Shown here: positions 1 to 64,000 of the stretch, piece after piece | How positions within the stretch are numbered: the first letter of the stretch is position 1 | Layout: each line of letters opens with the position of its first letter | From: Octopus sinensis | Taxonomy: Eukaryota | DNA: 64,000 nucleotides | NCBI RefSeq assembly: GCF_006345805.1 | Contig: NC_043008.1 | Location: 62,434,001 to 62,498,000, forward strand | Reading direction: 5' to 3' | Position numbers and translations under genes: made by a program | The notes under the pieces: model-generated | Database searches by the model: none | What the model was told of the DNA's origin: nothing | Seen by the model: only the letters and a program-made list of their open reading frames with translations

Positions 1-390
1 TATTTTGAGAATTAATCAGGATTTTAAATCTATTGTATTGACTTAATTCTGTTTTGGCAAACTTAGCTTTTGTATCTTCTGTTAACATATCATACTCAAT
101 TTTTCTTACACATTTCTTTCTATTTTAACTGAAAGCTCTCAACATTGCATTAATTTTTCCTCACAAATTCTTTTCTTTTTTCTATTTTGATAATGTTATT
201 TCCTCATTGGAGTTTCTCCTTTCTGCTATTATTTTATTTGCTTCATTTTGTTCAACCTGAATAAGTCGCAACATTGTTACACGAGAAGGAAAATAATCAA
301 GTTTAAATTTTATCTTCGCTGTGTACTTATTGAATAGCTGATTGAATCTTGTTCTTCCTTTATAAAGATGACCACAATTCCATCTCCAAA
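1..390 (-). pseudogene. Possible heavily decayed LINE (RTE-like) endonuclease-region remnant
   Basis: Broken minus frames read DGIVVIFIKEE..IKFKL..LRLIQV..NSNEEI and RKIEYDMLTEDTKAKFAKTELSQYNRFKIL, loosely like RTE AP-endonuclease and post-endonuclease motifs. Many stops and frameshifts. Confidence 0.25.
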
Positions 391-599
391 TCGCTGATAA
401 AGTAAAGAAGTGAGGGATATAAACATCTAATTAACAAGAGAATTATAACTGCACCTATCATTACTAAACCTAACAAGTCATCTCATGCTCTTTCAGCTGA
501 GAAAACTATGGAATTGGTGGTATTTCATAGTCATTGTTGGCATCTTTTTTGTCTTGGGAGTCAATGGAATTGCGCATAAAATAATCTAGTCTGGCTTTT

Positions 600-1110
600 A
601 CATTTCATGTCCTAATACATCTCCTTTATGGCAGTGAGTGATGGCCATTGAGGGTGGAAGATATTAAGTGACTCGAATCCTTCAATCACTTCTGTCTACA
701 CTGCATTCTTCGTGTCCAATGGCATCACTTTGTCTCCAACAGGTCAGAATCACCCCCCTCCGACAAGTCATCCTAATGAGACATCTGCGTTGGCTGGGTC
801 ATGCCCTCCATTGTCAACCAGGAGAATTCATCTACGAAGCAATTGCCCCAGCTCCCCTTCAGGGTTGGCGAAAGCGTTGTGGTGGACAACAAAATACCTG
901 GCTGATGACGGTCAAGGCTGATCTGGAACCCAACCTAGGCCCCTATATCTACAGCATTCGCCATTGGAATAAGGAGTGGCTGGAGATCACGTGGTGATTA
1001 CCCTCAAATCGCCAGGCCTGGTCGGCGTTTGTGAGAGATGCAGCATTGAGGATGAATGAAACCAGCTCAATCCACCCCGGGTGAATGCTGTAAGAAGAAG
1101 AAGAAGAAGA
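600..1110 (+). mobile_element. RTE-clade LINE, 3' fragment (C-terminal ORF, frameshifted)
   Basis: LLYGSE*WPLRVED, LRWLGHALH, GWRKRCGGQQNTWLMTVKADLE, NRQAWSAFVRDA; ends in a (GAA)n tail at about 1091-1110. Confidence 0.85.
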
Positions 1111-1650
1111 CATCTGCTGTGGCTGTGTAGTCCTATCCTGGACAAACACTCACTCTGGCAGGTGCCGCAAATGTAGCGAAGACTTTGCCTGGCTGGTTGT
1201 AATGTCATACTTTCTTGTTGACGTCTTTTCTTGTCTTTCCATTTCTCTTCTCTCCCTCTGTCACTCCTTTGTGTTCCCTGTTTTATGGTATGTCGCCAAT
1301 CTCCATGGTTGCTGGCAACTGCTTCCCAGTTGCTAATATTGATGCCACAGGCCTTCATGTCCCTTTTGCAAACATCCTTGTATTGTAAGAATGGTCTTCC
1401 CACAGACCTAGTGCCCTTAGCAAGCTCTCCATAGAGTATGTCCTTGGGGATTCTGCCATCTTCCATACGGCTAACATGTCCAAGCCATCTCATATATCTT
1501 TGTGTGAGGAGTGCAAACATGCTTGATATTCCTGCTTGCTTGAGGACATCTTTGTTGGGGACATGTTTCTGCCATTTGATGCCAAGGATTTTCCGGAGGC
1601 AGCGCAGGTGAAAGATATTTAGGCAACGCTCTTGGCATGTGTCATATGCA
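1110..1650 (-). mobile_element. RTE-clade LINE, 3' ORF fragment with C-terminal Cys/His finger
   Basis: Open frame FHLRCLRKILGIKWQ, MRWLGHVSRMEDGRIPKDILYGEL, GRPFLQYKDVCKRDMK, ICGTCQSECLSRIGLHSHSRC. Confidence 0.92.
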
Positions 1651-2611
1651 TGTAATATCACATCCATGAATCTAAGAGACTTCTATCATCTACCTGAGTT
1701 TCCAAGAAGTTCAAGCTCTTATTGTACTGAGCTTGGATTAGAGGGAGAAGATTGTGCCAGATGACTAGCTCCGTTCTCTAATACCTGATTTCTGGGAACT
1801 GTGGCAAGATTGGCTGACACGACTAGAGATATATCAAGGATGCAGCAGGAAAACCAGTGTGGTCTACATAATTCACAATATTACTGCAACTTTGCTGGAT
1901 ATTGCCATTTTGCTTCTTGAAACTTGACCACTGGTGTTTGGGTTTTCGCTGTAGATTCCTTAAAATTCCAACTTGCTACAGTGTAAGAGTGGATTAATGA
2001 GATAATGATAAGAGTTGGTGTTTGGTAGCAATAGAAGTTACTCAGAGGAGAACATACTGCAAGTGATGAAGAGATGGGTATCATGGAGGACTGAAGTGTA
2101 TGGGGATTGGACAACAATGTGGGCTTCATGGAGTGATGAAAGATAGATGGTAGGAGAAGGGAGGTTGTGAGTGGGTGTATCAAGTATACTGATTGAACAG
2201 GATAGAGTGGTGGCAGTGGTGGTGGTGGTGGGGGACATTCTAAAGGGTAGCAACTCTTTAAGAATTTCAATGAGGATTTAAGATTCATCAATTACTCCCA
2301 TCCTGGTTTAGCCTTTCTATGAACTTTGTTGCTCACCCAGAATGTTGGGCACTGATGCAAATAGACAGATTAAAGAGTCACATATCAGGTCAGAGTCGGG
2401 TACCTGGTAGGAGCCAATAGCAGATGAACAATCCTAAAAATGAATTAAACTCCTACCAAAGCTCTCCCCCTTCTCTCCTTCCTCTCCTCTCTCTCTTTCT
2501 CTTCTACTCCATACCTGTAATCTGACTAAGTAAAACACTGGACAAATACATGTCAAGGCTGACAGTGAAATTTATTTCATTTCTTGTTTTGTATTTTTTG
2601 CCTTGTCAAAG

Positions 2612-2915
2612 AGTTTATGGCATAGTGGTTAAGAGTGCGGGCTACAAGCCCCAAGATTCCAAGTTCGATTCCAGGCAGTGAGCTGAATAATAATAATAAT
2701 AATAATACAAATAATAATAAAAATAATAATAATAATAAAAATAATAATAATAACAACAACAACAACAACAACATCAAAAATACCTTAGGAATAAGAACCC
2801 AGTTTCGAAATTTCCCCAAGACACCTGATGAAGGCTGGAGAGTATATCAATTGAAACGTTGTGTTAACAACAAACAAGATGAGGACAAGTATCTGTCGAA
2901 TGTAAATAATGTATT
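2612..2915 (+). mobile_element. tRNA-headed SINE-like element with internal (AAT)n and a hammerhead-like motif
   Basis: A box tggcatagtgg, B box gttcgattcc, then (AAT/AAC)n, then gacac-CTGATGA...GAAAC-GTT-gtgtt at 2820-2865. A partial inverted copy of the 3' part lies near 32375-32515. Confidence 0.7.
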
Positions 2916-3386
2916 TATTCCCATTTACTTACTTCACTTATTCAAAGATTCAGTACCAAAATCTAAAAAAGATTTCATCTATGATGGAATTTGATTGAAT
3001 CATTATTCTTTCCAGATCCCCAGAGTGTGATATGTCTCACATCACCTTAACATTACAGGAAATGCAAGCTAAATGTGCCACTTCAATACAATCATCTGAC
3101 CTTTGAGAAATATCAGTTCAATAATCCTTGAATCACACACACTGTCATTTTGAAATAAAGCAAATTACACTGGATAATCTGCCCTGGATGTATCAGATTA
3201 AAAAAAAAAACAAGGATGACCAGAGCTGGGATTATTTAACAATAGCAAGAACAGGTGCAGGCATGGGTGTAAGGTCAAGAAGCTTTTTACAACCATGGAG
3301 ATTCAGGTTCAATGCTAATACATGGTTTCTTGGGTAAGTGGTTTCTACTCTAGCCCATGCGAAACAATGCCCAAAAAGTGAATTCT

Positions 3387-3980
3387 TATCATCATCATCA
3401 TCATCATCATTTAACGTCCGCTTTCCATGCTAGCATGGGTTGGACGATTTGACTGAGGACTGGCGAACCAGATGGCAGCGCTAGGCTCCAATCTAATCTG
3501 GCAGAGTTTCTACAGCTGGATGTCCTTCCTAACGCCAACCACTCCGAGAGTGTAGTGGGTGCTTTTACATGCCACCAGTACGATGGCCAGTCTGGTGGTA
3601 CTGGCAACAACCACGCTTGAAATGGTGTTTTTACATGCCACCTGCACAGGAGTCAGTCCAGCGGCACTGGCAAAAACCTCACTCGAATGTTTTTCACATG
3701 CCAGTAAGGCGACGCTGGTAACAATCACGGTCAAATGGTGCTTTTTACGTGCCACCAGCACAGAAGCCAGACAGCTGCTCTGTCAGTCATTGAATTTGGT
3801 TCAATTTCAATTTCATTTGCCCCAACAGGTCTTCGCAAGCAGAGTTTAGTGTCCAATGAAGGGAGATTGGCATGGGTGCCAGTGGTCGAATTCGGTTCGA
3901 TTTCAAATTCAGTTTCAATTTCACTTACCTGAACATGTCTTCGCACCAAAGTTTTGTGTCCAAAGAAGGAAAGGTATGCA
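3387..3980 (-). mobile_element. RTE LINE 3' UTR copy with (GAT)n tail
   Basis: Homologous to 22010-22520, which is contiguous with an RTE ORF; contains tgccacc/gtaaaaagcacc subrepeats. Confidence 0.8.
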
Positions 3981-4952
3981 GGAAATGTGCTTCAGAAAAC
4001 ATTAGGCCAACAAAGATTTTTTTTCCTTTTTTTATTTTAGTTTTAGCCAGTATTTTTTTTTCCTGCTAATGTTTTTCTAATTTATAAAAATAAATAATTC
4101 ACTTGTTTCTTTTACATAGCATCTTTTCTCAAAAAAAGAAAAAACCAAAATAATAATTAATCATATTGGGTAATATATTATTTTAATGCTGAACAAGATA
4201 TGAAATATCTGATTATACCATTCCAATTAAAATGAAACTAGATTAGTATTTCAAACAAATGGTTGTTCTTTTGGGGAACATGACAAAATAGTCTTCATTA
4301 CATTCTAGTTGCTTCTCAGGAGATGAAAACAAATTTTCATTTCCTTGAATAAGCTGAGTTTCAAATGAGACTGAATATTTTAATTAAAATTAAGCTACAA
4401 TTATATTTGCAACAAAATGGCAATCTTTCATAAAGTACAATAAAGTAATTTCCTTGTTCTACCTGTTGGTTACCTCTTAGAAGCTGAGAGTAATTTTTCT
4501 TACACCTGAGCATGATTTTATCAGCTTCTAATTTCTATTTTTGTTTTAACTCAAGACCATTATTAAGTCTTGAATGCAGCTCCTTGGTGCATGCCTGGAG
4601 GGTAAGCACGGCAGCTACAACTCCTACTACTACTACTACTACTACCATCACCACCACTACCATCCCTGCTGCTACCACCATCAGTACTAATGGCTACTGC
4701 CACTGCTGCTGCCTTCACCACCACTGCCGGCAGAGACACCACCACCACCACTGCCACCACCATCCCCGATCCCAATACCACTGCCCACTACAACAGCCAC
4801 TGCAATTTCACCTGTTACTCCTTTGATATCCATAGGCTGGCTCAAGCTATGCAATAACCATTTTACTATTTTACCATTTCTACTCGCTATTTCATTTCCA
4901 AGGCATCAACTCATCAATCTGACTTGGATTTTTAAAATAATTCAAGAAAAAT

Positions 4953-5760
4953 AGGTGCAGGCATGGCTGTGTTGTAAGAAAGCAGTGAGCTGGCAGAAAC
5001 GTTAGCATGCCAGGTGAAATGCTTAGCAGTATTATGTCTGCCGTTACATTCTGAGTTCAAATTCTGCCGAGGTCGACTTTGCCTCTCATCCTTTCGGGGT
5101 CGATTAATGAAGTACCAGTTATGCACTGGGTTCGATATAATTGATTTAATCCATTTGTCTGTGTTTGTTTGTTCTCTCTGTATTTAGCCCCTTGTGGGTT
5201 GTAAAGAAATAGGTATTTCATTTGCTGTTATGTTCTGAGTTCAAATTCCGCTGAGGTCGACTTTGCCTTTCATACATTTAGGGTTGATAAATTAAGTACC
5301 AGTCACACACTGGGGTTGATATAATCAATTTAATCCTTTTGTCTGTCCTTGTTTGTCCCCTCCTTGTTTAACCCCTTGTGGGCAATAAAGAAATAAGAAG
5401 CTTGCTTTCAATCCACATAGTTCCAGGCTCAGTCCTTCGGTGTGGCACCTTTGGCAAGTGTCTTCTACAAAAGCCTTGGACTGACCAAAGCCTTACGAAT
5501 TGATCTGAGTCTGAATAAAGCTCGCATGTGTGTGTGTGTGTGATTGTGTTTGTATTTGTCCCCCACCAACATTTGATAACTGGTGGTGGTGTGTTTACAT
5601 CCCTGTAACTTAACAGTTTAGCAAAAGAGATCAATAGAATAAATTAAAAAAAACGGAAAAGTACTGCAATCAATTCATACAACTAAAGATTCTTCAAGGT
5701 GTTGCCCCAGCCTGGCCGCAGTTAAATGACTGAAACATGGAAAACATAAAAGATAAAAGA
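4953..5760 (+). mobile_element. SINE family A interrupted near its head by a dimeric family B SINE (about 4982-5398)
   Basis: A head ggtgcaggcatggctgtgttgtaagaa breaks off, two B units (gaggtcgactttgcctttcatcctttcggggtcgat) follow, and A resumes at gaagcttgctttc through to its gactgaaac tail. Confidence 0.8.
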
Positions 5761-6011
5761 AACTTTACTAGCATGTCAGAATCATGGCAAATGTTGCTTC
5801 ACAGCACACAGGAATCAAAGACATTTTTGGCATCACACAATAATTAACAAGCATTATAGGCCACAGAGAATTCTGTTCTTCCATGCAGGAACTATTTTAA
5901 CCATCTGTTATCAAACTTCTGCTAAGCTTTTGCACAAAGTCTTTAATTACATTCAAGTGTTCTGGGCCATTTAGGAGTTAAACATCTTAGTCTTTGGTAT
6001 TACACAATAAG

Positions 6012-6423
6012 AAGGCGGTGAGCTGGCAGAAACGTTAGCACGCCGGGTGAAATGCTTAGCAGTATTTCGTCTGCCATTATGTTCTGAGTTCAAATTCCGC
6101 AGAGGTCGACTTTGCCTTTCATCCTTTCGGGGTCGATAAATTAAGTACCAGTTATGCACTGAGGTCCATATAATTGACTTAATCTGTCTGTCCTTGTTTG
6201 TCTCCTCTGTGTTTAGCCCTTGTTGGTAGTAAAGAAATACGTATTTCGTCTGCTGCTATGTTCTGAGTTCAAATTCTGCTGTGGTCGACTTTGCCTTTCA
6301 TCCTTTCAGGCTCGATAAATTAAGTACCAGTTACGCACTGGGGTCGATATAATCGACTTAATCCATCTGTCTGTCCTTGTTTGTCTCATCTGTGTTTAGC
6401 CCCTTGTGGGTAGTAAAGAAATA
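6012..6423 (+). mobile_element. SINE family B, partial dimer with target-site duplication
   Basis: Head ggcggtgagctggcagaaacgttagc; second unit is 5'-truncated; TSD ggtattacacaataa (5996-6010) and ggtattacgcaatga (6424-6438). Confidence 0.85.
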
Positions 6424-7156
6424 GGTATTACGCAATGATAAAGACGGGATGTGAACAGCAGTCGGTTGTCTTTAGGTTAGCATTCTTTTAACAGGGTTAC
6501 TTGTGTCATGCAGTAAACCAGTATAGAATGTTAAGAATTGGATGTCTTGATGCTTGAACTTTCTTTAAAGGAGATTCTAAATCAAAGGTAAAAAACGTAA
6601 AAAATAAAATAGGAAAAAGCAGATATGAAGCTGACTAAAGCTACCGGAGAATACACAAAGAGCAAAATAATGAATAACTGGTAAGAATATAGCCACAGAG
6701 CATGAAAATAAATTATTGACTATTTGTGTAAGTTGGGAAGCTTGAAAGGATGTAAAAAACAAAAGAGAGGGAGGGTAGGAGAAAGTGAGAAAGTGTGGGA
6801 AAGATAAAGGGAGAGAGAGAAGGAAGAGAGGGAGAGAAAAAAGGAAAAGAGAGAGAGAGAATTAGTAGTCGTGATTCTGGCTGAGAGCAAATGTAGCAAT
6901 AATGATTGAAAGGATGAAAAGAAAGAAATGTAGTAATAATATGTAGGAATTCTTCAAGAGTGTAATTGCATGGAAACAGATGTAAATTGGTAGTGTGGTA
7001 AATTATTTTTTAAAATGTTCATTTCAAAGAGATGCGTTATGAAGACTGACTCCATGGAAAAAATTATCAAAACTAACACCAAAACATATGCCTTCAAGAA
7101 TTAAAAGTTATCGAAAGAAACTATACATGCATAAATACATACACACACACATGTGT

Positions 7157-7198
<42 letters not shown>

Positions 7199-7341
7199 AC
7201 ATCTTTTTCTTGATGTGGTCGGGTATTGAATGAAAAGAAGAAACACATTATCAAATGAAAAACAGGTTGAGGATAATATAGAATGATTGGATACTCATAG
7301 CAAAGTGGCTAATAACTAGTCACTGAAGGGTTAATTGTGGA

Positions 7342-7363
7342 ATGATGATGATTATTATTATTA

Positions 7364-7446
<83 letters not shown>

Positions 7447-7486
7447 TATTATTATTATTATTATTATTATTTTTCCTTCTTTCTTC

Positions 7487-7543
<57 letters not shown>

Positions 7544-7600
7544 TGTTATTGTTATTATTATTATTACTATCATATTCATCATCATCCTCATCATCGTCTT
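7342..7600. repeat. (ATT)n microsatellite
   Basis: Direct reading. Confidence 0.95.
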
Positions 7601-8045
7601 TTGTCATTATTTGCTACAAGGGTACATTCATTCATACAAGGCATATGAAGGCATACAGGCATGGACATAAAATCAAAGTGGAAATAAGAAGCAGTAAAAA
7701 AAAACATAATTAAAAAACTGGAAATTTAGACAAAATAAATAAATACATACATGCATAAATACACACACACACACACACACAAACACAAACATAAACACAC
7801 ACTCACATACACATATATATCATAAATGATTGTTATGCATAAAAACAAATAAGGTACCCCATTCATACATGTTTGAGAACCTGGCACCTAAGTATAGACA
7901 AAACATTTCTCATCAGATCCTAATCGCTGTCTATTTCTTAAATTGGAAGCAGGTATTTTTTGAAAGAATCTGCGAGGGTTTTCACATTGTGCAAATTAAC
8001 CTGTGGGTGGGTGCAGTTCCAATGTAGCTTTGTGGCGTTCAGGGG

Positions 8046-8276
8046 TTACTCTCTTGCTCTTTTACTCTTTTACTTGTGTCAGTCATTTGACTGTGGCCAT
8101 GCTGGAGCACCGCCTTTAGTTGGGCAAATCGACCCTAGGACTTATTCTTTGTAAGCCTAGTACTTATTCTATCAGTCTCGTTTGCCAAACCGTTAAGTTA
8201 CGAGGGTGTAAACACACCAGCATCAGTTGTCAAGTGATGTTGGGGGGGGGTGACAAACACAGACACACAAACATAT

Positions 8277-8329
<53 letters not shown>

Positions 8330-8487
8330 AATATGATGGGCTTCTTTCAGTTTCTGTCTACTAAATCCACTCACATGGCTTTGGACGGCCCGAGGCTACA
8401 GAAGAAGACACTTGCCCAAGCTGCCACGCAGTGGGACTGAACCAGAAACCATGTGGTTCATAAGCAAGCTACTTATCACACAGCCAC
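8046..8487 (-). mobile_element. SINE family A, near full length
   Basis: Reverse complement of the tRNA-like head, ttgggcaagtgtctt core, internal (TA)n and ccagcatggccacagtcaaatgactga tail. Confidence 0.9.
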
Positions 8488-9306
8488 AGGTTATCAGGAT
8501 TTGTAAATTTATTTTGAAACCGTCTGTTTGCACATTGTCAACCATTAGCTCTACCTTACCCACTCACCTGCAGTGCATTTTAAAAGTGGCAGTTAACCAT
8601 AAACCTAGATCATTTCCCATATCTCTTATCATCACTCTTGTAATTCTTTGACCCATGTGCTGGGATATAAATGCAGTATCAAAGTTATGTCTAGCAATTT
8701 CAACTAGTGTTTTGACTAAGATTTCTATTTTAAAAGTACAGAAGACAGGTCTATAATGTTTGCACTTTACAGTACTGTATTTTATCGACTCCAGAGGGAT
8801 GAAGTGCAAATTTTTCCTCAGCAGGATTTGAAGTCAGGATGTAAAGTGTGAAATAAAAGAACAAAGCCAGATATTTTGAAGCAGGTATTAGTCAATTATA
8901 TCAAATTCAATCCTCATCTGGTAATTTATTTCATTGCCCCAGAGGGAAGAATCCATAAGCTGACTTTGAGGTGATTTAAAATCAGAACATAAAACTTAGC
9001 TTAGGTCTCTCCCAATTTTATAAGGACAATATCAACCCAGTTTCTCTGGCTTAAAAGTAACTGATATTCAAACAGTTCTTTCTGAACAAGATACTGGTTT
9101 ATTGCAGGGTTAACTTCCTTCCTATTGCAAGAATAATGATTGTTACTGTTACACAGGCCAGATTACAAAGTAGAAAGCTGTGATTCATCATCTTTCACCA
9201 TTGCATCAATCATAGCCCGTCTTAAGATCAAATACCCCTCTGTATGCTTTTTTGCTATTGTACACTTTTTTGTTGTTCCTAGACTAGGAAATAATATTTC
9301 CTGGAC

Positions 9307-9553
9307 CCTGTGCCAGTGGCACGTAAAAAGCACCATCTGACCATGGCCGTTTGCTAGCCCCGTCTGGCACCTGTGCTGGTGGCACATACAAAGCACCCAC
9401 TACACTCATGGAGTGGTTGGCATTAGGAAGGGCATCCAGCTGTAGAAACATTGCTAGATCAGACTGGGCCTGGTGCAGCCTTCTGGCTTCCCAGACCCCA
9501 GTTGAACTGTCCAACTCATGCTAGCATGGAAAGCGGATGCTAAATGATGATGA
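9307..9553 (+). mobile_element. RTE LINE 3' end copy
   Basis: gtaaaaagcacc...taggaagggcatccagctgtagaaac...gctagcatggaaagcgg then (GAT)n. Confidence 0.85.
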
Positions 9554-10574
9554 TTACGATGATTTTAATGGATTTAATGAAAAATTTTAGGTGTTCATAT
9601 ATATATATTTTTAAAATCCACGATAGTTGAACCATGAAGTAGGGATCACTGTACCTCTGAGTGGATTGGAGCAGCATAAAACAAATGTTTAGCCTAGAAC
9701 ATAAGTCCAGGAATTGAAACCACAATTTTATGATTGTGAATATAATACCCCAAACACAAGGCCACACAACTGTATGAGAACATAAAGTGCCAAGTAAAAT
9801 ACTGCCCCGCATTTTGTCTGACACAATAAATTCAACCAATGCTGTGTAACATGATTTTTATCCTTGGGTAGCAACTGTTATTTCCTATTTGTTTACCCCA
9901 AGAAAGTATTAAAAAGGGGCTAATATTTCCTTTAAACTTTCCTTTTGTTACATTTATTCAAACTACAAAGAATCCCTCTCAACGTATGGCTATGATGCTC
10001 CATTACTGCTCCCACTCATGATCAGAGATGCACATAATGTCAGCCACTAAGGGACATTCTCAAGTGATTAAGGTCAAGCAACTGACAAGCAAGTCTGTAA
10101 TACTGAGATAAATATTTGCTATAACAATATTTCTGCTTTAGCAACTCAGCTTTGAATCTGTTTGAAATGCAATGGAAAAATATGCCAGTTTCAAAACATT
10201 GATGTCCAGGTCTCAAAGGCAAAGTTTGACGGGAATAGTTGTCATTTCCTTTGATTTCTAGATAGAAGCAAATAGGAAATAACACAGACCAAAGACAAAA
10301 GAAAAATAATTACAATTCTATTACCCAGTATAATTGTTTGTAATTTAGGTACAAAGACAATAATTATCCTAGTGCTTTACTGATAACTTACTGACCTGAA
10401 AGGATGAAATGGCATTGTTCATCTTGGCAGGATTTGAACTCAGAACATAAGGCGATAAAGAAGTATTGCAGTGCATTTTGTCTTATGCTCTACTGACGGC
10501 CCTAATTTATCACCCTATAATAACTGCAAGAATCCTTTCTACTGGAGACACAAGGTTTCAAATTTAGGGAAGGG

Positions 10575-10972
10575 GTCTAGTAAATTGCATTTACCCCAGT
10601 GTTTCACTGGTACTTAATTTATCGACCTCGAAAGGATGAAAGGCAAAGTCAACCTCAGTGGAATTTGAACTCTGAACATAGCAATAGGTAAAATAATGCT
10701 AAGCATTTCGCCCAGCATACTAACGATTCTGCCAGCTTACCTATTTCTTTATTACCCACTAGTGGCTAAACACAGAGGGGACAAACAAGGACAGACAAAC
10801 AGATTAAGTCAATTATATTGACCCCAGTACATAACTGGTGCTTATTTCATCGCCCCCGAAAGGATGAAAGTCAAAGTCGACCTCGGCTGAATTTGAACTC
10901 AGAACGTAAGGACCAACGAAATACTGCTAAGCATTTTGCCCGCCGTGCTAATGATTCTGCCAGCTCACCACT
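10575..10972 (-). mobile_element. SINE family B tandem units
   Basis: Two units with gaaaggatgaaaggcaaagtc..cctc and atttgaactc; head complement ctgccagctcacc at the right end. Confidence 0.8.
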
Positions 10973-11727
10973 GTGTATAATAACTACAATAATGATGATG
11001 AGAAAGAGAATGAGAATAAAAGGGGAGAAGAGGAGGAAGAGGAAGGAGAAGGAGGAGAGGAATAGGAGGAGACTGAGAATGAGGAGGAGGGATAGGAAGA
11101 GGGCTAGAAATAAAAACAAACACAGCGATGCTACCTAAGGAATACAGCAAAGTTATCTTCTGTGTATACTACATTTTTTACTGTCTGTTTAGTTATTCCT
11201 ATAGCAATTGATCTAAAAAGTTCAAAGCAACTGCATTTCATTTCTCTTTTCTTCTCTATTTAGATTTATGGAAGTACAAGAGACAAGCTTAAAAGAATCA
11301 TCATCAGTTTTACTAATTGTTAAATTTGGTAAAAATTGAACATGACAAGTTCCCAGCAGATGTAAAATCTCACAACAAAATGAGCTACATCAAGCCAAAA
11401 GACAGACTTAATTGTCTCTCAGCAGGAAACACATTTAAATAAAAATCATAACTGCCTAGACACATAAAAAGTAATTAAATACTCTTTGATGCACCTGTTC
11501 TAATATGTTTTCTATGACACACATATACACACACACACATGCATACATAGATGCATACATAGATACATATATATATATATGTATACAAATACATACATAT
11601 ATATATATATACACACACATGCACACACATATATGTATGCATATACATATATATGCATACATATATAATATATATACGCACATACACATATATACATACA
11701 CACACACACACACACACATATATATAT

Positions 11728-11907
11728 GAGAGAATGCACAAAAAAAAACAAAAGACGAAGACAGGTAGTGTAGAAAACAAACAGATGTGTTAGTATAACG
11801 CTCGGGAAGTGAAAAAGTCCTTAATGTTTCGAGCCTAAGCTCTTCCACAGAAAGAAACAAGGAGAGAAAATAAAGAATGTGTAGTGGCTAGCCATCTATC
11901 ATGGTGA

Positions 11908-11908
<1 letters not shown>
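11728..11908 (-). mobile_element. Family D short non-coding element with HHR-like motif (11819-11854)
   Basis: Minus strand reads cttt-CTGTGGA-a-gagc-ttag-gctc-GAAAC-ATT-aagg. Homologues at 18050, 21673 and 63200; flanked by (TA)n. Confidence 0.75.
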
Positions 11909-11947
<39 letters not shown>

Positions 11948-11958
11948 TATATATATAT

Positions 11959-11993
<35 letters not shown>

Positions 11994-12053
11994 TTACATA
12001 AAATTACTATGGATAAATCTCTCAACAAGAGACATTCAGTAAAAGTACTCTAG

Positions 12054-12244
12054 AGTAAAGATTATTTGCCAACATAGCGTAGCAGTCCAAGTTAGGATAA
12101 ATGTTACTGCTATTTATCCCCAGGAAAATATAAGAACACAGACAGTGTGTCGTATAGCCAGCTGGAGATGTTTCCTGGGGCTAAATAGCAGTGACATTTA
12201 TCCTAACCAGGAATGCTATGTTATGTTGGCAAATAATCTTTACT
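12054..12244. repeat. Inverted repeat (about 75-bp arms) from a relative of the 353-bp HHR element
   Basis: agtaaagattatttgccaacat...ccccaggaaa pairs with tttcctgggg...atgttggcaaataatctttact. Confidence 0.85.
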
Positions 12245-12650
12245 ATTTATATATACATACAAATATATATATTATATATAAACTAGAGTATCTTGTATTC
12301 TAAGAATATTCCACATGCACAATCATATAATACTTTGTTTAGAGCTGGGCTAAATATAATGGAGATGATTATAATATTGTCATTTGAATATGTTCAGGCA
12401 TGGCTGTGTGGTTTTGAAGTTTGCTTCTCAATGGCAGGGATTCAATTTCAGTTAACTGTAAAACATCCTGACCTCTAAGACACAGTCCTCATTTATATAT
12501 ATATGATCATGGACATAAAGCTTTTTAAGAGAATAGAAAATCATGATAATTTCAATGTCATGATTAGCAAAACACAAAACCAGTCATCTACCACAATACT
12601 CTATCATTTGAAATATATTAAAACTATGTAAACTGTGTGCAGTTTCTTTC

Positions 12651-12651
<1 letters not shown>

Positions 12652-12736
<85 letters not shown>

Positions 12737-13162
12737 TACATGTGTATATATATATGGCGTTAGGAAGGGCATCCAGCTGTAGAAACATTGCCAGATCAGA
12801 CTGGGCCTGGTGCAGCCTTCTGGCTTCCCAGACCCCAGTTGAACCGTCCAACCCATGCCAGCATGGAAAGCGGACGCTAAACGATGATGATGATGATGAT
12901 GATGATGATATATCATCATCATCATTATCATCAACCACGTTCGGATGGTGCTTTTTACTTGCCACCGGCACTGGTATCATAACTACAATTTCCATTTGAT
13001 TTTTATTTTGATGTTGGTGTTGATGTACTTGACTCAATAAGTCTCCTCAAGCTCAGCAGGTTACTCCACGATCCAAGGTGAGCACAGCAGGTCGTCCTGT
13101 GAGCCAAGAACTCACTTCGTTTGTTGGGTCTTCGCAGTCATATATAATATATATATATATAT

Positions 13163-13196
<34 letters not shown>

Positions 13197-13635
13197 ATAT
13201 ATAAATATACATGTGTATATATATATGGCGTTAGGAAGGGCATCCAGCTGTAGAAACATTGCCAGATCAGACTGGGCCTGGTGCAGCCTTCTGGCTTCCC
13301 AGACCCCAGTTGCACCGTCCAACCCATGCCAGCATGGAAAGCGGACGCTAAACGATGATGATGATGATGATGATGATGATATATCATCATCATCATTATC
13401 ATCAACCACGTTCGGATGGTGCTTTTTACTTGCCACCGGCACTGGTATCATAACTACAATTTCCATTTGATTTTTATTTTGATGTTGGTGTTGATGTACT
13501 TGACTCAATAAGTCTCCTCAAGCTCAGCAGGTTACTCCACGATCCAAGGTGAGCACAGCAGGTCGTCCTGTGAGCCAAGAACTCACTTCGTTTGTTGGGT
13601 CTTCGCAGTCATATATAATATATATATATATATAT
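12652..13635. repeat. Near-identical 471-bp tandem duplication of (TA)n plus two RTE 3' fragments
   Basis: Sequence at 12742 recurs at 13213; one substitution noticed (gttgaaccg vs gttgcaccg). Confidence 0.9.
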
Positions 13636-13734
13636 CTTTTTGCATTACTACTCACCACACGGGGATAATTGGAATTCTCTTCCTTCCTTATTTTTTCTAT
13701 ATCTATACATATATATATGTATGTATGTATATCC

Positions 13735-13998
13735 AGGCAGATTGTTTATGGAAGACCAGCAGTCGCCCATGCATACGGGCCTCCCTCTCAATGCCACCAG
13801 TGTTATCCAAGGGAAATGCAAAGGCCGATACAGCTTGGCACCTGTGACATCACGACTCATTTTTACAGCTGAGTGAACTGGAGCAACGTGAAATAAAGTG
13901 TCTTGCTCAAGAACACAACACGCATCTCGGTCCGGGATTCGAACTCACAACCTCATGATCATAAGCTTGACGCTCTAACCACTGAGCCATGCACCTTA
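13735..13998 (-). mobile_element. tRNA-derived SINE, group C variant
   Basis: Minus head tggctcagtggttagagc...gagttcgaatccc, then ttgagcaagacactttatttcacgttgctccagttcactcagctg. Confidence 0.85.
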
Positions 13999-14069
13999 CA
14001 TATATATATATATGTATGTATGCATATATGCATGCATGTTTGTATGCATGTATGTTTGTATATATGTAG

Positions 14070-14452
14070 TGGAGGCGCAATGGCCCAGTGGTTAGGGCAG
14101 CGAACTCACAGTCATAGGATCGCGGTTTCGATTCCCAGACCGGCCGTTGTGAGTGTTTATTGAGCGAAAACACCTAAAGTTCCACGAGGCTCCGACAGGG
14201 GATGGTGGTGATCCCTGCTGTACTCTTTCACCACAACTTTCTCTCACTCTTACTTCCTGTTTCTGTTGTACCTGTATTTCAAGGGGCCGGCCTTGTCACT
14301 CTCTGTGTCACGCTGAATATCCCTGAGAACTATGTTAAGGGTACATGTGTCTGTGGAGTGCTCAGCCACTTACACATTAATTTCACGAGCAGGCTGTTCC
14401 GTTGATTTGGATCAACCGGAACCCTCGTCGTCATAACCGATGGAGTGCTTTC
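14070..14452 (+). mobile_element. tRNA-derived SINE, group C
   Basis: ggcgcaatggcccagtggttagggcag...ggtttcgattccc head; 3' half shared with 60279-60596. Confidence 0.85.
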
Positions 14453-15695
14453 ACTGTATATATGTATGCATGTAGTTCAAATTTTCAGAAAACCGAAGAC
14501 GAAGACAGATGAAGGAGCAACAAGCAGGTGCATTAGTTTAATGCTCAGGAAGAATTGAAAAGCCCTTGATGTTTCGAACCTACTTTCTTCTTCTTTGAGA
14601 TAGTTGAGAGAGAAAAAAAATAGAGAGAGAATGAGAAAAAATGGAGAAAGAAAAAAAACGTGAAGGGAACAATGGTTCAACATGATGAAATGACTGGAAG
14701 AAAGAAACTGAGTGAAAGGGAGATAATAACAATGATTCAGCTGAACTAGGGTGTGCAATCGTGCGTGTGCTTGTGAGAATAGTGAGTGTGAGTATTCATT
14801 GTGTATGGATGAGTGTACATGTGTGTGGGGTCATTGTGTGTGTGCGTGTCTGTGTGTCTGTGCAAACGCATGGGCCTGTGTGTTTGTATGTAACTGTATA
14901 TATATATATATATATGTGTGTATATATATATATGTATATATGTATATATATATATATGTATATATGTATATATATATATGTATATATGTATATATATATG
15001 TATATATGTATATATATATTTAGGTATATATGTATGTATATATATATACATATATACATATATATATACATATATACATATATATATATACATATATACA
15101 TATATATATATATACATATATACATATATGTATATACACATATATATATATATATATACAGTTACATACAAACACACAGGCCCATGCGTTTGCACAGACA
15201 CACAGACACGCACACACACAATGACCCCACACACATGTACACTCATCCATACACAATGAATACTCACACTCACTATTCTCACAAGCACACGCACGATTGC
15301 ACACCCTAGTTCAGCTGAATCATTGTTATTATCTCCCTTTCACTCAGTTTTTTCTTCCAGTCATTTCATCATGTTGAACCATTGTTCCCTTCACGTTTTT
15401 TTTCTTTCTCCATTTTTTCTCATTCTCTCTCTATTTTTTTTCTCTCTCAACTCTCTCAAAGAAGAAGAAAGTAGGTTTGAAACATCAAGGGCTTTTCGAT
15501 TCTTTCTGAGCATTAAACTAATACACCTGCTTGTTGCTCCTTCATCTGTCTTCGTCTTCGGTTTTCTGAAAATTTGAACTACATGCATACATATATACAG
15601 TGAAAGCACTCCATCGGTTATGACAACGAGGGTTCCGGTTGATCCAAATCAACGGAACAGCCTGCTCGTGAAATTAATGTGTAAGTGGCTGAGCA
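14359..15695. repeat. About 1.34-kb palindrome (inverted duplication, arms about 660 bp)
   Basis: tgctcagccact at 14359 mirrors agtggctgagca ending at 15695; centre lies in (TA)n near 15020. Confidence 0.95.
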
Positions 15696-16464
15696 TTTGG
15701 TTCTGATGTTCGCTGAATTCTTCCTCTAGAGAATTTCCCTTGTAGTTTGATCGTTTATGATCTATTTCTAGCATTCTGGCCGGCTACCCAGCAGGCCAGC
15801 CCTGCCAATATACACATATATTTGAATTTTCTCTGACTCCTCAGATTTTTTGAATGCTGGACTACTGGTTTTAAATTGATATTAAAATTAATATTAATTT
15901 ATCTCCCTCAATTTTTAAATATTTAAATAAATACGTTCCCTAGCAGTAAGATTTACCCGCAGTGAATTATTCACTGCAGCCCTTCACTTCAGGAGTCTCT
16001 TAGCACGCCGGAACCAAGACATTTGAAATTTTATTCCCGATGTAATCAGTAAGACTAAGCGCGTGTCTGTCTTGACACAGAGAGCTGGGGTTAGTCTTGC
16101 GGTTTGCATCTCGAGGACCGAATGTACTGAAGAAGTCACGGACACTTGAATTATGCAAGTAATTCTTTTGTTAAGACCGAAACCGAGGTATGCATTTAAG
16201 TCTATTTTTTATTTAATTTTTCATATGTCCTGCCCGCCAAATTTGGTTCTGGTGTTCGCTGAATTCTTCCTCTAGAGAATTTCCCTTGTAGTTTGATCGT
16301 TTATGATCTATTTCTAGCATTCTGGCCGGCTACCTAGCAGGCCAGCCCTGCCAATATACACATATATTTGAATTTTCTCTGACTCCTCAGATTTTTTGAA
16401 TGCTGGACTACTGGTTTTAAATTGATATTAAAATTAATATTAATTTATCTCCCTCAATTTTTAA

Positions 16465-16466
<2 letters not shown>
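15695..16466 (+). mobile_element. 546-bp HHR-bearing unit plus 226-bp partial second copy (retrozyme/PLE-like)
   Basis: atttggttctg recurs at 15695 and 16241; one HHR at 16120-16197; no ORF. Confidence 0.8.
16120..16197 (+). ncRNA. Type I hammerhead ribozyme motif
   Basis: Stem I gaatgta/tgcattt, CTGAAGA, stem II gtc...gac with long loop, GAAAC-cgag-GTA. Confidence 0.75.
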
Positions 16467-16513
<47 letters not shown>

Positions 16514-16851
16514 TATGTATATATATGTGTGTACGCATTGAGTCGAACCAGGGGCAGCTGATGAAGGGGAATTTTCTTTGTATTGTTTGTCCTGTACTCT
16601 GTTTTTTCGTTGATAAAAAAAGTCTGTTTCCTTGTTTGATTTTATGCTTTCGTTTCTTGTTGTGTTCTACATTTATTTGTGTTCTACATTTATATGCACG
16701 TATATATACATATAGATGTAAGTATGTACATATATGTATGTATATATGCATATGTTTTATTTATTATATTGTTATTATATATATATATATATTACGGAGA
16801 TGTACTTGCATAGCAAGTGATTTGATCTGAGATCGTGTGCTGAAACGAAAG

Positions 16852-17132
16852 CAATTGCAGCGTGGAAGGTGTTTGTAAGCCATTTAAGAAACACACAAAA
16901 GTCGTTCGATTCACTTCAACATTTAAGTTTAATTTGTCAAAATATTTTCATCGCTTTAAGACCGCGACCTGTTCACTGACAAAAATCTGTGCTGCACGTA
17001 TTTTTGTCTGAACAGGTCGTGGTCTGAAAGCGAAGAAAATATTTTGACAAATTAAACTTAAATGTTGAAGTGAATCGAACGGGTTTTGTGTGTTTCTTAA
17101 ATGGCTTACAAACATCTTCCACGCTGCAATTG
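16852..17132. repeat. About 280-bp palindrome, each arm carrying an HHR-like fold
   Basis: caattgcagcgtggaagg...gacaaaaat mirrors atttttgtc...cttccacgctgcaattg. Confidence 0.92.
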
Positions 17133-17133
17133 T

Positions 17134-17171
<38 letters not shown>

Positions 17172-17173
<2 letters not shown>

Positions 17174-17334
17174 CGCAGGAGTGGCTGTGTGGTAAGTAGC
17201 TTGGTTACCAACCACATGGTTCCGGGTTCAGTCCCACTGCGTGGCATCTTGGGCAAGTGTCTTCTGCTATAGCCCCGGGCTAACCAATGCCTGGTGAGTG
17301 GATTTGGTAGACGGAAACTGAAAGAAGCCTGTCG

Positions 17335-17367
<33 letters not shown>

Positions 17368-17452
17368 TTGTGTGTCTGTGTTTGTCCCCCTATCATTGCT
17401 TGACAACCGATGCTCCAGCATGGCCGCAGTCAAATGACTGAAACAAGTAAAA
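17172..17452 (+). mobile_element. SINE family A with internal deletion
   Basis: Intact head; caaccgatgct is joined directly to the ccagcatggccgcag tail. Confidence 0.9.
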
Positions 17453-17456
17453 AAAA

Positions 17457-17514
<58 letters not shown>

Positions 17515-18049
17515 CTCATGTAAAACCTTTCTAGTATGCTATGCAAAGCTCATATGCAGTTTTTGGCTATCGGATATATATCAGGAATTCCATAGTATCC
17601 ATAGAATTCATATAAATACATAAATGCTATAAAATAAAATAAAATAAAAGATATTCTTTATTTAAAGTCACTACAATTGCTTCAGCACATTTTCACACCA
17701 GTAGAATGCTGGTAAAATGTTGTATAATCTTTACAAATCATCCAAGGTGTAAAGTGCACCTCGTTTGGTGATTGGTTTTAGATCCTATCAAATTTTCACC
17801 TGGTGTGAGATTGAACATACAAAGTAATGTGTCATTTTCAATAACCTACAGACAAAACTAAATTCATAGACACAGTGACAGACAAAACAATTATAATCAA
17901 AATACAAAATACAGAAATGAGAACTAGACAGGTATTTCTTATTTTATTTCCTTTTATTTCAGTCTTTAGAAATAAGCATGTGTATGGGTGTGTATACATA
18001 CACACACACACACACACACACATACACACATATATATAAAAATATATAT

Positions 18050-18250
18050 AGGGAAAGTTTACGAATAAAACAAAAGATGAAGACAGGTGGTGTACAAAAC
18101 AAACAGATGTATTAGTATAATGCTCAGGAATAGAAAAAGTCTTTTACGTTTTGAGCCTACGCTCTTCTACAGAAAGGTACACAGAAAAAACAAGGAGAGA
18201 AACGAGGAGAGAAAACAATGTGTGTAGTGGCTAACGATCTATCATGGTGA
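18050..18250 (-). mobile_element. Family D element, HHR-like motif at 18141-18176 (GAAA mutated)
   Basis: cttt-CTGTAGA-a-gagc-gtag-gctc-AAAAC-GTA-aaag. Confidence 0.75.
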
Positions 18251-18509
18251 CTAATTATATATACATATATATACTTATATATTAATCTTTCAAATGAAAG
18301 TAAGAAAATGGAGATATAGCATTTAATATAAACTTATTATCTGCAACAGTCAAACATAGTCCCTTACAGCTGTTTCAATAGTGATTATTAAAACATAGTC
18401 CCTTATAGCTGTTAAATAGCGATTATTAAAATTATTATATTAGACAAAATCTCTTTAGAGGGGTAGAAAAAAGATAAACCATCTCTTAATGAGGCTAATT
18501 TAACCTCTA

Positions 18510-18710
18510 ATTCAATTGTATTTTCCCTAAGAGCCTGGGGAACCTGCAATAAGTAGATGTAGGCATTTTAAAATCAAGACTGGACCTCTACTTGTCGAGA
18601 GTCCCAGATGAACCTATCTCAGAGCAAGAGGTGCAAATGAGGGTAGCTACATCGAACGCCATTCTTCACAATGTAGCATGGCCACAGCGCTGAGCTGAAA
18701 CTAACGAAAA
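18510..18710 (+). mobile_element. CR1-group LINE, extreme 3' fragment
   Basis: PKSLGNLQ*VDVGILKSRLDLYLSRVPDEP...QMRVATSN, followed by tail agcatggccacagc..gctgaaac. Confidence 0.7.
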
Positions 18711-18786
18711 ATATTTATACAAGCAATAAATTAGATAGATTTAATAGACAATCCAGTAACTTACTTCTATCCTTAGTTTGTTACAT

Positions 18787-18837
<51 letters not shown>

Positions 18838-18885
18838 TTATATATATATGTATATATATATATGTATATGTATATATATATGTAT

Positions 18886-18957
<72 letters not shown>

Positions 18958-18996
18958 ATATGATTTGTGTATATCCATGCATATATAAACAAATAT

Positions 18997-19239
18997 CCTT
19001 TTATTCTTTCATTTACTTCAGTCATTTCAGCATCATGCTAAGGGGTTCTAGTTGAACAAATCGACCCAAGGACTTATTCTTTGTAAGCCTAGTATTTATT
19101 CTTTCAGTCTCTTTTTCCCCAACTGCTAAGTGATGAGGACATAAACACACCAGCACTGGTTGTCAGGTGATGGCAGGGGCAAGGGACACAAACATACTCA
19201 CACATAAACACATATACATATATAGACACACACATATAT

Positions 19240-19293
<54 letters not shown>

Positions 19294-19428
19294 ATGAGCT
19301 TCTTTCAGTTTCCATCTTCTAAATCGGCCGAAGGCTATAGTAGAAGACACTTGCTAAAAATGCCATACAGTGGAAGTGAACCTGGAACCATGTGATTGGA
19401 AAGCAACCTTCTTACCACACAGCCCTGT
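18997..19428 (-). mobile_element. SINE family A, diverged
   Basis: Colinear with other A copies. Confidence 0.8.
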
Positions 19429-19792
19429 ATGTGTATATATATTTCATTTTACTTTATTATAATATTTGTTTCTTGGCTCTATCAAATTGGTGCAGCCTTC
19501 TGGCATGCTAGCCCTCAGTTAAACTGTTCAACCCATGCCAGCATGGAAAGTAGAAGTTAAACGATGATGATGATGATGATGATGATGATGTTGTGTGTGT
19601 GTGTGTGTGTGTTTGTTTTATGGTATTAAATTTGACACTGCAAGTTTGTTCCACAACTCCAACCTGAAATTTCATGCCAGTGTGAGCGTCAGGCAAAGAT
19701 TTAATAAAAAAAAAAACATCCTCTATGATAAGTATTGAGCACTCTTTACTCGTTCATCCAATATCTATGAATGTATATGTGTGTGTGTGTAC

Positions 19793-19823
<31 letters not shown>

Positions 19824-20705
19824 TATATATATATGCAGCTCTCTCCTGTTTTCACTTTATGCTCATTTACTCTTGCCTAGTAATCTTTCTGCCATTCTCT
19901 TCTCACTCTTTATTACTATCATACTTTCTCTATAACTTCTTCTTATTCGTTTCGGTATTTGTTTATTTCTTCTCTTGTGTAGGAGTGTTTCCTCATGCCA
20001 TTTTGTTTTTAATTTCCTTTTGTCTAAATTTATTAATCACCATGAATTTTTCTAATTACTATTTACAGTTGTACGAAGCCAGGACTATAGCCATCACATA
20101 CAAATGTTGACATTATTTTCCAATACAATTAAAATTTTCTTCCCTTGTTTTATTTCTGATTAGTGTTGTAAACAGCTTCAGCTGTTGTGAAGTCAGTTTG
20201 TTACACAATGAATTATAATAATATAAGAGTTTTAATGAACTTTGTTGTTTTAAATTATGGAGTTTTTTTTTACAATATATTCACCTTAATTATAGTTGAG
20301 ATTCTAATACATTGTTTACTGTATCACTATAGTGTCTGGACTTAACCTAAACCTGCTACTTTTAAAATTTATGCAAATGAGATCTGTTGATGTTTAAGGA
20401 GTGCTTTACATGGGTGACATATTAATTAGCTGTTTTAAATAGTTATTTTAAATGTACATAAATGAGCTTTTACTGTTATTATAAATTAGTTCATTGTATT
20501 GTAAGGATGATGTTGTTTATTAAGTCTGCTTTCCTGCTACGTACATGGTTTTGAGTTCAAATCCACTGTGAAGCACCTTGGATAAGTATCTTTTATTGTA
20601 GTTCCAGGCTTACCAATGCTTTATGAATGGATTTGGTACATGGAAACTGAAAGAAGACTAAAGACTATATATATAAATATATGCATACATATCATATATG
20701 TATAT

Positions 20706-20938
20706 ATTTCTTTATTACCCACAAGGGGCTAAACATAGAGGGGACAAACAAGGACAGACAAAGGGATTAAGTCGATTGCATCGATCCCAGTGCGTAACTG
20801 GTACTTAATTTATCGACCCCGAAAGGATGAAAGGCAAAGTCGACCTCGGTGGAATTTGAACTCAGGATGTAACGGCAGACGAAATATGGCTACGCATTTC
20901 GCCCGGCGTGCTAACGTCTCTGCTAGCTCGCCGCCTTA
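20706..20938 (-). mobile_element. SINE family B monomer, well preserved
   Basis: Full head-to-tail match; atatcatatatgtatata on both flanks. Confidence 0.9.
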
Positions 20939-21168
20939 TATATCATATATGTATATATGTGTGTGTATATATATATATATATATATCTATAGTACAAAGT
21001 AAGATAGGGGTTATGGGTGTAACCCACTATGGGGTAACATTTATTCAGTATACTGTTGGTACAGAACCCAGATTCTTAATACATAAATGTTTTTAATTGC
21101 AATGCAATTAACTCATTTATTGTATTAAACAGGTGAAGATAAAGAAATATTTTTACCGTAAATTTATA

Positions 21169-21628
21169 ATACAAATAAGAAAATGGAGAAACCAATTTAG
21201 TGTTTTCATCAACTTTCGGATATTATAATGTTGGATTATTTATTCATTTAACAAAATGAGAACATCAATAGCATATAAATATATCCTGTAATTCAATACA
21301 TATAAGATATAAGATAAAAAAATACAAATTATAAAAGTCATAATATAAATTAATGAAATCATTAAAATCACTTCTTACAGCTGTCTCAGCCTATGGCTAA
21401 ATGTAGATAATTTTATTTTCATTGCCTATAGTTGTCAACATACTAAGGTTATAGGCATATAAAATAGAGTACTTTGTATTTGTTATCTTATATCTTATAT
21501 GTATTGAATAACAGGATATATTTATATGCTATTGATGTTCTCATTTTGCTAAATGAATAAATAATCCAACATTATAATATCCGAAAGTTGATGAAAAAAC
21601 TAAATTTGTTTCACCATTTTCTTATTTG

Positions 21629-21631
<3 letters not shown>
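21169..21631. repeat. Inverted repeat, about 160-bp arms with 144-bp spacer
   Basis: 21169-21328 is the reverse complement of 21473-21631 with few mismatches. Confidence 0.92.
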
Positions 21632-21663
<32 letters not shown>

Positions 21664-21672
21664 CTCTGTATA

Positions 21673-21862
21673 GGGAGAATTCACAAAAAAAAATCAAAAG
21701 ACGAAGACAGGTGGTGTAGACAACAAACAGATGTATTAGTTTAATGCTCAGGAAGTGAAAAAGTCTTTAACGTTTCGAGCCTATGCTCTTCCACAGAGAG
21801 GACCACAGAAAGAAACAAGGAGAGAAAATAAAGAATGTGTAGTGGCTAGGGATCTATCATGG
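21673..21862 (-). mobile_element. Family D element, HHR-like motif at 21765-21800
   Basis: ctct-CTGTGGA-a-gagc-atag-gctc-GAAAC-GTT-aaag. Confidence 0.75.
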
Positions 21863-22009
21863 AGATTTGTCTACACACACACACACACGCATACATGTAT
21901 GTATGCATGTATGTATGTGTTTATGTATGTCATTATTCAGTTTTATTTCAAACCTAGATCCAAGGTACCTTCACTAGAATTTCAACATCAACATACATAC
22001 ATATATATA

Positions 22010-22832
22010 TCATCATCATCATCATCATCATTTAGCGTCCGTTTTCCATGCTAGCATGGGTTGGACGGTTCTACTGGGGTCTGTGAAGCCAGAAGGCTTC
22101 ATCAGGCCCAGTCAAATCTGGCAGTGTTTCTACGGCTGGATGCCCTTCCTAACGCCAACCACTCCGTGAGTGTAGTGGGTGCTTTTTACGTGCCACCCGC
22201 ACTGGTGCCAGACAGAGCTGGCAAACGGCCACGAACGGATGGTGCTTTTTATGTGCCACCGGCACGAGGGCCAGGCGAGGCTGGCAACGGACACGAAACG
22301 GGGCGGTGCTGGCAACGGTCGCGAAACGGAAAGTTCTCTTACATGCCACCGGCACTGGTAACACATCTGCAATTTCCATTGATCGATTTCCATTGATCGA
22401 TTTCGATTCTGATCCTCACTTGCCTCAACACGTCTTCACAAGTAGAGTTTTGTGTCCCAAGAAGGGAAGGTATGCATACGTAGGCTGGCTCCATCCCATG
22501 TAGAAGGCCACGGGTTGTGGACTCACTTGTCCTGCCGGGTCTTCTCGCGCACAGCACACTTCCAGAGGTCTCGGTCTCTAGTCATTTCCTCAGTGAGACC
22601 TAAAGTTCGAAGGTCGTGCTTCACCACCTCATCCCAGGTTTTCCTGGGTCTGCCTCTTCCACAGGTTCCCTCAACCGCTAGGGTGTGGCACTTTTTCACA
22701 CAACTATCTTCATCCATTCTCGCCACATGACCATACCAGCGCAAACGTCTCTCTTGCACACCACAACTGATGCTTCTTAGGTCCAGCTTTTCTCTCAAGG
22801 TACTTACACTCTGCCGAGTGTGAGTACCGGCA
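22010..22832 (-). mobile_element. RTE LINE, 5'-truncated: ORF end, full 3' UTR and (GAT)n tail
   Basis: QERRLRWYGHVARMDED...GRGRPRKTWDEVVKHDL...DRDLWKCAVREKTRQDK*, stop at 22523, then about 500 bp of UTR. Confidence 0.92.
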
Positions 22833-22984
22833 TACATATATATATATGTATGTTTGTGTCTATGTATGTATGTATGTATGTATGTATGTATTTATGTAGG
22901 TATGTATGTATATGTGCAGACTTGTATGTTTTGTTTTATACATATATTCCCATGCATATAGTTGGATGTCTACACATGCACATA

Positions 22985-23215
22985 TATACTTGAATGATAA
23001 ATGTCTGGAGAGTTTTACCGATTTTTACAGTTCCAGTGATGGCTTGGATCTGTAATCTTCGAATCAGCTTTCTCCTTTCTGATTTTGAGGAGCCTAATTT
23101 CTCAAGATTAGTATTTAGACAATGTGTTATATGTCCCAGTATCCCAATAATTACCAGTATAAACGTGAACTTGTAATCTGGATAGAATAGCTTTAGATTT
23201 CTCAATCGTTCATGT
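22985..23215 (-). mobile_element. Restriction-like-endonuclease non-LTR retrotransposon, C-terminal fragment
   Basis: LRNLKLFYPDYKFTFILVIIGILG...RRLQIQAITGTVKI; parallels the IPVIVGALG/LTGT region at 27150-27290. Confidence 0.65.
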
Positions 23216-23316
23216 GTAGGTTTATGTATGTATGCACATATGTATATACAGATACACACACGCACATACATATGTGCACACACTTACCCATATGTGCCGA
23301 TATATATATATATATA

Positions 23317-23357
<41 letters not shown>

Positions 23358-23597
23358 GTATTTCAAAATAGAAAATTACCCTTTAACAAGGTAAAGGTTT
23401 TTATTTTTCATGTACTTCGAAATTTGCTATAAAATTGTGGTTTTTGGCCGTGTTGGCTGCTATTTTTAGCATGTAAAAATTGCCTGTTAATGGGTAATTT
23501 TGAAATACGAATATGTTGTCTATTGACTTTTTATACATGCTAGGCCACTAGTGGTGATATTTATAACGAGTATTCACCACCCCATATATATATATAT

Positions 23598-23633
<36 letters not shown>

Positions 23634-23954
23634 TATATACGTTTGTATCTGTGAATATGTGTGTATATATGAATGTGTTTGTGTCCCCCATGTCTTTTAA
23701 AATTGCTTGCCACCCTCCTCCTCTTCTTCTTCGTCTTCTTCTTGATATTGTGAAATAGTTATAAACAAACACCTGCTTCATATATGCAGAATCCTTCATT
23801 TTCAGATTTTTGTGTAAACATATCTGACCAAGGGGAAATATTACCTTGCCAGGAAACAATTGAGGGTTGGTTTCAAGGAGGACATCAGGTTACAGAAAAA
23901 CTTGCTTCAATGATTTTTGTATAATCCATGGAAACATAGAAAAGTGGGTGATGT

Positions 23955-24365
23955 TGATGATGATGATGGTGGTGGTGGTGGTGGTGGTAGTAGTGGTGGT
24001 GATGTTGATAATGACAACAAAGACAAGGACTGGGATGAGGAGAGGAAGGAGGAGGAAGAGGAGAATGATGAGAGGAAGAGAGTAAGAATGAGAGGAGGAG
24101 GATAAGGATGAGAGGAGAGGAGAAGAATGGGAGAAAGATAAGAATGGGAAGGTAAAGATGGGGAGGAGGATAAGGATGAGAAGAGGAGGGAAAGAAGGCG
24201 GAGAGGAGGAGGGAAAGAAGGATGAGAGCAGGAGAAAAAGAAGGGAAAGAAGGATGGGAGCAGGAGAAGAAGGAGGAAAAGGAACAGGAGGGGAGTGGGA
24301 TGTGGATGAGAGTTGTAGTAGTAGTAGTAGTCGGAGGCGGAGGAGGAGGAGGGGAGGAGGAATAG
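23955..24365. repeat. (GAT)/(GGT) repeats and polypurine low-complexity tract
   Basis: Direct reading. Confidence 0.9.
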
Positions 24366-25529
24366 GGCAGCAAGCTATTTTGAAGTTCAGTTTACCATTC
24401 CAGCTTCATCGGAATGTCAGTTTAACCAGCAAATCACCTAAAACACCAGATGAAAGGAAGAAATCAAGTTTATCAAGTATCGTGACATGAAAATTTGGGC
24501 AGGTGTTAAAGCTTTCTGTAGTTCATGAACTGAAATACAGGTATGTTGGTCTCCCCCATAAAACAAATGATTTGGCAATAAAATTAGGCCAAACGAAAAA
24601 ACAGAATGCAGTTCTTACGAAATCAGCAACATAACAATGCCGTCAATTATCATACTGTTTGTTCCAGATGATTCCTCATTTTGGAATATGTAAATTTATT
24701 TCTCAACATGGAAAAAGATCACTCAGTGATAGAGAGTATATTGAAAAAAAAAAACGGTTCTAGAATATATTATTTTGCTTTATAGGAAAGGACAAAATAT
24801 GCAGTGCATACAGCACGTATTAGTGAGTAGAAATTTCAGTGAAATATAGAATATTGAAATGATAATAAGCACATCATAAAGATGAAAGCAAACCTGTTAT
24901 CGTTGGTTTAGTTGAGATTCTGTCCTTAATTTGTTGATTGCTTGAATGAAATTAGTCTGTTTTATGAGATACATTTTTTATGAAGAATTATCTGTTGTGA
25001 AGATTTGTAAATTATTATTTTTTAGAGATTTCTGTTTGCATTTAAGGGATTTTAGTAGCAGTTTATAAAGATCTGAAAGTACATTTGATGTTATGCTTTA
25101 TTAGACAAAAGCTTTTGAAATCAAGCTGAAAATGTTTTTGATGGGATGCCAACTGTGGAACATTCAAATGTTTCCAAAACCTTAAGGACACCTAGCTGGT
25201 CCTCATGATAAATTAGACTTTCAGAGCATCTTAAAGCATTTAGCAAGCATCATTTAATCAACTATGAATAATTTCCTTCGAAATTTCTACACAGGTCATT
25301 TGGAGAATCCGTAAAATTCATTAAGTTTACTGACAATGTAACTTTAAGCAACATCATCTTCTGCATCATCTTTTAACATCTGTTGTCCATGCTGGCATGG
25401 GTTGGACAGTTTGACCAAAGCTGGCACGCTGGGAGCTGTACCAGACCTCAATCTGATTTGGCAAGGTTTCTACGACTGGATTCTCTTCCTAACACCAACC
25501 ACTTTAGAGAGTGTACTGGGCGCTCTTAT

Positions 25530-25832
25530 GTTGTTTGTTTGTTCCTTCTTGAGCCATGCCTGGCTCATAAGGGCTGGTTTCCCAGTTTCCTTGGTGTGTA
25601 GGTTCCCCAACTGGATGGGACGCCGGTCCGTCACAGGTGAGCTGCAAGATGCAGGAGGAAAGAATGAGAGAATGTTGTGGCAAAAGAGTCAGCAGAAGTT
25701 CACCATTACCTTCTGCCAGAGCCGCATGGAGCTCAGGTGTTTTCGCTCATAAACACACACATTGCCCGGTCTGAGATTCGAACCCACGATCCCTCGACTG
25801 CGAGTCTGCTGCTCTAACCACTAGGCCATGTG
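25530..25832 (-). mobile_element. Group C SINE variant nested in an RTE 3' UTR copy (about 25365-25880)
   Basis: Head tggcctagtggttagagc...gggttcgaatctc; gctcttatgt on both flanks. Confidence 0.8.
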
Positions 25833-26231
25833 CTCTTATGTGGTACTCTATGGATGCTTTTATGTGGCACTGCACAAACACTTTTACATGGCACTGCACA
25901 GAAGATGCATAGGATCCATAAAAACCTGAAGAAACTCAGAAAATTTATTCATTTCTGATATTGATGACAAAATTGAAGTGTTTATTGTCTTTGCATTCAT
26001 GTTATGAATGCTCACGTCTTGTTTTTTGCAGAAATGTTTAAATGATTTACCATAATTGTTCAATTGAATTGCTACTTGCCTCATTACTCTCACCATAACG
26101 GTGAACCCTTTATCTGAAGAATAAATATCATTAATAATTTCTTCAAAGGCAAAATGTCTAGGCTTTGCTCAATTTACAAGACGAAGTGCAGGGTTTATCA
26201 CATGATTGTTTCATTGCCAAAATAGATTTTT

Positions 26232-26460
26232 TTACTATTTTACTTGTTTCAGTCATTTGACTGTGGCCATGCTGGAGCACCGCCTTTAGTCGAGCAAATC
26301 AACCACAGGACTTGATCTTTGTAAGCCTAGTACTTATTCTATTGGTGTCTTTTGCGGAACCGCTAAGTTTCAGGGATGTAAACACACCAGCATCAGTTGT
26401 CAAGTGATGTTGGGAGGACAAATACAGACACACAAACATATACACACAAATACACACACA

Positions 26461-26505
<45 letters not shown>

Positions 26506-26689
26506 CATATATATATACATATATACGACAGGCATCTTTCAGTTCCCATCTACCAAATCCACTCACAAGGCTTTGGTCGGCCCGAGGCTATAGTAGAAGA
26601 CACTTGCCTAAGGTGCCATGCAGTGGGACTGAACCTGGAACCATGAGGTTGGTAAGCAAGCTACTTATCACACAGCCACTCCTATGCCT
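26232..26689 (-). mobile_element. SINE family A, full length
   Basis: Colinear with other A copies. Confidence 0.9.
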
Positions 26690-26846
26690 AAAATTAAATG
26701 CAATACTAAACATCAGTTATGGGGAAAATCATTTACAATGAGTCATAAACAGATGTGGCTACAAAGCTGTAGTGTGATCAGTTGTCTTTTTTTTAGTATT
26801 TTATCTTGATTTCTTGTGTGTGTTGTTTATTATCACTTTAATGGGA

Positions 26847-26976
<130 letters not shown>

Positions 26977-27480
26977 GACCGAACCATCAAGGCCAATAAA
27001 CCAGATATTGTTGTGAAAGACCAAAACAATAAAGTTTGCTTATTGATCGACATGAGCATCCCCTGTGATCATAATATCTCAGCGAAAGAGTTTGACAAGC
27101 TCAGAAAATATAAAGACCTACTCATTGAAATTGAGAAAATGTGGCATCTCAAGGCGGTTACAATACCAGTGATCGTAGGAGCACTAGGAATGATCAAGAA
27201 GGGAACCGAAAATTATATGAGAATGATCCCTGGCTTACCATCCCTGCAAGAAGTGCAAAAGATTGTCTTAACTGGTACATCACACGTATTGAGAAGAGCA
27301 TTGTCGATGTGAGAACTGTTGCTGCTCATGTATTTTAATTTAACTTTAAAAAAAAAAATTAACGAACTACTGAGTTTGGTTTAATGGCCTACCAATGTAT
27401 ACTATGAGTTTCTTTGCCCTAGGAGTCGGGAAGACACTCGGCAAGAAATGGAAGCAAATTTGAAAGAAGAAAAAAAAAAA
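26977..27480 (+). mobile_element. R4/Dong-type non-LTR retrotransposon 3' fragment (RLE domain, 3' UTR, A-rich tail)
   Basis: Uninterrupted DRTIKANKPDIVVKD...LIDMSIP...DKLRKYKDL...IPVIVGALG...LRRALSM* (PD..D..K nuclease); sits inside (TAA)n. Confidence 0.9.
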
Positions 27481-27524
27481 GTAATAATAATAATAATGAT
27501 GATGATGATGATGATGATATTGAA

Positions 27525-28215
27525 ATTATTATATACAGTGCTCAGGTGCACCACAACTTGTCAAAAGTGGGTATAAAGCATATGCAGTAATGTACAAATG
27601 TCTGGGAAGTGAACAGTGTATGAGTCAGATACATGCTTGCGTGTGTATGGAGAGGAGAAAATCAGGTGTAGTGTTGGCGAATCTCAGGAAGCATGGAAGT
27701 TTTGAAGGATGCAGTGCTCCTACAACTTACAACTGAAGCCGGTAGTTTGTTCCATACTTCAGCAACTCTCAGAGTGAAAAAATGTTTCCAAAAGTCATGC
27801 GTGTGTATGGAGAAGAGAAAATCAGGTGTAGTGTTGGCGAATCTCAGGAAGCATGGAAGTTTTGAAGGATGCAGTGCTCTGACAACTAACAACTGATGCT
27901 GGCAGTTTGTTCCATACTTCAGCAACTTTTAGAGTGAAAAAATGTCTCCAAAAGTCATGCGTGTGTATGGAGGAGAGAAAATCAGGTGTAGTGTTGGCAA
28001 ATCTCAGGAAGCATGGAAGTTTTGAAGGATGCAGTGCTCCGACAACTAACAACTGATGCCGGCTGTTTGTTCCATGCTTCAGCAACTCTTAGCGTGAAAA
28101 AATGTTTCCGAAAGTCATGGGAGCTGTGCTGTTTGCTGACTTTGTAAACATGTCCACGGGTGTTAGACAGGTGGAGTTTGAAAAGGTGCTCAGAGTTATT
28201 GTTAGTGAGTTATTG
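27525..28215 (-). mobile_element. CR1-clade LINE 3' end with a triplicated 160-bp segment
   Basis: NTRGHVYKV...RKHFFTLRVAEAWNK.PASVVS...SFK; units start at 27639, 27799 and 27959. Confidence 0.88.
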
Positions 28216-29512
28216 GTAGAGAATATGTTTATGCTGCTCCTGGTATATTGGGAACATGGTACAATAGGGTTAATAGTACTTCCATCAACATCCACATGTG
28301 ACGTGGTGTTTTCATAATGAAGAGTGTTATATCTAATTACAGGAGCAGCTCTGTTGATGAGATCAGTGCTGTACACAGAGCTCTTAGAATCCCCATATAT
28401 ATTACTGGTATTGATGGAAAAACTGAAAATCCTCTCACAGAAAATAAAAATGTTTATTGTGTTTTTGTTGACGTTATGAATGCTCATACATCTTGATTTT
28501 TTTGTGTTGTCACAATATTATTTATAAATGATGTTTTTCTATCGTCCTGCTTAAAAACACTGACATTAAAATAATTTTGTTTTATCTTATAAAGTAGTTT
28601 ACTATTTATAAATCATTATTTTTCAATTGCCTTTTTCAAACTATCGATATTAATAATTGTTTAAACATTTCCTAAAATGCTTCCATTTATTTCTATTTCG
28701 CTGCTGTATTTCTGTGATTGGTAAACAAAAATACACAGGAATAAGTACCAAGACTCCTCCTTTTTCCTGAAGAAGATCATTTATTGCTGTTATTCATTCA
28801 TAAAATTTTACATTTTGTGAATTATTGCTATAAATAAAGCATGTAATTCCTAAAGCTGTCCCATTCAAACGTTTCAGAAGTTACTGATTGTCTAAATAGA
28901 TTTCTATAAGAATGCTTTGAAGAATGTTTTTTTCTCTTTCTTCATAAAATAAACACTGTGTCTATTCTGTAGTACAGAATATATCTATAGATAATTCTTA
29001 TTTTTTTTAGCCCAAACTGTATTTACTGTATTTATAGAGAGATGTAAATACCATGTCTTTTTTATATACAATATTTTCATGAACAGAAGAAGAGGAAGAT
29101 ATTTTATATAAACAAACTGTTTACACACAGTGTTGGCTAAAATCTATAGATATATTCTTTGGTATAGCATGACATTAAAACAAAAACACTGTTAATGGAC
29201 CTAGGATAAAATAATATAAATATAATAAAAAATATAATGCAAATATAATAAAACTATAATGCAAATGTTATAAAAATAAATTGCGTAAATATGATAAAAA
29301 TATAATGTAAATGTAATAAAAATTTAGATGCAAAAAATATCTTTTTAAAATCTAAAAAATTACAACGGAAGCGAAAAGTCTGCTGCTGAAAATTTTCCAC
29401 AGGCAAATGTGAAGAATTTTTGGCATGATTAGCGCTAATATGGACACACACTCTCATAAACCACTCACAGCATCTAATTTAAGTCTATCAGATTCACTAT
29501 AATGTCCCTAGC

Positions 29513-29678
29513 TACATTCTGAGTTCAAATTCTGCCAAGGTCGACTTTGCCTTTCATCCTTTCGGGGTCGATAAATAAAGTACCAGTTTCGCACTGGGGT
29601 CGATGTAATCGACTTAATCCCTTTGTCTGTTCTTGTTTGTCCCTTCTATGTTTAGCCCCTTGTGGGCAATAAAGAAAT
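29513..29678 (+). mobile_element. SINE family B, 5'-truncated, 12-bp TSD
   Basis: tataatgtccct at 29498-29509 and 29680-29691. Confidence 0.88.
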
Positions 29679-30519
29679 TTATAATGTCCCTTCATTTTTT
29701 TCATGTTCATAAAGTGTGGTTCCAGGGTGATTTGACTGCTATTTCTGTACGTAACAAGACTTCTCAAAATAATTTTCCTCAGATCTACAGAGTTCATGAT
29801 GCCTGTCATTTCTACACATCACTTTAAAAGCAGCTCCATTTTATTGTCCAACAATATCCTAGCTACGTGCTGTGTATATTTAATGAATATATGTCTTTGT
29901 CTCTTTCCAAACTATGAACCAAGAACAAGATAAAAACTTTGTTGTCATTACTTCATGATTTTATTAGTATTCCTTCTTATTTATTCCTTTGTATTCCTTA
30001 CATATTCTTATATTCCTTATTATATTCACGTTCTTTATATTTATTCTCGTATATTCTTGTATAATTCTTATTATATTCCAGTCGTTCATATCCCCTTTAC
30101 ATTCCTAATTTCCCTTTATATTCCTTTTAAATTCTTTCCTCTTTTATTATATTTATTATGTTTGTATAGTTTCATAGCTGTATTTTTTTCCCCATATCTT
30201 CAGCTATTGTCATTTTTTGGCTTTCCGCTGTTACCAGTGCTTCAACTTCAGTGATGTAGCCATCTTGTCAACATAACTCTGGCAGTAACCAACCAACAAA
30301 GTTTCCATCTATTATGATTTACACAGAAACTTTTGTTCTAATATTTACCAAAATATATATTGTCTTGCTAGTATAATATAGTTGTTCTTTTTTTGTTCTC
30401 TTGTAGTAAGTAGTGTTTGGTAGTCTTGCAGAAGCTAGTATCCCCAAACTAGTACAGCTCACACCCAGTTAGATAATGATTTCATGACATTGGTACAGAA
30501 CCACAAATTCCAAAATATC

Positions 30520-30740
30520 CTCCTCGTCATCATCCTCATCACCACCACCACCACTACCATCATCATCATCACCACCACCACCACCATCACCACCACTACC
30601 ACCACCACCACCACCACCACCACCACCACCACCACTGTAATCGTCATCGCCATTGTCATCATTATCCTCGTCGTCGTCATCATCATCATCATTGTTATCA
30701 TTATCATTATTGTCCCTATTATTTCCACCATCCTCATCTG
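30520..30740. repeat. (CAC)/(CAT) microsatellite
   Basis: Direct reading. Confidence 0.95.
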
Positions 30741-30987
30741 ATATGATGGGTAAATTGTTGCCATCTTATACTCCTCAAACTGACCTAAAAGTATTAATGA
30801 ACCACCAACTATGAACCAACTTTATGCAGAGATGCAATGCTAAACTAGTACTCTGCCCTCTTTTTACTACTACTTAGTTAATTTTCAAAACATTTAAGTA
30901 CAAGTATGTTTGTGTGGTTAAGAAGTTTTCTTCCTATCCATGAAGTACCAGGTTCAGTCCTACTGCATGGTACCTTTATTTTTTATG

Positions 30988-31370
30988 TTTCAGTCCTTAG
31001 ACTGTGATGATGCTGGAACATTGCTTTGAAGAACTTTCAGTGGAATGAAATGAACCCAGAACTTATTTTAATTTAAGTCTGGTACTTATTCTATTGGCCT
31101 CTTTTTGCTGAACTGCTAGTTTATGGGGATGTAAACAAACCAACACCAGTTGTGTAAATTGGCGGCAGGAGACAAACATAAACACAAAGACACACACACA
31201 CACATATATATGACGGGCTTCTTTCAGTTTCCATGTACCAAATCCACCCACAAGGCTTTAGTCAACCAAAGGTTGTTGCAGAAAACACATGCCAAAGATG
31301 TCACACAGTGGATTTGAACCTGGAACCATGTGGCTTGGAAGTAAACTTCTTATCACACAACAATGCCTGC
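30988..31370 (-). mobile_element. SINE family A, diverged
   Basis: Colinear with other A copies. Confidence 0.75.
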
Positions 31371-31834
31371 AGTTGGTTTTCTATTGTAGCTCTGTTCATT
31401 ATGAAAGGATGTCTGTAAATATGGGATAAATTCAAAATAACAAGGTAGGGTATATAATCTTTGTTGCTTGAAAATATGATCATCTTGGTAATCATCTTTT
31501 TAATGTCTTCTTTCTCATGCTGGCTTGGATTAAATGGAATACATTGAGGAAGGCTTTCTAAGGCTGATTGCCCTTCTTGTTGTTAACCTTCACCTGCTAA
31601 CAAGAAAGGTATTATTTCCTCATGGCCTGACACATTTTCAAAGAAAATTGGAAACAAAAGACTGCTTGCATTATGGTGAAACTTGTTTACAACTATTGCT
31701 TGATATGATGCCAAAAAGGTACACACACACACATATACAGCCACACACATGCAATCACAAACACATACATACATGCATGCATACATACATACATACATAC
31801 ATACATACATACATACATACATACATACATACAT

Positions 31835-31882
<48 letters not shown>

Positions 31883-32601
31883 GTATACATATACAACAGA
31901 CCTCTTTCCATTTCCATCTACTAAATCCAATCTCATGGCTTGGTTCAGTTAGGGTTCCAGTAGCAGGCATTTACCCGAAGTCCCACACAGAGGGACAGTG
32001 CCTGAAGCCACTTGTTTAGGAAACAAACTTCTTAGCCTCATAGTCAAGCCTGAGATTGTTATGCATTTTAATTTAATAAGTTTTATCAAATATTAACATT
32101 CAAGTAACAAATAATAAATTATTTCTCATTCATTCCTTGTGCATAATCACCACAGCTAATGTTATTTTGACTCCCAGTAATTCTTTTAACCCTTATCTTT
32201 CTGCCATTTCTTTATATTTTTTAATAACAGTAGAACTTTAAATGTGGCTGAGGTCGACTTTGCCTTTCATCTTTCCAAAGCCAATAAAATGAGTACCTGT
32301 CGTGTACTGGGATCAATTACCTCTACTCCGAAATTGCTGGCCTTGTTCCAAAATTCGAAACCAAGAATAGTAGATTATTTACATTATTTACATTATTCGA
32401 TGGGTATTTGTTCTCATCTTGTTTATTGTTAACACAACATTTCGGTTGATATACCCCCCAGCAGTCGAATATAAATAATGTACAAAATTCTTCATCTCTT
32501 AAATATAGAACTGCAAGAATAGTAGAACTTTCCCAGGCATGTAAATTGTAAATTAACCAGTGATAATTTTATGTTTTCTGTATTAGGTATTAATGATTTT
32601 T

Positions 32602-32671
32602 TTTCGCTAAGTTACGGGGACATAAACACACCAATATCGGTTGTCAAGCGATATTGGGGGGACAAATACAG

Positions 32672-32743
<72 letters not shown>

Positions 32744-32927
32744 TACATATATACATACATATATACGACAGGCTTCTTTCAGTTTCCGTCTACCAAATCC
32801 ACTTGCAAGGCTTTGGTCGGCCCGAGGCTATAGTAGAAGACACTTGCCCAAGGTGCCATGCAGTGGGAATGTACCCAGAACCATGTGGTTGGTAAGCAAG
32901 CTACTAACCACACAGCCACTCCTGTGC
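32602..32927 (-). mobile_element. SINE family A, 3'-truncated
   Basis: Head and core intact. Confidence 0.85.
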
Positions 32928-33407
32928 ATACTACGCTGTCATAGTATTTTATTGAGAGATTGTCTTCCAAACAAGCTGTCTTTCAAAATTTCTTGAATGA
33001 CATTAAATTCTCTAGATATATATATATTGCCAGCAAAGAGCTGTGGATGCACAGTAGATTTTGAAAAAATTAGGATGTATAAACAAGAGGCACATTGATC
33101 ATCTCGTGTTTATATATTTAACCCAAGGTGTTCCTGCTGAGGATGATTTTACCTAACGAGTATATGTTATTTACTTGCTAAACTAAAATCAGAAACCAAT
33201 TGGTCCAGGAAACTAGATGGTAAAATGTTCTTATTTTTTCATTTAATTCCTGTCAAATTTTATCGGTAATTTTGTGGTTATGGAACCTAGATGTTGTTTC
33301 TAGTGTGTTGAATCCCACAAGTGGATTCCTCATTTGTTTAAAATGTACGCTGTATTTTATGACTATATATATATATATATATAAATATAATATATATATA
33401 TATATAC

Positions 33408-33440
<33 letters not shown>

Positions 33441-33464
33441 CTATATATATCCATATATATATAT

Positions 33465-33525
<61 letters not shown>

Positions 33526-33583
33526 TATATAATATATATATATACATATATATATAATATATATATAAGTATGTATATATATG

Positions 33584-33621
<38 letters not shown>

Positions 33622-33824
33622 CATATATTTGAAAACCCACTAGAATGGGAGCAAGCGCTAATCCGAATGATATGATATATATGTAAAAAATGTAATATAT
33701 AAATAAATATCTACAAATATGAACCATCTGATCTGATTACCTCAATTTTTCTAATATATATACATATATATATATATATATATCATCATCATCGTTTAAC
33801 GTCCGTTCTCCATGCTAGCATGGG

Positions 33825-33874
<50 letters not shown>

Positions 33875-34750
33875 AATGCTATGCGACACACACCTAATTT
33901 CTGAAACTACTCTTCAGTTTATGGCGGTTTTCTTGAAATTTTAGTGAGGTATTTCAGTGTAAACATATTCAATGTATAAATTCAATTATTGGTTAGCATT
34001 TTGATTGAGATCCTTGTGGCTGTTTTTACTGCATCTTTTCCTTTCGTTGTAAACCCTTCTGAGATTTTTTGTAATGTTACAACTTGAATCAAGTGTCTTC
34101 TGACGTAGACACTCACTACACATATTCTAATAGCTTAGTGGTTATAACAAAACATAGCATGTATCTCTGTTATAGTTACTCAAATATCCTTAGTTGTTTC
34201 TGAACTTTTGGCATTCAGATGTAACTCATTTATCTATTTACAATTATTTTACTGCATCAATTACGGTCTGACACATGTATACCTGTCTTTTCTCCTGCAT
34301 ACCATTGCAATCAACCAGATTTCTCACGAAAATCTTGCATAGAGTGTTTATTTTGACAAGTGATTGGTTTGCATCTCTCATTCTTATTCACATTTTCTAA
34401 ATTGGGAACAAGGGATTTTAACCCAGTGCTTTCCATATTCAAAATGGCATGTAGATTGTGAAGAAAATTCCTGCATTGCAAGACACATTTGTTTCTAAGC
34501 ACAGATAAACTTTTTCCACCAATAAAATATGTAATGGTATTAATATTTGCTGCATATTAATTTCTCCTTTCCTTTAGTCATTTGAAAGACTTTTTTTCTT
34601 TTGCTAGCCTTTACTTTCAACTTCTGAATCAATATTTCCATTAATAAAATATTCTTTTCTCATATTCTAGTACAGAACACTGATAAAACTTGGCAGCCAG
34701 TGACCCTTAAAGCACATCTTACCTTCTTTAAAAAAAAGGAAAGACATGTA

Positions 34751-35637
34751 CTCTTACTCTCTCTTTTACTCTTTTACTTGTTTCAGTCATTTGACTGTGG
34801 CCATGCTGGAGCACCACCTTTAGTCGAGCAAATCGACCCCGGGACTTATTCTTTGTAAGCCCAGTACTTATTCTATCAGTCTCTTTTGCCGAACCGCTAA
34901 GTAACGGGGACGTAAACACACCAGCATCGGTTGTCAAGCAATGCTAGGGGGACAAACACAGACACACAAACACACACACATACATATATATATATATACG
35001 ACAGGCTTCTATCAGTTTCCGTCTACCAAATCCACTCACAAGGCATTGGTCGGCCCGGGGCTATAGCAGAAGACACTTGCCCAAGATGCCACGCAGTGGG
35101 ACTGAACCCGGAACCATGTGGTTGTTTAGCAAGCTACTTACCACACAGCCGCTCCTGCGCCTTCTTTAAAAAAAGGAAAGACATGTACTCTTACTCTCTC
35201 TTTTACTCTTTTACTATTTTACTTGTTTCAGTCATTTGACTGTGGCCATGCTGGAGCACCACCTTTAGTCGAGCAAATTGACCCCAGGACTTATTCTTTG
35301 TAAGCCTAGTACTTATTCCATCGGTCTCTTTTGCCGAACTGCTAAGTTATGGAGATGTAAACACACCAACATCGGTTGTCAAGCGATGTTGGTGGGACAA
35401 ACACAGGCACACACACACACACATACATACACACACACACACCCACATATATATATACACATATACATATATACGACAGGCTTCTTTCAGTTTCCATCTA
35501 CCAAATCCACTCACAAGGCTTTGGTCAGCCCAAGGCTATAGTAGAAGACACTTGCCCAAGGTGCCATGCAGTGGGACTGAACCTGGAACCATGTGGTTGG
35601 TAAGCAAGCTACTTACCACACAGCCACTCCTGCACCT
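34751..35637 (-). mobile_element. Two tandem family A SINEs (34751-35161 and 35190-35637)
   Basis: Two complete copies; about 30 bp of flank is duplicated on each side of the left copy. Confidence 0.92.
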
Positions 35638-35984
35638 ATTTGTGCAGAAAAATAAAGAGAACAATGTCTTAAGTGTCAGCAGCTGGCTCTTTAGGATGTA
35701 TTCTCTTTCTGATGACCTCCCACACAATTCACAAAACAGCTGGACTAACATACTTCAAAAAAGACCTGGATGTGAAATGCACAGTGTACCCCTCCCCCCA
35801 CCACTAAGAAAGACTACGCATGAGCATGTTTACCAAACAGTTGAAGACAACAGTAGTGTCAACATAAAGTGCAGATTCCCTTAGATTTGTGACTACTAAC
35901 TACATCATATTTGCAATCCAAGAACCAGAGATTGTCCAGAAATGCCAAATAAACAAAAATGACACAGATGCTGTACTGTGGGTT

Positions 35985-36515
35985 TGGCATCCGTGCTAGT
36001 GGGGTGCAAAGAGCACCATATGAGTGTGATCATTGACAGAGCGGCTAACCGGCTTCCGTGCCAGTGGCACATAAAAGGCACCATTTGAGTGTGATCATTA
36101 CCAGCATTGCCTTACTGGCACTTGAGCCCCGTGCTAGTAAGGTGCTAAGAGCACCATCCAAGCATGATCGTTGCCAGAGCGGCTAATTGGCTTCCAGGCC
36201 GGTGGCACGTAAAAGGCACCATTCGAGTGTGATTGTTAACAGCATTGCTTTACTGGCACGTGTGCCAGTGGCATGTATAAAAAGATTCGAATGAGGTCGT
36301 TGCCAGTACCGCCTGACTGGCCCCCATGCCGGCGTCACGTAAAAGCACCTACTACACTCTCGGAGTGGTTGGCATTAGGAAGGGCATCCAGCTGTAGAAA
36401 CTCTGCCAAGACTGGAGCCTGGTGCAGCCATCTGGTTAGCCAGCCCTCAGTCAAATTGTCCAATCCATGCTAGCATGGAAAGCGGACGTTAAACGATGAT
36501 GATAATAATGATGAT
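35985..36515 (+). mobile_element. RTE 3' UTR copy with internal tandem subrepeats
   Basis: Repeated gtgctagt..agagcaccat..gccagtggcac..aaaaggcaccat blocks, then the standard terminus and (GAT)n. Confidence 0.85.
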
Positions 36516-37289
36516 GTATTTCATAGCAATCTTCTGTTCTTCGATTGCTGATGCTTACCTTCCAAAGCATAATGTGATGTAGCAATCATGAGTCCAAAAG
36601 AGGCTGTGCTTCATGCTGATGTTACTGTTCACTTCAAGTCTTCAGTAAACAAACTTATGTAGAGTCCTTTCCTTTTTGGTATGCTAAGTGTTTCACATCC
36701 TGGTCTTATTTGTGGTATCTTTCTCAGGAAGGGAGAGCTTCCTGAGGAGCTTGCTGACAGCATATAAGGCATTGTTCTTTTCCCTTTTCCAGGAAGCAAC
36801 CAAATATATAAATTTTGTTATATTTCTGTGGAAGACACCACACACGTAATTAGCAGGTGCTCAAGAATTTCATAAGGTACTATCCCCAATGCAATATAAA
36901 ATTGTCACAAAAACAATATACAATGCCAATCAGAAAATGACAGTCGTGGAATAAATCCGAGAATAGAAAATCTGTATAGATAATTCTTTGTTATTGAATA
37001 TATACACAAACATCAACACAAGGAAGAATAGTCGAACATTGAATTATTGATAACTTGGTGCCTCGGACCAAATGGAATTGGATTTCATAAAATTGACTAA
37101 AACCTCCCGGAAATTACTTTAAATTATATGCCATCAGATAAAAGAAGACAATATATAAGTAAGCTTTCTTTTTCCCCCTTACTGTTTTCGGTCTTAGGAC
37201 TATGGACGATGTAGCTTTGATGTACAAAACGATAGGATAGTACTAAACAATAATTGACATGAATGCCAGTATGTATGTGTGATGTGTGA

Positions 37290-37371
<82 letters not shown>

Positions 37372-37409
37372 ATGAATGTATGTATATATGATGTGTGATG
37401 TATGTATAT

Positions 37410-37468
<59 letters not shown>

Positions 37469-37747
37469 TGTGTGTGTGTGTGTGTATGTATGTGTGTAGA
37501 TTTGACATCATAAGACTTTTATAAACTTTCAAGACAACATCAAATAATTTTCTTTTTGGAATATTGGCTCTCCGGGAATATAACATGAAGCTATAATAGA
37601 ATTTAAATTTGGGTTGAAATTTCTTTTGGATAGAAAAGGGTGAAGGCTGCCCATCTCCAGGATATATGTGGTCGAATCCCAAGTGTAGCATTCCACGATT
37701 TTTATTCCAAACATTTTAAAACCCAATACTTATTTTATATATATATA

Positions 37748-37780
37748 CTAGCTTAAAAGTCACCGTATCAGGTGGCTTGC
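37748..37780 (-). mobile_element. Possible Helitron 3' terminus
   Basis: Minus strand: hairpin aagccacc-tgatac-ggtgactt, 5 nt, then CTAG|T abutting (TA)n. Confidence 0.4.
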
Positions 37781-38149
37781 TCCCTCTGATTTCATGTCAG
37801 TCTTGGCATGCTTGCTGTGTTCAGGAAGCGAATGACAGGCTGGTTAAATTTGGGATGCCTTTTATACCAAATGAGTCAACGTTTTGCACAGGCAGCATGC
37901 TTTTCAAAACAAAGCATTCATGAGCATTACCATGGTCACAAAAAAGTGAGCAAGTTAAAACCCTACATGCAATCCTTGTGTTTTCAAGAGAGAGTGGTCG
38001 TGAGGGTCAGTGACAACTTTCAAATATCAAATTACCTAGATATGTAATTAAATCCATATAATCTCAATATCATGTGTGAAACAATCTTTTACAGTGCGAT
38101 ATTTCTTTTATAGCTCAGTACATATATATATATATATAAATTTTTTTTT

Positions 38150-38340
38150 GTAATGAGATAAAAACCAAGGTTGTGTAGATTTTAAAACATTTATAGATAG
38201 AAGGTCTTACGGCTGTTTCCAAGAAATTTATTATATCCCTTCATTGGTGATGATGTGAGAGGATGGTTAAGAAATAATTAATTTAGATAAGATATAAAAT
38301 AGAGAGTGAGGTGGAGGAAAGAAAAGAAAATAGATGTGAG
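38150..38340 (-). mobile_element. Degenerate copy of the 41.1-kb HHR element
   Basis: Minus strand ccaatga-agggatat...GAAAC-agcc-GTA-agac; downstream ccttgg..tctcatt matches 41220-41285. Confidence 0.6.
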
Positions 38341-38422
38341 ATATATAGGGATATTGGGTCTCAATGACACCATTACCTCTCACAATCTATATATATATAT
38401 ATAATATATATATATATATATA

Positions 38423-39154
38423 GTGACGTATTTTTGCCATTTCAATATGGCTAACCCCTAAGGGTGGATGCTACTGTAGTTTTTAGCCCCAGGAGGACAC
38501 ACTCCTCCAGCTGGCCATAGACACACTATCTGTGTCCTGTCAGTATTTGCAAAGGGAAGTCATCCTTCCCGTCTTCAACTTATGATACACACGGACTCGA
38601 GTTTCGAGGTATTGACCTCTCGTCAGCGTGTGACAATCATAGTTGTCGCCGAGAATTAGATTTCCTTCACAAATACTTATACTTTTTCCAGCGCCCACTG
38701 TCGCTGATATTGAAAAAGTGAAATCAAACAATGATAAATATCAAAGTGAGTTATATACAGTAGCGGTAACACATCGTGACGTATTTTTGCCATTTCAATA
38801 TGGCTAACCCCTAAGGGTGGATGCTACTGTAGTTTTTAGCCCCAGGAGGACACACTCCTCCAGCTGGCCATAGACACACTATCTGTGTCCTGTCAGTATT
38901 TGCAAAGGGAAGTCAATACCTCGAAACTCGAGTCCGTGTGTATCATAAGTTGAAGACGGGAAGGATGACTTCCCTTTGCAAATACTGACAGGACACAGAT
39001 AGTGTGTCTATGGCCAGCTGGAGGAGTGTGTCCTCCTGGGGCTAAAAACTACAGTAGCATCCACCCTTAGGGGTTAGCCATATTGAAATGGCAAAAATAC
39101 GTCACGATGTGTTACCGCTACTGTATATAACTCACTTTGATATTTATCATTGTT
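38423..39154 (-). mobile_element. 353-bp HHR unit, 1.4 tandem copies plus an inverted 0.7 copy (retrozyme/PLE-like)
   Basis: gtgacgtatttttgcc at 38423 and 38776; inversion at gtca (38912-38915); copies look identical; inserted in (TA)n. Confidence 0.9.
38588..38632 (-). ncRNA. Canonical type I minimal hammerhead ribozyme
   Basis: cacacg-CTGACGA-gaggt-caat-acctc-GAAAC-tcga-GTC-cgtgtg. Perfect stems I and II, palindromic stem III ACTCGAGT, GUC site. Confidence 0.93.
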
Positions 39155-39520
39155 ATATATATATATATATATATATATACAGATACACATATGCACAAAC
39201 ATATATCTACGCACACATATATATATATATGTATGTACTTGTGTGTCTGTGTTTTTGTGTGCTGGTGGCGGTTGTATGCATGCATGGATTTGGATATTTC
39301 AATGCGAAAAACCGGAGAAGGGTGCTAAGTATATCTAGTCGAGATTATTTATTCATTTGAAACTAGTGTTTCACTTTGACTACTGACAGATGCTTTGTAA
39401 GTGTAATCCCTCTGGCTATAACAAGTCATTGTACATCTACATATATATATATATATATAGATATATATATATATATATAATACATACATACATACATACA
39501 TATATATATATATATATGTG

Positions 39521-39570
<50 letters not shown>

Positions 39571-39642
39571 TACATATATATACATATATATATATATAAT
39601 ATATATATACATACACATATATATATGCATATATATACATAT

Positions 39643-39699
<57 letters not shown>

Positions 39700-40229
39700 C
39701 ATATATATATACACACATGTGTGTATGCATATCTAAATATATATATGCATGATGCATGCAATTGATCAATGTATTTAAGTAAGTATGCATCTTCTCTTCA
39801 GCTCTGTTGTGTCTCAGAAGTATAAAAGCGTATATGTTATATGTTTCCATATATGTTTTCAACATAAATGATCAGTTCTTATTTCCTTTTTTTGTTTGTT
39901 ATGTTTTCCTCAAAAGTTCATGTTACATTTCATACGAACATGTGATTGCTAGGAGTTATTGTCTACCGAGATATTTATATTTTCTCTCTCCTTAGTTTGT
40001 GAAATAAACTATTTAAATCAATATAACACATATATATGTTGTTTCACCCACACAGAACAAATGTCATCCTTGCAGAAGCATTGTTGTGTATCATGATGTT
40101 TTTATCTTTTTTTCAATATATATATACCGTACAAGACATGCATACAAGCATACATGCATGCATGCATGCATAATATATCTATATATAATTACACACATAC
40201 ACAAACGTATATATGTAATATACATACAC

Positions 40230-40234
40230 ACAGA

Positions 40235-40266
<32 letters not shown>

Positions 40267-40351
40267 TAGATAAACTGACAGACAGGCAGACAGACAGGAA
40301 GGCAGACAGACAAACAGACAGATAGACAGATAGACAAACAGACAGACACAC

Positions 40352-40391
<40 letters not shown>

Positions 40392-40425
40392 GGATAGATA
40401 GATAGATAGATAGATAGGCAAATAG
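40230..40425. repeat. (GATA)/(GACA) microsatellite
   Basis: Direct reading. Confidence 0.95.
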
Positions 40426-40894
40426 ATTGTGACATACATATATTTTTTCAGTCTATTCTTTGCAGCTTCTCAATTGAACGAAGTTTTCTAGATCTTACTC
40501 ATATCTGATGAAGATATTCCAGCAGTACCTTCTTATCTTTATTTTTCTTTTAATCTGACACAAGTACAGCCAGGTGGTTAAGATATGTGTTTCGCATTCA
40601 TGTTGCTACAACTGCTACAAGCTTCATCTGATTGCATATATGTATATATATATATATATATACTAACAATATAGGATGAAGTCCCTTTCCCTACAGAAAA
40701 GGATTCCATCAAAAAGCGTGGCAGTATATTAAAAAAAAAACCTTTACGGTTGAAGTATAAACATCTTATAATTAAGTGCTAAAGAAGGTTATTCTAAAGC
40801 CAATACACTGATTTATCCACTTATAATCCACTTGTTACAGGAAAATTGAACTGAAAGCGGGCAACTAACCTTTAGAAAATTTAAATTTCATTAT

Positions 40895-40955
40895 CTCTAT
40901 ATTGAATCAATTTCGGAATTAATTCTTATAAAGGATATATTCTTCTTCAGTAGAG
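40895..40955 (-). ncRNA. Type I hammerhead ribozyme motif (AUA site)
   Basis: ctcta-CTGAAGA-a-gaat...attc-c-GAA-attgattcaat-A-tagag. Confidence 0.65.
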
Positions 40956-41172
40956 CTTACGAGGGAACATAAATAAAATACTCACATGTGATCATATATA
41001 TATATGAGCAGTATTAGTATCCAGAAGACCCAAGTTAAGGCAACTGTAACATCCTACATATATTTTTATTTTTATTCTCTTATTTCCTTCTGTACTTCCA
41101 ATGGCCATCCTTTTCCAATATAACTCCTTATATTGAACTCTACTATTTCCTTCTAGTTAACTCTCTCATATC

Positions 41173-41220
41173 GTCTCTGATGAAGGGGTATCCATAATAT
41201 CTCTGAAACAGCTGTAAGAC
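41173..41220 (+). ncRNA. Canonical type I minimal hammerhead ribozyme
   Basis: gtct-CTGATGA-aggggtat-ccata-atatctct-GAAAC-agct-GTA-agac; palindromic stem III ACAGCTGT. Confidence 0.88.
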
Positions 41221-41761
41221 TACCTTTCTCTTTTTAAATGTCCTGTAAATTCCATCCACCCTTGGCTCTGTTGTCTCATTTAATTTAACACACACACATA
41301 CACATGCACACGTATGTATACACACACACACACACACACTCACACACACACACCCTCACACACTCACACACTCACAAACTCACACACACTCTCACACACA
41401 CACATACATAAAATAAGTATAAAGCTGAAAGGAAGAATGAATGTATAGTGACAAAAAAACAAAAACCATACCCAAATATAACAATGGAAGATGGACAATG
41501 ATGACAACAACGATGATGATGATGGTGATGATGAATATATATATATGTGTGTATACATATGTGTATGCAAATATGTATATATGTATGTATACAGAATAGG
41601 TTTCTTTCAGTTTCTGTCTGCTAAATTCATTCACAAGGCCTTGGTCACCTCAGGGCTATAGTAGAAAACACTTGCCCAAGATGCCATACAGTGGGACTGA
41701 ACCAAGAAGCATGTGACTGAAAAGAAGCTTCTTACCATACACTAGTTAACTCTCTCATATC

Positions 41762-41810
41762 GTCTCTGATAAAGGGATATCCCTAATATCCCAGAAACAG
41801 CTGTTAAGAC
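41762..41810 (+). ncRNA. Second, mutated copy of the 41173 hammerhead (G8A)
   Basis: gtct-CTGATAA-agggatat..atatccca-GAAAC-agct-GTT-aagac, with the same upstream ctagttaactctctcatatc. Confidence 0.7.
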
Positions 41811-42127
41811 CACACATACGAAATAGTTACTCTGATATAAAAATCAGATATGCAGGAAATGGCATTGAACATTAAGGGGATCACACATTAACCTCACATA
41901 TTATAGAAAATGCCACCCTACTCTCTACTGTAACCCCATTCAATGGAAAGCATTTAGTTTTTAGGTTGCATAGTAACCTCTGTTGGGTTAGTGTCATGGA
42001 AAATGCACCCAGTGTACTCTGTAAAGTAGTTGACATTAGGAAGGGCATCCAGCCATGGAAACCATGTCAAAACAGACATTCGTTTGATCTTTGACCTGCA
42101 GTTGAATGCAAAACAACAATATATAAT

Positions 42128-42380
42128 AGGCTGAGATGTGGCTATATGGTAAGAAGCTTGCTTCCTAATGACATGGTTCCAGTTTCATTGCATGGCATCT
42201 TGGGCACGTGTCTTCTACTATAGCTTCGAGCCGACCAAAGCCTTGTGAGTGGATTTGTTTGATGGAAACCGAAACAAGTCATCATGTGTGTGTGTGTGTG
42301 TGTGTCTTTGTATCTTTGATTGTCCCCACCAAATCGCTTAACAACTGGTGTTGGTGTGTTTACGTTTCTGTAACTTAGCT
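42128..42380 (+). mobile_element. SINE family A, diverged
   Basis: Head, core and (TG)n segment recognisable. Confidence 0.8.
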
Positions 42381-42478
42381 CCTGTCAAAAATTCCAGTTG
42401 ATGTCAGCATGAATCATGGACATTAACTTTTTGATGTCATTGACAATGGTGACAACGATTGCTATGACAGTTCAGGTG

Positions 42479-42512
<34 letters not shown>

Positions 42513-42762
42513 TGGTGGCGACAGTGACATCAGCAACAACAGCCATCCAAGAATTTGGACATGGAGATCTCCATTTCCAGTGACTTCGAGGGCCACCTCC
42601 CAGTGGTGTCGGGCATCAACGAAGAGTTCTCGACTACAACAAGACGACCAAAGTTTTTTTTTTTCCAAGGTCTAGGGTCTCCCGCCCCTAAGCTCTAGAC
42701 CGTCACCTAATCACCCTTACCCGTCTTGTTGCTTAACAACAACAACAACAACAACAACAACA

Positions 42763-42794
<32 letters not shown>

Positions 42795-43832
42795 GACGAT
42801 GATTATGAAGACTGGATGAATGAGTGAATGAATAAAAGAAAGTAGGGGGTAGAATATTTCCATTAAAGAAGTATCAGAAAAAATATTATTACACTAAGTG
42901 GGGGCCACAATAAGTTGTTCATATTTGATATCTCATAAGAAAATCATAAATTAAAGCAGATATTAAGTGTATTTTGAGTAAATGAGATAAGCACTATACT
43001 CTAGAAAGTAGTTAAATAAACCTGTGTTGGAACTGTAAATATTATATGCACAAAGCCACAAATGTCAGTAGGACAGATTTAATTCTTGAAAATAATTCTT
43101 AAAGAAAATTGTGGATTATTGATTTGATATATCCTAGATAGATGAAGGGAAAGAAAGCATTTGAGTAAAATAGTTATTGAAACCAAAAATAAAAGAAAAA
43201 TTATATGTAGTTTGTGCTTGAAATGTATTAAATATAAAAATGATATATGATACAAAGTAAAACGAATCTGATTGGTCGACTGGGCAGAGAAAGGGTTATG
43301 AGAAAAACTAATGTTTGACAAAATGTATCCAGTAGTTGCAGGAAACCTGATCTGTGTTAAAGAAAAGAAAAGAAAAGCAAAACATTGGGGAAAGTACCAA
43401 TCTTCTTTGTTGTTGTCATCATCATCTTCATAGAACTTTTCTGTGCTTGCATCAGTTGAATTAAATCTGTTGAGGCAGCAGAATATCTAAAGTGTGAGAT
43501 CTTGGTAGAGAGAGGACTGCTTCAGTACATGGCTTTTATTCATTTAGCCCTTTAGCATTCAAACCAGCCATATCCAACCAAAATGTTCTTCCTGTTTTAT
43601 GTTCAAACTAGTATTATAACCCGATTTCATTCAGGTCTACTCGATGAGGAATTTAAAAAAAAAAACGAAAATTATATTAAAAATTTAAAAGAAAATGAGG
43701 GCAAAAAGCACTTGTTTTTTCACAATGAAAAATCGTTTCCTAGTAGCTGGAATTAAAAACAAGTGAATTAAATACATACTTACAGCACTCAAAAACACAC
43801 CTCAAGCTTGGCGATAATAACAATAATTTTAT

Positions 43833-44033
43833 TAGTTTCAGCCATTTGACTGTGGCCATGCTGAAGCACTGCCTTTAGTCAAGCAAATCGACCCCAGAAC
43901 TTATTCTTTGTAAGCCAAGTACTTATCCTATCAGTCTCTCTTGCTGAACCGCTAAGTGACGGGGACATAAACACACCAGCATCGGTTGTCAAGCGACGTT
44001 GTTGGGGACAAACACAGACATACAAAAATATAC

Positions 44034-44130
<97 letters not shown>

Positions 44131-44290
44131 GACGGGCTTCTTTCAGTTTCCGTCTGCCAAATCCACTCACAAGGCTTTGGTTGGCCCGATGCTATAGTAG
44201 AAGACACTTGCTCAAGGCGCCATGCAGTGGGACTGAACTCGGAACCATGTGGTTGGGAAGCAAGCTACTTATCACACACCCAATCCTGCG
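43833..44290 (-). mobile_element. SINE family A, full length
   Basis: Colinear with other A copies. Confidence 0.9.
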
Positions 44291-45816
44291 AATAATAATG
44301 ATGATGATAGCAATGATGATGATAGTGATGATGATGATGATAAATTAGATTATTTTATAGTGAGAGAAAATTGCTTTCTTCTTGAAGATACAATCACTTG
44401 GAAGAATGGCTTTAACACTGCAATATATAAGAAGATAGTTTATAAAATTCCCATGAATGTACTAGCCTGAAATTAAACTTTCATAATGCTTAAAGGATGA
44501 CTGGTAGCTGAGATGTGCAGTTGGTGAGGTGAAATTGCCATTTGAAGAATATTGTGCAGAGAAACCGAAATAAAGAAAAAAAATAATTCATGAATAAAAT
44601 AGTAATATTTTGGCAAGCATGGTTGAGAGGAAGAGAAGAAGAAAAGCAAAATAAGATTCTGCAACATGATTTCTAGTCATTTCGGTGAAATGGATGTTGA
44701 ATGAAAAAATTAAATAAGTATGACATTTGGATATCGTTTGAAACTATTTAGGAAGAAAGGTTACAGGATAATATGGACAATCTATGGCATTTACATATCA
44801 TTGTGAACTATTTCTGTAAAATGAATTCACAAGAAAGCAGATTTAATGTAGTGTTTAGTTAGACACTACTGCGTAACATTTCTTGAATATTTCTCAAGAA
44901 AATATTTATTACACCAACTGTACTGTATAGAGCAAGTCACTCTATGAAATTACAAGCTAAAGGTGGGTAACAAGTCTATTATTAGGTATTATTTTCCAGC
45001 AAGACAGATTCTTTTTATTGTCTCCAGTGTCAGAAAAAGAAAGAGAGAGAGAGAGAGAAAGAAAAGGAGAGATTTAACAAGATTCTTTTCCATTGGTATC
45101 TGAGAGAAATAATATGTTTATGGTCAATAACTACTTCTCATCTACATAAATGCCCTTTATTGAAAACGTGATGTTATCCATGACGGAAACATTTTTCTTG
45201 TATATTTCCTTTACGAACCCAGATATTTCTATAATTGCTGCCTGTTTCTATAGAACAGAACAAAAGACAGAGACTAAAAAGGGACACAGAAGAATAGGAA
45301 ATAATTGTCATAACAGTGATTAATTTCCTAAATATGATCATAAGTGTAACACTCATTATAATTCTCATCACTTAATATCTCTTTGCCTGTAATTCTAAAC
45401 ACAGTTCTGACCTTGGTTTGCTTGTTTTTCCATTCTAGATGCCTCACACCAGAATTTCCTAGGTACAACTTTCAACATCAAAGCAAAATGAAAAGTCTAA
45501 TAACTTGACAATGATTATAATTAAGACTGTATATTGTAGACAAAACAGAAATCATTGAAGACAATTCTTTCTAAATTAATCAAGAATAAAAAATAACTTA
45601 ATAATTATAGTTCCAGTGCAATGTGAACTGAGTGTAATCTGGGAATCTAAAGAATCCAAACTGTCAGCATCAAAAACAAAAAACAAGAATGTAAAAAATT
45701 AATACAAAGGATTAATATAAAGTTGCAAGGATGAAATGAGAAAAAAGTATCTAATGGTTTTCACAGTGACATTATAATTCCATATATACACAATACTCCT
45801 TTTCTTTTGTTTTTCA

Positions 45817-45987
45817 AGCACCGACTACACTCTCGGAGTTGTTGACATTAGGAAGGGCATCCAGCTGTAGAAACTGCCAGATCAGATTGGAGTCTGGTGC
45901 AGCCATCTGGTTCGCCAGCAATCAGTCAAATCATCCAACCCATGCTAGCATGGAAAGTGGACGTTAAAGGATGATGATGAAGATGAT
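45817..45987 (+). mobile_element. RTE LINE 3' end copy
   Basis: taggaagggcatccagctgtagaaac...catgctagcatggaaagtggacgttaaa then (GAT)n. Confidence 0.85.
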
Positions 45988-46845
45988 GAAACTCTGCTTT
46001 TCTTCCAAGAGCAAGAATTGTCCAAGATTTTGAATACTTTTTATTTCTCCTCTACAGGGTAAAACTAATAATTATAAACTGTAGACTGTGGTATTTTCTC
46101 CTTTCCTTCATCCTCATTTCATGTCCGTCTTTAATGGTGGCATGGCGGGACAATTTGACAGGGTCTGACAAACCCAAGTCTCCATTGGGTTCCTCTGTCT
46201 ACTTTGATATGGCTTCAATAGCAAGATGCTCTTCCTTATGCAAACCATTTTACAGCATATACAGGATGCTTTTATGGGCCACTATCATTACTGGTGAGGT
46301 CACCATATAGCTTGCAAGAATATGAGCCCCACAAGAGATGTATTTATGCTAAGAAATGAGGGACTAAAGCATTAGAGAAAGAACCATAGCAGAAAAGATT
46401 TCTTGCTGTAGAAGGACTACATTACTAAACACATTTTAGACGTAAGAGCCAGGCTGATCAGGTTGGAATGGATAAGAGAGTAAATAGAATTAATGAAGTG
46501 CCTGTGTGTAACCTCAAGTTATAAGGTGAGCAGAAAGGGAATAGGTGAAGAACAACCAAGGGTATGGGTGCGTACATATTGCAAATGCATATAGCAGAGT
46601 GAGAAGCAAAGGATAGGGAATACAGAGAACTATAAATGAGTGTTGAGTGGATGATAAGTAGGAGAGACAGGGGAGAGTAGGTGATGACTGTAGAGATGGG
46701 ATGGGTTTGAAGAGTAGACAATATGCATGGTGGATAAGAGTTGGATTCACCAATTGTTCATAGGGCCAGAAGCAACAGAATAGTAACAATGACATAGTAG
46801 ACAAGAGGAAGATGAGAGAGTGAGAGATAAAGTATTTGTGCAGGT

Positions 46846-46891
<46 letters not shown>

Positions 46892-48270
46892 TTAGGAGAA
46901 GTAACTGAGTTTATGGAATACTGGAATACTGGTTATTTAGAATGTTGATCATAATATTACAGTTTAATAAATTGTAATCTAAATATATCAGAATTTAAGA
47001 AATTTTTATAATTTATGTAAAAAGTCATTCTTAGTTTTGATATAAAATTCTTTCACATTACAAACAAATTGGAAATGAATCTATTATATTCTGAAGTGCA
47101 AAATATTTGCTATTAATCTCTCAAAATGACCCTCATTCATTATGCAGCCAGACCTGTACCACAGAGTTTAGGTTCGTTCACCAATATCAAACAGTTGTTA
47201 ATTCTTTGTAACACAAATAAATCAACAGTTGATTTTAAATTTGATGAACACCTTAAATTAAATGCTATCTAAAAAGGTTACATTGAAGAAAATTTTATTA
47301 GATACATGATGCAAAAAGGTAATAGAATATTATTTCAGTGTCACATATATACAATTAGAGATTAATCTCTATTTTGCTGGCTTCCAAACTGTTCTGGATC
47401 TATGATAAAAGTCCCTGTTTTAAATTGGTTTACATTAAAACCATTTAAAGTGATCTAAATTGAAACTTTTATCCAAAATTTCCTGTTTATTTTTGGCCCT
47501 CATACCAGTTTAATAACAAAATTATTTTTAACAAAAGTTTCACAATTTTCTAAATTATTCGGAGCAAAGCAGTTTATTACAACAGAAGTTTGGAAATTAA
47601 AGGTCTAAGAAATGTATATTATTATTTATGTTTCGAATCCAGCTAAAAACAAAAATGTTTTTATGTAGTCCAGTGAGGTCTAGCACTCATGACTGGTAGT
47701 GAACCTTTTAATAGTGTGGAAGTAGATGCAACAGAAGTACTGCTAGAATATCTGAGAGTTGATACATCTAGGAAAACATAGGCAAGGAGGAAATTTGAGA
47801 GAATTTCAAATCTGGAGATATTTTTCTTGAGTAATATATTTCTGTAGGAATAAAACCAAGTAGGATAAGTGAGCATATTAGCTGAGTTAAGTAGAAAGCA
47901 ATACATATTCTAGCTTGGACAAACAATAAAAATAGAAGAGACCAAAGAAGAGCACTGTTTTTCTGAATTTCAGTGAGAGTTTTTGAAAGACTATCCAACT
48001 GAAAAATATTTGCACCAAGTATATCATTCAGCAGGTTGAATTTCCAGAACTATCTTCTCAAAAGAAGTAGAGGCATAAATATTTTCAATGAAAATATTTT
48101 TACAAAATGTCATAACTAGACAAGAACAAGTTATTAACTAGATTGTTTTTATTTCTAAAATGTTATAGTATGATATTTTGATAGATATCTAATATGGTAC
48201 CTGTTTTCATTACTGAGAATAAAGGAGAAAAAAATTCTGCAGCTGGACCTTATCTTTCAGTGTGTGAGTG

Positions 48271-48303
<33 letters not shown>

Positions 48304-48619
48304 TTATAGCATAGCTAGCCATTTTTGAATAAGCTCAAGGAAACAGACTTTTCCTTTAGTTTAAAGATATTCAAATTCTTTCTACGCAGTATTTCAACTA
48401 ATATATGTCCTATACACTTTACTTTGCATTCATTTTAATACTGCTGATTATTTGTTTATTTGTTTGTTTGTTTGTTTTTTTTGCTGTGAAGACGGTCTCT
48501 TTCTTCATCTGCTATCTTAATTCATTTTCATCCTTACTTTACCATTCAAAAGTACAGCATCATTTCTATGAAAGCCTGACAAAAGGACTAATCAAGTATC
48601 TCCAGAAAAGTTTTATATA

Positions 48620-48632
48620 ACTAAATACATAC

Positions 48633-48717
<85 letters not shown>

Positions 48718-48800
48718 ATATATTATATATATATATATGTATATATGTATATACATATATATATATATATATATATAATATATATATATATGTATATATG

Positions 48801-48856
<56 letters not shown>

Positions 48857-48869
48857 TATATATATATAT

Positions 48870-48915
<46 letters not shown>
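48620..48915. repeat. Long (TA)n microsatellite (representative; others near 18.8, 33.4, 37.3, 39.5, 49.8, 57.3 kb)
   Basis: Direct reading. Confidence 0.95.
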
Positions 48916-48916
<1 letters not shown>

Positions 48917-49771
48917 TAGATGCACAAAAATTCCTTGTGCTATTAATCTGTTTGTATTACAAGCATTTCCCTTAAGCCTTCCACTTGACAGCAAGAAGCA
49001 ATCAAAATGTATAAACTGTTCCTTTCAAAGTTTACTCTCGTAATAATTGAACTGAAGTTTGAGAATAAATGTTTCCCCATTGTGTTACCTGTTCATTGAG
49101 CAAAATATGCTGAATTCATAAGACAGACATATAGAAAACAAATTTAATTAGGTTTAATATTACTCCTTGAGAAAGAAGCTCATTGAAAATACATACAGGT
49201 TTACTGCAGGTGATCTATCTAAATGGGACAGAGTTTTTGACATACCTATGAGGATAGCATGCAATATTAAATAATTCTAGATAAAAGCGAACAAGTTTAA
49301 ATGTCTTCCATATAAACAAAACAGAAAATAGTTTGAATTTTCATGCTATTGTTTACAAGACCACATTTTAAATCTTGGCATTAAAGACGTCTAAGTTTAG
49401 AATTAAGAAGAATTTGTCATGTAGCAACTGTAGCTTTTACTTATATCATTAGAGATTCCAATTTCCTCTGAAGTTTATACAGAGTAATTATATTAACCAT
49501 CCTGTTTATATTCATTTCTATGAGTCTATTGAATTGTGTAGCTCCTATGTATAGCTATGCCTATGTTGTAATCGTTTTTTTTTTTTTTCTGCTTATTGTT
49601 TTCTGTCATATGATAAATATGTAGCCAGGTTTTTTTGTTCATCGTATATCAAATATATAACTGCATTGTATAGTCTACAATGCAGTAAAAACATTGTCAT
49701 ATTGCAATCTGCAATATCACATGCATACATACATTCATACATACAGGCACACACACACACAAACATACATA

Positions 49772-49832
<61 letters not shown>

Positions 49833-50394
49833 ATGCATATATATATATATATATGAAATTATACATACTTGTGCACTCACATATATACACAGATATGCAT
49901 ACATGTATGTGTATGTGTGTGTGTTTGTGTGTGTGCATGTGTGATATAATATATTCATATATCAATCAATGGAGATAGTAAATCATTGTATAGCAGTCAT
50001 TGAATGATTCAATGACTATAGCGAGGAAACGGTGCTTCAGAATAATTTTCAGAATCCAGTTTGATGGAAGCAGTAGTAGTAGAGTGAGCAATAAAACGGT
50101 TATAGCATTTATTTTCACCTGGTTAGATTTCGATTTCAAATCCTACCAAAGACTGACATTGCTTTTCATTTTTCTGAGATTGATAAAATAAGAATCGGTC
50201 AAGTACTGATGTCAATGCATTTGAGAAAATACTCTCCTAAAAATTCTCATCTTTTGTCTATGTAAGAAATCATTACATATTTACATATTTACAATGAAGT
50301 GGTCATTGGAAAATTTAATAGTGTTATCTATGTATAGCTGAAAGTGATGGATAGCTTATGTAAAATAAAGTATGGGGATTTATAGATGTTTTCT

Positions 50395-50807
50395 AGGTGT
50401 AGGAGTGGCTGTGTGGTAAGTAGCTTGCTTACCAACCACATGGCTCCAGGTTCAGTCCCACTGCGTGGCACCTTGGGAAAGTGTCTTCTACTATAGCCTC
50501 GGGCCAACCAAAACCTTGTGAGTGGATTTGGTAGACGGAAACTGAAAGAAGCCTGTTGTACATATATATATATATATATATGCATGTGTGTGTGTGTATG
50601 TATGTGTGCCTGTGTTTGTCACCCCAACATTGCTTGACAACCGATGGTGGTGTGTTTGCGTCCCCTTAACTTAGTGGTTCAGCAAAATAGAATAAGTATT
50701 AGGCTGACAAAGAATAAGTCCTGGGGTCGATTTGTTCGACTAAAGGTGGTGCTCCAGCACGATCAGTCAAATGACTGAAACAAGTAAAATAGTAAAAGAG
50801 TAAAGAG
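50395..50807 (+). mobile_element. SINE family A, full length
   Basis: aggagtggctgtgtggtaagtagc head through to gactgaaacaagtaaaa tail. Confidence 0.92.
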
Positions 50808-51904
50808 CCAAATTGTGAATAAAAGGGGTGATTAGTGGTTTGAATCAGACTTGGTTTAACATTGTTTTACTGGGTCAAATAGGATTGGACAAGGTAGATG
50901 ATATTTTGCAGACAGATACCTTTCCTGTCATCAACTCTCAGTTGTTTCCTAGTAATATAATATGATATATCCCCCCCTTAACCCAGACACGTCGTCATGG
51001 AAGAATGGAAGTGACTGACATTACTTTTATGATGATGACACTGATATAACTATGATGCAATGTCAAGACAAAGAGGCATACAAACACACAACATGCACAC
51101 ACACACGCATACACACATACACACACACATGTACACATATACACACACACACACACTCAAATAAATACAGTGGGCTTTTTCAGTTCCTGTCTACCAAACC
51201 TACTGACAAGGCTTTGGTTAGTTCAGGGCTATAGCAGAAGATACTTAACCAAGGTGCCATGCGGTGGAACTAAACTCATGTGTTAATAAAAAAAGAATTT
51301 TTTAATGATACTGCTATTAAAGGTTACATCATAACATGAGGATCATATTCTGATGATTAGAAAATGAAGCAGATTTTTTGGGACATACCAAAAATCTTTC
51401 CATTCAGTGTTTTCTTAAAGTGTATTCTTAGAAAGGCCGGGGTTCTCTGGAAGATTTGAGTTCCAAGAGATTAAGAACATTTTATAAGAATTTATTTTAT
51501 AAAATATTTCCAGCCTTATCACCCCTTGCAGTCATTGTAGAAAAATATAGATTACCTTAATCTCATTGGTAAGGGACCTGTGAAGCTCAGGGCACAGCCT
51601 CTTCCTAAAGATTATTTGATAAAAATAAAGAATAAAAGATTATACCTGTATAACAAAAATGGTGAATATAGAGCTTCTCAATGTAGATTCTGTGAAAAAT
51701 TTTCTGGAGTTCTACAAGATACTGTATTATTTAATGAAATCTAATAAAAAAAAATTATCAAAAAAATTATATTTACCATTTTCAGAATAATGCTATATAT
51801 CTTACCAACTCAATAAATTCTCTCCATAAAACAATGTTCGTTTCATTTAATATTTTATTTAAATTAGGGCGGCAGAAATTGCCTCTAAAATTTATATTTG
51901 TGTC

Positions 51905-52121
51905 TTTAGTCTTTCTTTTAGTCTTTTACTTGTTTCAGTCATTTGACTGCGGCCATGCTGGAGCACCGCCTTTAGTCGAGCAAATCGACCCCGGGACTTA
52001 TTCTTTGTAAGCCCAGTACTCATTCTATCGGTTTCTTTTGCCGAACCGCTAAGTGATGGGGACGTAAACACACCAGCATCGGTTGTCAAGCAATGCTAGG
52101 GGGACAAACACAGACACACAA

Positions 52122-52168
<47 letters not shown>

Positions 52169-52334
52169 TACGACAGGCTCCTTTCAGTTTCCGTCTACCA
52201 AATCCACTCACAAGGCATTGGTCAGCCCGGGGCTATAGCAGAAGACACTTGCCCAAGATGCCATGCAGTGGGACTGAACCCGGAACCATGTGGTTGGTTA
52301 GCAAGCTACTTACCACACAGCCACTCCTGCGCCT
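51905..52334 (-). mobile_element. SINE family A, full length, young subfamily
   Basis: Shares diagnostic bases (gcattggtc, ggggctatagcag, aatgctagggg) with 34751-35161. Confidence 0.92.
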
Positions 52335-52365
52335 ATGTGTTCTGTGATTTTTTGTGGAAGCCATA

Positions 52366-52571
52366 CAAGGGGAGCTGTAAAGTTCCTGGCTTTGGGTAAA
52401 AGAAAATACAGGATCAATTAATTATGATTTTATTCAACATATTCCCCTCTCAGATTCACACACTTATTGCAGTATTGCTTCAGTTTTTCTAAACTCTGAA
52501 AAAGAATGTTGGACCTCCAACCAAGCCTTTCACGATACCATTATAGCCAGGAACTTTTCAGCACCCCCTCG
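52366..52571. mobile_element. Tc1/mariner MITE
   Basis: TIRs caaggggagctgtaaagttcctggct and agccaggaacttttcagcaccccctcg; TA on both flanks. Confidence 0.85.
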
Positions 52572-54539
52572 TACAAGAGATCAGCAACAAAATAAGTTTG
52601 GAATCTGAGGTTTATAGATTTCTTATTACATTTTCATCTGGATAGGTATAATTATTACTGCAGTGGTTGTGTTTATCCTAATTAGTTTGATGGATGGTAT
52701 TTTCACTTAAAAATTTTGCTTCTACAGTTGACTACTGAAACAGATTTGTTTGGTTTTATACTCATTCTTGCAAGATTCTATCTTAAATGTTATATTTTTT
52801 GTTCTTTATTTTTGGGTAAATAATTCTCCTGAATGGGTTGCATTTTCAATGGCTTGTAAAAGAACCCCACATGTTTCCTTTATGATATGCCATGAAAGCG
52901 TTTGAACAATAGAAAAATCACTGAAATGTGGTTATAAAAGAATATGAAATATGATGTAAAGGGAAAAGCAAGATAGAAAGAGGAAGAGAGTGGATTATGA
53001 AATAAAATATGAAATTGGTATTGCATGATATAATTGCAGATGGGAAAGGATGGATTCAAGCATGATGAACAAGAATTATTTTGACTAGGTTTAAAATGTT
53101 GATAGATGAAGGAATAACGAATTTATGTGGTTTAGTACCAGTATTTTATAAGATTGTATATAACAGCATATCAGTGTAGAATACACAAACACAAAGATAC
53201 ATACTAATATAAATTATATATAATATAATATGAATATAATAAAATATATAAATTATAGGATGCATAACCACATGCATAAATAAACAAATGCAAATTTCTA
53301 AAGCAATATTTAGGGAAATGGTTATATGGTTATAGTCGATTAAATCAACACCAACATTGGGCTGGCACTTATTTTATCAAGCCTCCTAGGATGAAAGAAA
53401 AAGTAGAACTTAGCAGGCTTTAAACCCAGCACATAAAGGAATGTTACTAAATACTGCAAAACATTTTTTTTAATGTCCTATTGATTTTTACTATCCATTG
53501 CTTTGCACATAAAAAAATCTAATGCATAGAATATAGCACCATTTTTTTTTTCGAAATAAGAAAACGTGGTTCTTGCACAAAGTGATTTTAGTTTGTGATA
53601 GGGATGTGTTTCAAACAGATTATTGAGGCAAACCTGTTAAAGAGAGCCTGGCATGTTTACTCAAACCATAATAAATCCAGCTGCACTGACAAGGTCAAAC
53701 ATATGATCAGCAGATGGATTATCTGGAAATTGAAGATGAATTTATGGTTTTGCATTCGTTAGACACATTAAAAATTATAATTTAAGGTTTGTGAGTGAAA
53801 GGAGGGGGGGCGAGAGGGAGAGAGAGAAGAATGAGGAGAAGAAGAAGAAGAGAAGAAGAAGAAGAAGAAGAAGAAGAAGAAAAAGAAGAAGAAGGAGAAG
53901 GGAGAGTGTGATAGTAGTCTTTCCTAAATATATATGTATGTATATTTAGATGACAACAACGATGATGATGGTGGTGGTGGTGCTGCTGATGATGATGATG
54001 ATGATTAAGGCTATCTACTCACAAGTTTTGTCAGGCATGAGAATATGGGAACGGAAAGAGAGAAACAGACTAGGTTTGAGAGGAGTCTTGAGAGAGTCAT
54101 TGAGAGAAGAAGAAGAAGAAGAAGAAGAGGAGGTGGTGGTGGTGGGGGGGATGTGGGGATACACTTTATGGGTAAATATGGAAGAGAGTGTTAAGGAAGA
54201 AGAGAAACAATGCGGAGAGGTCGATGAGAGAAAATTGGGTAGAAAATAAGTATGGTGAGAGCAGTGAGGGCAAGCAATGCTACAGGATACCATAGAGATA
54301 GGGGAAAGGGAAGAGTAGCATGTGCATGGTGCAGAAGTATCCCTGATGGAGAAGCAGTGGAGATATGCCAAATGGGGATACAGTTGAGAGAGGTTAGATA
54401 GAGAGAGTTAAGGAGAAAATTTCAATTTCCTTCCAACTAGTTCCTCGACCTCGATGACTGAATCCAATCTTTGCATGAAACAGATAGGTACAAAGATGGC
54501 AAAGAAAGATGACTGAGAATTATGGATGCTGTTGTCACT

Positions 54540-54860
54540 GCATCATCATCATCATCATTGTTCGACTGTGGTTGAGACAATGGAATTTACCATGCTACGC
54601 CAGACTCCACGGTCCATCATGGCATTACAGAGGTCCTGTTGCTGGATGCCTGTATCCCTGGAGATTACACCAGGGTAGGAGAGTGTGCGCCTTCTGGTAT
54701 TGCGAGTAGATGGCTTCCAGAGGAGAAGAGTAGAAATTACCTCTTTTTCAGCTCTACAACAATGTCCAGCAAACTGGACTCTCTTACCCTTCATAAGAGA
54801 TGACACAGGTGGTAGTTTCCCATATATTTGCATTTTGGTTGGATGATGCTTATGTGTTCT
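54540..54860 (-). mobile_element. RTE-group LINE 3' fragment with (GAT)n tail
   Basis: IYGKLPPVSSLMKGKRVQFAGHCCRAEKEVISTLLLWKP...ISRDTG...AMMDRGVWRSMV. Confidence 0.82.
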
Positions 54861-57169
54861 TTAGATTTTGATCTTTAAATTTTCGTTCTCTTTTGACTTT
54901 AAAAATGTCACTTCCAGTAGTGATGGAGCAACACTAGTTGAAGGAGCTCTCGGTTTCAATTCTGCACATTTTTATCTTAACCCCAACCATTTTGAGGATT
55001 GTCATTTAGCTGATCTTTGTAATGGTGGAAAGGTCATTCACATGATATTTCCCTGGTCGTCAATTCACTGAAGAGGAAGGGATAAGAAAATCAATATAGC
55101 AAACAGATAAAACATTTATCAGTTTTTAAAATAAAGCATTGAAGAATTGAACAACGAAGTTAACCGCAATGATATTAAAAACTCAGTTACGTAGAACATT
55201 CAGAAAGGGCAAGACAATATTCTATACAAGCTGTTTTGAGAGAAGAAATTCTCCTTACGGGCAATATGGGTGTAAACACACCACTACACCTTTAATGAGA
55301 TCACTGAACTGTTGGATGCAAGCATTTCTGTGTCATTATGCTTCATCAGCAACATATATTGAGTTGTTATTCATGGCTGCAAGGAAATGGCCATTCGTAT
55401 TAGGATGACAAATGGTTCGCTTGCTGATGTGTGTAAAGCTTTCTCAATAAATGGGATGTGCCCTAAGCAGCATTGAATGGATCACTGTCATGTACATCTA
55501 TATTCAACATGTTCATCTACGTTTGAACATGGAATAACAACATGCTGCAGAAGCTGTCGTGAGAGAAGAAATTTTTTCCCTGTAGACAATATGGTTGTAA
55601 ACACTTTACCAAGCCACGAACAACATTGCACACTCTAAGACTCGTGCATTTCTGCATCATTATTCTCCATCATTGAAGACCAATAATTTTAACAAGACAC
55701 AGCATTTAATCAAATTCTTTTCCAAATTGTAGCACTCGCCTTCAAGCGATGAAATGTAATGAAATGTTTAATGGGAATTATTGATACATATATGAAGCAA
55801 TATACAAGCATGAATGATGTTTTATGTATGCTGCACATACATATATAAATTCAAAAGTGCACCAGGGAAAATGCTGCTTTTATCACAGTTTATAATATCT
55901 TATTAATTTTTTTGTTTTTGGTTTTGGTTAGGGTGGAGTTATTAACATCAAAATAATTTAACTTAACTCTGAATAACAGGAAATGTTGATCATCGTATAC
56001 ATCATACTTAAATGTTTTCTTAGGCAATTCTTTCTACTTTATTACATCTTATTTTCACATAATTTTTCTTTATGTGAAAGATTAACCTAATATACTTGTA
56101 AATATGAAATGATCACAACATGTGAAATCGTATCAGATTTTGCTTTCAGCAAGTATTTCACTCATCCATTGTAATCTTTTCATTTAAAGGAATATATGAA
56201 TAAATAAATATATATATATATATATATAAAAGTAATAATAACATATCTATACACATTTCTCTACATTTCAATCTTTTGCTAGAAAATTTTCCAAAATAAT
56301 CATTGCTTTACAGAGGTAATACTGAGAGATCAATTTATTCTGCTGTAATGTTATCTTCTTTTTCATTAGGACTTCACAAAAATAAGATGTTAAAAGCAAA
56401 TCAAATTAAGGACTGCTTGGTTGGGTTGCATGAACACATGATAGATATGAATTCATGTGATAAACTTTGTTCAGCATAAACAAGCACCCTATTCAATATA
56501 TTACAAAACAAATGCATTGGATTTTATGTATTTTCTAATCATTAAACAGTTATTCTATTCATTTATTTATCTACTATCTTTCTCTCTACTTTCTTTTAAT
56601 TTTTTTTTTTTTTTTGTAATTCTTTCCAAGTATTTAGGTAAGATTAAGGAAATTCTTAAAATACTTACAGTTTTGCTTAGATTCTTTTTTTTTTCTCTTT
56701 TACTCTGAATTATTCTTTTGTCTATCATATCTTAAGTGTATATCAACACAATGTTTCTGAATGATTCTACTTCAAGAACAATGACTGAAACATCATAAAA
56801 ATTAGGTTGACATGAGATAAACTATCAATCAATAAAGCTTTATTATATCTTTGAGACAAGCAGCTCAAACATGGCAACGGCTAATCCAATGAACACATAT
56901 TAACAAGTACAGCTTTTTCTGTGGACATTTTTATTTGGTTATCTTACTTTTCTTAAGTGACAATCTTTGTTTGTGGTTTTTCTATGCATATGTCCATACC
57001 GATCAAAATATACACTTGTGTGTGTGTGTGGTGTGTGTGTGTGTGTGTAAATGTGTGCATGTTTATTGCATGTGTGTTTGCTTAAATACGTGACAAAATG
57101 AATGTTATATTCTAAGTCATTTGTACTTTCTCATAACTCCACAAATATGTATTGCATGTATTTATATAT

Positions 57170-57211
<42 letters not shown>

Positions 57212-57325
57212 CATATCTGCTCTACATCTCAGAGTGTGCTTCTCCCCCAGATTTATGTATTTCTACAAACAATATATATATATATATATATGCATATGTA
57301 TATATATATATGCATATGTATATGT

Positions 57326-57370
<45 letters not shown>

Positions 57371-57464
57371 TATGTATATATATATATGCATATGTATATG
57401 TATACATATATATATATATACATATATATGTATATATGTATGTGTGTGTGTGCGCGCGTGTGTG

Positions 57465-57760
57465 AAGGCACATAGCTTAGTGGTTAGGGTGTTGCACTCA
57501 CAATTGTGTGAACATGGGTTCGGTTCCTAGACTGGACATTGCATTGTGTTCAGGAGAAAAGCACATCATTTCACATTAGTCTGCGATTATTTCATTGTCT
57601 GCCATGTGGCACGTGGTGCACCTGTACAGGTAATGTCGATTTGGTGAAAGGAGCGAGCTTATGTGTACACAAACATTTGATCTCTATAAACAAATCCCCT
57701 GTGTGGTTGTTCGGCAAGAAATTTCCAAACCCTCATACATTGTCTAACAAAAGGAGAGAC
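57465..57760 (+). mobile_element. Group C SINE variant
   Basis: tagcttagtggttagggtgttgcactcac...gggttcggttcct head with a distinct body. Confidence 0.7.
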
Positions 57761-57784
57761 CATTATTATTATATATATATCAAA

Positions 57785-58095
57785 CATCATCATCATCATC
57801 ATCATCATCATCATTGTTTAATGTCTATCTTTCATGCATACATGGGTAGGACAAGACAAGAGCCAGCCAGGTAGAAAACTACTCTAGGCTACTGTGTCTG
57901 TTTTGGCAGAGATTTTACAGCTGGATGCCCTTCTTAACACCAACCACTCTGCAGAGTGGACTTAGTGCTTTTTACGTGGCACTAGCATAGGTGAAGTTAA
58001 TTTTGGCAAGATTTTAATAGTTGGAAGCCATTCCAAACATCAACCACATTACAGTGTGCACTGTATGCTTTTAACATGGCACCAGCAGTGGATAA
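57785..58095 (-). mobile_element. Diverged RTE 3' end copy
   Basis: (CAT)n, then tacagctggatgcccttcttaacaccaaccactc. Confidence 0.7.
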
Positions 58096-58382
58096 CCAAG
58101 TAACTCACAAGACAAGGGATTATGTGAGGGGCAGGGCATTTGTGTTAGAGTGTGACAAAGAGACAGAAAGACAGAAGCAGGTGTCTTTCCTCAACAGAGG
58201 AAGTATTAGACTAAGTGATCCAGTCTTAAATGATGAATGGTTAGAGTGTAACAGAGAAATAGAGAGGCAGAAATAGGAGTTGTATGATTTCTTAGGGTAG
58301 AGTGGGTCGAAAGTGTGTGGTTACATGTGAGTGGGACACAACTCTTCTAGCACTCAGTTTCATAGACAGGTATTCTCTAGGA

Positions 58383-58583
58383 CAGTGCTTTTCAAACTTT
58401 TTGCTGGAGCGGAACCCCAAGGAAACATTCCACTGGCTCGAGGAACCCCTGTGCAATAATTTAATTGTCTTATGCACACATATCTGCACAGGAGAATTAA
58501 AAATTACTGCCGATTTTAGCAGTTTTGTAACTTCTTGCGGAACCCCTGGACTGTACTGGCAGAACCCTGGTTGAAAACCACTG
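58383..58583. mobile_element. hAT (Buster/Charlie-type) MITE, 201 bp
   Basis: TIRs cagtgcttttcaa and ttgaaaaccactg; perfect 8-bp TSD ctctagga (NNNTANNN) at 58375-58382 and 58584-58591. Confidence 0.92.
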
Positions 58584-58609
58584 CTCTAGGACCTCATATC
58601 ACCAAATAT

Positions 58610-59015
58610 GTGTAATTCCCTTACGGGACTGTTACATTGAGTTGACAGTATACGACCACTATATCGCTCCACCACCGCTTATGTCTCTCTGAGACATTTA
58701 GAAATTCAATATTCTAATTTCGGTGATCAATAAATAAATTTTACTGATAATATGATATATTTGCGAAGAGGTTGCAGTCATCTCAGCGAGCGAGACAAGC
58801 TACCCTGAACTGACGACGAGCAATAGACTCAGAAACATATGTCTTCAGGTGCTTAGTCCCAGCTGGTGGGGGTGATTGCCTCCTCTTTGCAAATATAAGG
58901 ACACAAAAAATGTGTCAAGGCCGACAGGAGACGTCGATGTTTCCTAGGGCTAAATGGCAGTGGTGTAATTCCCTTACGGGACTGTCACATTGAGTTTACG
59001 GTACACGACCACTGT
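58610..59015 (+). mobile_element. 353-bp HHR unit with about 52-bp terminal direct repeat (retrozyme-like)
   Basis: gtgtaattcccttacgggactg at 58610 and 58963; one HHR inside; ends in (TA)n. Confidence 0.85.
58804..58849 (+). ncRNA. Type I minimal hammerhead ribozyme
   Basis: cctgaa-CTGACGA-c-gag-caataga-ctc-a-GAAAC-atat-GTC-ttcagg; palindromic stem III ACATATGT, GUC site. Confidence 0.88.
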
Positions 59016-59025
59016 ATATATATAT

Positions 59026-59227
59026 GTGACCGTGTGTGTACCGTTGGCGATTTTTTTTCCTCTGTCTTCCCTTCTCTGGATCTTTCCTTCTCCTATGTTT
59101 CCTATGAAGAGCTCCACTCGAAACGTTAAACCCTCCTTCTTTCCTTCTTTCCTGAGCGTCCAATAATACTATATTTGTTCCACGTCCTCGCGTTGTGTTT
59201 TTTTGTGCTTTCTTGTTTGGATTAACT

Positions 59228-59230
<3 letters not shown>
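59026..59230 (+). mobile_element. Family D-related element with degenerate HHR (59097-59131)
   Basis: gttt-CCTATGA-a-gagc-tcc-actc-GAAAC-GTT-aaac; downstream ctgagcgt..taatac shared with family D; lies between (TA)n runs. Confidence 0.7.
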
Positions 59231-59262
<32 letters not shown>

Positions 59263-59551
59263 TACACACACACGTATATATAGTCCACTCTGCTGAGTGG
59301 TTGGTGTTAGGAAGGGCATCCAGCTGTAAAATTCCTGCCTAAACAATTACAGAAGTCTGGTGCAGGCTTCTGCCTAGCCATCTTTTATCAAACAGTTCCA
59401 TCCATCTCTTTCCAGTATATATTCTGTATTTAACACATACCTTTACAAATGATTTTGTCTTGATGAAAACCATAGTAATAAATATCTATATATATATATA
59501 TAAAGTATAAAGTAAAAGAGTCAAAAGGAAAAGTAAGAGCAGCTTTTTAAT

Positions 59552-59677
59552 TATCACTACAAATGTTTCGATACATATGGATCCCCGTATATACAGGATT
59601 TAAATTTAAATTTAAATTAAATTATGTAACGATTTACCTGTATATAAGAAGATTTATATGTATCTCCTCAGGCGATA
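59552..59677 (-). ncRNA. Type I hammerhead with about 95-nt extended stem II
   Basis: tatcgc-CTGAGGA-gatacata...tatatacagg...cctgtatata...tatgtatc-GAAAC-attt-GTA-gtgata. Confidence 0.8.
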
Positions 59678-60278
59678 TTTAATTGCTGTCTCCATAAGTA
59701 AATCTAGATTTCCATGGACAACATCCATGGTGCATTTGAAACTATACAGGTTTAGATGTAAGTACATATAAACCTCGGAGAGATAAAAATATCCAAGATG
59801 AAACTGATTGAATACCTAACATATAGGCACATACACATGGTTTTTATAATATTGATAATATATATAGATATAAATAGATAGATATAAATGATAATAAGGA
59901 GTATGATAAAGTAGAATTTCATAAATGTTAATTTACATTTTGATTAAATACAGCTTAATATTGACCTACATATGATTCCACTATATCAGTTAGTAACTGT
60001 TGTAATTGCAACTTCACTATCATACCAGTGTAGTTTCTTCAGGGTCTTCACTTCAATATCCTTTCAGATTGAATTGGTTACAATTTCATCTTAATTTTAG
60101 TATTGCATTAGATGAAGTGGTTTTGATTGTTAATTACGGCCTGAATTTTATTTTGCATTCCAAGTATTGGTTTGATAATTATTTATTCGCTTCATAGATT
60201 CAGTTATTTCAAAGCATTTCATTTCATGTATATGTTATAGTTGTTTGATTATTTTAAACTTATTTATAGTGTTTAGTG

Positions 60279-60596
60279 AAGGTACTTGGCTTAGTGGTTA
60301 GGGCATTCAGCTCATGATAGTAAGGTTGTGAGTTCAATTCCTGGTGAAGCATTGTGTCCTTGTGCAAGACACTTTATTTTGCATTGCTCCTGTCCACTCA
60401 GCTGGCAAAAATGAGCTGTGCCTATATTTCAAAGGGCCAGCCTTGTCCCACTCTGTGTCACACTGAATATCTCTGAGAACTACTTTAAGGGTACATGTGT
60501 CTGTGGAATGCTCAGCCACTTGCACGTTAATTTCATGAGCAATCTGTTCCATTGATCATATGAGCTGGGACCTCGTCATCGTAACCAATGGAGTGT
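60279..60596 (+). mobile_element. Group C SINE variant
   Basis: Head and core resemble 13735-13998; tail resembles 14270-14452. Confidence 0.85.
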
Positions 60597-61369
60597 GTCT
60601 GTATTTATATTGTTTAAAGGTCCTTTTATACATATGAAAGTATCTTAACCTTGTTCTTGCCTAGAATTTATTATATTATTCTCTGATGTAAAAAGTTGGT
60701 AAAATTCTTCTATGCATAGAACACATTTATTTGTCCCTGTTCTAATGGTTTAGCAGTACTAATTAATTCCTAATGGATGGTATAGTCCTTATTTCTATCT
60801 TTAATAGACCAGATTAACTTACTTAGACTTGTTTGAAATTTTTTTATTTCTATCTCTAAACAAATTTAAATGATTAACCAGTCTTTTTTGGGAATAAGTG
60901 AAGTTGCACTGATGTAAAAGTATTCAGTTCCCTCTGATGTAACTTTACATCTAAAAACAACGTTCTTTGTTTTGCATTTATTATTGATAGAACACGAGTT
61001 TTGTTCACAACAATTTCAGAGATTATTTCATATACTGCACTCAGATTTCTTATTAATTTGATTGTTTGGAGTAAAACCAAATTCATTTTGCCTAAATTCT
61101 TTATCATTATTTACACTTTTATACAATAATGTTATATTACTTCTCTTTCTAACGGAGTCTTTATTTGATTCAACGTTATTCATTTGATTAAACAGGGTTG
61201 TTTCCCCTACTGTGATATTTATATTTGATATATGAACAAAGATAACCCATTATTTCTGTCTTCATGTGCGTGTGTGTGTGTGTATGTGTGTGTATGAATT
61301 TGTATGTTTACATGTGTTTGCATGGCATCTGGTCCCTGGATGTCATTCCTCCCCTAGTGTTGAAGATAA

Positions 61370-61800
61370 TATCCTCCTCCTCATCATCATCATCATCACC
61401 ACCACCACAACCACCACCACCACCACCATTATCATCATCATCTCCATCTCCATCTTCCTCCTTGGTGTTGTCATAACTGTAGCCATTGACATCATTGTCT
61501 TCCTCTTCCCCCTCCTCCTCTTCTACTTCTTCCTCCTCCTCCACCTCTTCCCCTTCTTCTTCCTCCTTCTCCTCCTCTTCCTCCTCCGCCTCCTCTTCTT
61601 CTTCTTCCTCCTTCTCTTCCTCTTCCGCCTCCTCCTCTTCTTCCTTCCCTCCTCCCCCTCTCCTTCCTCCTCCCATTCTCCCCTCTTCTTCTTCCTCCCC
61701 CCTCATCCCCATCCCCTTAATCTCCAACCCCCATCTCTGTCATCCCCATCATCTCCATCCCCCATCATCCCCATCCCCATCCCCCTATCTCTATCTTTAT
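61370..61800. repeat. (CAT)/(CAC)/(TCC/TCT) low-complexity polypyrimidine tract
   Basis: Direct reading. Confidence 0.92.
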
Positions 61801-62437
61801 GTTCCCTCTTAAAAGAATCTATCTGCATATATGTCCTATAACTTAGCAGTCTGAGCAAGAGTGAGTGACAAAATAAGTACCATTTTTTTTTTTTTTTAAA
61901 TCACGACCGGAATATAAAAAAAGAAAACAACCAACATTCACAATACTGCTCCAGCATAGCCACAATCTAATGATTGAACTGTGTAAAACAACAAAAGTGT
62001 TGTATATGAGGTTTCCTATATTGCATGGCTTCTATCATGATAAGATATTATATTATAGCTAAAACAAATGAGAAATGGTAAACTGCCAGTTTAAGAAAGA
62101 ATATTCTTTCAGGTTTGGTCAGTGGAGCAATGAATGAAAAATCTGTTTCAGTTAACCTTTCTAGCACGTTCTATATTTTAGTTCAATGATGTTTTATAAC
62201 ATGCTACTGCGATACCGCCATCGTTTCTGCTAAATATAAGAAAAATATTTAATTTACTGTTCCCCAATCCAGTTTCTATTTGCAGTCAGTTTGTGAACAA
62301 TCAATGGTTTTAGAGTAATCATTTCTATGAATTGTCAGTGAGGTTAGCACCTTACACTGATTAAATTATTAATTCTCAGTTTCCACAGAAAGAAATTTAT
62401 ATTGACAGGAAAGACAAGAAAAAAAAGAATAATAATG

Positions 62438-62482
<45 letters not shown>

Positions 62483-62639
62483 GTAAAACATACGAAAAAA
62501 TAAAAGATAAAATAAAGAAGAGGGAGAAAAAATTTTTGAAAATGTTCTGGTAGGCAGGAGACCTTGTCAGAATTTTCTCTTTTACATGATGTTATTAATG
62601 TATACCTGCTTCTATAATGGTTATCTGCAGTTTCAGCAT

Positions 62640-62835
62640 ATATGCATGTATGTATGTATGTATGTATGTATGTATGTATGTATGTATGTATGTATGTATG
62701 TATGTATGTATGTATGTATGCATGTATGTATGTATATGTATATGTGTATGTATGTATGTATGTATGTATGTACGTACGTACGTACGTACATATGTATGTA
62801 TGCATGTATGCATGTATGTATGTATGTATGTATAT
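62640..62835. repeat. (TATG)n microsatellite
   Basis: Direct reading; complementary (CATA)n at about 31760-31850. Confidence 0.95.
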
Positions 62836-63148
62836 ATGGATGTATATATTTGTATGCAATTATATTCATGTGTATATTTATGGAGATTCCATATACACAC
62901 ACATATGTACATGCGCACACAAGGCACAGACATAGCTCGGTGGTTCAGAAGCTGGCTTTGCTGCCATATGGTTTCGTGTTCAATCTCGGGACATGGCATT
63001 TTGTGTATCTTCTAGTATGACTCCAAAACAATAAAGATCTTATGAATGAATTTCAGAGACAGAAATTGTGTGGAAGTTTGTTGTGTGATGGTGTGTGTGT
63101 GTATATCATCATCATCATCGTTTAACGTCCGTTTTCCATGCTAGCATG

Positions 63149-63199
<51 letters not shown>

Positions 63200-63203
<4 letters not shown>

Positions 63204-63375
63204 AGAATTCCCGAAAAAAATCAAAAGACGAAGACAGGTGGTGTAGAAAACAAACAGATGTATTAGTATAACGCTCGGGAATTGAAAAAGTCTTTTACGT
63301 TTCGAGCCTACACTCTTCCATAGAAAGGAACACAGAAAGAAACAAGGAGAGAAAAAAATATGTGTAGAGGCTACA
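63200..63375 (-). mobile_element. Family D element, HHR-like motif at 63292-63327
   Basis: cttt-CTATGGA-a-gagt-gtag-gctc-GAAAC-GTA-aaag; abuts (TA)n. Confidence 0.75.
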
Positions 63376-64000
63376 CACATATCCACGAAGACACACATAC
63401 ACACACACACACACACACATACATTGGCTTTTGTTTCCATTAAATGGAGATGAACATCGATGTTCCATGTAATAGTCTTTGATAATTGTTGAGGTATTTC
63501 TTAGCATGAAACCGAAGGTAGCCTTAAGACGCAAATAAAGTGTATATCTATCTATTTTCTCCATTCTAGAAAAGATTTTATAAGTGCTACCCACAATTCT
63601 CGTCTCCTTGCCCCCAGGCTATATTTTCTTTGACGGTTCGTCCTTGTCTATTGTCCTAAATCACACTCTGTCATTTTGCTTACTCTTGTCTCTAATTTTA
63701 TGCAAGAAAACTTTTCTTTGTGTGCACCACCAATTGGGAAGCCCTCAGTTTTATCGTTGGTCGATAACTGCTGAAGATTTATAGATCTTCTGTTTGTCTC
63801 CCATTAATTTTTACATTCAGTATACATTATGTCATTTGTTTATACATTTTTCATTTCTCTCTGTCTATGTTTCTGTCTGTCTGTTTCTCTCTCTTTCTCT
63901 CTCCCTCTCTCTCTCTCCCTCTTCCTCTTTCTCTTTCTCCCTCTCTCTATATATAAATATATCTGTTAAAATGAGATGTCAGTGGTATTTTCACTTTTGA

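Follow-up and report, generated by a model that had tools for sequence, protein, structure and literature searches.

Two diverged units, each enclosing a hammerhead ribozyme, lie within a 64,000-nt stretch of the Octopus sinensis genome (hereafter the window), raising the question of what kind of element they belong to and how it is copied. A preliminary description had read them as members of a replicating RNA family under selection for a whole-RNA fold. Our analysis supports this reading in part: likely, the family is a non-LTR retrozyme, that is, a non-autonomous Penelope-like element copied from an RNA circle.

Two units of a large hammerhead repeat family

Both loci repeat with a period of 353 (direct repeats at 38915/38562 on the minus strand for the unit termed A, and at 58610/58963 on the plus strand for B) and carry a type I hammerhead. 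Their motif order agrees with the preliminary description, and all four helix segments it quoted are present (Table 1). Phased at the hammerhead cleavage site, from which unit positions are counted, A and B share 211 identities over 333 aligned positions, with a score of 180 as compared to 67 ± 12 (maximum 102) in 300 dinucleotide shuffles. While the equality of length holds, its exactness is partly coincidence, as the periods of other subfamilies differ and together span 353–364 (A2, 353; one B copy, 354; D1 and E, 361; D3, 363–364).

At gathering thresholds, Rfam returned no match within the window. The A hammerhead, with a G-C pair at the base of stem II and a 2-bp stem III closed by a palindromic loop, scored 32.2 bits against RF00163, just under the gathering score of 34. 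There was no Rfam match to the B hammerhead, which has a C.A opposition at the stem II base; this is typical of the family (18 of 34 sampled B fragments), and 11 of the 34 fragments were without an intact hammerhead core.

Both units fall within a large family of non-coding hammerhead repeats of ~350 bases, comprising ~14 subfamilies that are 45–90% alike. Genome-wide, 3,982 occurrences of one shared motif were counted (control: 0), and identity within subfamilies ranges from 99–100% in A through 90–97% in B to ~85% in C. Head-to-tail arrays reach seven units with no ORF between them, and there is a type I hammerhead per repeat unit, its core decayed in many old copies. Neither the window nor the units gave a Penelope protein match, and an ORF for reverse transcriptase (RT) plus GIY-YIG is absent from the units. 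The family thus has several properties of non-LTR retrozymes: one hammerhead per unit, non-coding tandem units within ~150–450 bp and a GC content below 50% (0.41–0.45 for the complete 3′ domain matches in the window). The monomer is predicted from folding to be highly self-paired, as for non-LTR retrozymes. Window copies A and B hold one complete hammerhead per strand each, so no monomer release is expected from them.

Table 1 Family members in the window and their features. 'Short' and 'tail' denote the two 3′ end sites described in the text.
Feature	Position	Strand	Remarks
Subfamily A insertion, short-end arm	38420..38915	-	unit positions 32-353, then 1-171/174; terminus in (TA)n
Subfamily A insertion, inverted tail-end arm	38909..39154	+	unit positions ~328-353, then 1-220; terminus in (TA)n
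Type I hammerhead of A	38589..38631	-	predicted cleavage after 38594
Outer helix of A, 5′ arm	38662..38677	-	helix of the preliminary description
Outer helix of A, 3′ arm	38542..38558	-	
Upstream hairpin H0 of A	38689..38706	-	co-varies among subfamilies
Complete 3′ structured domain of A	38730..38889	-	within first unit
Invariant GACACA/TGTGTC hairpin, A 3′ domain	38873-38889	-	
Long-range helix P9 of A	38823-38829 with 38758-38764	-	encloses short end site
End sites in A 3′ domain	short ~38776; tail ~38727-38730	-	
Subfamily B insertion, single arm	58610..59017	+	unit positions 120-353, then 1-174; terminus in (TA)n
Type I hammerhead of B	58804..58849	+	predicted cleavage after 58843; palindromic stem III
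Outer helix of B, 5′ arm	58757..58771	+	
Outer helix of B, 3′ arm	58882..58896	+	
3′ domain of B as far as short end	58900..59012	+	
Hairpin of B 3′ domain	58900-58916	+	
Helix of B 3′ domain	58919-58951	+	
P9 left arm of B	58958-58965	+	partner 58670-58677 in preceding unit
Third member, old subfamily C	12000..12245		two inverted 5′-truncated arms

Insertion ends and variants shared among units

Family insertions are 5′-truncated partial tandems that sit in (TA)n; their ends fall at either of two fixed sites, ~171–178 nt (short) and 216–238 nt (tail) past the cleavage site. In a sample of 42 young A insertions, picked as the best full-unit matches, the 3′ ends fell at 170–181 or 214–222. Those with two arms, whose 3′ ends point outward, combined one short with one tail end in 26 of 26 classified cases; in two further two-arm insertions (L006 and L136), the second arm terminates just outside these bins. 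Among two-arm clusters at further loci, nearly all from other subfamilies, 62 of 82 were short plus tail, four had two ends of the same type and 16 had one unclassified end. Both end sites are found again in B, D1, D3, A2, A3, C and E, and the C copy of the window, its hammerhead gone, has one of each. For seven of the 26 two-arm insertions (six independent)—including the A insertion of the window—fold-back copying is impossible in both directions, that is, neither arm can stem from the other. Flanks are mostly (TA)n, so target-site duplications are unreadable. The insertions thus display the features of the Penelope type: a truncated partial tandem plus inverted copy, an optional 3′ tail at one end and a microsatellite target.

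Substitution patterns point to a template shared by the units of an insertion. In 30 cases, a repeated substitution was fixed in all units of an insertion that covered its position, and 11 of these substitutions were rare (one or two loci); rare substitutions were fixed in 7/7 and 6/6 units at locus L147, and seven rare fixed ones span both inverted arms. Marker 66 was homogeneous in 40 of 42 insertions (random pair concordance, 0.67) and marker 253 in 36 of 38 (0.60). Another 13 repeated substitutions, distributed over seven insertions, were present in only some units and would have to stem from multimeric templates, duplication at a later time or errors of assembly. As a possible mutation hot spot, the ligation junction gave 12 of 127 deviating crossings as compared to a median of 3.4% (rank 9 of 291 windows), but the site has a CpG and no added letters. 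The 5′ ends showed no preference for the cleavage site, with one of 68 lying within 3 nt (1.35 expected; KS p = 0.27) and 136 junction crossings; an apparent pile-up there was rejected as a BLAST boundary artefact.

Penelope-type mobilisation might also proceed from linear, uncleaved multimers, with tandem duplication, conversion or template jumping building or homogenising the arrays and no role for circles. An anole element worked in vitro from uncleaved RNA, with no need for hammerhead cleavage (PMC11167929), and 5′ ends that do not cluster at the cleavage site conform to such RNA equally well. Some of the 13 mixed variants are common to adjacent units, and parent arrays may exist beyond the 40 of 1,405 A candidates examined. 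Yet copying of linear multimers could, we infer, only keep or shorten arrays, whereas rare variants are fixed across as many as all seven units and in both arms, and the hammerhead stems are maintained through double-sided changes across subfamilies. We consider the linear route unlikely.

Pairing and covariation beyond the ribozyme

A long helix had been proposed to enclose the hammerhead and to co-vary between the two units. It pairs in both A and B, but its core is conserved in sequence except for one C-G versus U-G difference, so the two units demonstrate pairing and not covariation, which is instead supplied by other subfamilies. This emerged from an arm-swap test, in which the pairing of a left arm with its own right arm was compared to that with the right arms of other subfamilies (five deep lineages; p floor 0.0083). 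The outer helix, the middle/inner arm, the upstream hairpin and the long-range 3′ helix (P9) all paired better with their own arm (p = 0.008–0.017), with helices other than the enclosing one having been picked after the folds were viewed. None of 123 control window pairs reached p < 0.01. The invariant GACACA hairpin, the tail hairpin, the CCC/GGG hairpin and stem II showed no sign of covariation in this test.

RNAalifold, run on a sequence-only alignment, recovered P9 with double-sided changes; these affect eight of its nine pairs, with 93% of cells paired. The structure as a whole was 92% paired, as opposed to 34–49% in slid controls. Folding z-scores amounted to −6.3 for A, −6.9 for B and −4.7 for D1, and the sense strand folded better than the antisense strand in 14 of 14 subfamily copies, which are not independent of each other. 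In B, the partner of the left P9 arm lies in the preceding unit, implying that this pairing occurs in the monomer or circle. The 3′ domain of A further holds a GCC/GGC helix.

Column statistics were less conclusive. An all-pairs test of the R-scape kind (G-test with APC and tree-based nulls; 57 rows, 337 columns, 60 nulls) found no true pair with E below 0.05; one hit, at E = 0.033, was non-pairing. A hammerhead stem pair reached E = 1.6; as this control failed too, the test lacked power. Projecting the predicted pairs of one family onto pairwise alignments was mostly not significant (A to B, p = 0.7–0.9), the best cases being the B-to-D1 arm (8/11 kept, p = 0.004) and the C-to-E 3′ domain (15/24, p = 0.009). 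Even the hammerhead stems failed in the A-to-B projection, which points to misregistered alignments. Selection on RNA structure beyond the ribozyme is hence supported at the level of helices, and not by the all-pairs test.

Long helices could also result from templated mutation, through inverted-repeat repair or template switching, rather than from selection for a folded RNA. In this family, inversions are demonstrably generated by the enzyme, the self-complementarity of the hammerhead arm is such that its reverse strand matches the profile, and the column-level statistics are not significant. P9, however, is no local palindrome but a long-range helix that closes a multi-branched domain, and it co-varies; G.U pairs and bulges persist, the sense strand is the better folder, and the end sites hold the same structural position. 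We judge templated mutation to be a very improbable source of these helices.

In its strong form, the earlier notion of replicating RNA would imply a viroid-like agent that replicates from RNA to RNA and is occasionally endogenised. Size, hammerhead and the strong, branched or rod-like predicted fold do resemble hammerhead viroid-like circular RNAs as presented in parts of PMC7761336. Unlike those, the octopus family is genome-encoded in thousands of copies, and all copies examined have retrotransposon-type ends in (TA)n; the distinct subfamily ages are as in genomic transposon waves. The family motif had no match in metagenome contigs, a set that may leave out near relatives, and a hammerhead scan of the window showed none on the opposite strand of the unit. 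What stands of the notion is retrotransposition via an RNA template; with no sign of RNA-to-RNA replication, we lend the viroid-like scenario hardly any credence.

A candidate enzyme and a proposed route of copying

The octopus genome harbours Penelope ORFs that encode RT plus GIY-YIG (775–883 codons) and have hammerheads in their terminal repeats; the copies of one such family are 99–100% identical. That our copies merely represent the 3′ stubs, or pseudo-LTRs, of autonomous Penelope elements, as the resemblance of single-arm copies to 5′-truncated Penelope ends might suggest, has next to no probability and is already largely excluded for subfamily A, given the ORF-free arrays of up to seven units and the lack of a Penelope protein match upstream of the motif within the same unit at 160 loci searched.

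Out of 5,029 GIY-YIG candidates, 150 were scored and 40 loci from these examined. Neither these 40 nor the P2 loci (seven by model R1 to 30 by profile) included an autonomous Penelope with the family 3′ domain in its terminal repeat, and no terminal-repeat sequence homology to an autonomous element was found among the Penelope loci examined. P1, P2 and other Penelope families, being without the 3′ domain, were rejected as partners, as was L181, where two same-strand matches 5.7 kb apart have no Penelope ORF between them. Family copies near Penelope loci were separate insertions where inspected. The first end of P2 likewise lies 171 nt past its own cleavage site, but its sequence is unlike that of the family and the second end follows only ~15 nt on, so that we regard this as no more than a lead.

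From the observed anatomy, subfamilies, targets, tandems, ends, private variants and covariation, we infer that a borrowed Penelope-like RT probably copies the unit RNA, predicted to be folded and probably circular, into nicked (TA)n DNA. Arrays with at least two hammerheads would be transcribed and are predicted to self-cleave, possibly as dimers via the palindromic stem III, and a host ligase would close the released monomers into the predicted circles. In such an RNA, the hammerhead would sit at the end of a long arm, and the likely element for binding and positioning the enzyme is the multi-branched domain on the 3′ side, with the invariant hairpin, the GCC/GGC helix and P9. The enzyme would nick both target strands and initiate cDNA synthesis internally at two places on a single RNA, namely at the short site, which lies within P9, and 45–60 nt further downstream at the tail site. 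Each cDNA may go round the circle several times, and joining of two cDNAs at their truncated 5′ ends would yield the inverted two-arm insertions. Among contigs of presumed RNA origin, one of 383 nt from run X3 equals exactly one unit plus 30 letters, and three overlapping ones from run X1 cover the same unit ring. Flank bins had no cover in either run; a tandem transcript and a circle would look alike in contigs, and we do not count these as evidence for the route.

More tentatively, the conserved fold may dock a Penelope RT with which the RNA has no detectable sequence in common and set the two starts, the circle being primed from each nicked target strand and read repeatedly. If so, the genome records rolling-circle twin priming and identifies the RNA element through which circles commandeer a telomerase-related enzyme.

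Comparison with Penelope insertions and known retrozymes

According to the portions of PMC8557442 and PMC3846280 that concern them, Penelope insertions have a tail and an inverted copy, and the anole Penelope uses two internal start sites and two-strand cleavage in vitro (Frangieh 2024, PMC11167929). The octopus insertions resemble such accounts in their partial tandems, 5′ truncation, adjacent inverted truncated copy and tail at one end, as well as in AT-rich or (TA)n targets and start sites downstream of the hammerhead. As far as those accounts go, they differ in having no ORF, in a tail of 45–60 nt rather than 30–40, in the nearly strict rule of one short and one tail end, and in that the sequence after the tail returns to the hammerhead arm whereas Penelope enters the ORF. 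The family also lends genomic support to the way in which Penelope tails and inverted copies form.

For the copying of animal retrozymes, both the circular template and the Penelope enzyme are hypotheses in the literature examined. Retrozymes were recently described as non-autonomous Penelope derivatives (Li, Clavereau, Pollet 2026, 10.64898/2026.07.22.740005). That study concluded the same mobiliser class from co-occurrence and terminal-repeat homology, mainly in vertebrates; for the octopus family, where such homology was not found, the conclusion is drawn from insertion geometry and template sharing.

Metazoan non-LTR retrozymes measure 350–390 bp in mussel and 331/353 bp in axolotl (Cervera and de la Pena 2020, PMC7229834). 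The octopus family shares with them protein-free tandem units of 150–450 bp, one type I hammerhead each with a short palindromic stem III, a GC content below 50%, a strong predicted fold and Penelope elements in the same genome. Circles and cleavage have been demonstrated for metazoan retrozymes (PMC7229834), whereas the octopus family is known from genome sequence. A 2020 review states, in the part bearing on this, that metazoan retrozymes have no conserved motif indicating their mobiliser (PMC7761336). New here are the Penelope anatomy of the insertions and the long-range 3′ helix. The family supplies exact start sites and a candidate recognition fold for which compensatory variants exist in nature; as the same genome also holds a subfamily of very recent age together with young candidate enzymes, the question turns into a bench experiment. 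Gene-insertion work would have an interest in a structural tag through which an RNA circle becomes a substrate for target-primed insertion. What sets the octopus family apart from the metazoan retrozymes is its conserved, co-varying 3′ domain and the two fixed ends, mapped over ~14 subfamilies.

Two window units and the family behind them

At each of the two window loci, representing subfamilies A and B, we found a direct-repeat period of 353, and the helix arms enclosing the hammerhead lie where the preliminary description had placed them. Aligned from their predicted cleavage sites, the two units share 211 of 333 positions (score 180 versus 67 ± 12 in 300 shuffles). The proposed conservation of unit length held as a narrow band: periods range from 353 to 364 across subfamilies, so that the exact equality of A and B is partly chance. 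Each window copy carries one hammerhead per strand, and 38 of 42 selected A insertions carry at least two on the same strand. The Rfam Hammerhead_1 model matched A with 32.2 bits, slightly below cut-off, and gave no match for B, whose hammerhead has the core and stems with a C.A at the base of stem II, typical of the family. C.A or A.A occupies this position in most subfamilies (A3, A3b, B, B2–B4, C); A, the youngest, has the canonical G-C.

Searching the animal's own genome (2.72 Gb, with an AT- and microsatellite-rich character that would suit a cephalopod) returned 1,405 first-look candidates for A, 2,860 for B and 1,860 for C, the third window member; among the 40 candidates scored for each, identities were 99–100% (best copies), 90–97% and about 85%, respectively. 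A 23-base pattern common to the family occurred 3,982 times, its reversed control not once. From 310 loci, 520 distinct fragments were extracted and 504 of them placed in 16 working groups. Fourteen groups contain a near-full natural copy, and these 14 share 45–90% identity.

Coordinates of family units and other features in the window and at further genomic loci
Feature	Location	Strand	Position	Remark
Subfamily A insertion, short-end arm	window	minus	38420-38915	
Outer helix arms, A	window	minus	38662-38677 with 38542-38558	
Predicted cleavage site, A	window	minus	after 38594	
Type I hammerhead-like motif	window	plus	41177	in unrelated repeat; similar motif in L111
Subfamily B insertion, single arm	window	plus	58610-59017	
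Outer helix arms, B	window	plus	58757-58771 with 58882-58896	
Predicted cleavage site, B	window	plus	after 58843	
Unrelated repeat immediately after unit B	window		about 59030-59230	apparent decayed minimal hammerhead; reverse complement also flanks L223
Inverted pair of a different hammerhead-bearing repeat	L113		8386-9328	stem III palindrome is that of subfamily B
~497-bp tandem repeat	L062		1728-3062	own long-stem-II hammerhead; separate retrozyme-like family
479-codon stop-to-stop frame	L114		1474-2910	upstream of, and overlapping, the 781-codon RT-GIY ORF of autonomous Penelope family P1; also in L117

Insertion ends and the RNA template

In 42 A insertions, examined as the best full-unit matches, arms ended 170–181 nt (short) or 214–222 nt (tail) beyond the cleavage site and nearly always terminated in (TA)n. 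Every one of the 26 two-arm insertions that could be classified had a short end and a tail end, with both 3’ ends facing outward. Of the 16 scored as one-arm, 12 ended at the short site and 4 at the tail site; two of those 4 (L006, L136) do have a second arm, which ends slightly outside the end-site bins. At further loci, nearly all of non-A subfamilies, 62 of 82 two-arm clusters paired short with tail, four had two ends of the same kind and 16 included an unclassified end. Both end sites are homologous between subfamilies, the short one being located within P9, a long-range helix in the 3’ half of the unit. These ends and this geometry are the Penelope signature described in Craig 2021 (PMC8557442) and Arkhipova 2013 (PMC3846280), and attributed in Frangieh 2024 (PMC11167929) to two internal reverse-transcription starts plus cleavage of both strands. 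Self-priming, suggested in Arkhipova 2013 as the origin of inverted copies, fails for 7 of the 26 two-arm insertions (window copy included), in which neither arm could be a fold-back of the other and both must therefore have read the RNA.

The 5’ ends were uniform around the unit, just one of the 68 falling on the cleavage site. Among 43 substitutions seen at least twice within one insertion, 30 were fixed in all covering units and 13 (in 7 insertions) were mixed; 11 of the fixed substitutions were confined to one or two loci, and 7 of those 11 span both arms. The simplest account is that one RNA was read through its junction repeatedly. Linear multimers from homogeneous parents may instead have served as template. 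In L028 and L147, variants alternate between units, a possible trace of dimers; some arrays show visible long-read errors. Separately, five substitutions common to two adjacent units of the seven-unit array L144 suggest local duplication or a multimeric template.

Predicted fold and covariation

Folding z-scores of natural copies were −6.3 (A), −6.9 (B) and −4.7 (D1). The elements of the predicted plan common to all three are an upstream hairpin, a long arm tipped by the hammerhead, a hairpin that is invariant, a helix closed by GCC/GGC pairing and P9, which closes a multi-branched domain. The outer helix, originally read as covarying, pairs in both A and B, but its core is near-identical between them, so these two units show pairing and not covariation. 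An all-pairs R-scape-like test yielded no true pair at E < 0.05, missing the hammerhead control too, and pairwise projection of predicted pairs was mostly not significant, both being weakened by register errors and by the small number of deep lineages. An arm-swap test, which compares self with cross-subfamily arm pairing independently of column alignment, was positive for the outer helix (self −17.4 versus cross −8.5 kcal; p = 0.0083 with five lineages, 0.0002 with seven); since A and B were the units in which this helix was first named, C, D, E and A3 provide an out-of-sample test of it. Self also beat cross in the arm's middle and inner sections, in the upstream hairpin and in P9 (p = 0.017 and 0.010), helices chosen after the folds had been viewed. 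Of 123 unrelated pairs of sequence segments serving as controls, none reached p < 0.01 and seven p < 0.05.

RNAalifold recovered P9 unprompted from a sequence-only alignment of 47 copies. With the structure specified, 92% of cells (which are tallied per sequence rather than per event) paired versus 34–49% with slid partners, and eight of nine P9 pairs showed double-sided changes. The pairs of hammerhead stem I showed double-sided changes as well.

Candidate Penelope partners and known retrozymes

In many RT+GIY-YIG ORFs of this genome a cysteine motif precedes the nuclease, an arrangement that PMC8557442 describes for the Neptune and Nematis clades. Hammerheads were found in terminal repeats of such elements; the family’s 3’ domain was absent from all RT+GIY-YIG Penelope loci examined. 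A CCGA (U4C) hammerhead core is a trait of the D subfamilies (for example L191, L210 and L218) and of the autonomous Penelope family P2 (L113, L221–L250), whose first 3’ end likewise lies 171 nt beyond the cleavage site. Family copies often adjoin autonomous Penelope copies (L113, L145, L154, L235, L120), several within their terminal (TA)n, an adjacency expected from the common (TA)n target. The long frame in L114 matched Pfam below cut-off only.

Among the papers listed by full-text searches, none dealt with the ~350-nt family, with covariation in the fold of an animal retrozyme or with a one-start-per-arm insertion geometry. A Penelope link of retrozymes was proposed in PMC7229834 and given homology support in a 2026 preprint (10.64898/2026.07.22.740005). 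The family displays the testable hallmarks of non-LTR retrozymes, as PMC7229834 sets them out; its membership among them is well supported, and its copies render the copying mechanism unusually testable.

What the first reader, a model, noticed from the sequence alone, without database searches (positions are those of the whole stretch)
58610..59015. Second 353-nt retrozyme-like monomer, circularly permuted
Seen: one unit plus about 52 bp of terminal redundancy, with a central HHR (perfect 6-bp stem I, GUC site). The insertion does not begin at the cleavage site. Inference: the template was circular or multimeric RNA. Mismatches between the repeats suggest it is older than the 38.4-kb copy.
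Basis: partly seen in the sequence, partly recalled or inferred. Interest (0 to 1): 0.75.

Follow-up and report, generated by a model that had tools for sequence, protein, structure and literature searches.

The report
Old Penelope-type hammerhead retrozyme insertion
This is a worn 408-base copy (one 353-base unit plus a 55-base overlap) of a dispersed repeat that carries a hammerhead ribozyme motif, likely pasted next to a TA microsatellite by the enzymes of a Penelope-like retrotransposon: an ordinary member of the known animal 'retrozyme' class.

Summary
Window 58610-59017 is 1.16 units of a 353-nt repeat. The ends overlap by 55 nt (50 of 55 identical). One type I hammerhead motif lies at 58804-58849, with the GUC cleavage site at 58843/58844.

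It is not the same family as the 38.4-kb copy. The two units are 57% identical relatives of equal length: an old family A (this copy; copies 91-96% alike) and a young family B (99-100% alike, arrays of 10 or more units).

Mapping 41 family A and 16 family B loci refines 'circularly permuted'. The 3' end is fixed at unit position ~174 or ~220-228, and the 5' end is variably truncated. Many insertions carry an inverted 5'-truncated arm. In such composites one outer end is ~174 and the other carries the ~50-nt 'tail'. Insertions sit in (TA)n microsatellites, and TSDs of 10-14 bp appear elsewhere.

This is the published insertion anatomy of Penelope-like elements, and the element class is the known metazoan non-LTR retrozyme. 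A template with an intact ribozyme junction (circular or multimeric RNA) is required but not discriminated. The autonomous partner was not identified, and RNA evidence was unobtainable.

With a single ribozyme, this copy is a dead-end relic.

The parts
58610..59017 (+). Whole insertion: unit positions 120-353 followed by 1-174 of the 353-nt family A unit (1.16 units). The boundaries are ambiguous by 2-4 nt because of microhomology with the flanks.
   Evidence: blastn of the rotated unit against the window and locus L001; direct reading
58610..58664 (+). First copy of the 55-nt terminal redundancy (unit 120-174)
58963..59017 (+). Second copy of the terminal redundancy (unit 120-174). It ends at the family's common 3' end ...CCACT(G)TATAT, which abuts a short (AT) run.
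   Evidence: 21 of 41 family loci share this 3' end
58804..58849 (+). Type I hammerhead motif: stem I 58804-58809 / 58844-58849, core CTGACGA 58810-58816, helix II 58817-58831 (C.A mismatch then 3 bp), GAAA 58832-58835, helix III 58835-58842 (2 bp plus the palindromic loop ATAT), C17 58843. Predicted cleavage is between 58843 and 58844.
   Evidence: sequence; descriptor against shuffles; compensatory stem I and helix II changes against family B; no Rfam match
58606..58612 (.). Possible 7-bp target-site duplication ATATGTG, left copy. It overlaps 3 nt that also match the unit, so it is weak evidence on its own.
   Evidence: L001 row; direct reading
59022..59028 (.). Possible 7-bp target-site duplication ATATGTG, right copy, just after the short (AT) run at the 3' end
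38420..39154 (-). Related young family B insertion (context, not part of this finding). It is a composite of a minus-strand arm (unit 32-353 then 1-174) and an inverted plus-strand arm (328-353 then 1-220). The outer ends are at 174 and 220, and both lie in (TA)n.
   Evidence: (L081)

Best explanation
Window 58610-59017 is a decayed 1.16-unit copy, with a single hammerhead motif, of a dispersed 353-nt repeat family; it was likely made by target-primed reverse transcription of a multimeric or circular ribozyme-bearing RNA, probably by the reverse transcriptase and endonuclease of a Penelope-like element (PLE).

Shown:
- The family has at least hundreds of copies on many chromosomes.
- Copies share a fixed 3' end on the hammerhead-sense strand, at unit ~174 or, with a ~50-nt 'tail', at ~220-228. 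Their 5' ends are variably truncated.
- Copies run across the ribozyme cleavage junction, up to 1.7 units in this family and 10 or more units in the young sister family.
- Many copies carry an inverted 5'-truncated arm. TSDs enclose the whole composite, so it arose in one event.
- Insertions are strongly enriched in (TA)n microsatellites.
- The genome holds thousands of candidate PLE endonuclease matches. These include a ~98% identical family with an intact 781-aa RT + C-terminal GIY-YIG frame that also sits in (TA)n.

Inferred:
- A nick in (TA)n gives a 3' end that anneals by 1-5 nt of microhomology to ...UAUAU at unit 170-174 of the sense RNA.
- cDNA synthesis then runs past the uncleaved or religated GUC junction and stops at unit 120 in this copy.
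- The other end is joined with a short TSD.
- The hammerhead's role is upstream of this: cutting multimeric transcripts of multi-unit copies into unit-length RNA that a ligase circularises, as published for animal retrozymes.

This copy has only one cleavage site, so it could be cut once but could not release a unit-length RNA. It is a dead-end relic.
For: Anatomy of 41 unique family A loci (28 chosen by whole-unit match, 13 chosen by the ribozyme region; mapped):
- Main-arm 3' ends lie at unit 166-175 in 21 loci, at 218-231 in 19, and 1 is irregular. 5' ends are scattered over the unit, and total lengths run from 251 to 758 nt.
- 17 of 41 carry an inverted arm on the 5' side. In 14 of these 17, one outer end is ~174 and the other ~228. 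Three are irregular, and none has the same end type at both sides.
- Exact non-low-complexity TSDs of 8 nt or more occur in 6 of 41 loci (10-14 nt). The control, re-pairing flanks between loci, gave a mean of 0.17 and a maximum of 2 in 200 trials. Five of the six TSDs enclose composite inverted-plus-direct insertions.
- (TA)4 or longer lies within ~20 nt of an end in 24 of 41 family A and 16 of 16 family B loci, against 8.4% of random positions.

Family B obeys the same rules (ends at 174 and 217-220; 8 of 9 composites have unlike ends). It is 99-100% identical between copies.

These features match the passages of Craig et al. 2021 (PMC8557442) on PLE insertions: 5' truncation, partial tandems, an inverted 5'-truncated copy at the 5' end, a 30-40-bp tail at one end only, and a (TA)n bias.

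Ribozyme and RNA:
- Motif against chance.
- Stem I differs on both strands between the families yet stays paired (CCUGAA/UUCAGG against CACACG/CGUGUG), and helix II likewise. 22 of 93 consensus pairs carry compensatory changes.
- Both unit RNAs fold far better than shuffles (z -6.3 and -7.4).

Resident PLEs:
- 5029 first-look GIY-YIG candidates; 149 of 150 scored pass.
- Its copies end in ...ACAAATAT(AT)n and lie in (TA)n.

Literature: Cervera and de la Pena 2020 (PMC7229834, passages) and Li, Clavereau and Pollet 2026 (preprint 10.64898/2026.07.22.740005: abstract, section 14 and passages) define the class and name PLEs as the likely mobilisers.
Against: - No autonomous partner was found. The two units show no sequence similarity to the 781-aa PLE family (local alignment scores no better than shuffles) or to 12 GIY-YIG loci with 1.5-kb flanks. 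That PLE family has no CTGANGA...GAAA motif at all.
- Rfam does not recognise this family's hammerhead, even in the sub-family with a paired 10.1/11.1.
- This copy, and 10 of the 14 fully intact motifs among 33 copies, have a C.A mismatch at the base of helix II. Self-cleavage is therefore untested and may be weak.
- The terminal repeats within copies are hardly more alike than different copies are (0.911 against 0.903; this copy 0.909 against 0.910). Identity of the two repeats at insertion is therefore assumed, not shown.
- The compensatory changes rest on a single split between family A and family B (two B rows).
- Both locus samples were chosen by similarity to this copy, which favours long copies that include the junction.
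Confidence: 0.8

Rival explanations
1. The family is a SINE-like passenger of an ordinary LINE (apurinic-type endonuclease). The inverted arms arise by twin priming, and no PLE is involved.
For: Variable TSDs, 5' truncation and 5' inversions are also hallmarks of LINE target-primed reverse transcription (recalled knowledge of L1 twin priming). Cervera and de la Pena 2020 leave LINEs open as mobilisers. No PLE with matching sequence was found.
Against: - Copies flanked by TSDs outside microsatellites have no poly(A) or simple-repeat tail of their own (L002, L009, L028, L067, L070).
- The outer end of the inverted arm is not at random internal positions, as it is in twin priming. It lies at the same two defined sites, with unlike ends in 14 of 17 (family A) and 8 of 9 (family B) composites.
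- The one-sided ~50-nt tail and the (TA)n bias are described for PLEs.
- A resident intact PLE family uses the same (TA)n targets.
Confidence: 0.1
2. The stretch is merely the terminal repeat (pLTR or tail end) of a heavily 5'-truncated autonomous PLE, not a separate non-autonomous element.
For: Truncated PLE insertions look like this, and earlier notes of this scan reached that verdict for look-alike cases in other genomes (e1-7908855; unchecked lead). One family B locus has a PLE endonuclease fragment 340 nt away (L092).
Against: - Longer copies continue into the next unit, not into coding sequence: up to 1.7 units in family A and 10 or more in family B.
- tblastn with two PLE proteins against 80 retrozyme loci plus the window found hits in only 2 loci. 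Neither hit was contiguous with a unit.
- The L092 fragment lies downstream of the copy, beyond the (AT)n, so the unit is not its 3' tail.
Confidence: 0.05
3. The copies spread at the DNA level, as satellite fragments or extrachromosomal circular DNA reinserted at breaks in fragile (TA)n tracts, without an RNA intermediate.
For: Family B has tandem arrays, the copies are permuted, and they sit in (TA)n tracts that are prone to breakage.
Against: Random opening of a DNA circle would scatter both ends. Here one end is fixed and its polarity always follows the ribozyme-sense strand (41 of 41 family A and 16 of 16 family B main arms). TSDs of 10-14 bp enclose whole composites. Copies are dispersed over many chromosomes at similar divergence.
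Confidence: 0.04

Closest known systems
Metazoan non-LTR retrozymes (Cervera and de la Pena 2020, NAR, PMC7229834; passages read)
   Same: - Unit of 353 nt, within their 150-450 nt range (their mussel repeats are ~350-390 bp)
- One type I hammerhead motif per unit
- GC 42.8%, below 50%
- No LTRs
- TSDs longer than 4 bp
- Strongly self-paired unit RNA
- Coexistence with PLEs in the genome
   Different: This copy is a solo 1.16-mer, not a dimer or array. Its hammerhead is not recognised by Rfam and has a C.A mismatch at the base of helix II. The paper reports a U.U mismatch there for one axolotl family. Expression and circularity are not shown here.
Penelope-like element insertion structure: pLTR partial tandems, inverted 5'-truncated copies and a one-sided tail (Craig et al. 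2021, MBE, PMC8557442; passages read)
   Same: 5' truncation, partial tandem, an inverted 5'-truncated arm at the 5' side, an extension present at only one end, and a (TA)n target bias are all seen in families A and B.
   Different: The element encodes nothing and is only 353 nt long. The tail is ~46-54 nt, against the 30-40 bp described. No sequence is shared with the PLE families examined. In the paper the (TA)n bias is stated for Naiad elements, whereas the resident PLE examined here has a C-terminal endonuclease.
Retrozymes as non-autonomous PLE derivatives (Li, Clavereau and Pollet 2026, bioRxiv 10.64898/2026.07.22.740005; abstract, section 14 and passages read)
   Same: The conclusion is the same: animal retrozymes depend on PLEs. 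Solo 'monomer' copies are dispersed, while multimers are fewer.
   Different: Their evidence is co-occurrence and pLTR sequence similarity in Xenopus. Here sequence similarity to a PLE was not found, and the link rests on insertion anatomy. The passages I read do not describe that anatomy.
Amphibian satellite hammerheads with a short helix III that act as dimers (as summarised in PMC7229834)
   Same: Helix III is 2 bp closed by a palindromic tetraloop (ACAUAUGU here, ACUCGAGU in family B). In a multimeric transcript this could pair between two ribozymes.
   Different: Dimer-dependent cleavage is not tested here. The paper says invertebrate retrozyme hammerheads usually have a 2-bp stem with a tetraloop and cleave efficiently as single motifs.
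Plant LTR retrozymes (Cervera et al. 2016, PMC4918200; search listing only)
   Same: Both are non-autonomous retroelements with a hammerhead and a proposed circular RNA intermediate.
   Different: As summarised in PMC7229834, the plant elements have type III hammerheads inside LTRs, a PBS and PPT, 4-bp TSDs, a ~700-nt size and GC above 55%. None of these apply here.

Membership tests
Type I hammerhead ribozyme (Rfam RF00163 and the textbook core) | Conserved core CUGANGA ... GAAA and a cleavable NUH triplet | tested here: met
   The window copy has CTGACGA at 58810-58816, GAAA at 58832-58835 and GTC at 58841-58843. 21 of 33 family copies keep the core pattern.
Type I hammerhead ribozyme (Rfam RF00163 and the textbook core) | Stem I open-ended and base-paired, helix III closed by a loop (type I topology) | tested here: met
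   Stem I is 6 of 6 pairs (58804-58809 with 58844-58849), and helix III is 2 bp plus a tetraloop. Stem I changes on both strands between families A and B and stays paired. The descriptor gives 0.03 sites per shuffled window.
Type I hammerhead ribozyme (Rfam RF00163 and the textbook core) | Helix II paired from position 10.1/11.1 | tested here: not met
   This copy has C.A at 10.1/11.1 followed by 3 pairs. Of the 14 fully intact motifs among 33 copies, 10 have C.A and 3 have U-A.
Type I hammerhead ribozyme (Rfam RF00163 and the textbook core) | Score at or above the curated Rfam gathering threshold | tested here: not met
   There was no hammerhead match at gathering score, none at E<=10 around this copy, and none in 4 other family A loci. 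Family B reaches 32.2 bits against a threshold of 34.
Type I hammerhead ribozyme (Rfam RF00163 and the textbook core) | Self-cleavage at the predicted site | not testable with these tools
   This needs in vitro transcription or mapping of RNA ends. Only assembled contigs of runs guessed to be RNA were available.
Metazoan non-LTR retrozyme | Unit of 150-450 bp with low GC, carrying a type I hammerhead and no LTR | tested here: met
   The unit is 353 nt with GC 42.8% and carries a hammerhead motif. Copy ends are not LTR-like. PBS and PPT were not searched for.
Metazoan non-LTR retrozyme | Head-to-tail tandem copies (dimers to multimers), so that two ribozymes flank a unit | tested here: inconclusive
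   This copy is 1.16 units with one ribozyme. Family A reaches 1.7 units with two ribozymes in some loci (L014, L019, L026). Family B has arrays of 10 or more units.
Metazoan non-LTR retrozyme | Expressed as unit-length linear and circular RNA | not testable with these tools
   No listed run is on record as RNA, and only contigs were available.
Metazoan non-LTR retrozyme | Highly self-paired unit RNA | tested here: met
   MFE -125 kcal/mol, z -6.26 against 100 shuffles. The sister family gives -126.6 kcal/mol, z -7.36.
PLE-type insertion (non-autonomous PLE derivative) | 5' truncation with a common 3' end, and partial tandem | tested here: met
   40 of 41 main arms end at one of two sites, and 5' ends are scattered. 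This copy spans unit 120-353 plus 1-174.
PLE-type insertion (non-autonomous PLE derivative) | Inverted 5'-truncated copy at the 5' side, and a tail at one end only | tested here: met
   At family level, 17 of 41 loci are composites and 14 of those 17 have one ~174 end and one ~228 end. In family B the figure is 8 of 9. This copy has neither an inverted arm nor a tail.
PLE-type insertion (non-autonomous PLE derivative) | Microsatellite, (TA)n, target bias | tested here: met
   24 of 41 (family A) and 16 of 16 (family B) loci against 8.4% of random positions. This copy abuts a short (AT) run at 59016-59025.
PLE-type insertion (non-autonomous PLE derivative) | Sequence shared with the terminus or pLTR of a resident autonomous PLE | tested here: not met
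   There is no similarity to the 781-aa PLE family or to 12 GIY-YIG loci. Only a small part of the 5029 candidate PLE loci was examined.

The most novel reading that the evidence does not exclude
The two retrozyme families of this genome record a strict rule of Penelope-type integration. Every insertion is primed at one of two defined sites on the sense RNA (unit ~174 and ~220-228, about 50 nt apart). When both target strands prime, they always use different sites. This produces the one-sided 'tail' and the inverted arm that have been unexplained features of PLE insertions. With near-identical young copies (family B) at thousands of first-look candidate sites, this would give a base-resolution natural data set for working out the PLE integration mechanism. 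It would also give direct anatomical proof that animal retrozymes ride on PLE enzymes.
Probability: 0.3. Interest if true: 0.6.

Novelty: new member of a known kind. Interest (0 to 1): 0.35.

Why it matters
In itself this copy is an ordinary, dead repeat insertion.

Its family context is more useful. The genome holds an old and a very young 353-nt hammerhead family whose insertions show, at single-base resolution, the signature of Penelope-like integration: a fixed 3' start site, a one-sided ~50-nt tail, an inverted arm, (TA)n targets and TSDs.

The published case that animal retrozymes depend on PLEs rests on co-occurrence and sequence similarity, in the passages I read. Insertion anatomy is an independent line of evidence.

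The young family would be a good substrate for testing how PLE enzymes prime and resolve insertions, and whether the template is a circle.

Tried and rejected
- Rfam: no hammerhead match for family A at any threshold tried. I therefore relied on a descriptor with shuffle controls and on compensatory changes.
- RNA evidence: no RNA holder is listed. Four runs guessed to be RNA, kept only as assembled contigs, were laid on 58500-59120 at 88% likeness. Contigs of family members cover the unit, and one contig in each of two runs 'goes back 353'. Contigs cannot show RNA ends, strand or circularity, and genomic copies hold the same junction, so nothing follows. The second read-laying run was not used.
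- Partner search: 12 GIY-YIG loci and five 8-kb PLE loci were compared with both units by blastn and local alignment. They were also scanned for hammerhead motifs. This gave only three weak motif matches (L034, L043, L044) and no sequence similarity. A 290-nt direct repeat flanking one PLE (L043) looks like two copies of an unrelated abundant short repeat, not a pLTR.
- Circle versus inherited multimer: I compared the identity of the redundant parts within copies with the identity between copies. It is uninformative (0.911 against 0.903).
- Earlier notes of this scan: none for this genome or this sequence. A word search gave look-alike cases in other genomes, used only as leads.
- Helitron-like or MITE-like readings were considered and dropped. 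The ends are not inverted repeats of each other, the 5' ends vary, and TSD lengths vary.

Full report
**Observation**

The stretch is as described. The repeat finder and blastn give a 55-nt direct repeat, 58610-58664 and 58963-59017, spaced 353 nt apart. It is 50 of 55 columns identical, with four substitutions and one indel.

Between the repeats, on the + strand, lies a complete type I hammerhead motif:
- stem I, CCUGAA (58804-58809) pairing 6 of 6 with UUCAGG (58844-58849)
- core CUGACGA (58810-58816)
- helix II, CGAG-CAAUAGA-CUCA (58817-58831)
- GAAA (58832-58835)
- a 2-bp helix III closed by the palindromic loop AUAU
- GUC, with cleavage predicted between 58843 and 58844

A descriptor requiring core, three helices and the cleavage triplet finds three sites in the window: this one, the 38.6-kb one, and a doubtful AT-rich one at 40950 on the minus strand. 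In 200 dinucleotide-preserving shuffles the mean was 0.03 per window (6 of 200 with one site, 0 of 200 with two).

Against this, Rfam finds nothing here at gathering score or at E<=10. The same holds for four other loci of the family. The 38.6-kb copy scores 32.2 bits on Hammerhead_1, just under the threshold of 34. Helix II of this copy opens with a C.A mismatch.

**Two families, not one**

The unit here (family A) and the 38.4-kb unit (family B) are both exactly 353 nt with GC 42.8%. They are only 57% identical in a global alignment (218 of 385 columns; score 66 against -67 +/- 13 for shuffles). They share blocks outside the ribozyme and the same position of the 3' end.

A consensus fold of 13 family A copies and 2 family B copies has 93 pairs, 22 of them with changes on both sides that keep the pair. 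These include all of hammerhead stem I (CCUGAA/UUCAGG against CACACG/CGUGUG) and part of helix II. This rests on one A-versus-B split, so each pair counts as about one event. Both unit RNAs fold much better than shuffles (z -6.3 and -7.4).

In the window's own 2.72-Gb genome, family A gave 2980 first-look candidates, of which 40 were scored; near-full copies are 91-96% identical to this one and lie on many chromosomes. Family B gave 1471 candidates, of which 40 were scored; many copies are 99-100% identical and arrays reach at least ten units.

The 38.4-kb copy's redundant parts are 140 of 140 identical, against 50 of 55 here.

**Mapping the ends**

I numbered the unit from the first base after the cleavage site. 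I mapped 41 unique family A loci. Of these, 28 came from a whole-unit search, after dropping L007 and L021 as paralogous duplicates of L004 and L020. The other 13 came from a search with the ribozyme region.

The samples favour copies that resemble the query, so the fact that all cross the 353/1 junction is partly by selection. The ends, however, are not selected:
- On the ribozyme-sense strand the 3' end lies at unit 166-175 (...CGACCACTATAT) in 21 loci, at 218-231 (...TTCTAAT) in 19, and is irregular in 1.
- 5' ends are scattered over the whole unit, and total lengths run from 251 to 758 nt.
- Seventeen loci carry an inverted, 5'-truncated arm on the 5' side. In 14 of these one outer end is of the ~174 type and the other of the ~228 type. 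Three are irregular (L024, L026, L052), and none has the same type at both ends.
- Exact, non-low-complexity TSDs of 8 nt or more occur in 6 of 41 loci (10-14 nt). The control, re-pairing flanks between loci, gave a mean of 0.17. Five of the six enclose composite inverted-plus-direct insertions, so these arose in one event.
- (TA)4 or longer lies within ~20 nt of an end in 24 of 41 family A and 16 of 16 family B loci, against 8.4% of random positions.
- TSD-flanked copies outside microsatellites carry no (TA)n of their own, so (TA)n is the target, not a tail.

Family B follows the same rules, with ends at 174 and 217-220 and 8 of 9 composites having unlike ends. The window's own 38.4-kb copy is one of these.

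The copy under study is the simplest form: unit 120-353 followed by 1-174. It ends at the common site against a short (AT) run and has a possible 7-bp TSD, ATATGTG (58606-58612 and 59022-59028). That TSD is weak evidence on its own.

**What this anatomy is**

A fixed 3' end with variable 5' truncation, always in the polarity of the ribozyme-sense strand, is the mark of target-primed reverse transcription of that RNA.

Partial tandems, an inverted 5'-truncated copy at the 5' end, an extension present at one end only and a (TA)n bias are the features listed for Penelope-like elements by Craig et al. 2021 (PMC8557442, passages).

The element class is the metazoan non-LTR retrozyme of Cervera and de la Pena 2020 (PMC7229834, passages): units of 150-450 bp, low GC, type I hammerheads, TSDs longer than 4 bp, self-paired circular RNAs, and PLEs named as a strong candidate mobiliser. 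A 2026 preprint argues from co-occurrence and pLTR similarity that retrozymes are non-autonomous PLE derivatives (10.64898/2026.07.22.740005). The passages I read there do not describe insertion anatomy. I did not read the whole texts, and its supplements are closed.

**Resident PLEs**

A GIY-YIG search of the genome gave 5029 first-look candidates. Of 150 scored, 149 passed, with open frames up to 883 aa.

[quoted passage not shown] Its copies are ~98% identical over 3.4 kb. It ends in ...ACAAATAT(AT)n and lies in (TA)n. Active or recently active PLEs with the same target preference are therefore present.

I found no sequence shared between either unit and this family or 12 other GIY-YIG loci. 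This PLE family also has no hammerhead core motif. The partner is therefore not identified.

The unit is not simply the tail of a longer PLE. Longer copies run into the next unit. tblastn with two PLE proteins against 80 retrozyme loci and the window hit only two loci, and neither hit was contiguous with a unit.

**Mechanism, and what is inferred**

Shown: the anatomy above, the motif, the fold, and the presence of PLEs.

Inferred:
- A nick in (TA)n primes cDNA synthesis by a few bases of microhomology at ...UAUAU (unit 170-174) of the sense RNA.
- Synthesis passes the GUC junction, which must therefore have been uncleaved (multimeric transcript) or religated (circle).
- Synthesis stops at a variable point, unit 120 here.

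Circular and multimeric templates cannot be separated from DNA. The redundant parts within copies are no more alike than different copies are (0.911 against 0.903; this copy 0.909 against 0.910).

The palindromic helix III loops (ACAUAUGU, ACUCGAGU) would allow paired ribozymes in multimers, as described for amphibian repeats. This is untested.

With one cleavage site, this copy cannot release a unit-length RNA. It is a relic.

Of 33 family A ribozyme regions, 21 keep the core and 14 keep the whole motif. Ten of those 14 have the C.A mismatch and three have U-A.

**Verdict**

The finding is a new member of a known kind. Interest is modest for this copy. It is somewhat higher for the family-level rule of two start sites and unlike ends, which may help explain the tail and inverted arm of PLE insertions.

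Noticed in passing
window 38420-39154; loci L079-L098: Family B, the 38.4-kb copy's family, is very young. Dozens of scored copies are 99-100% identical across chromosomes. Arrays reach at least 10 units (own-genome contig C11432, 24277-27963). Tandem-plus-inverted composites are frequent, and 16 of 16 loci lie in (TA)n. Its hammerhead nearly reaches the Rfam threshold (32.2 against 34 bits).
   Followed up: partly
window about 11980-12260 (match at 12126-12193): A third element is related to both units: 74% identical to family A unit 48-119 and 79% to family B unit 56-112. It is flanked by (TA)n on both sides, has long internal self-complementarity and shows no hammerhead core motif. It may be a ribozyme-less relative or a fragment.
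   Followed up: partly
L045:1954-5979 (own genome C1, about 207.475-207.479 Mb), also L043, L046-L048: A Penelope-like element family of ~4 kb has an intact 781-aa RT + C-terminal GIY-YIG frame. Copies are ~98% identical and inserted in (TA)n, with the 3' end ...ACAAATAT(AT)n. The element has no CTGANGA...GAAA motif, and the three copies examined show no obvious pLTR.
   Followed up: partly
family B loci, terminal ends: Inside arrays the unit reads ...GTCACGATG..., but at 9 of 12 outer ends it reads ...GTCACTAT(AT)n. The last bases therefore probably come from the (TA)n target or primer rather than from the template. This fits priming by microhomology.
   Followed up: partly
L013, L029, L030, L052 (5' or 3' flanks): Some apparently simple family A copies carry a very short inverted piece (about 20-30 nt) of the tail hairpin region (unit ~192-228) at the opposite end. 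Inverted arms may therefore be more common than the 17 of 41 counted.
   Followed up: no
window 59025-59210: This stretch is part of a very abundant short repeat. Summed contig word depth reaches about 1,000,000 in run X3, far above the retrozyme. It was not identified.
   Followed up: no
window about 58370-58596: An element with imperfect inverted ends (CTAGGACAGTGCTTTTCAA ... TTGAAAACCACTGCTCTAG) lies directly upstream of the insertion and looks like a MITE. Part of it (58500-58583) is also very abundant in the laid runs.
   Followed up: no
window 40900-40950, minus strand: An AT-rich sequence meets my hammerhead descriptor, but it has a long, poorly paired helix II and no Rfam support. It is probably chance.
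   Followed up: no
L092:2240-2635: A fragment of a different PLE family lies 340 nt downstream of a family B insertion, beyond the (AT)n. Its endonuclease region is 51% identical in amino acids to the 781-aa family. One such neighbour among about 57 loci is near the chance expectation.
   Followed up: partly
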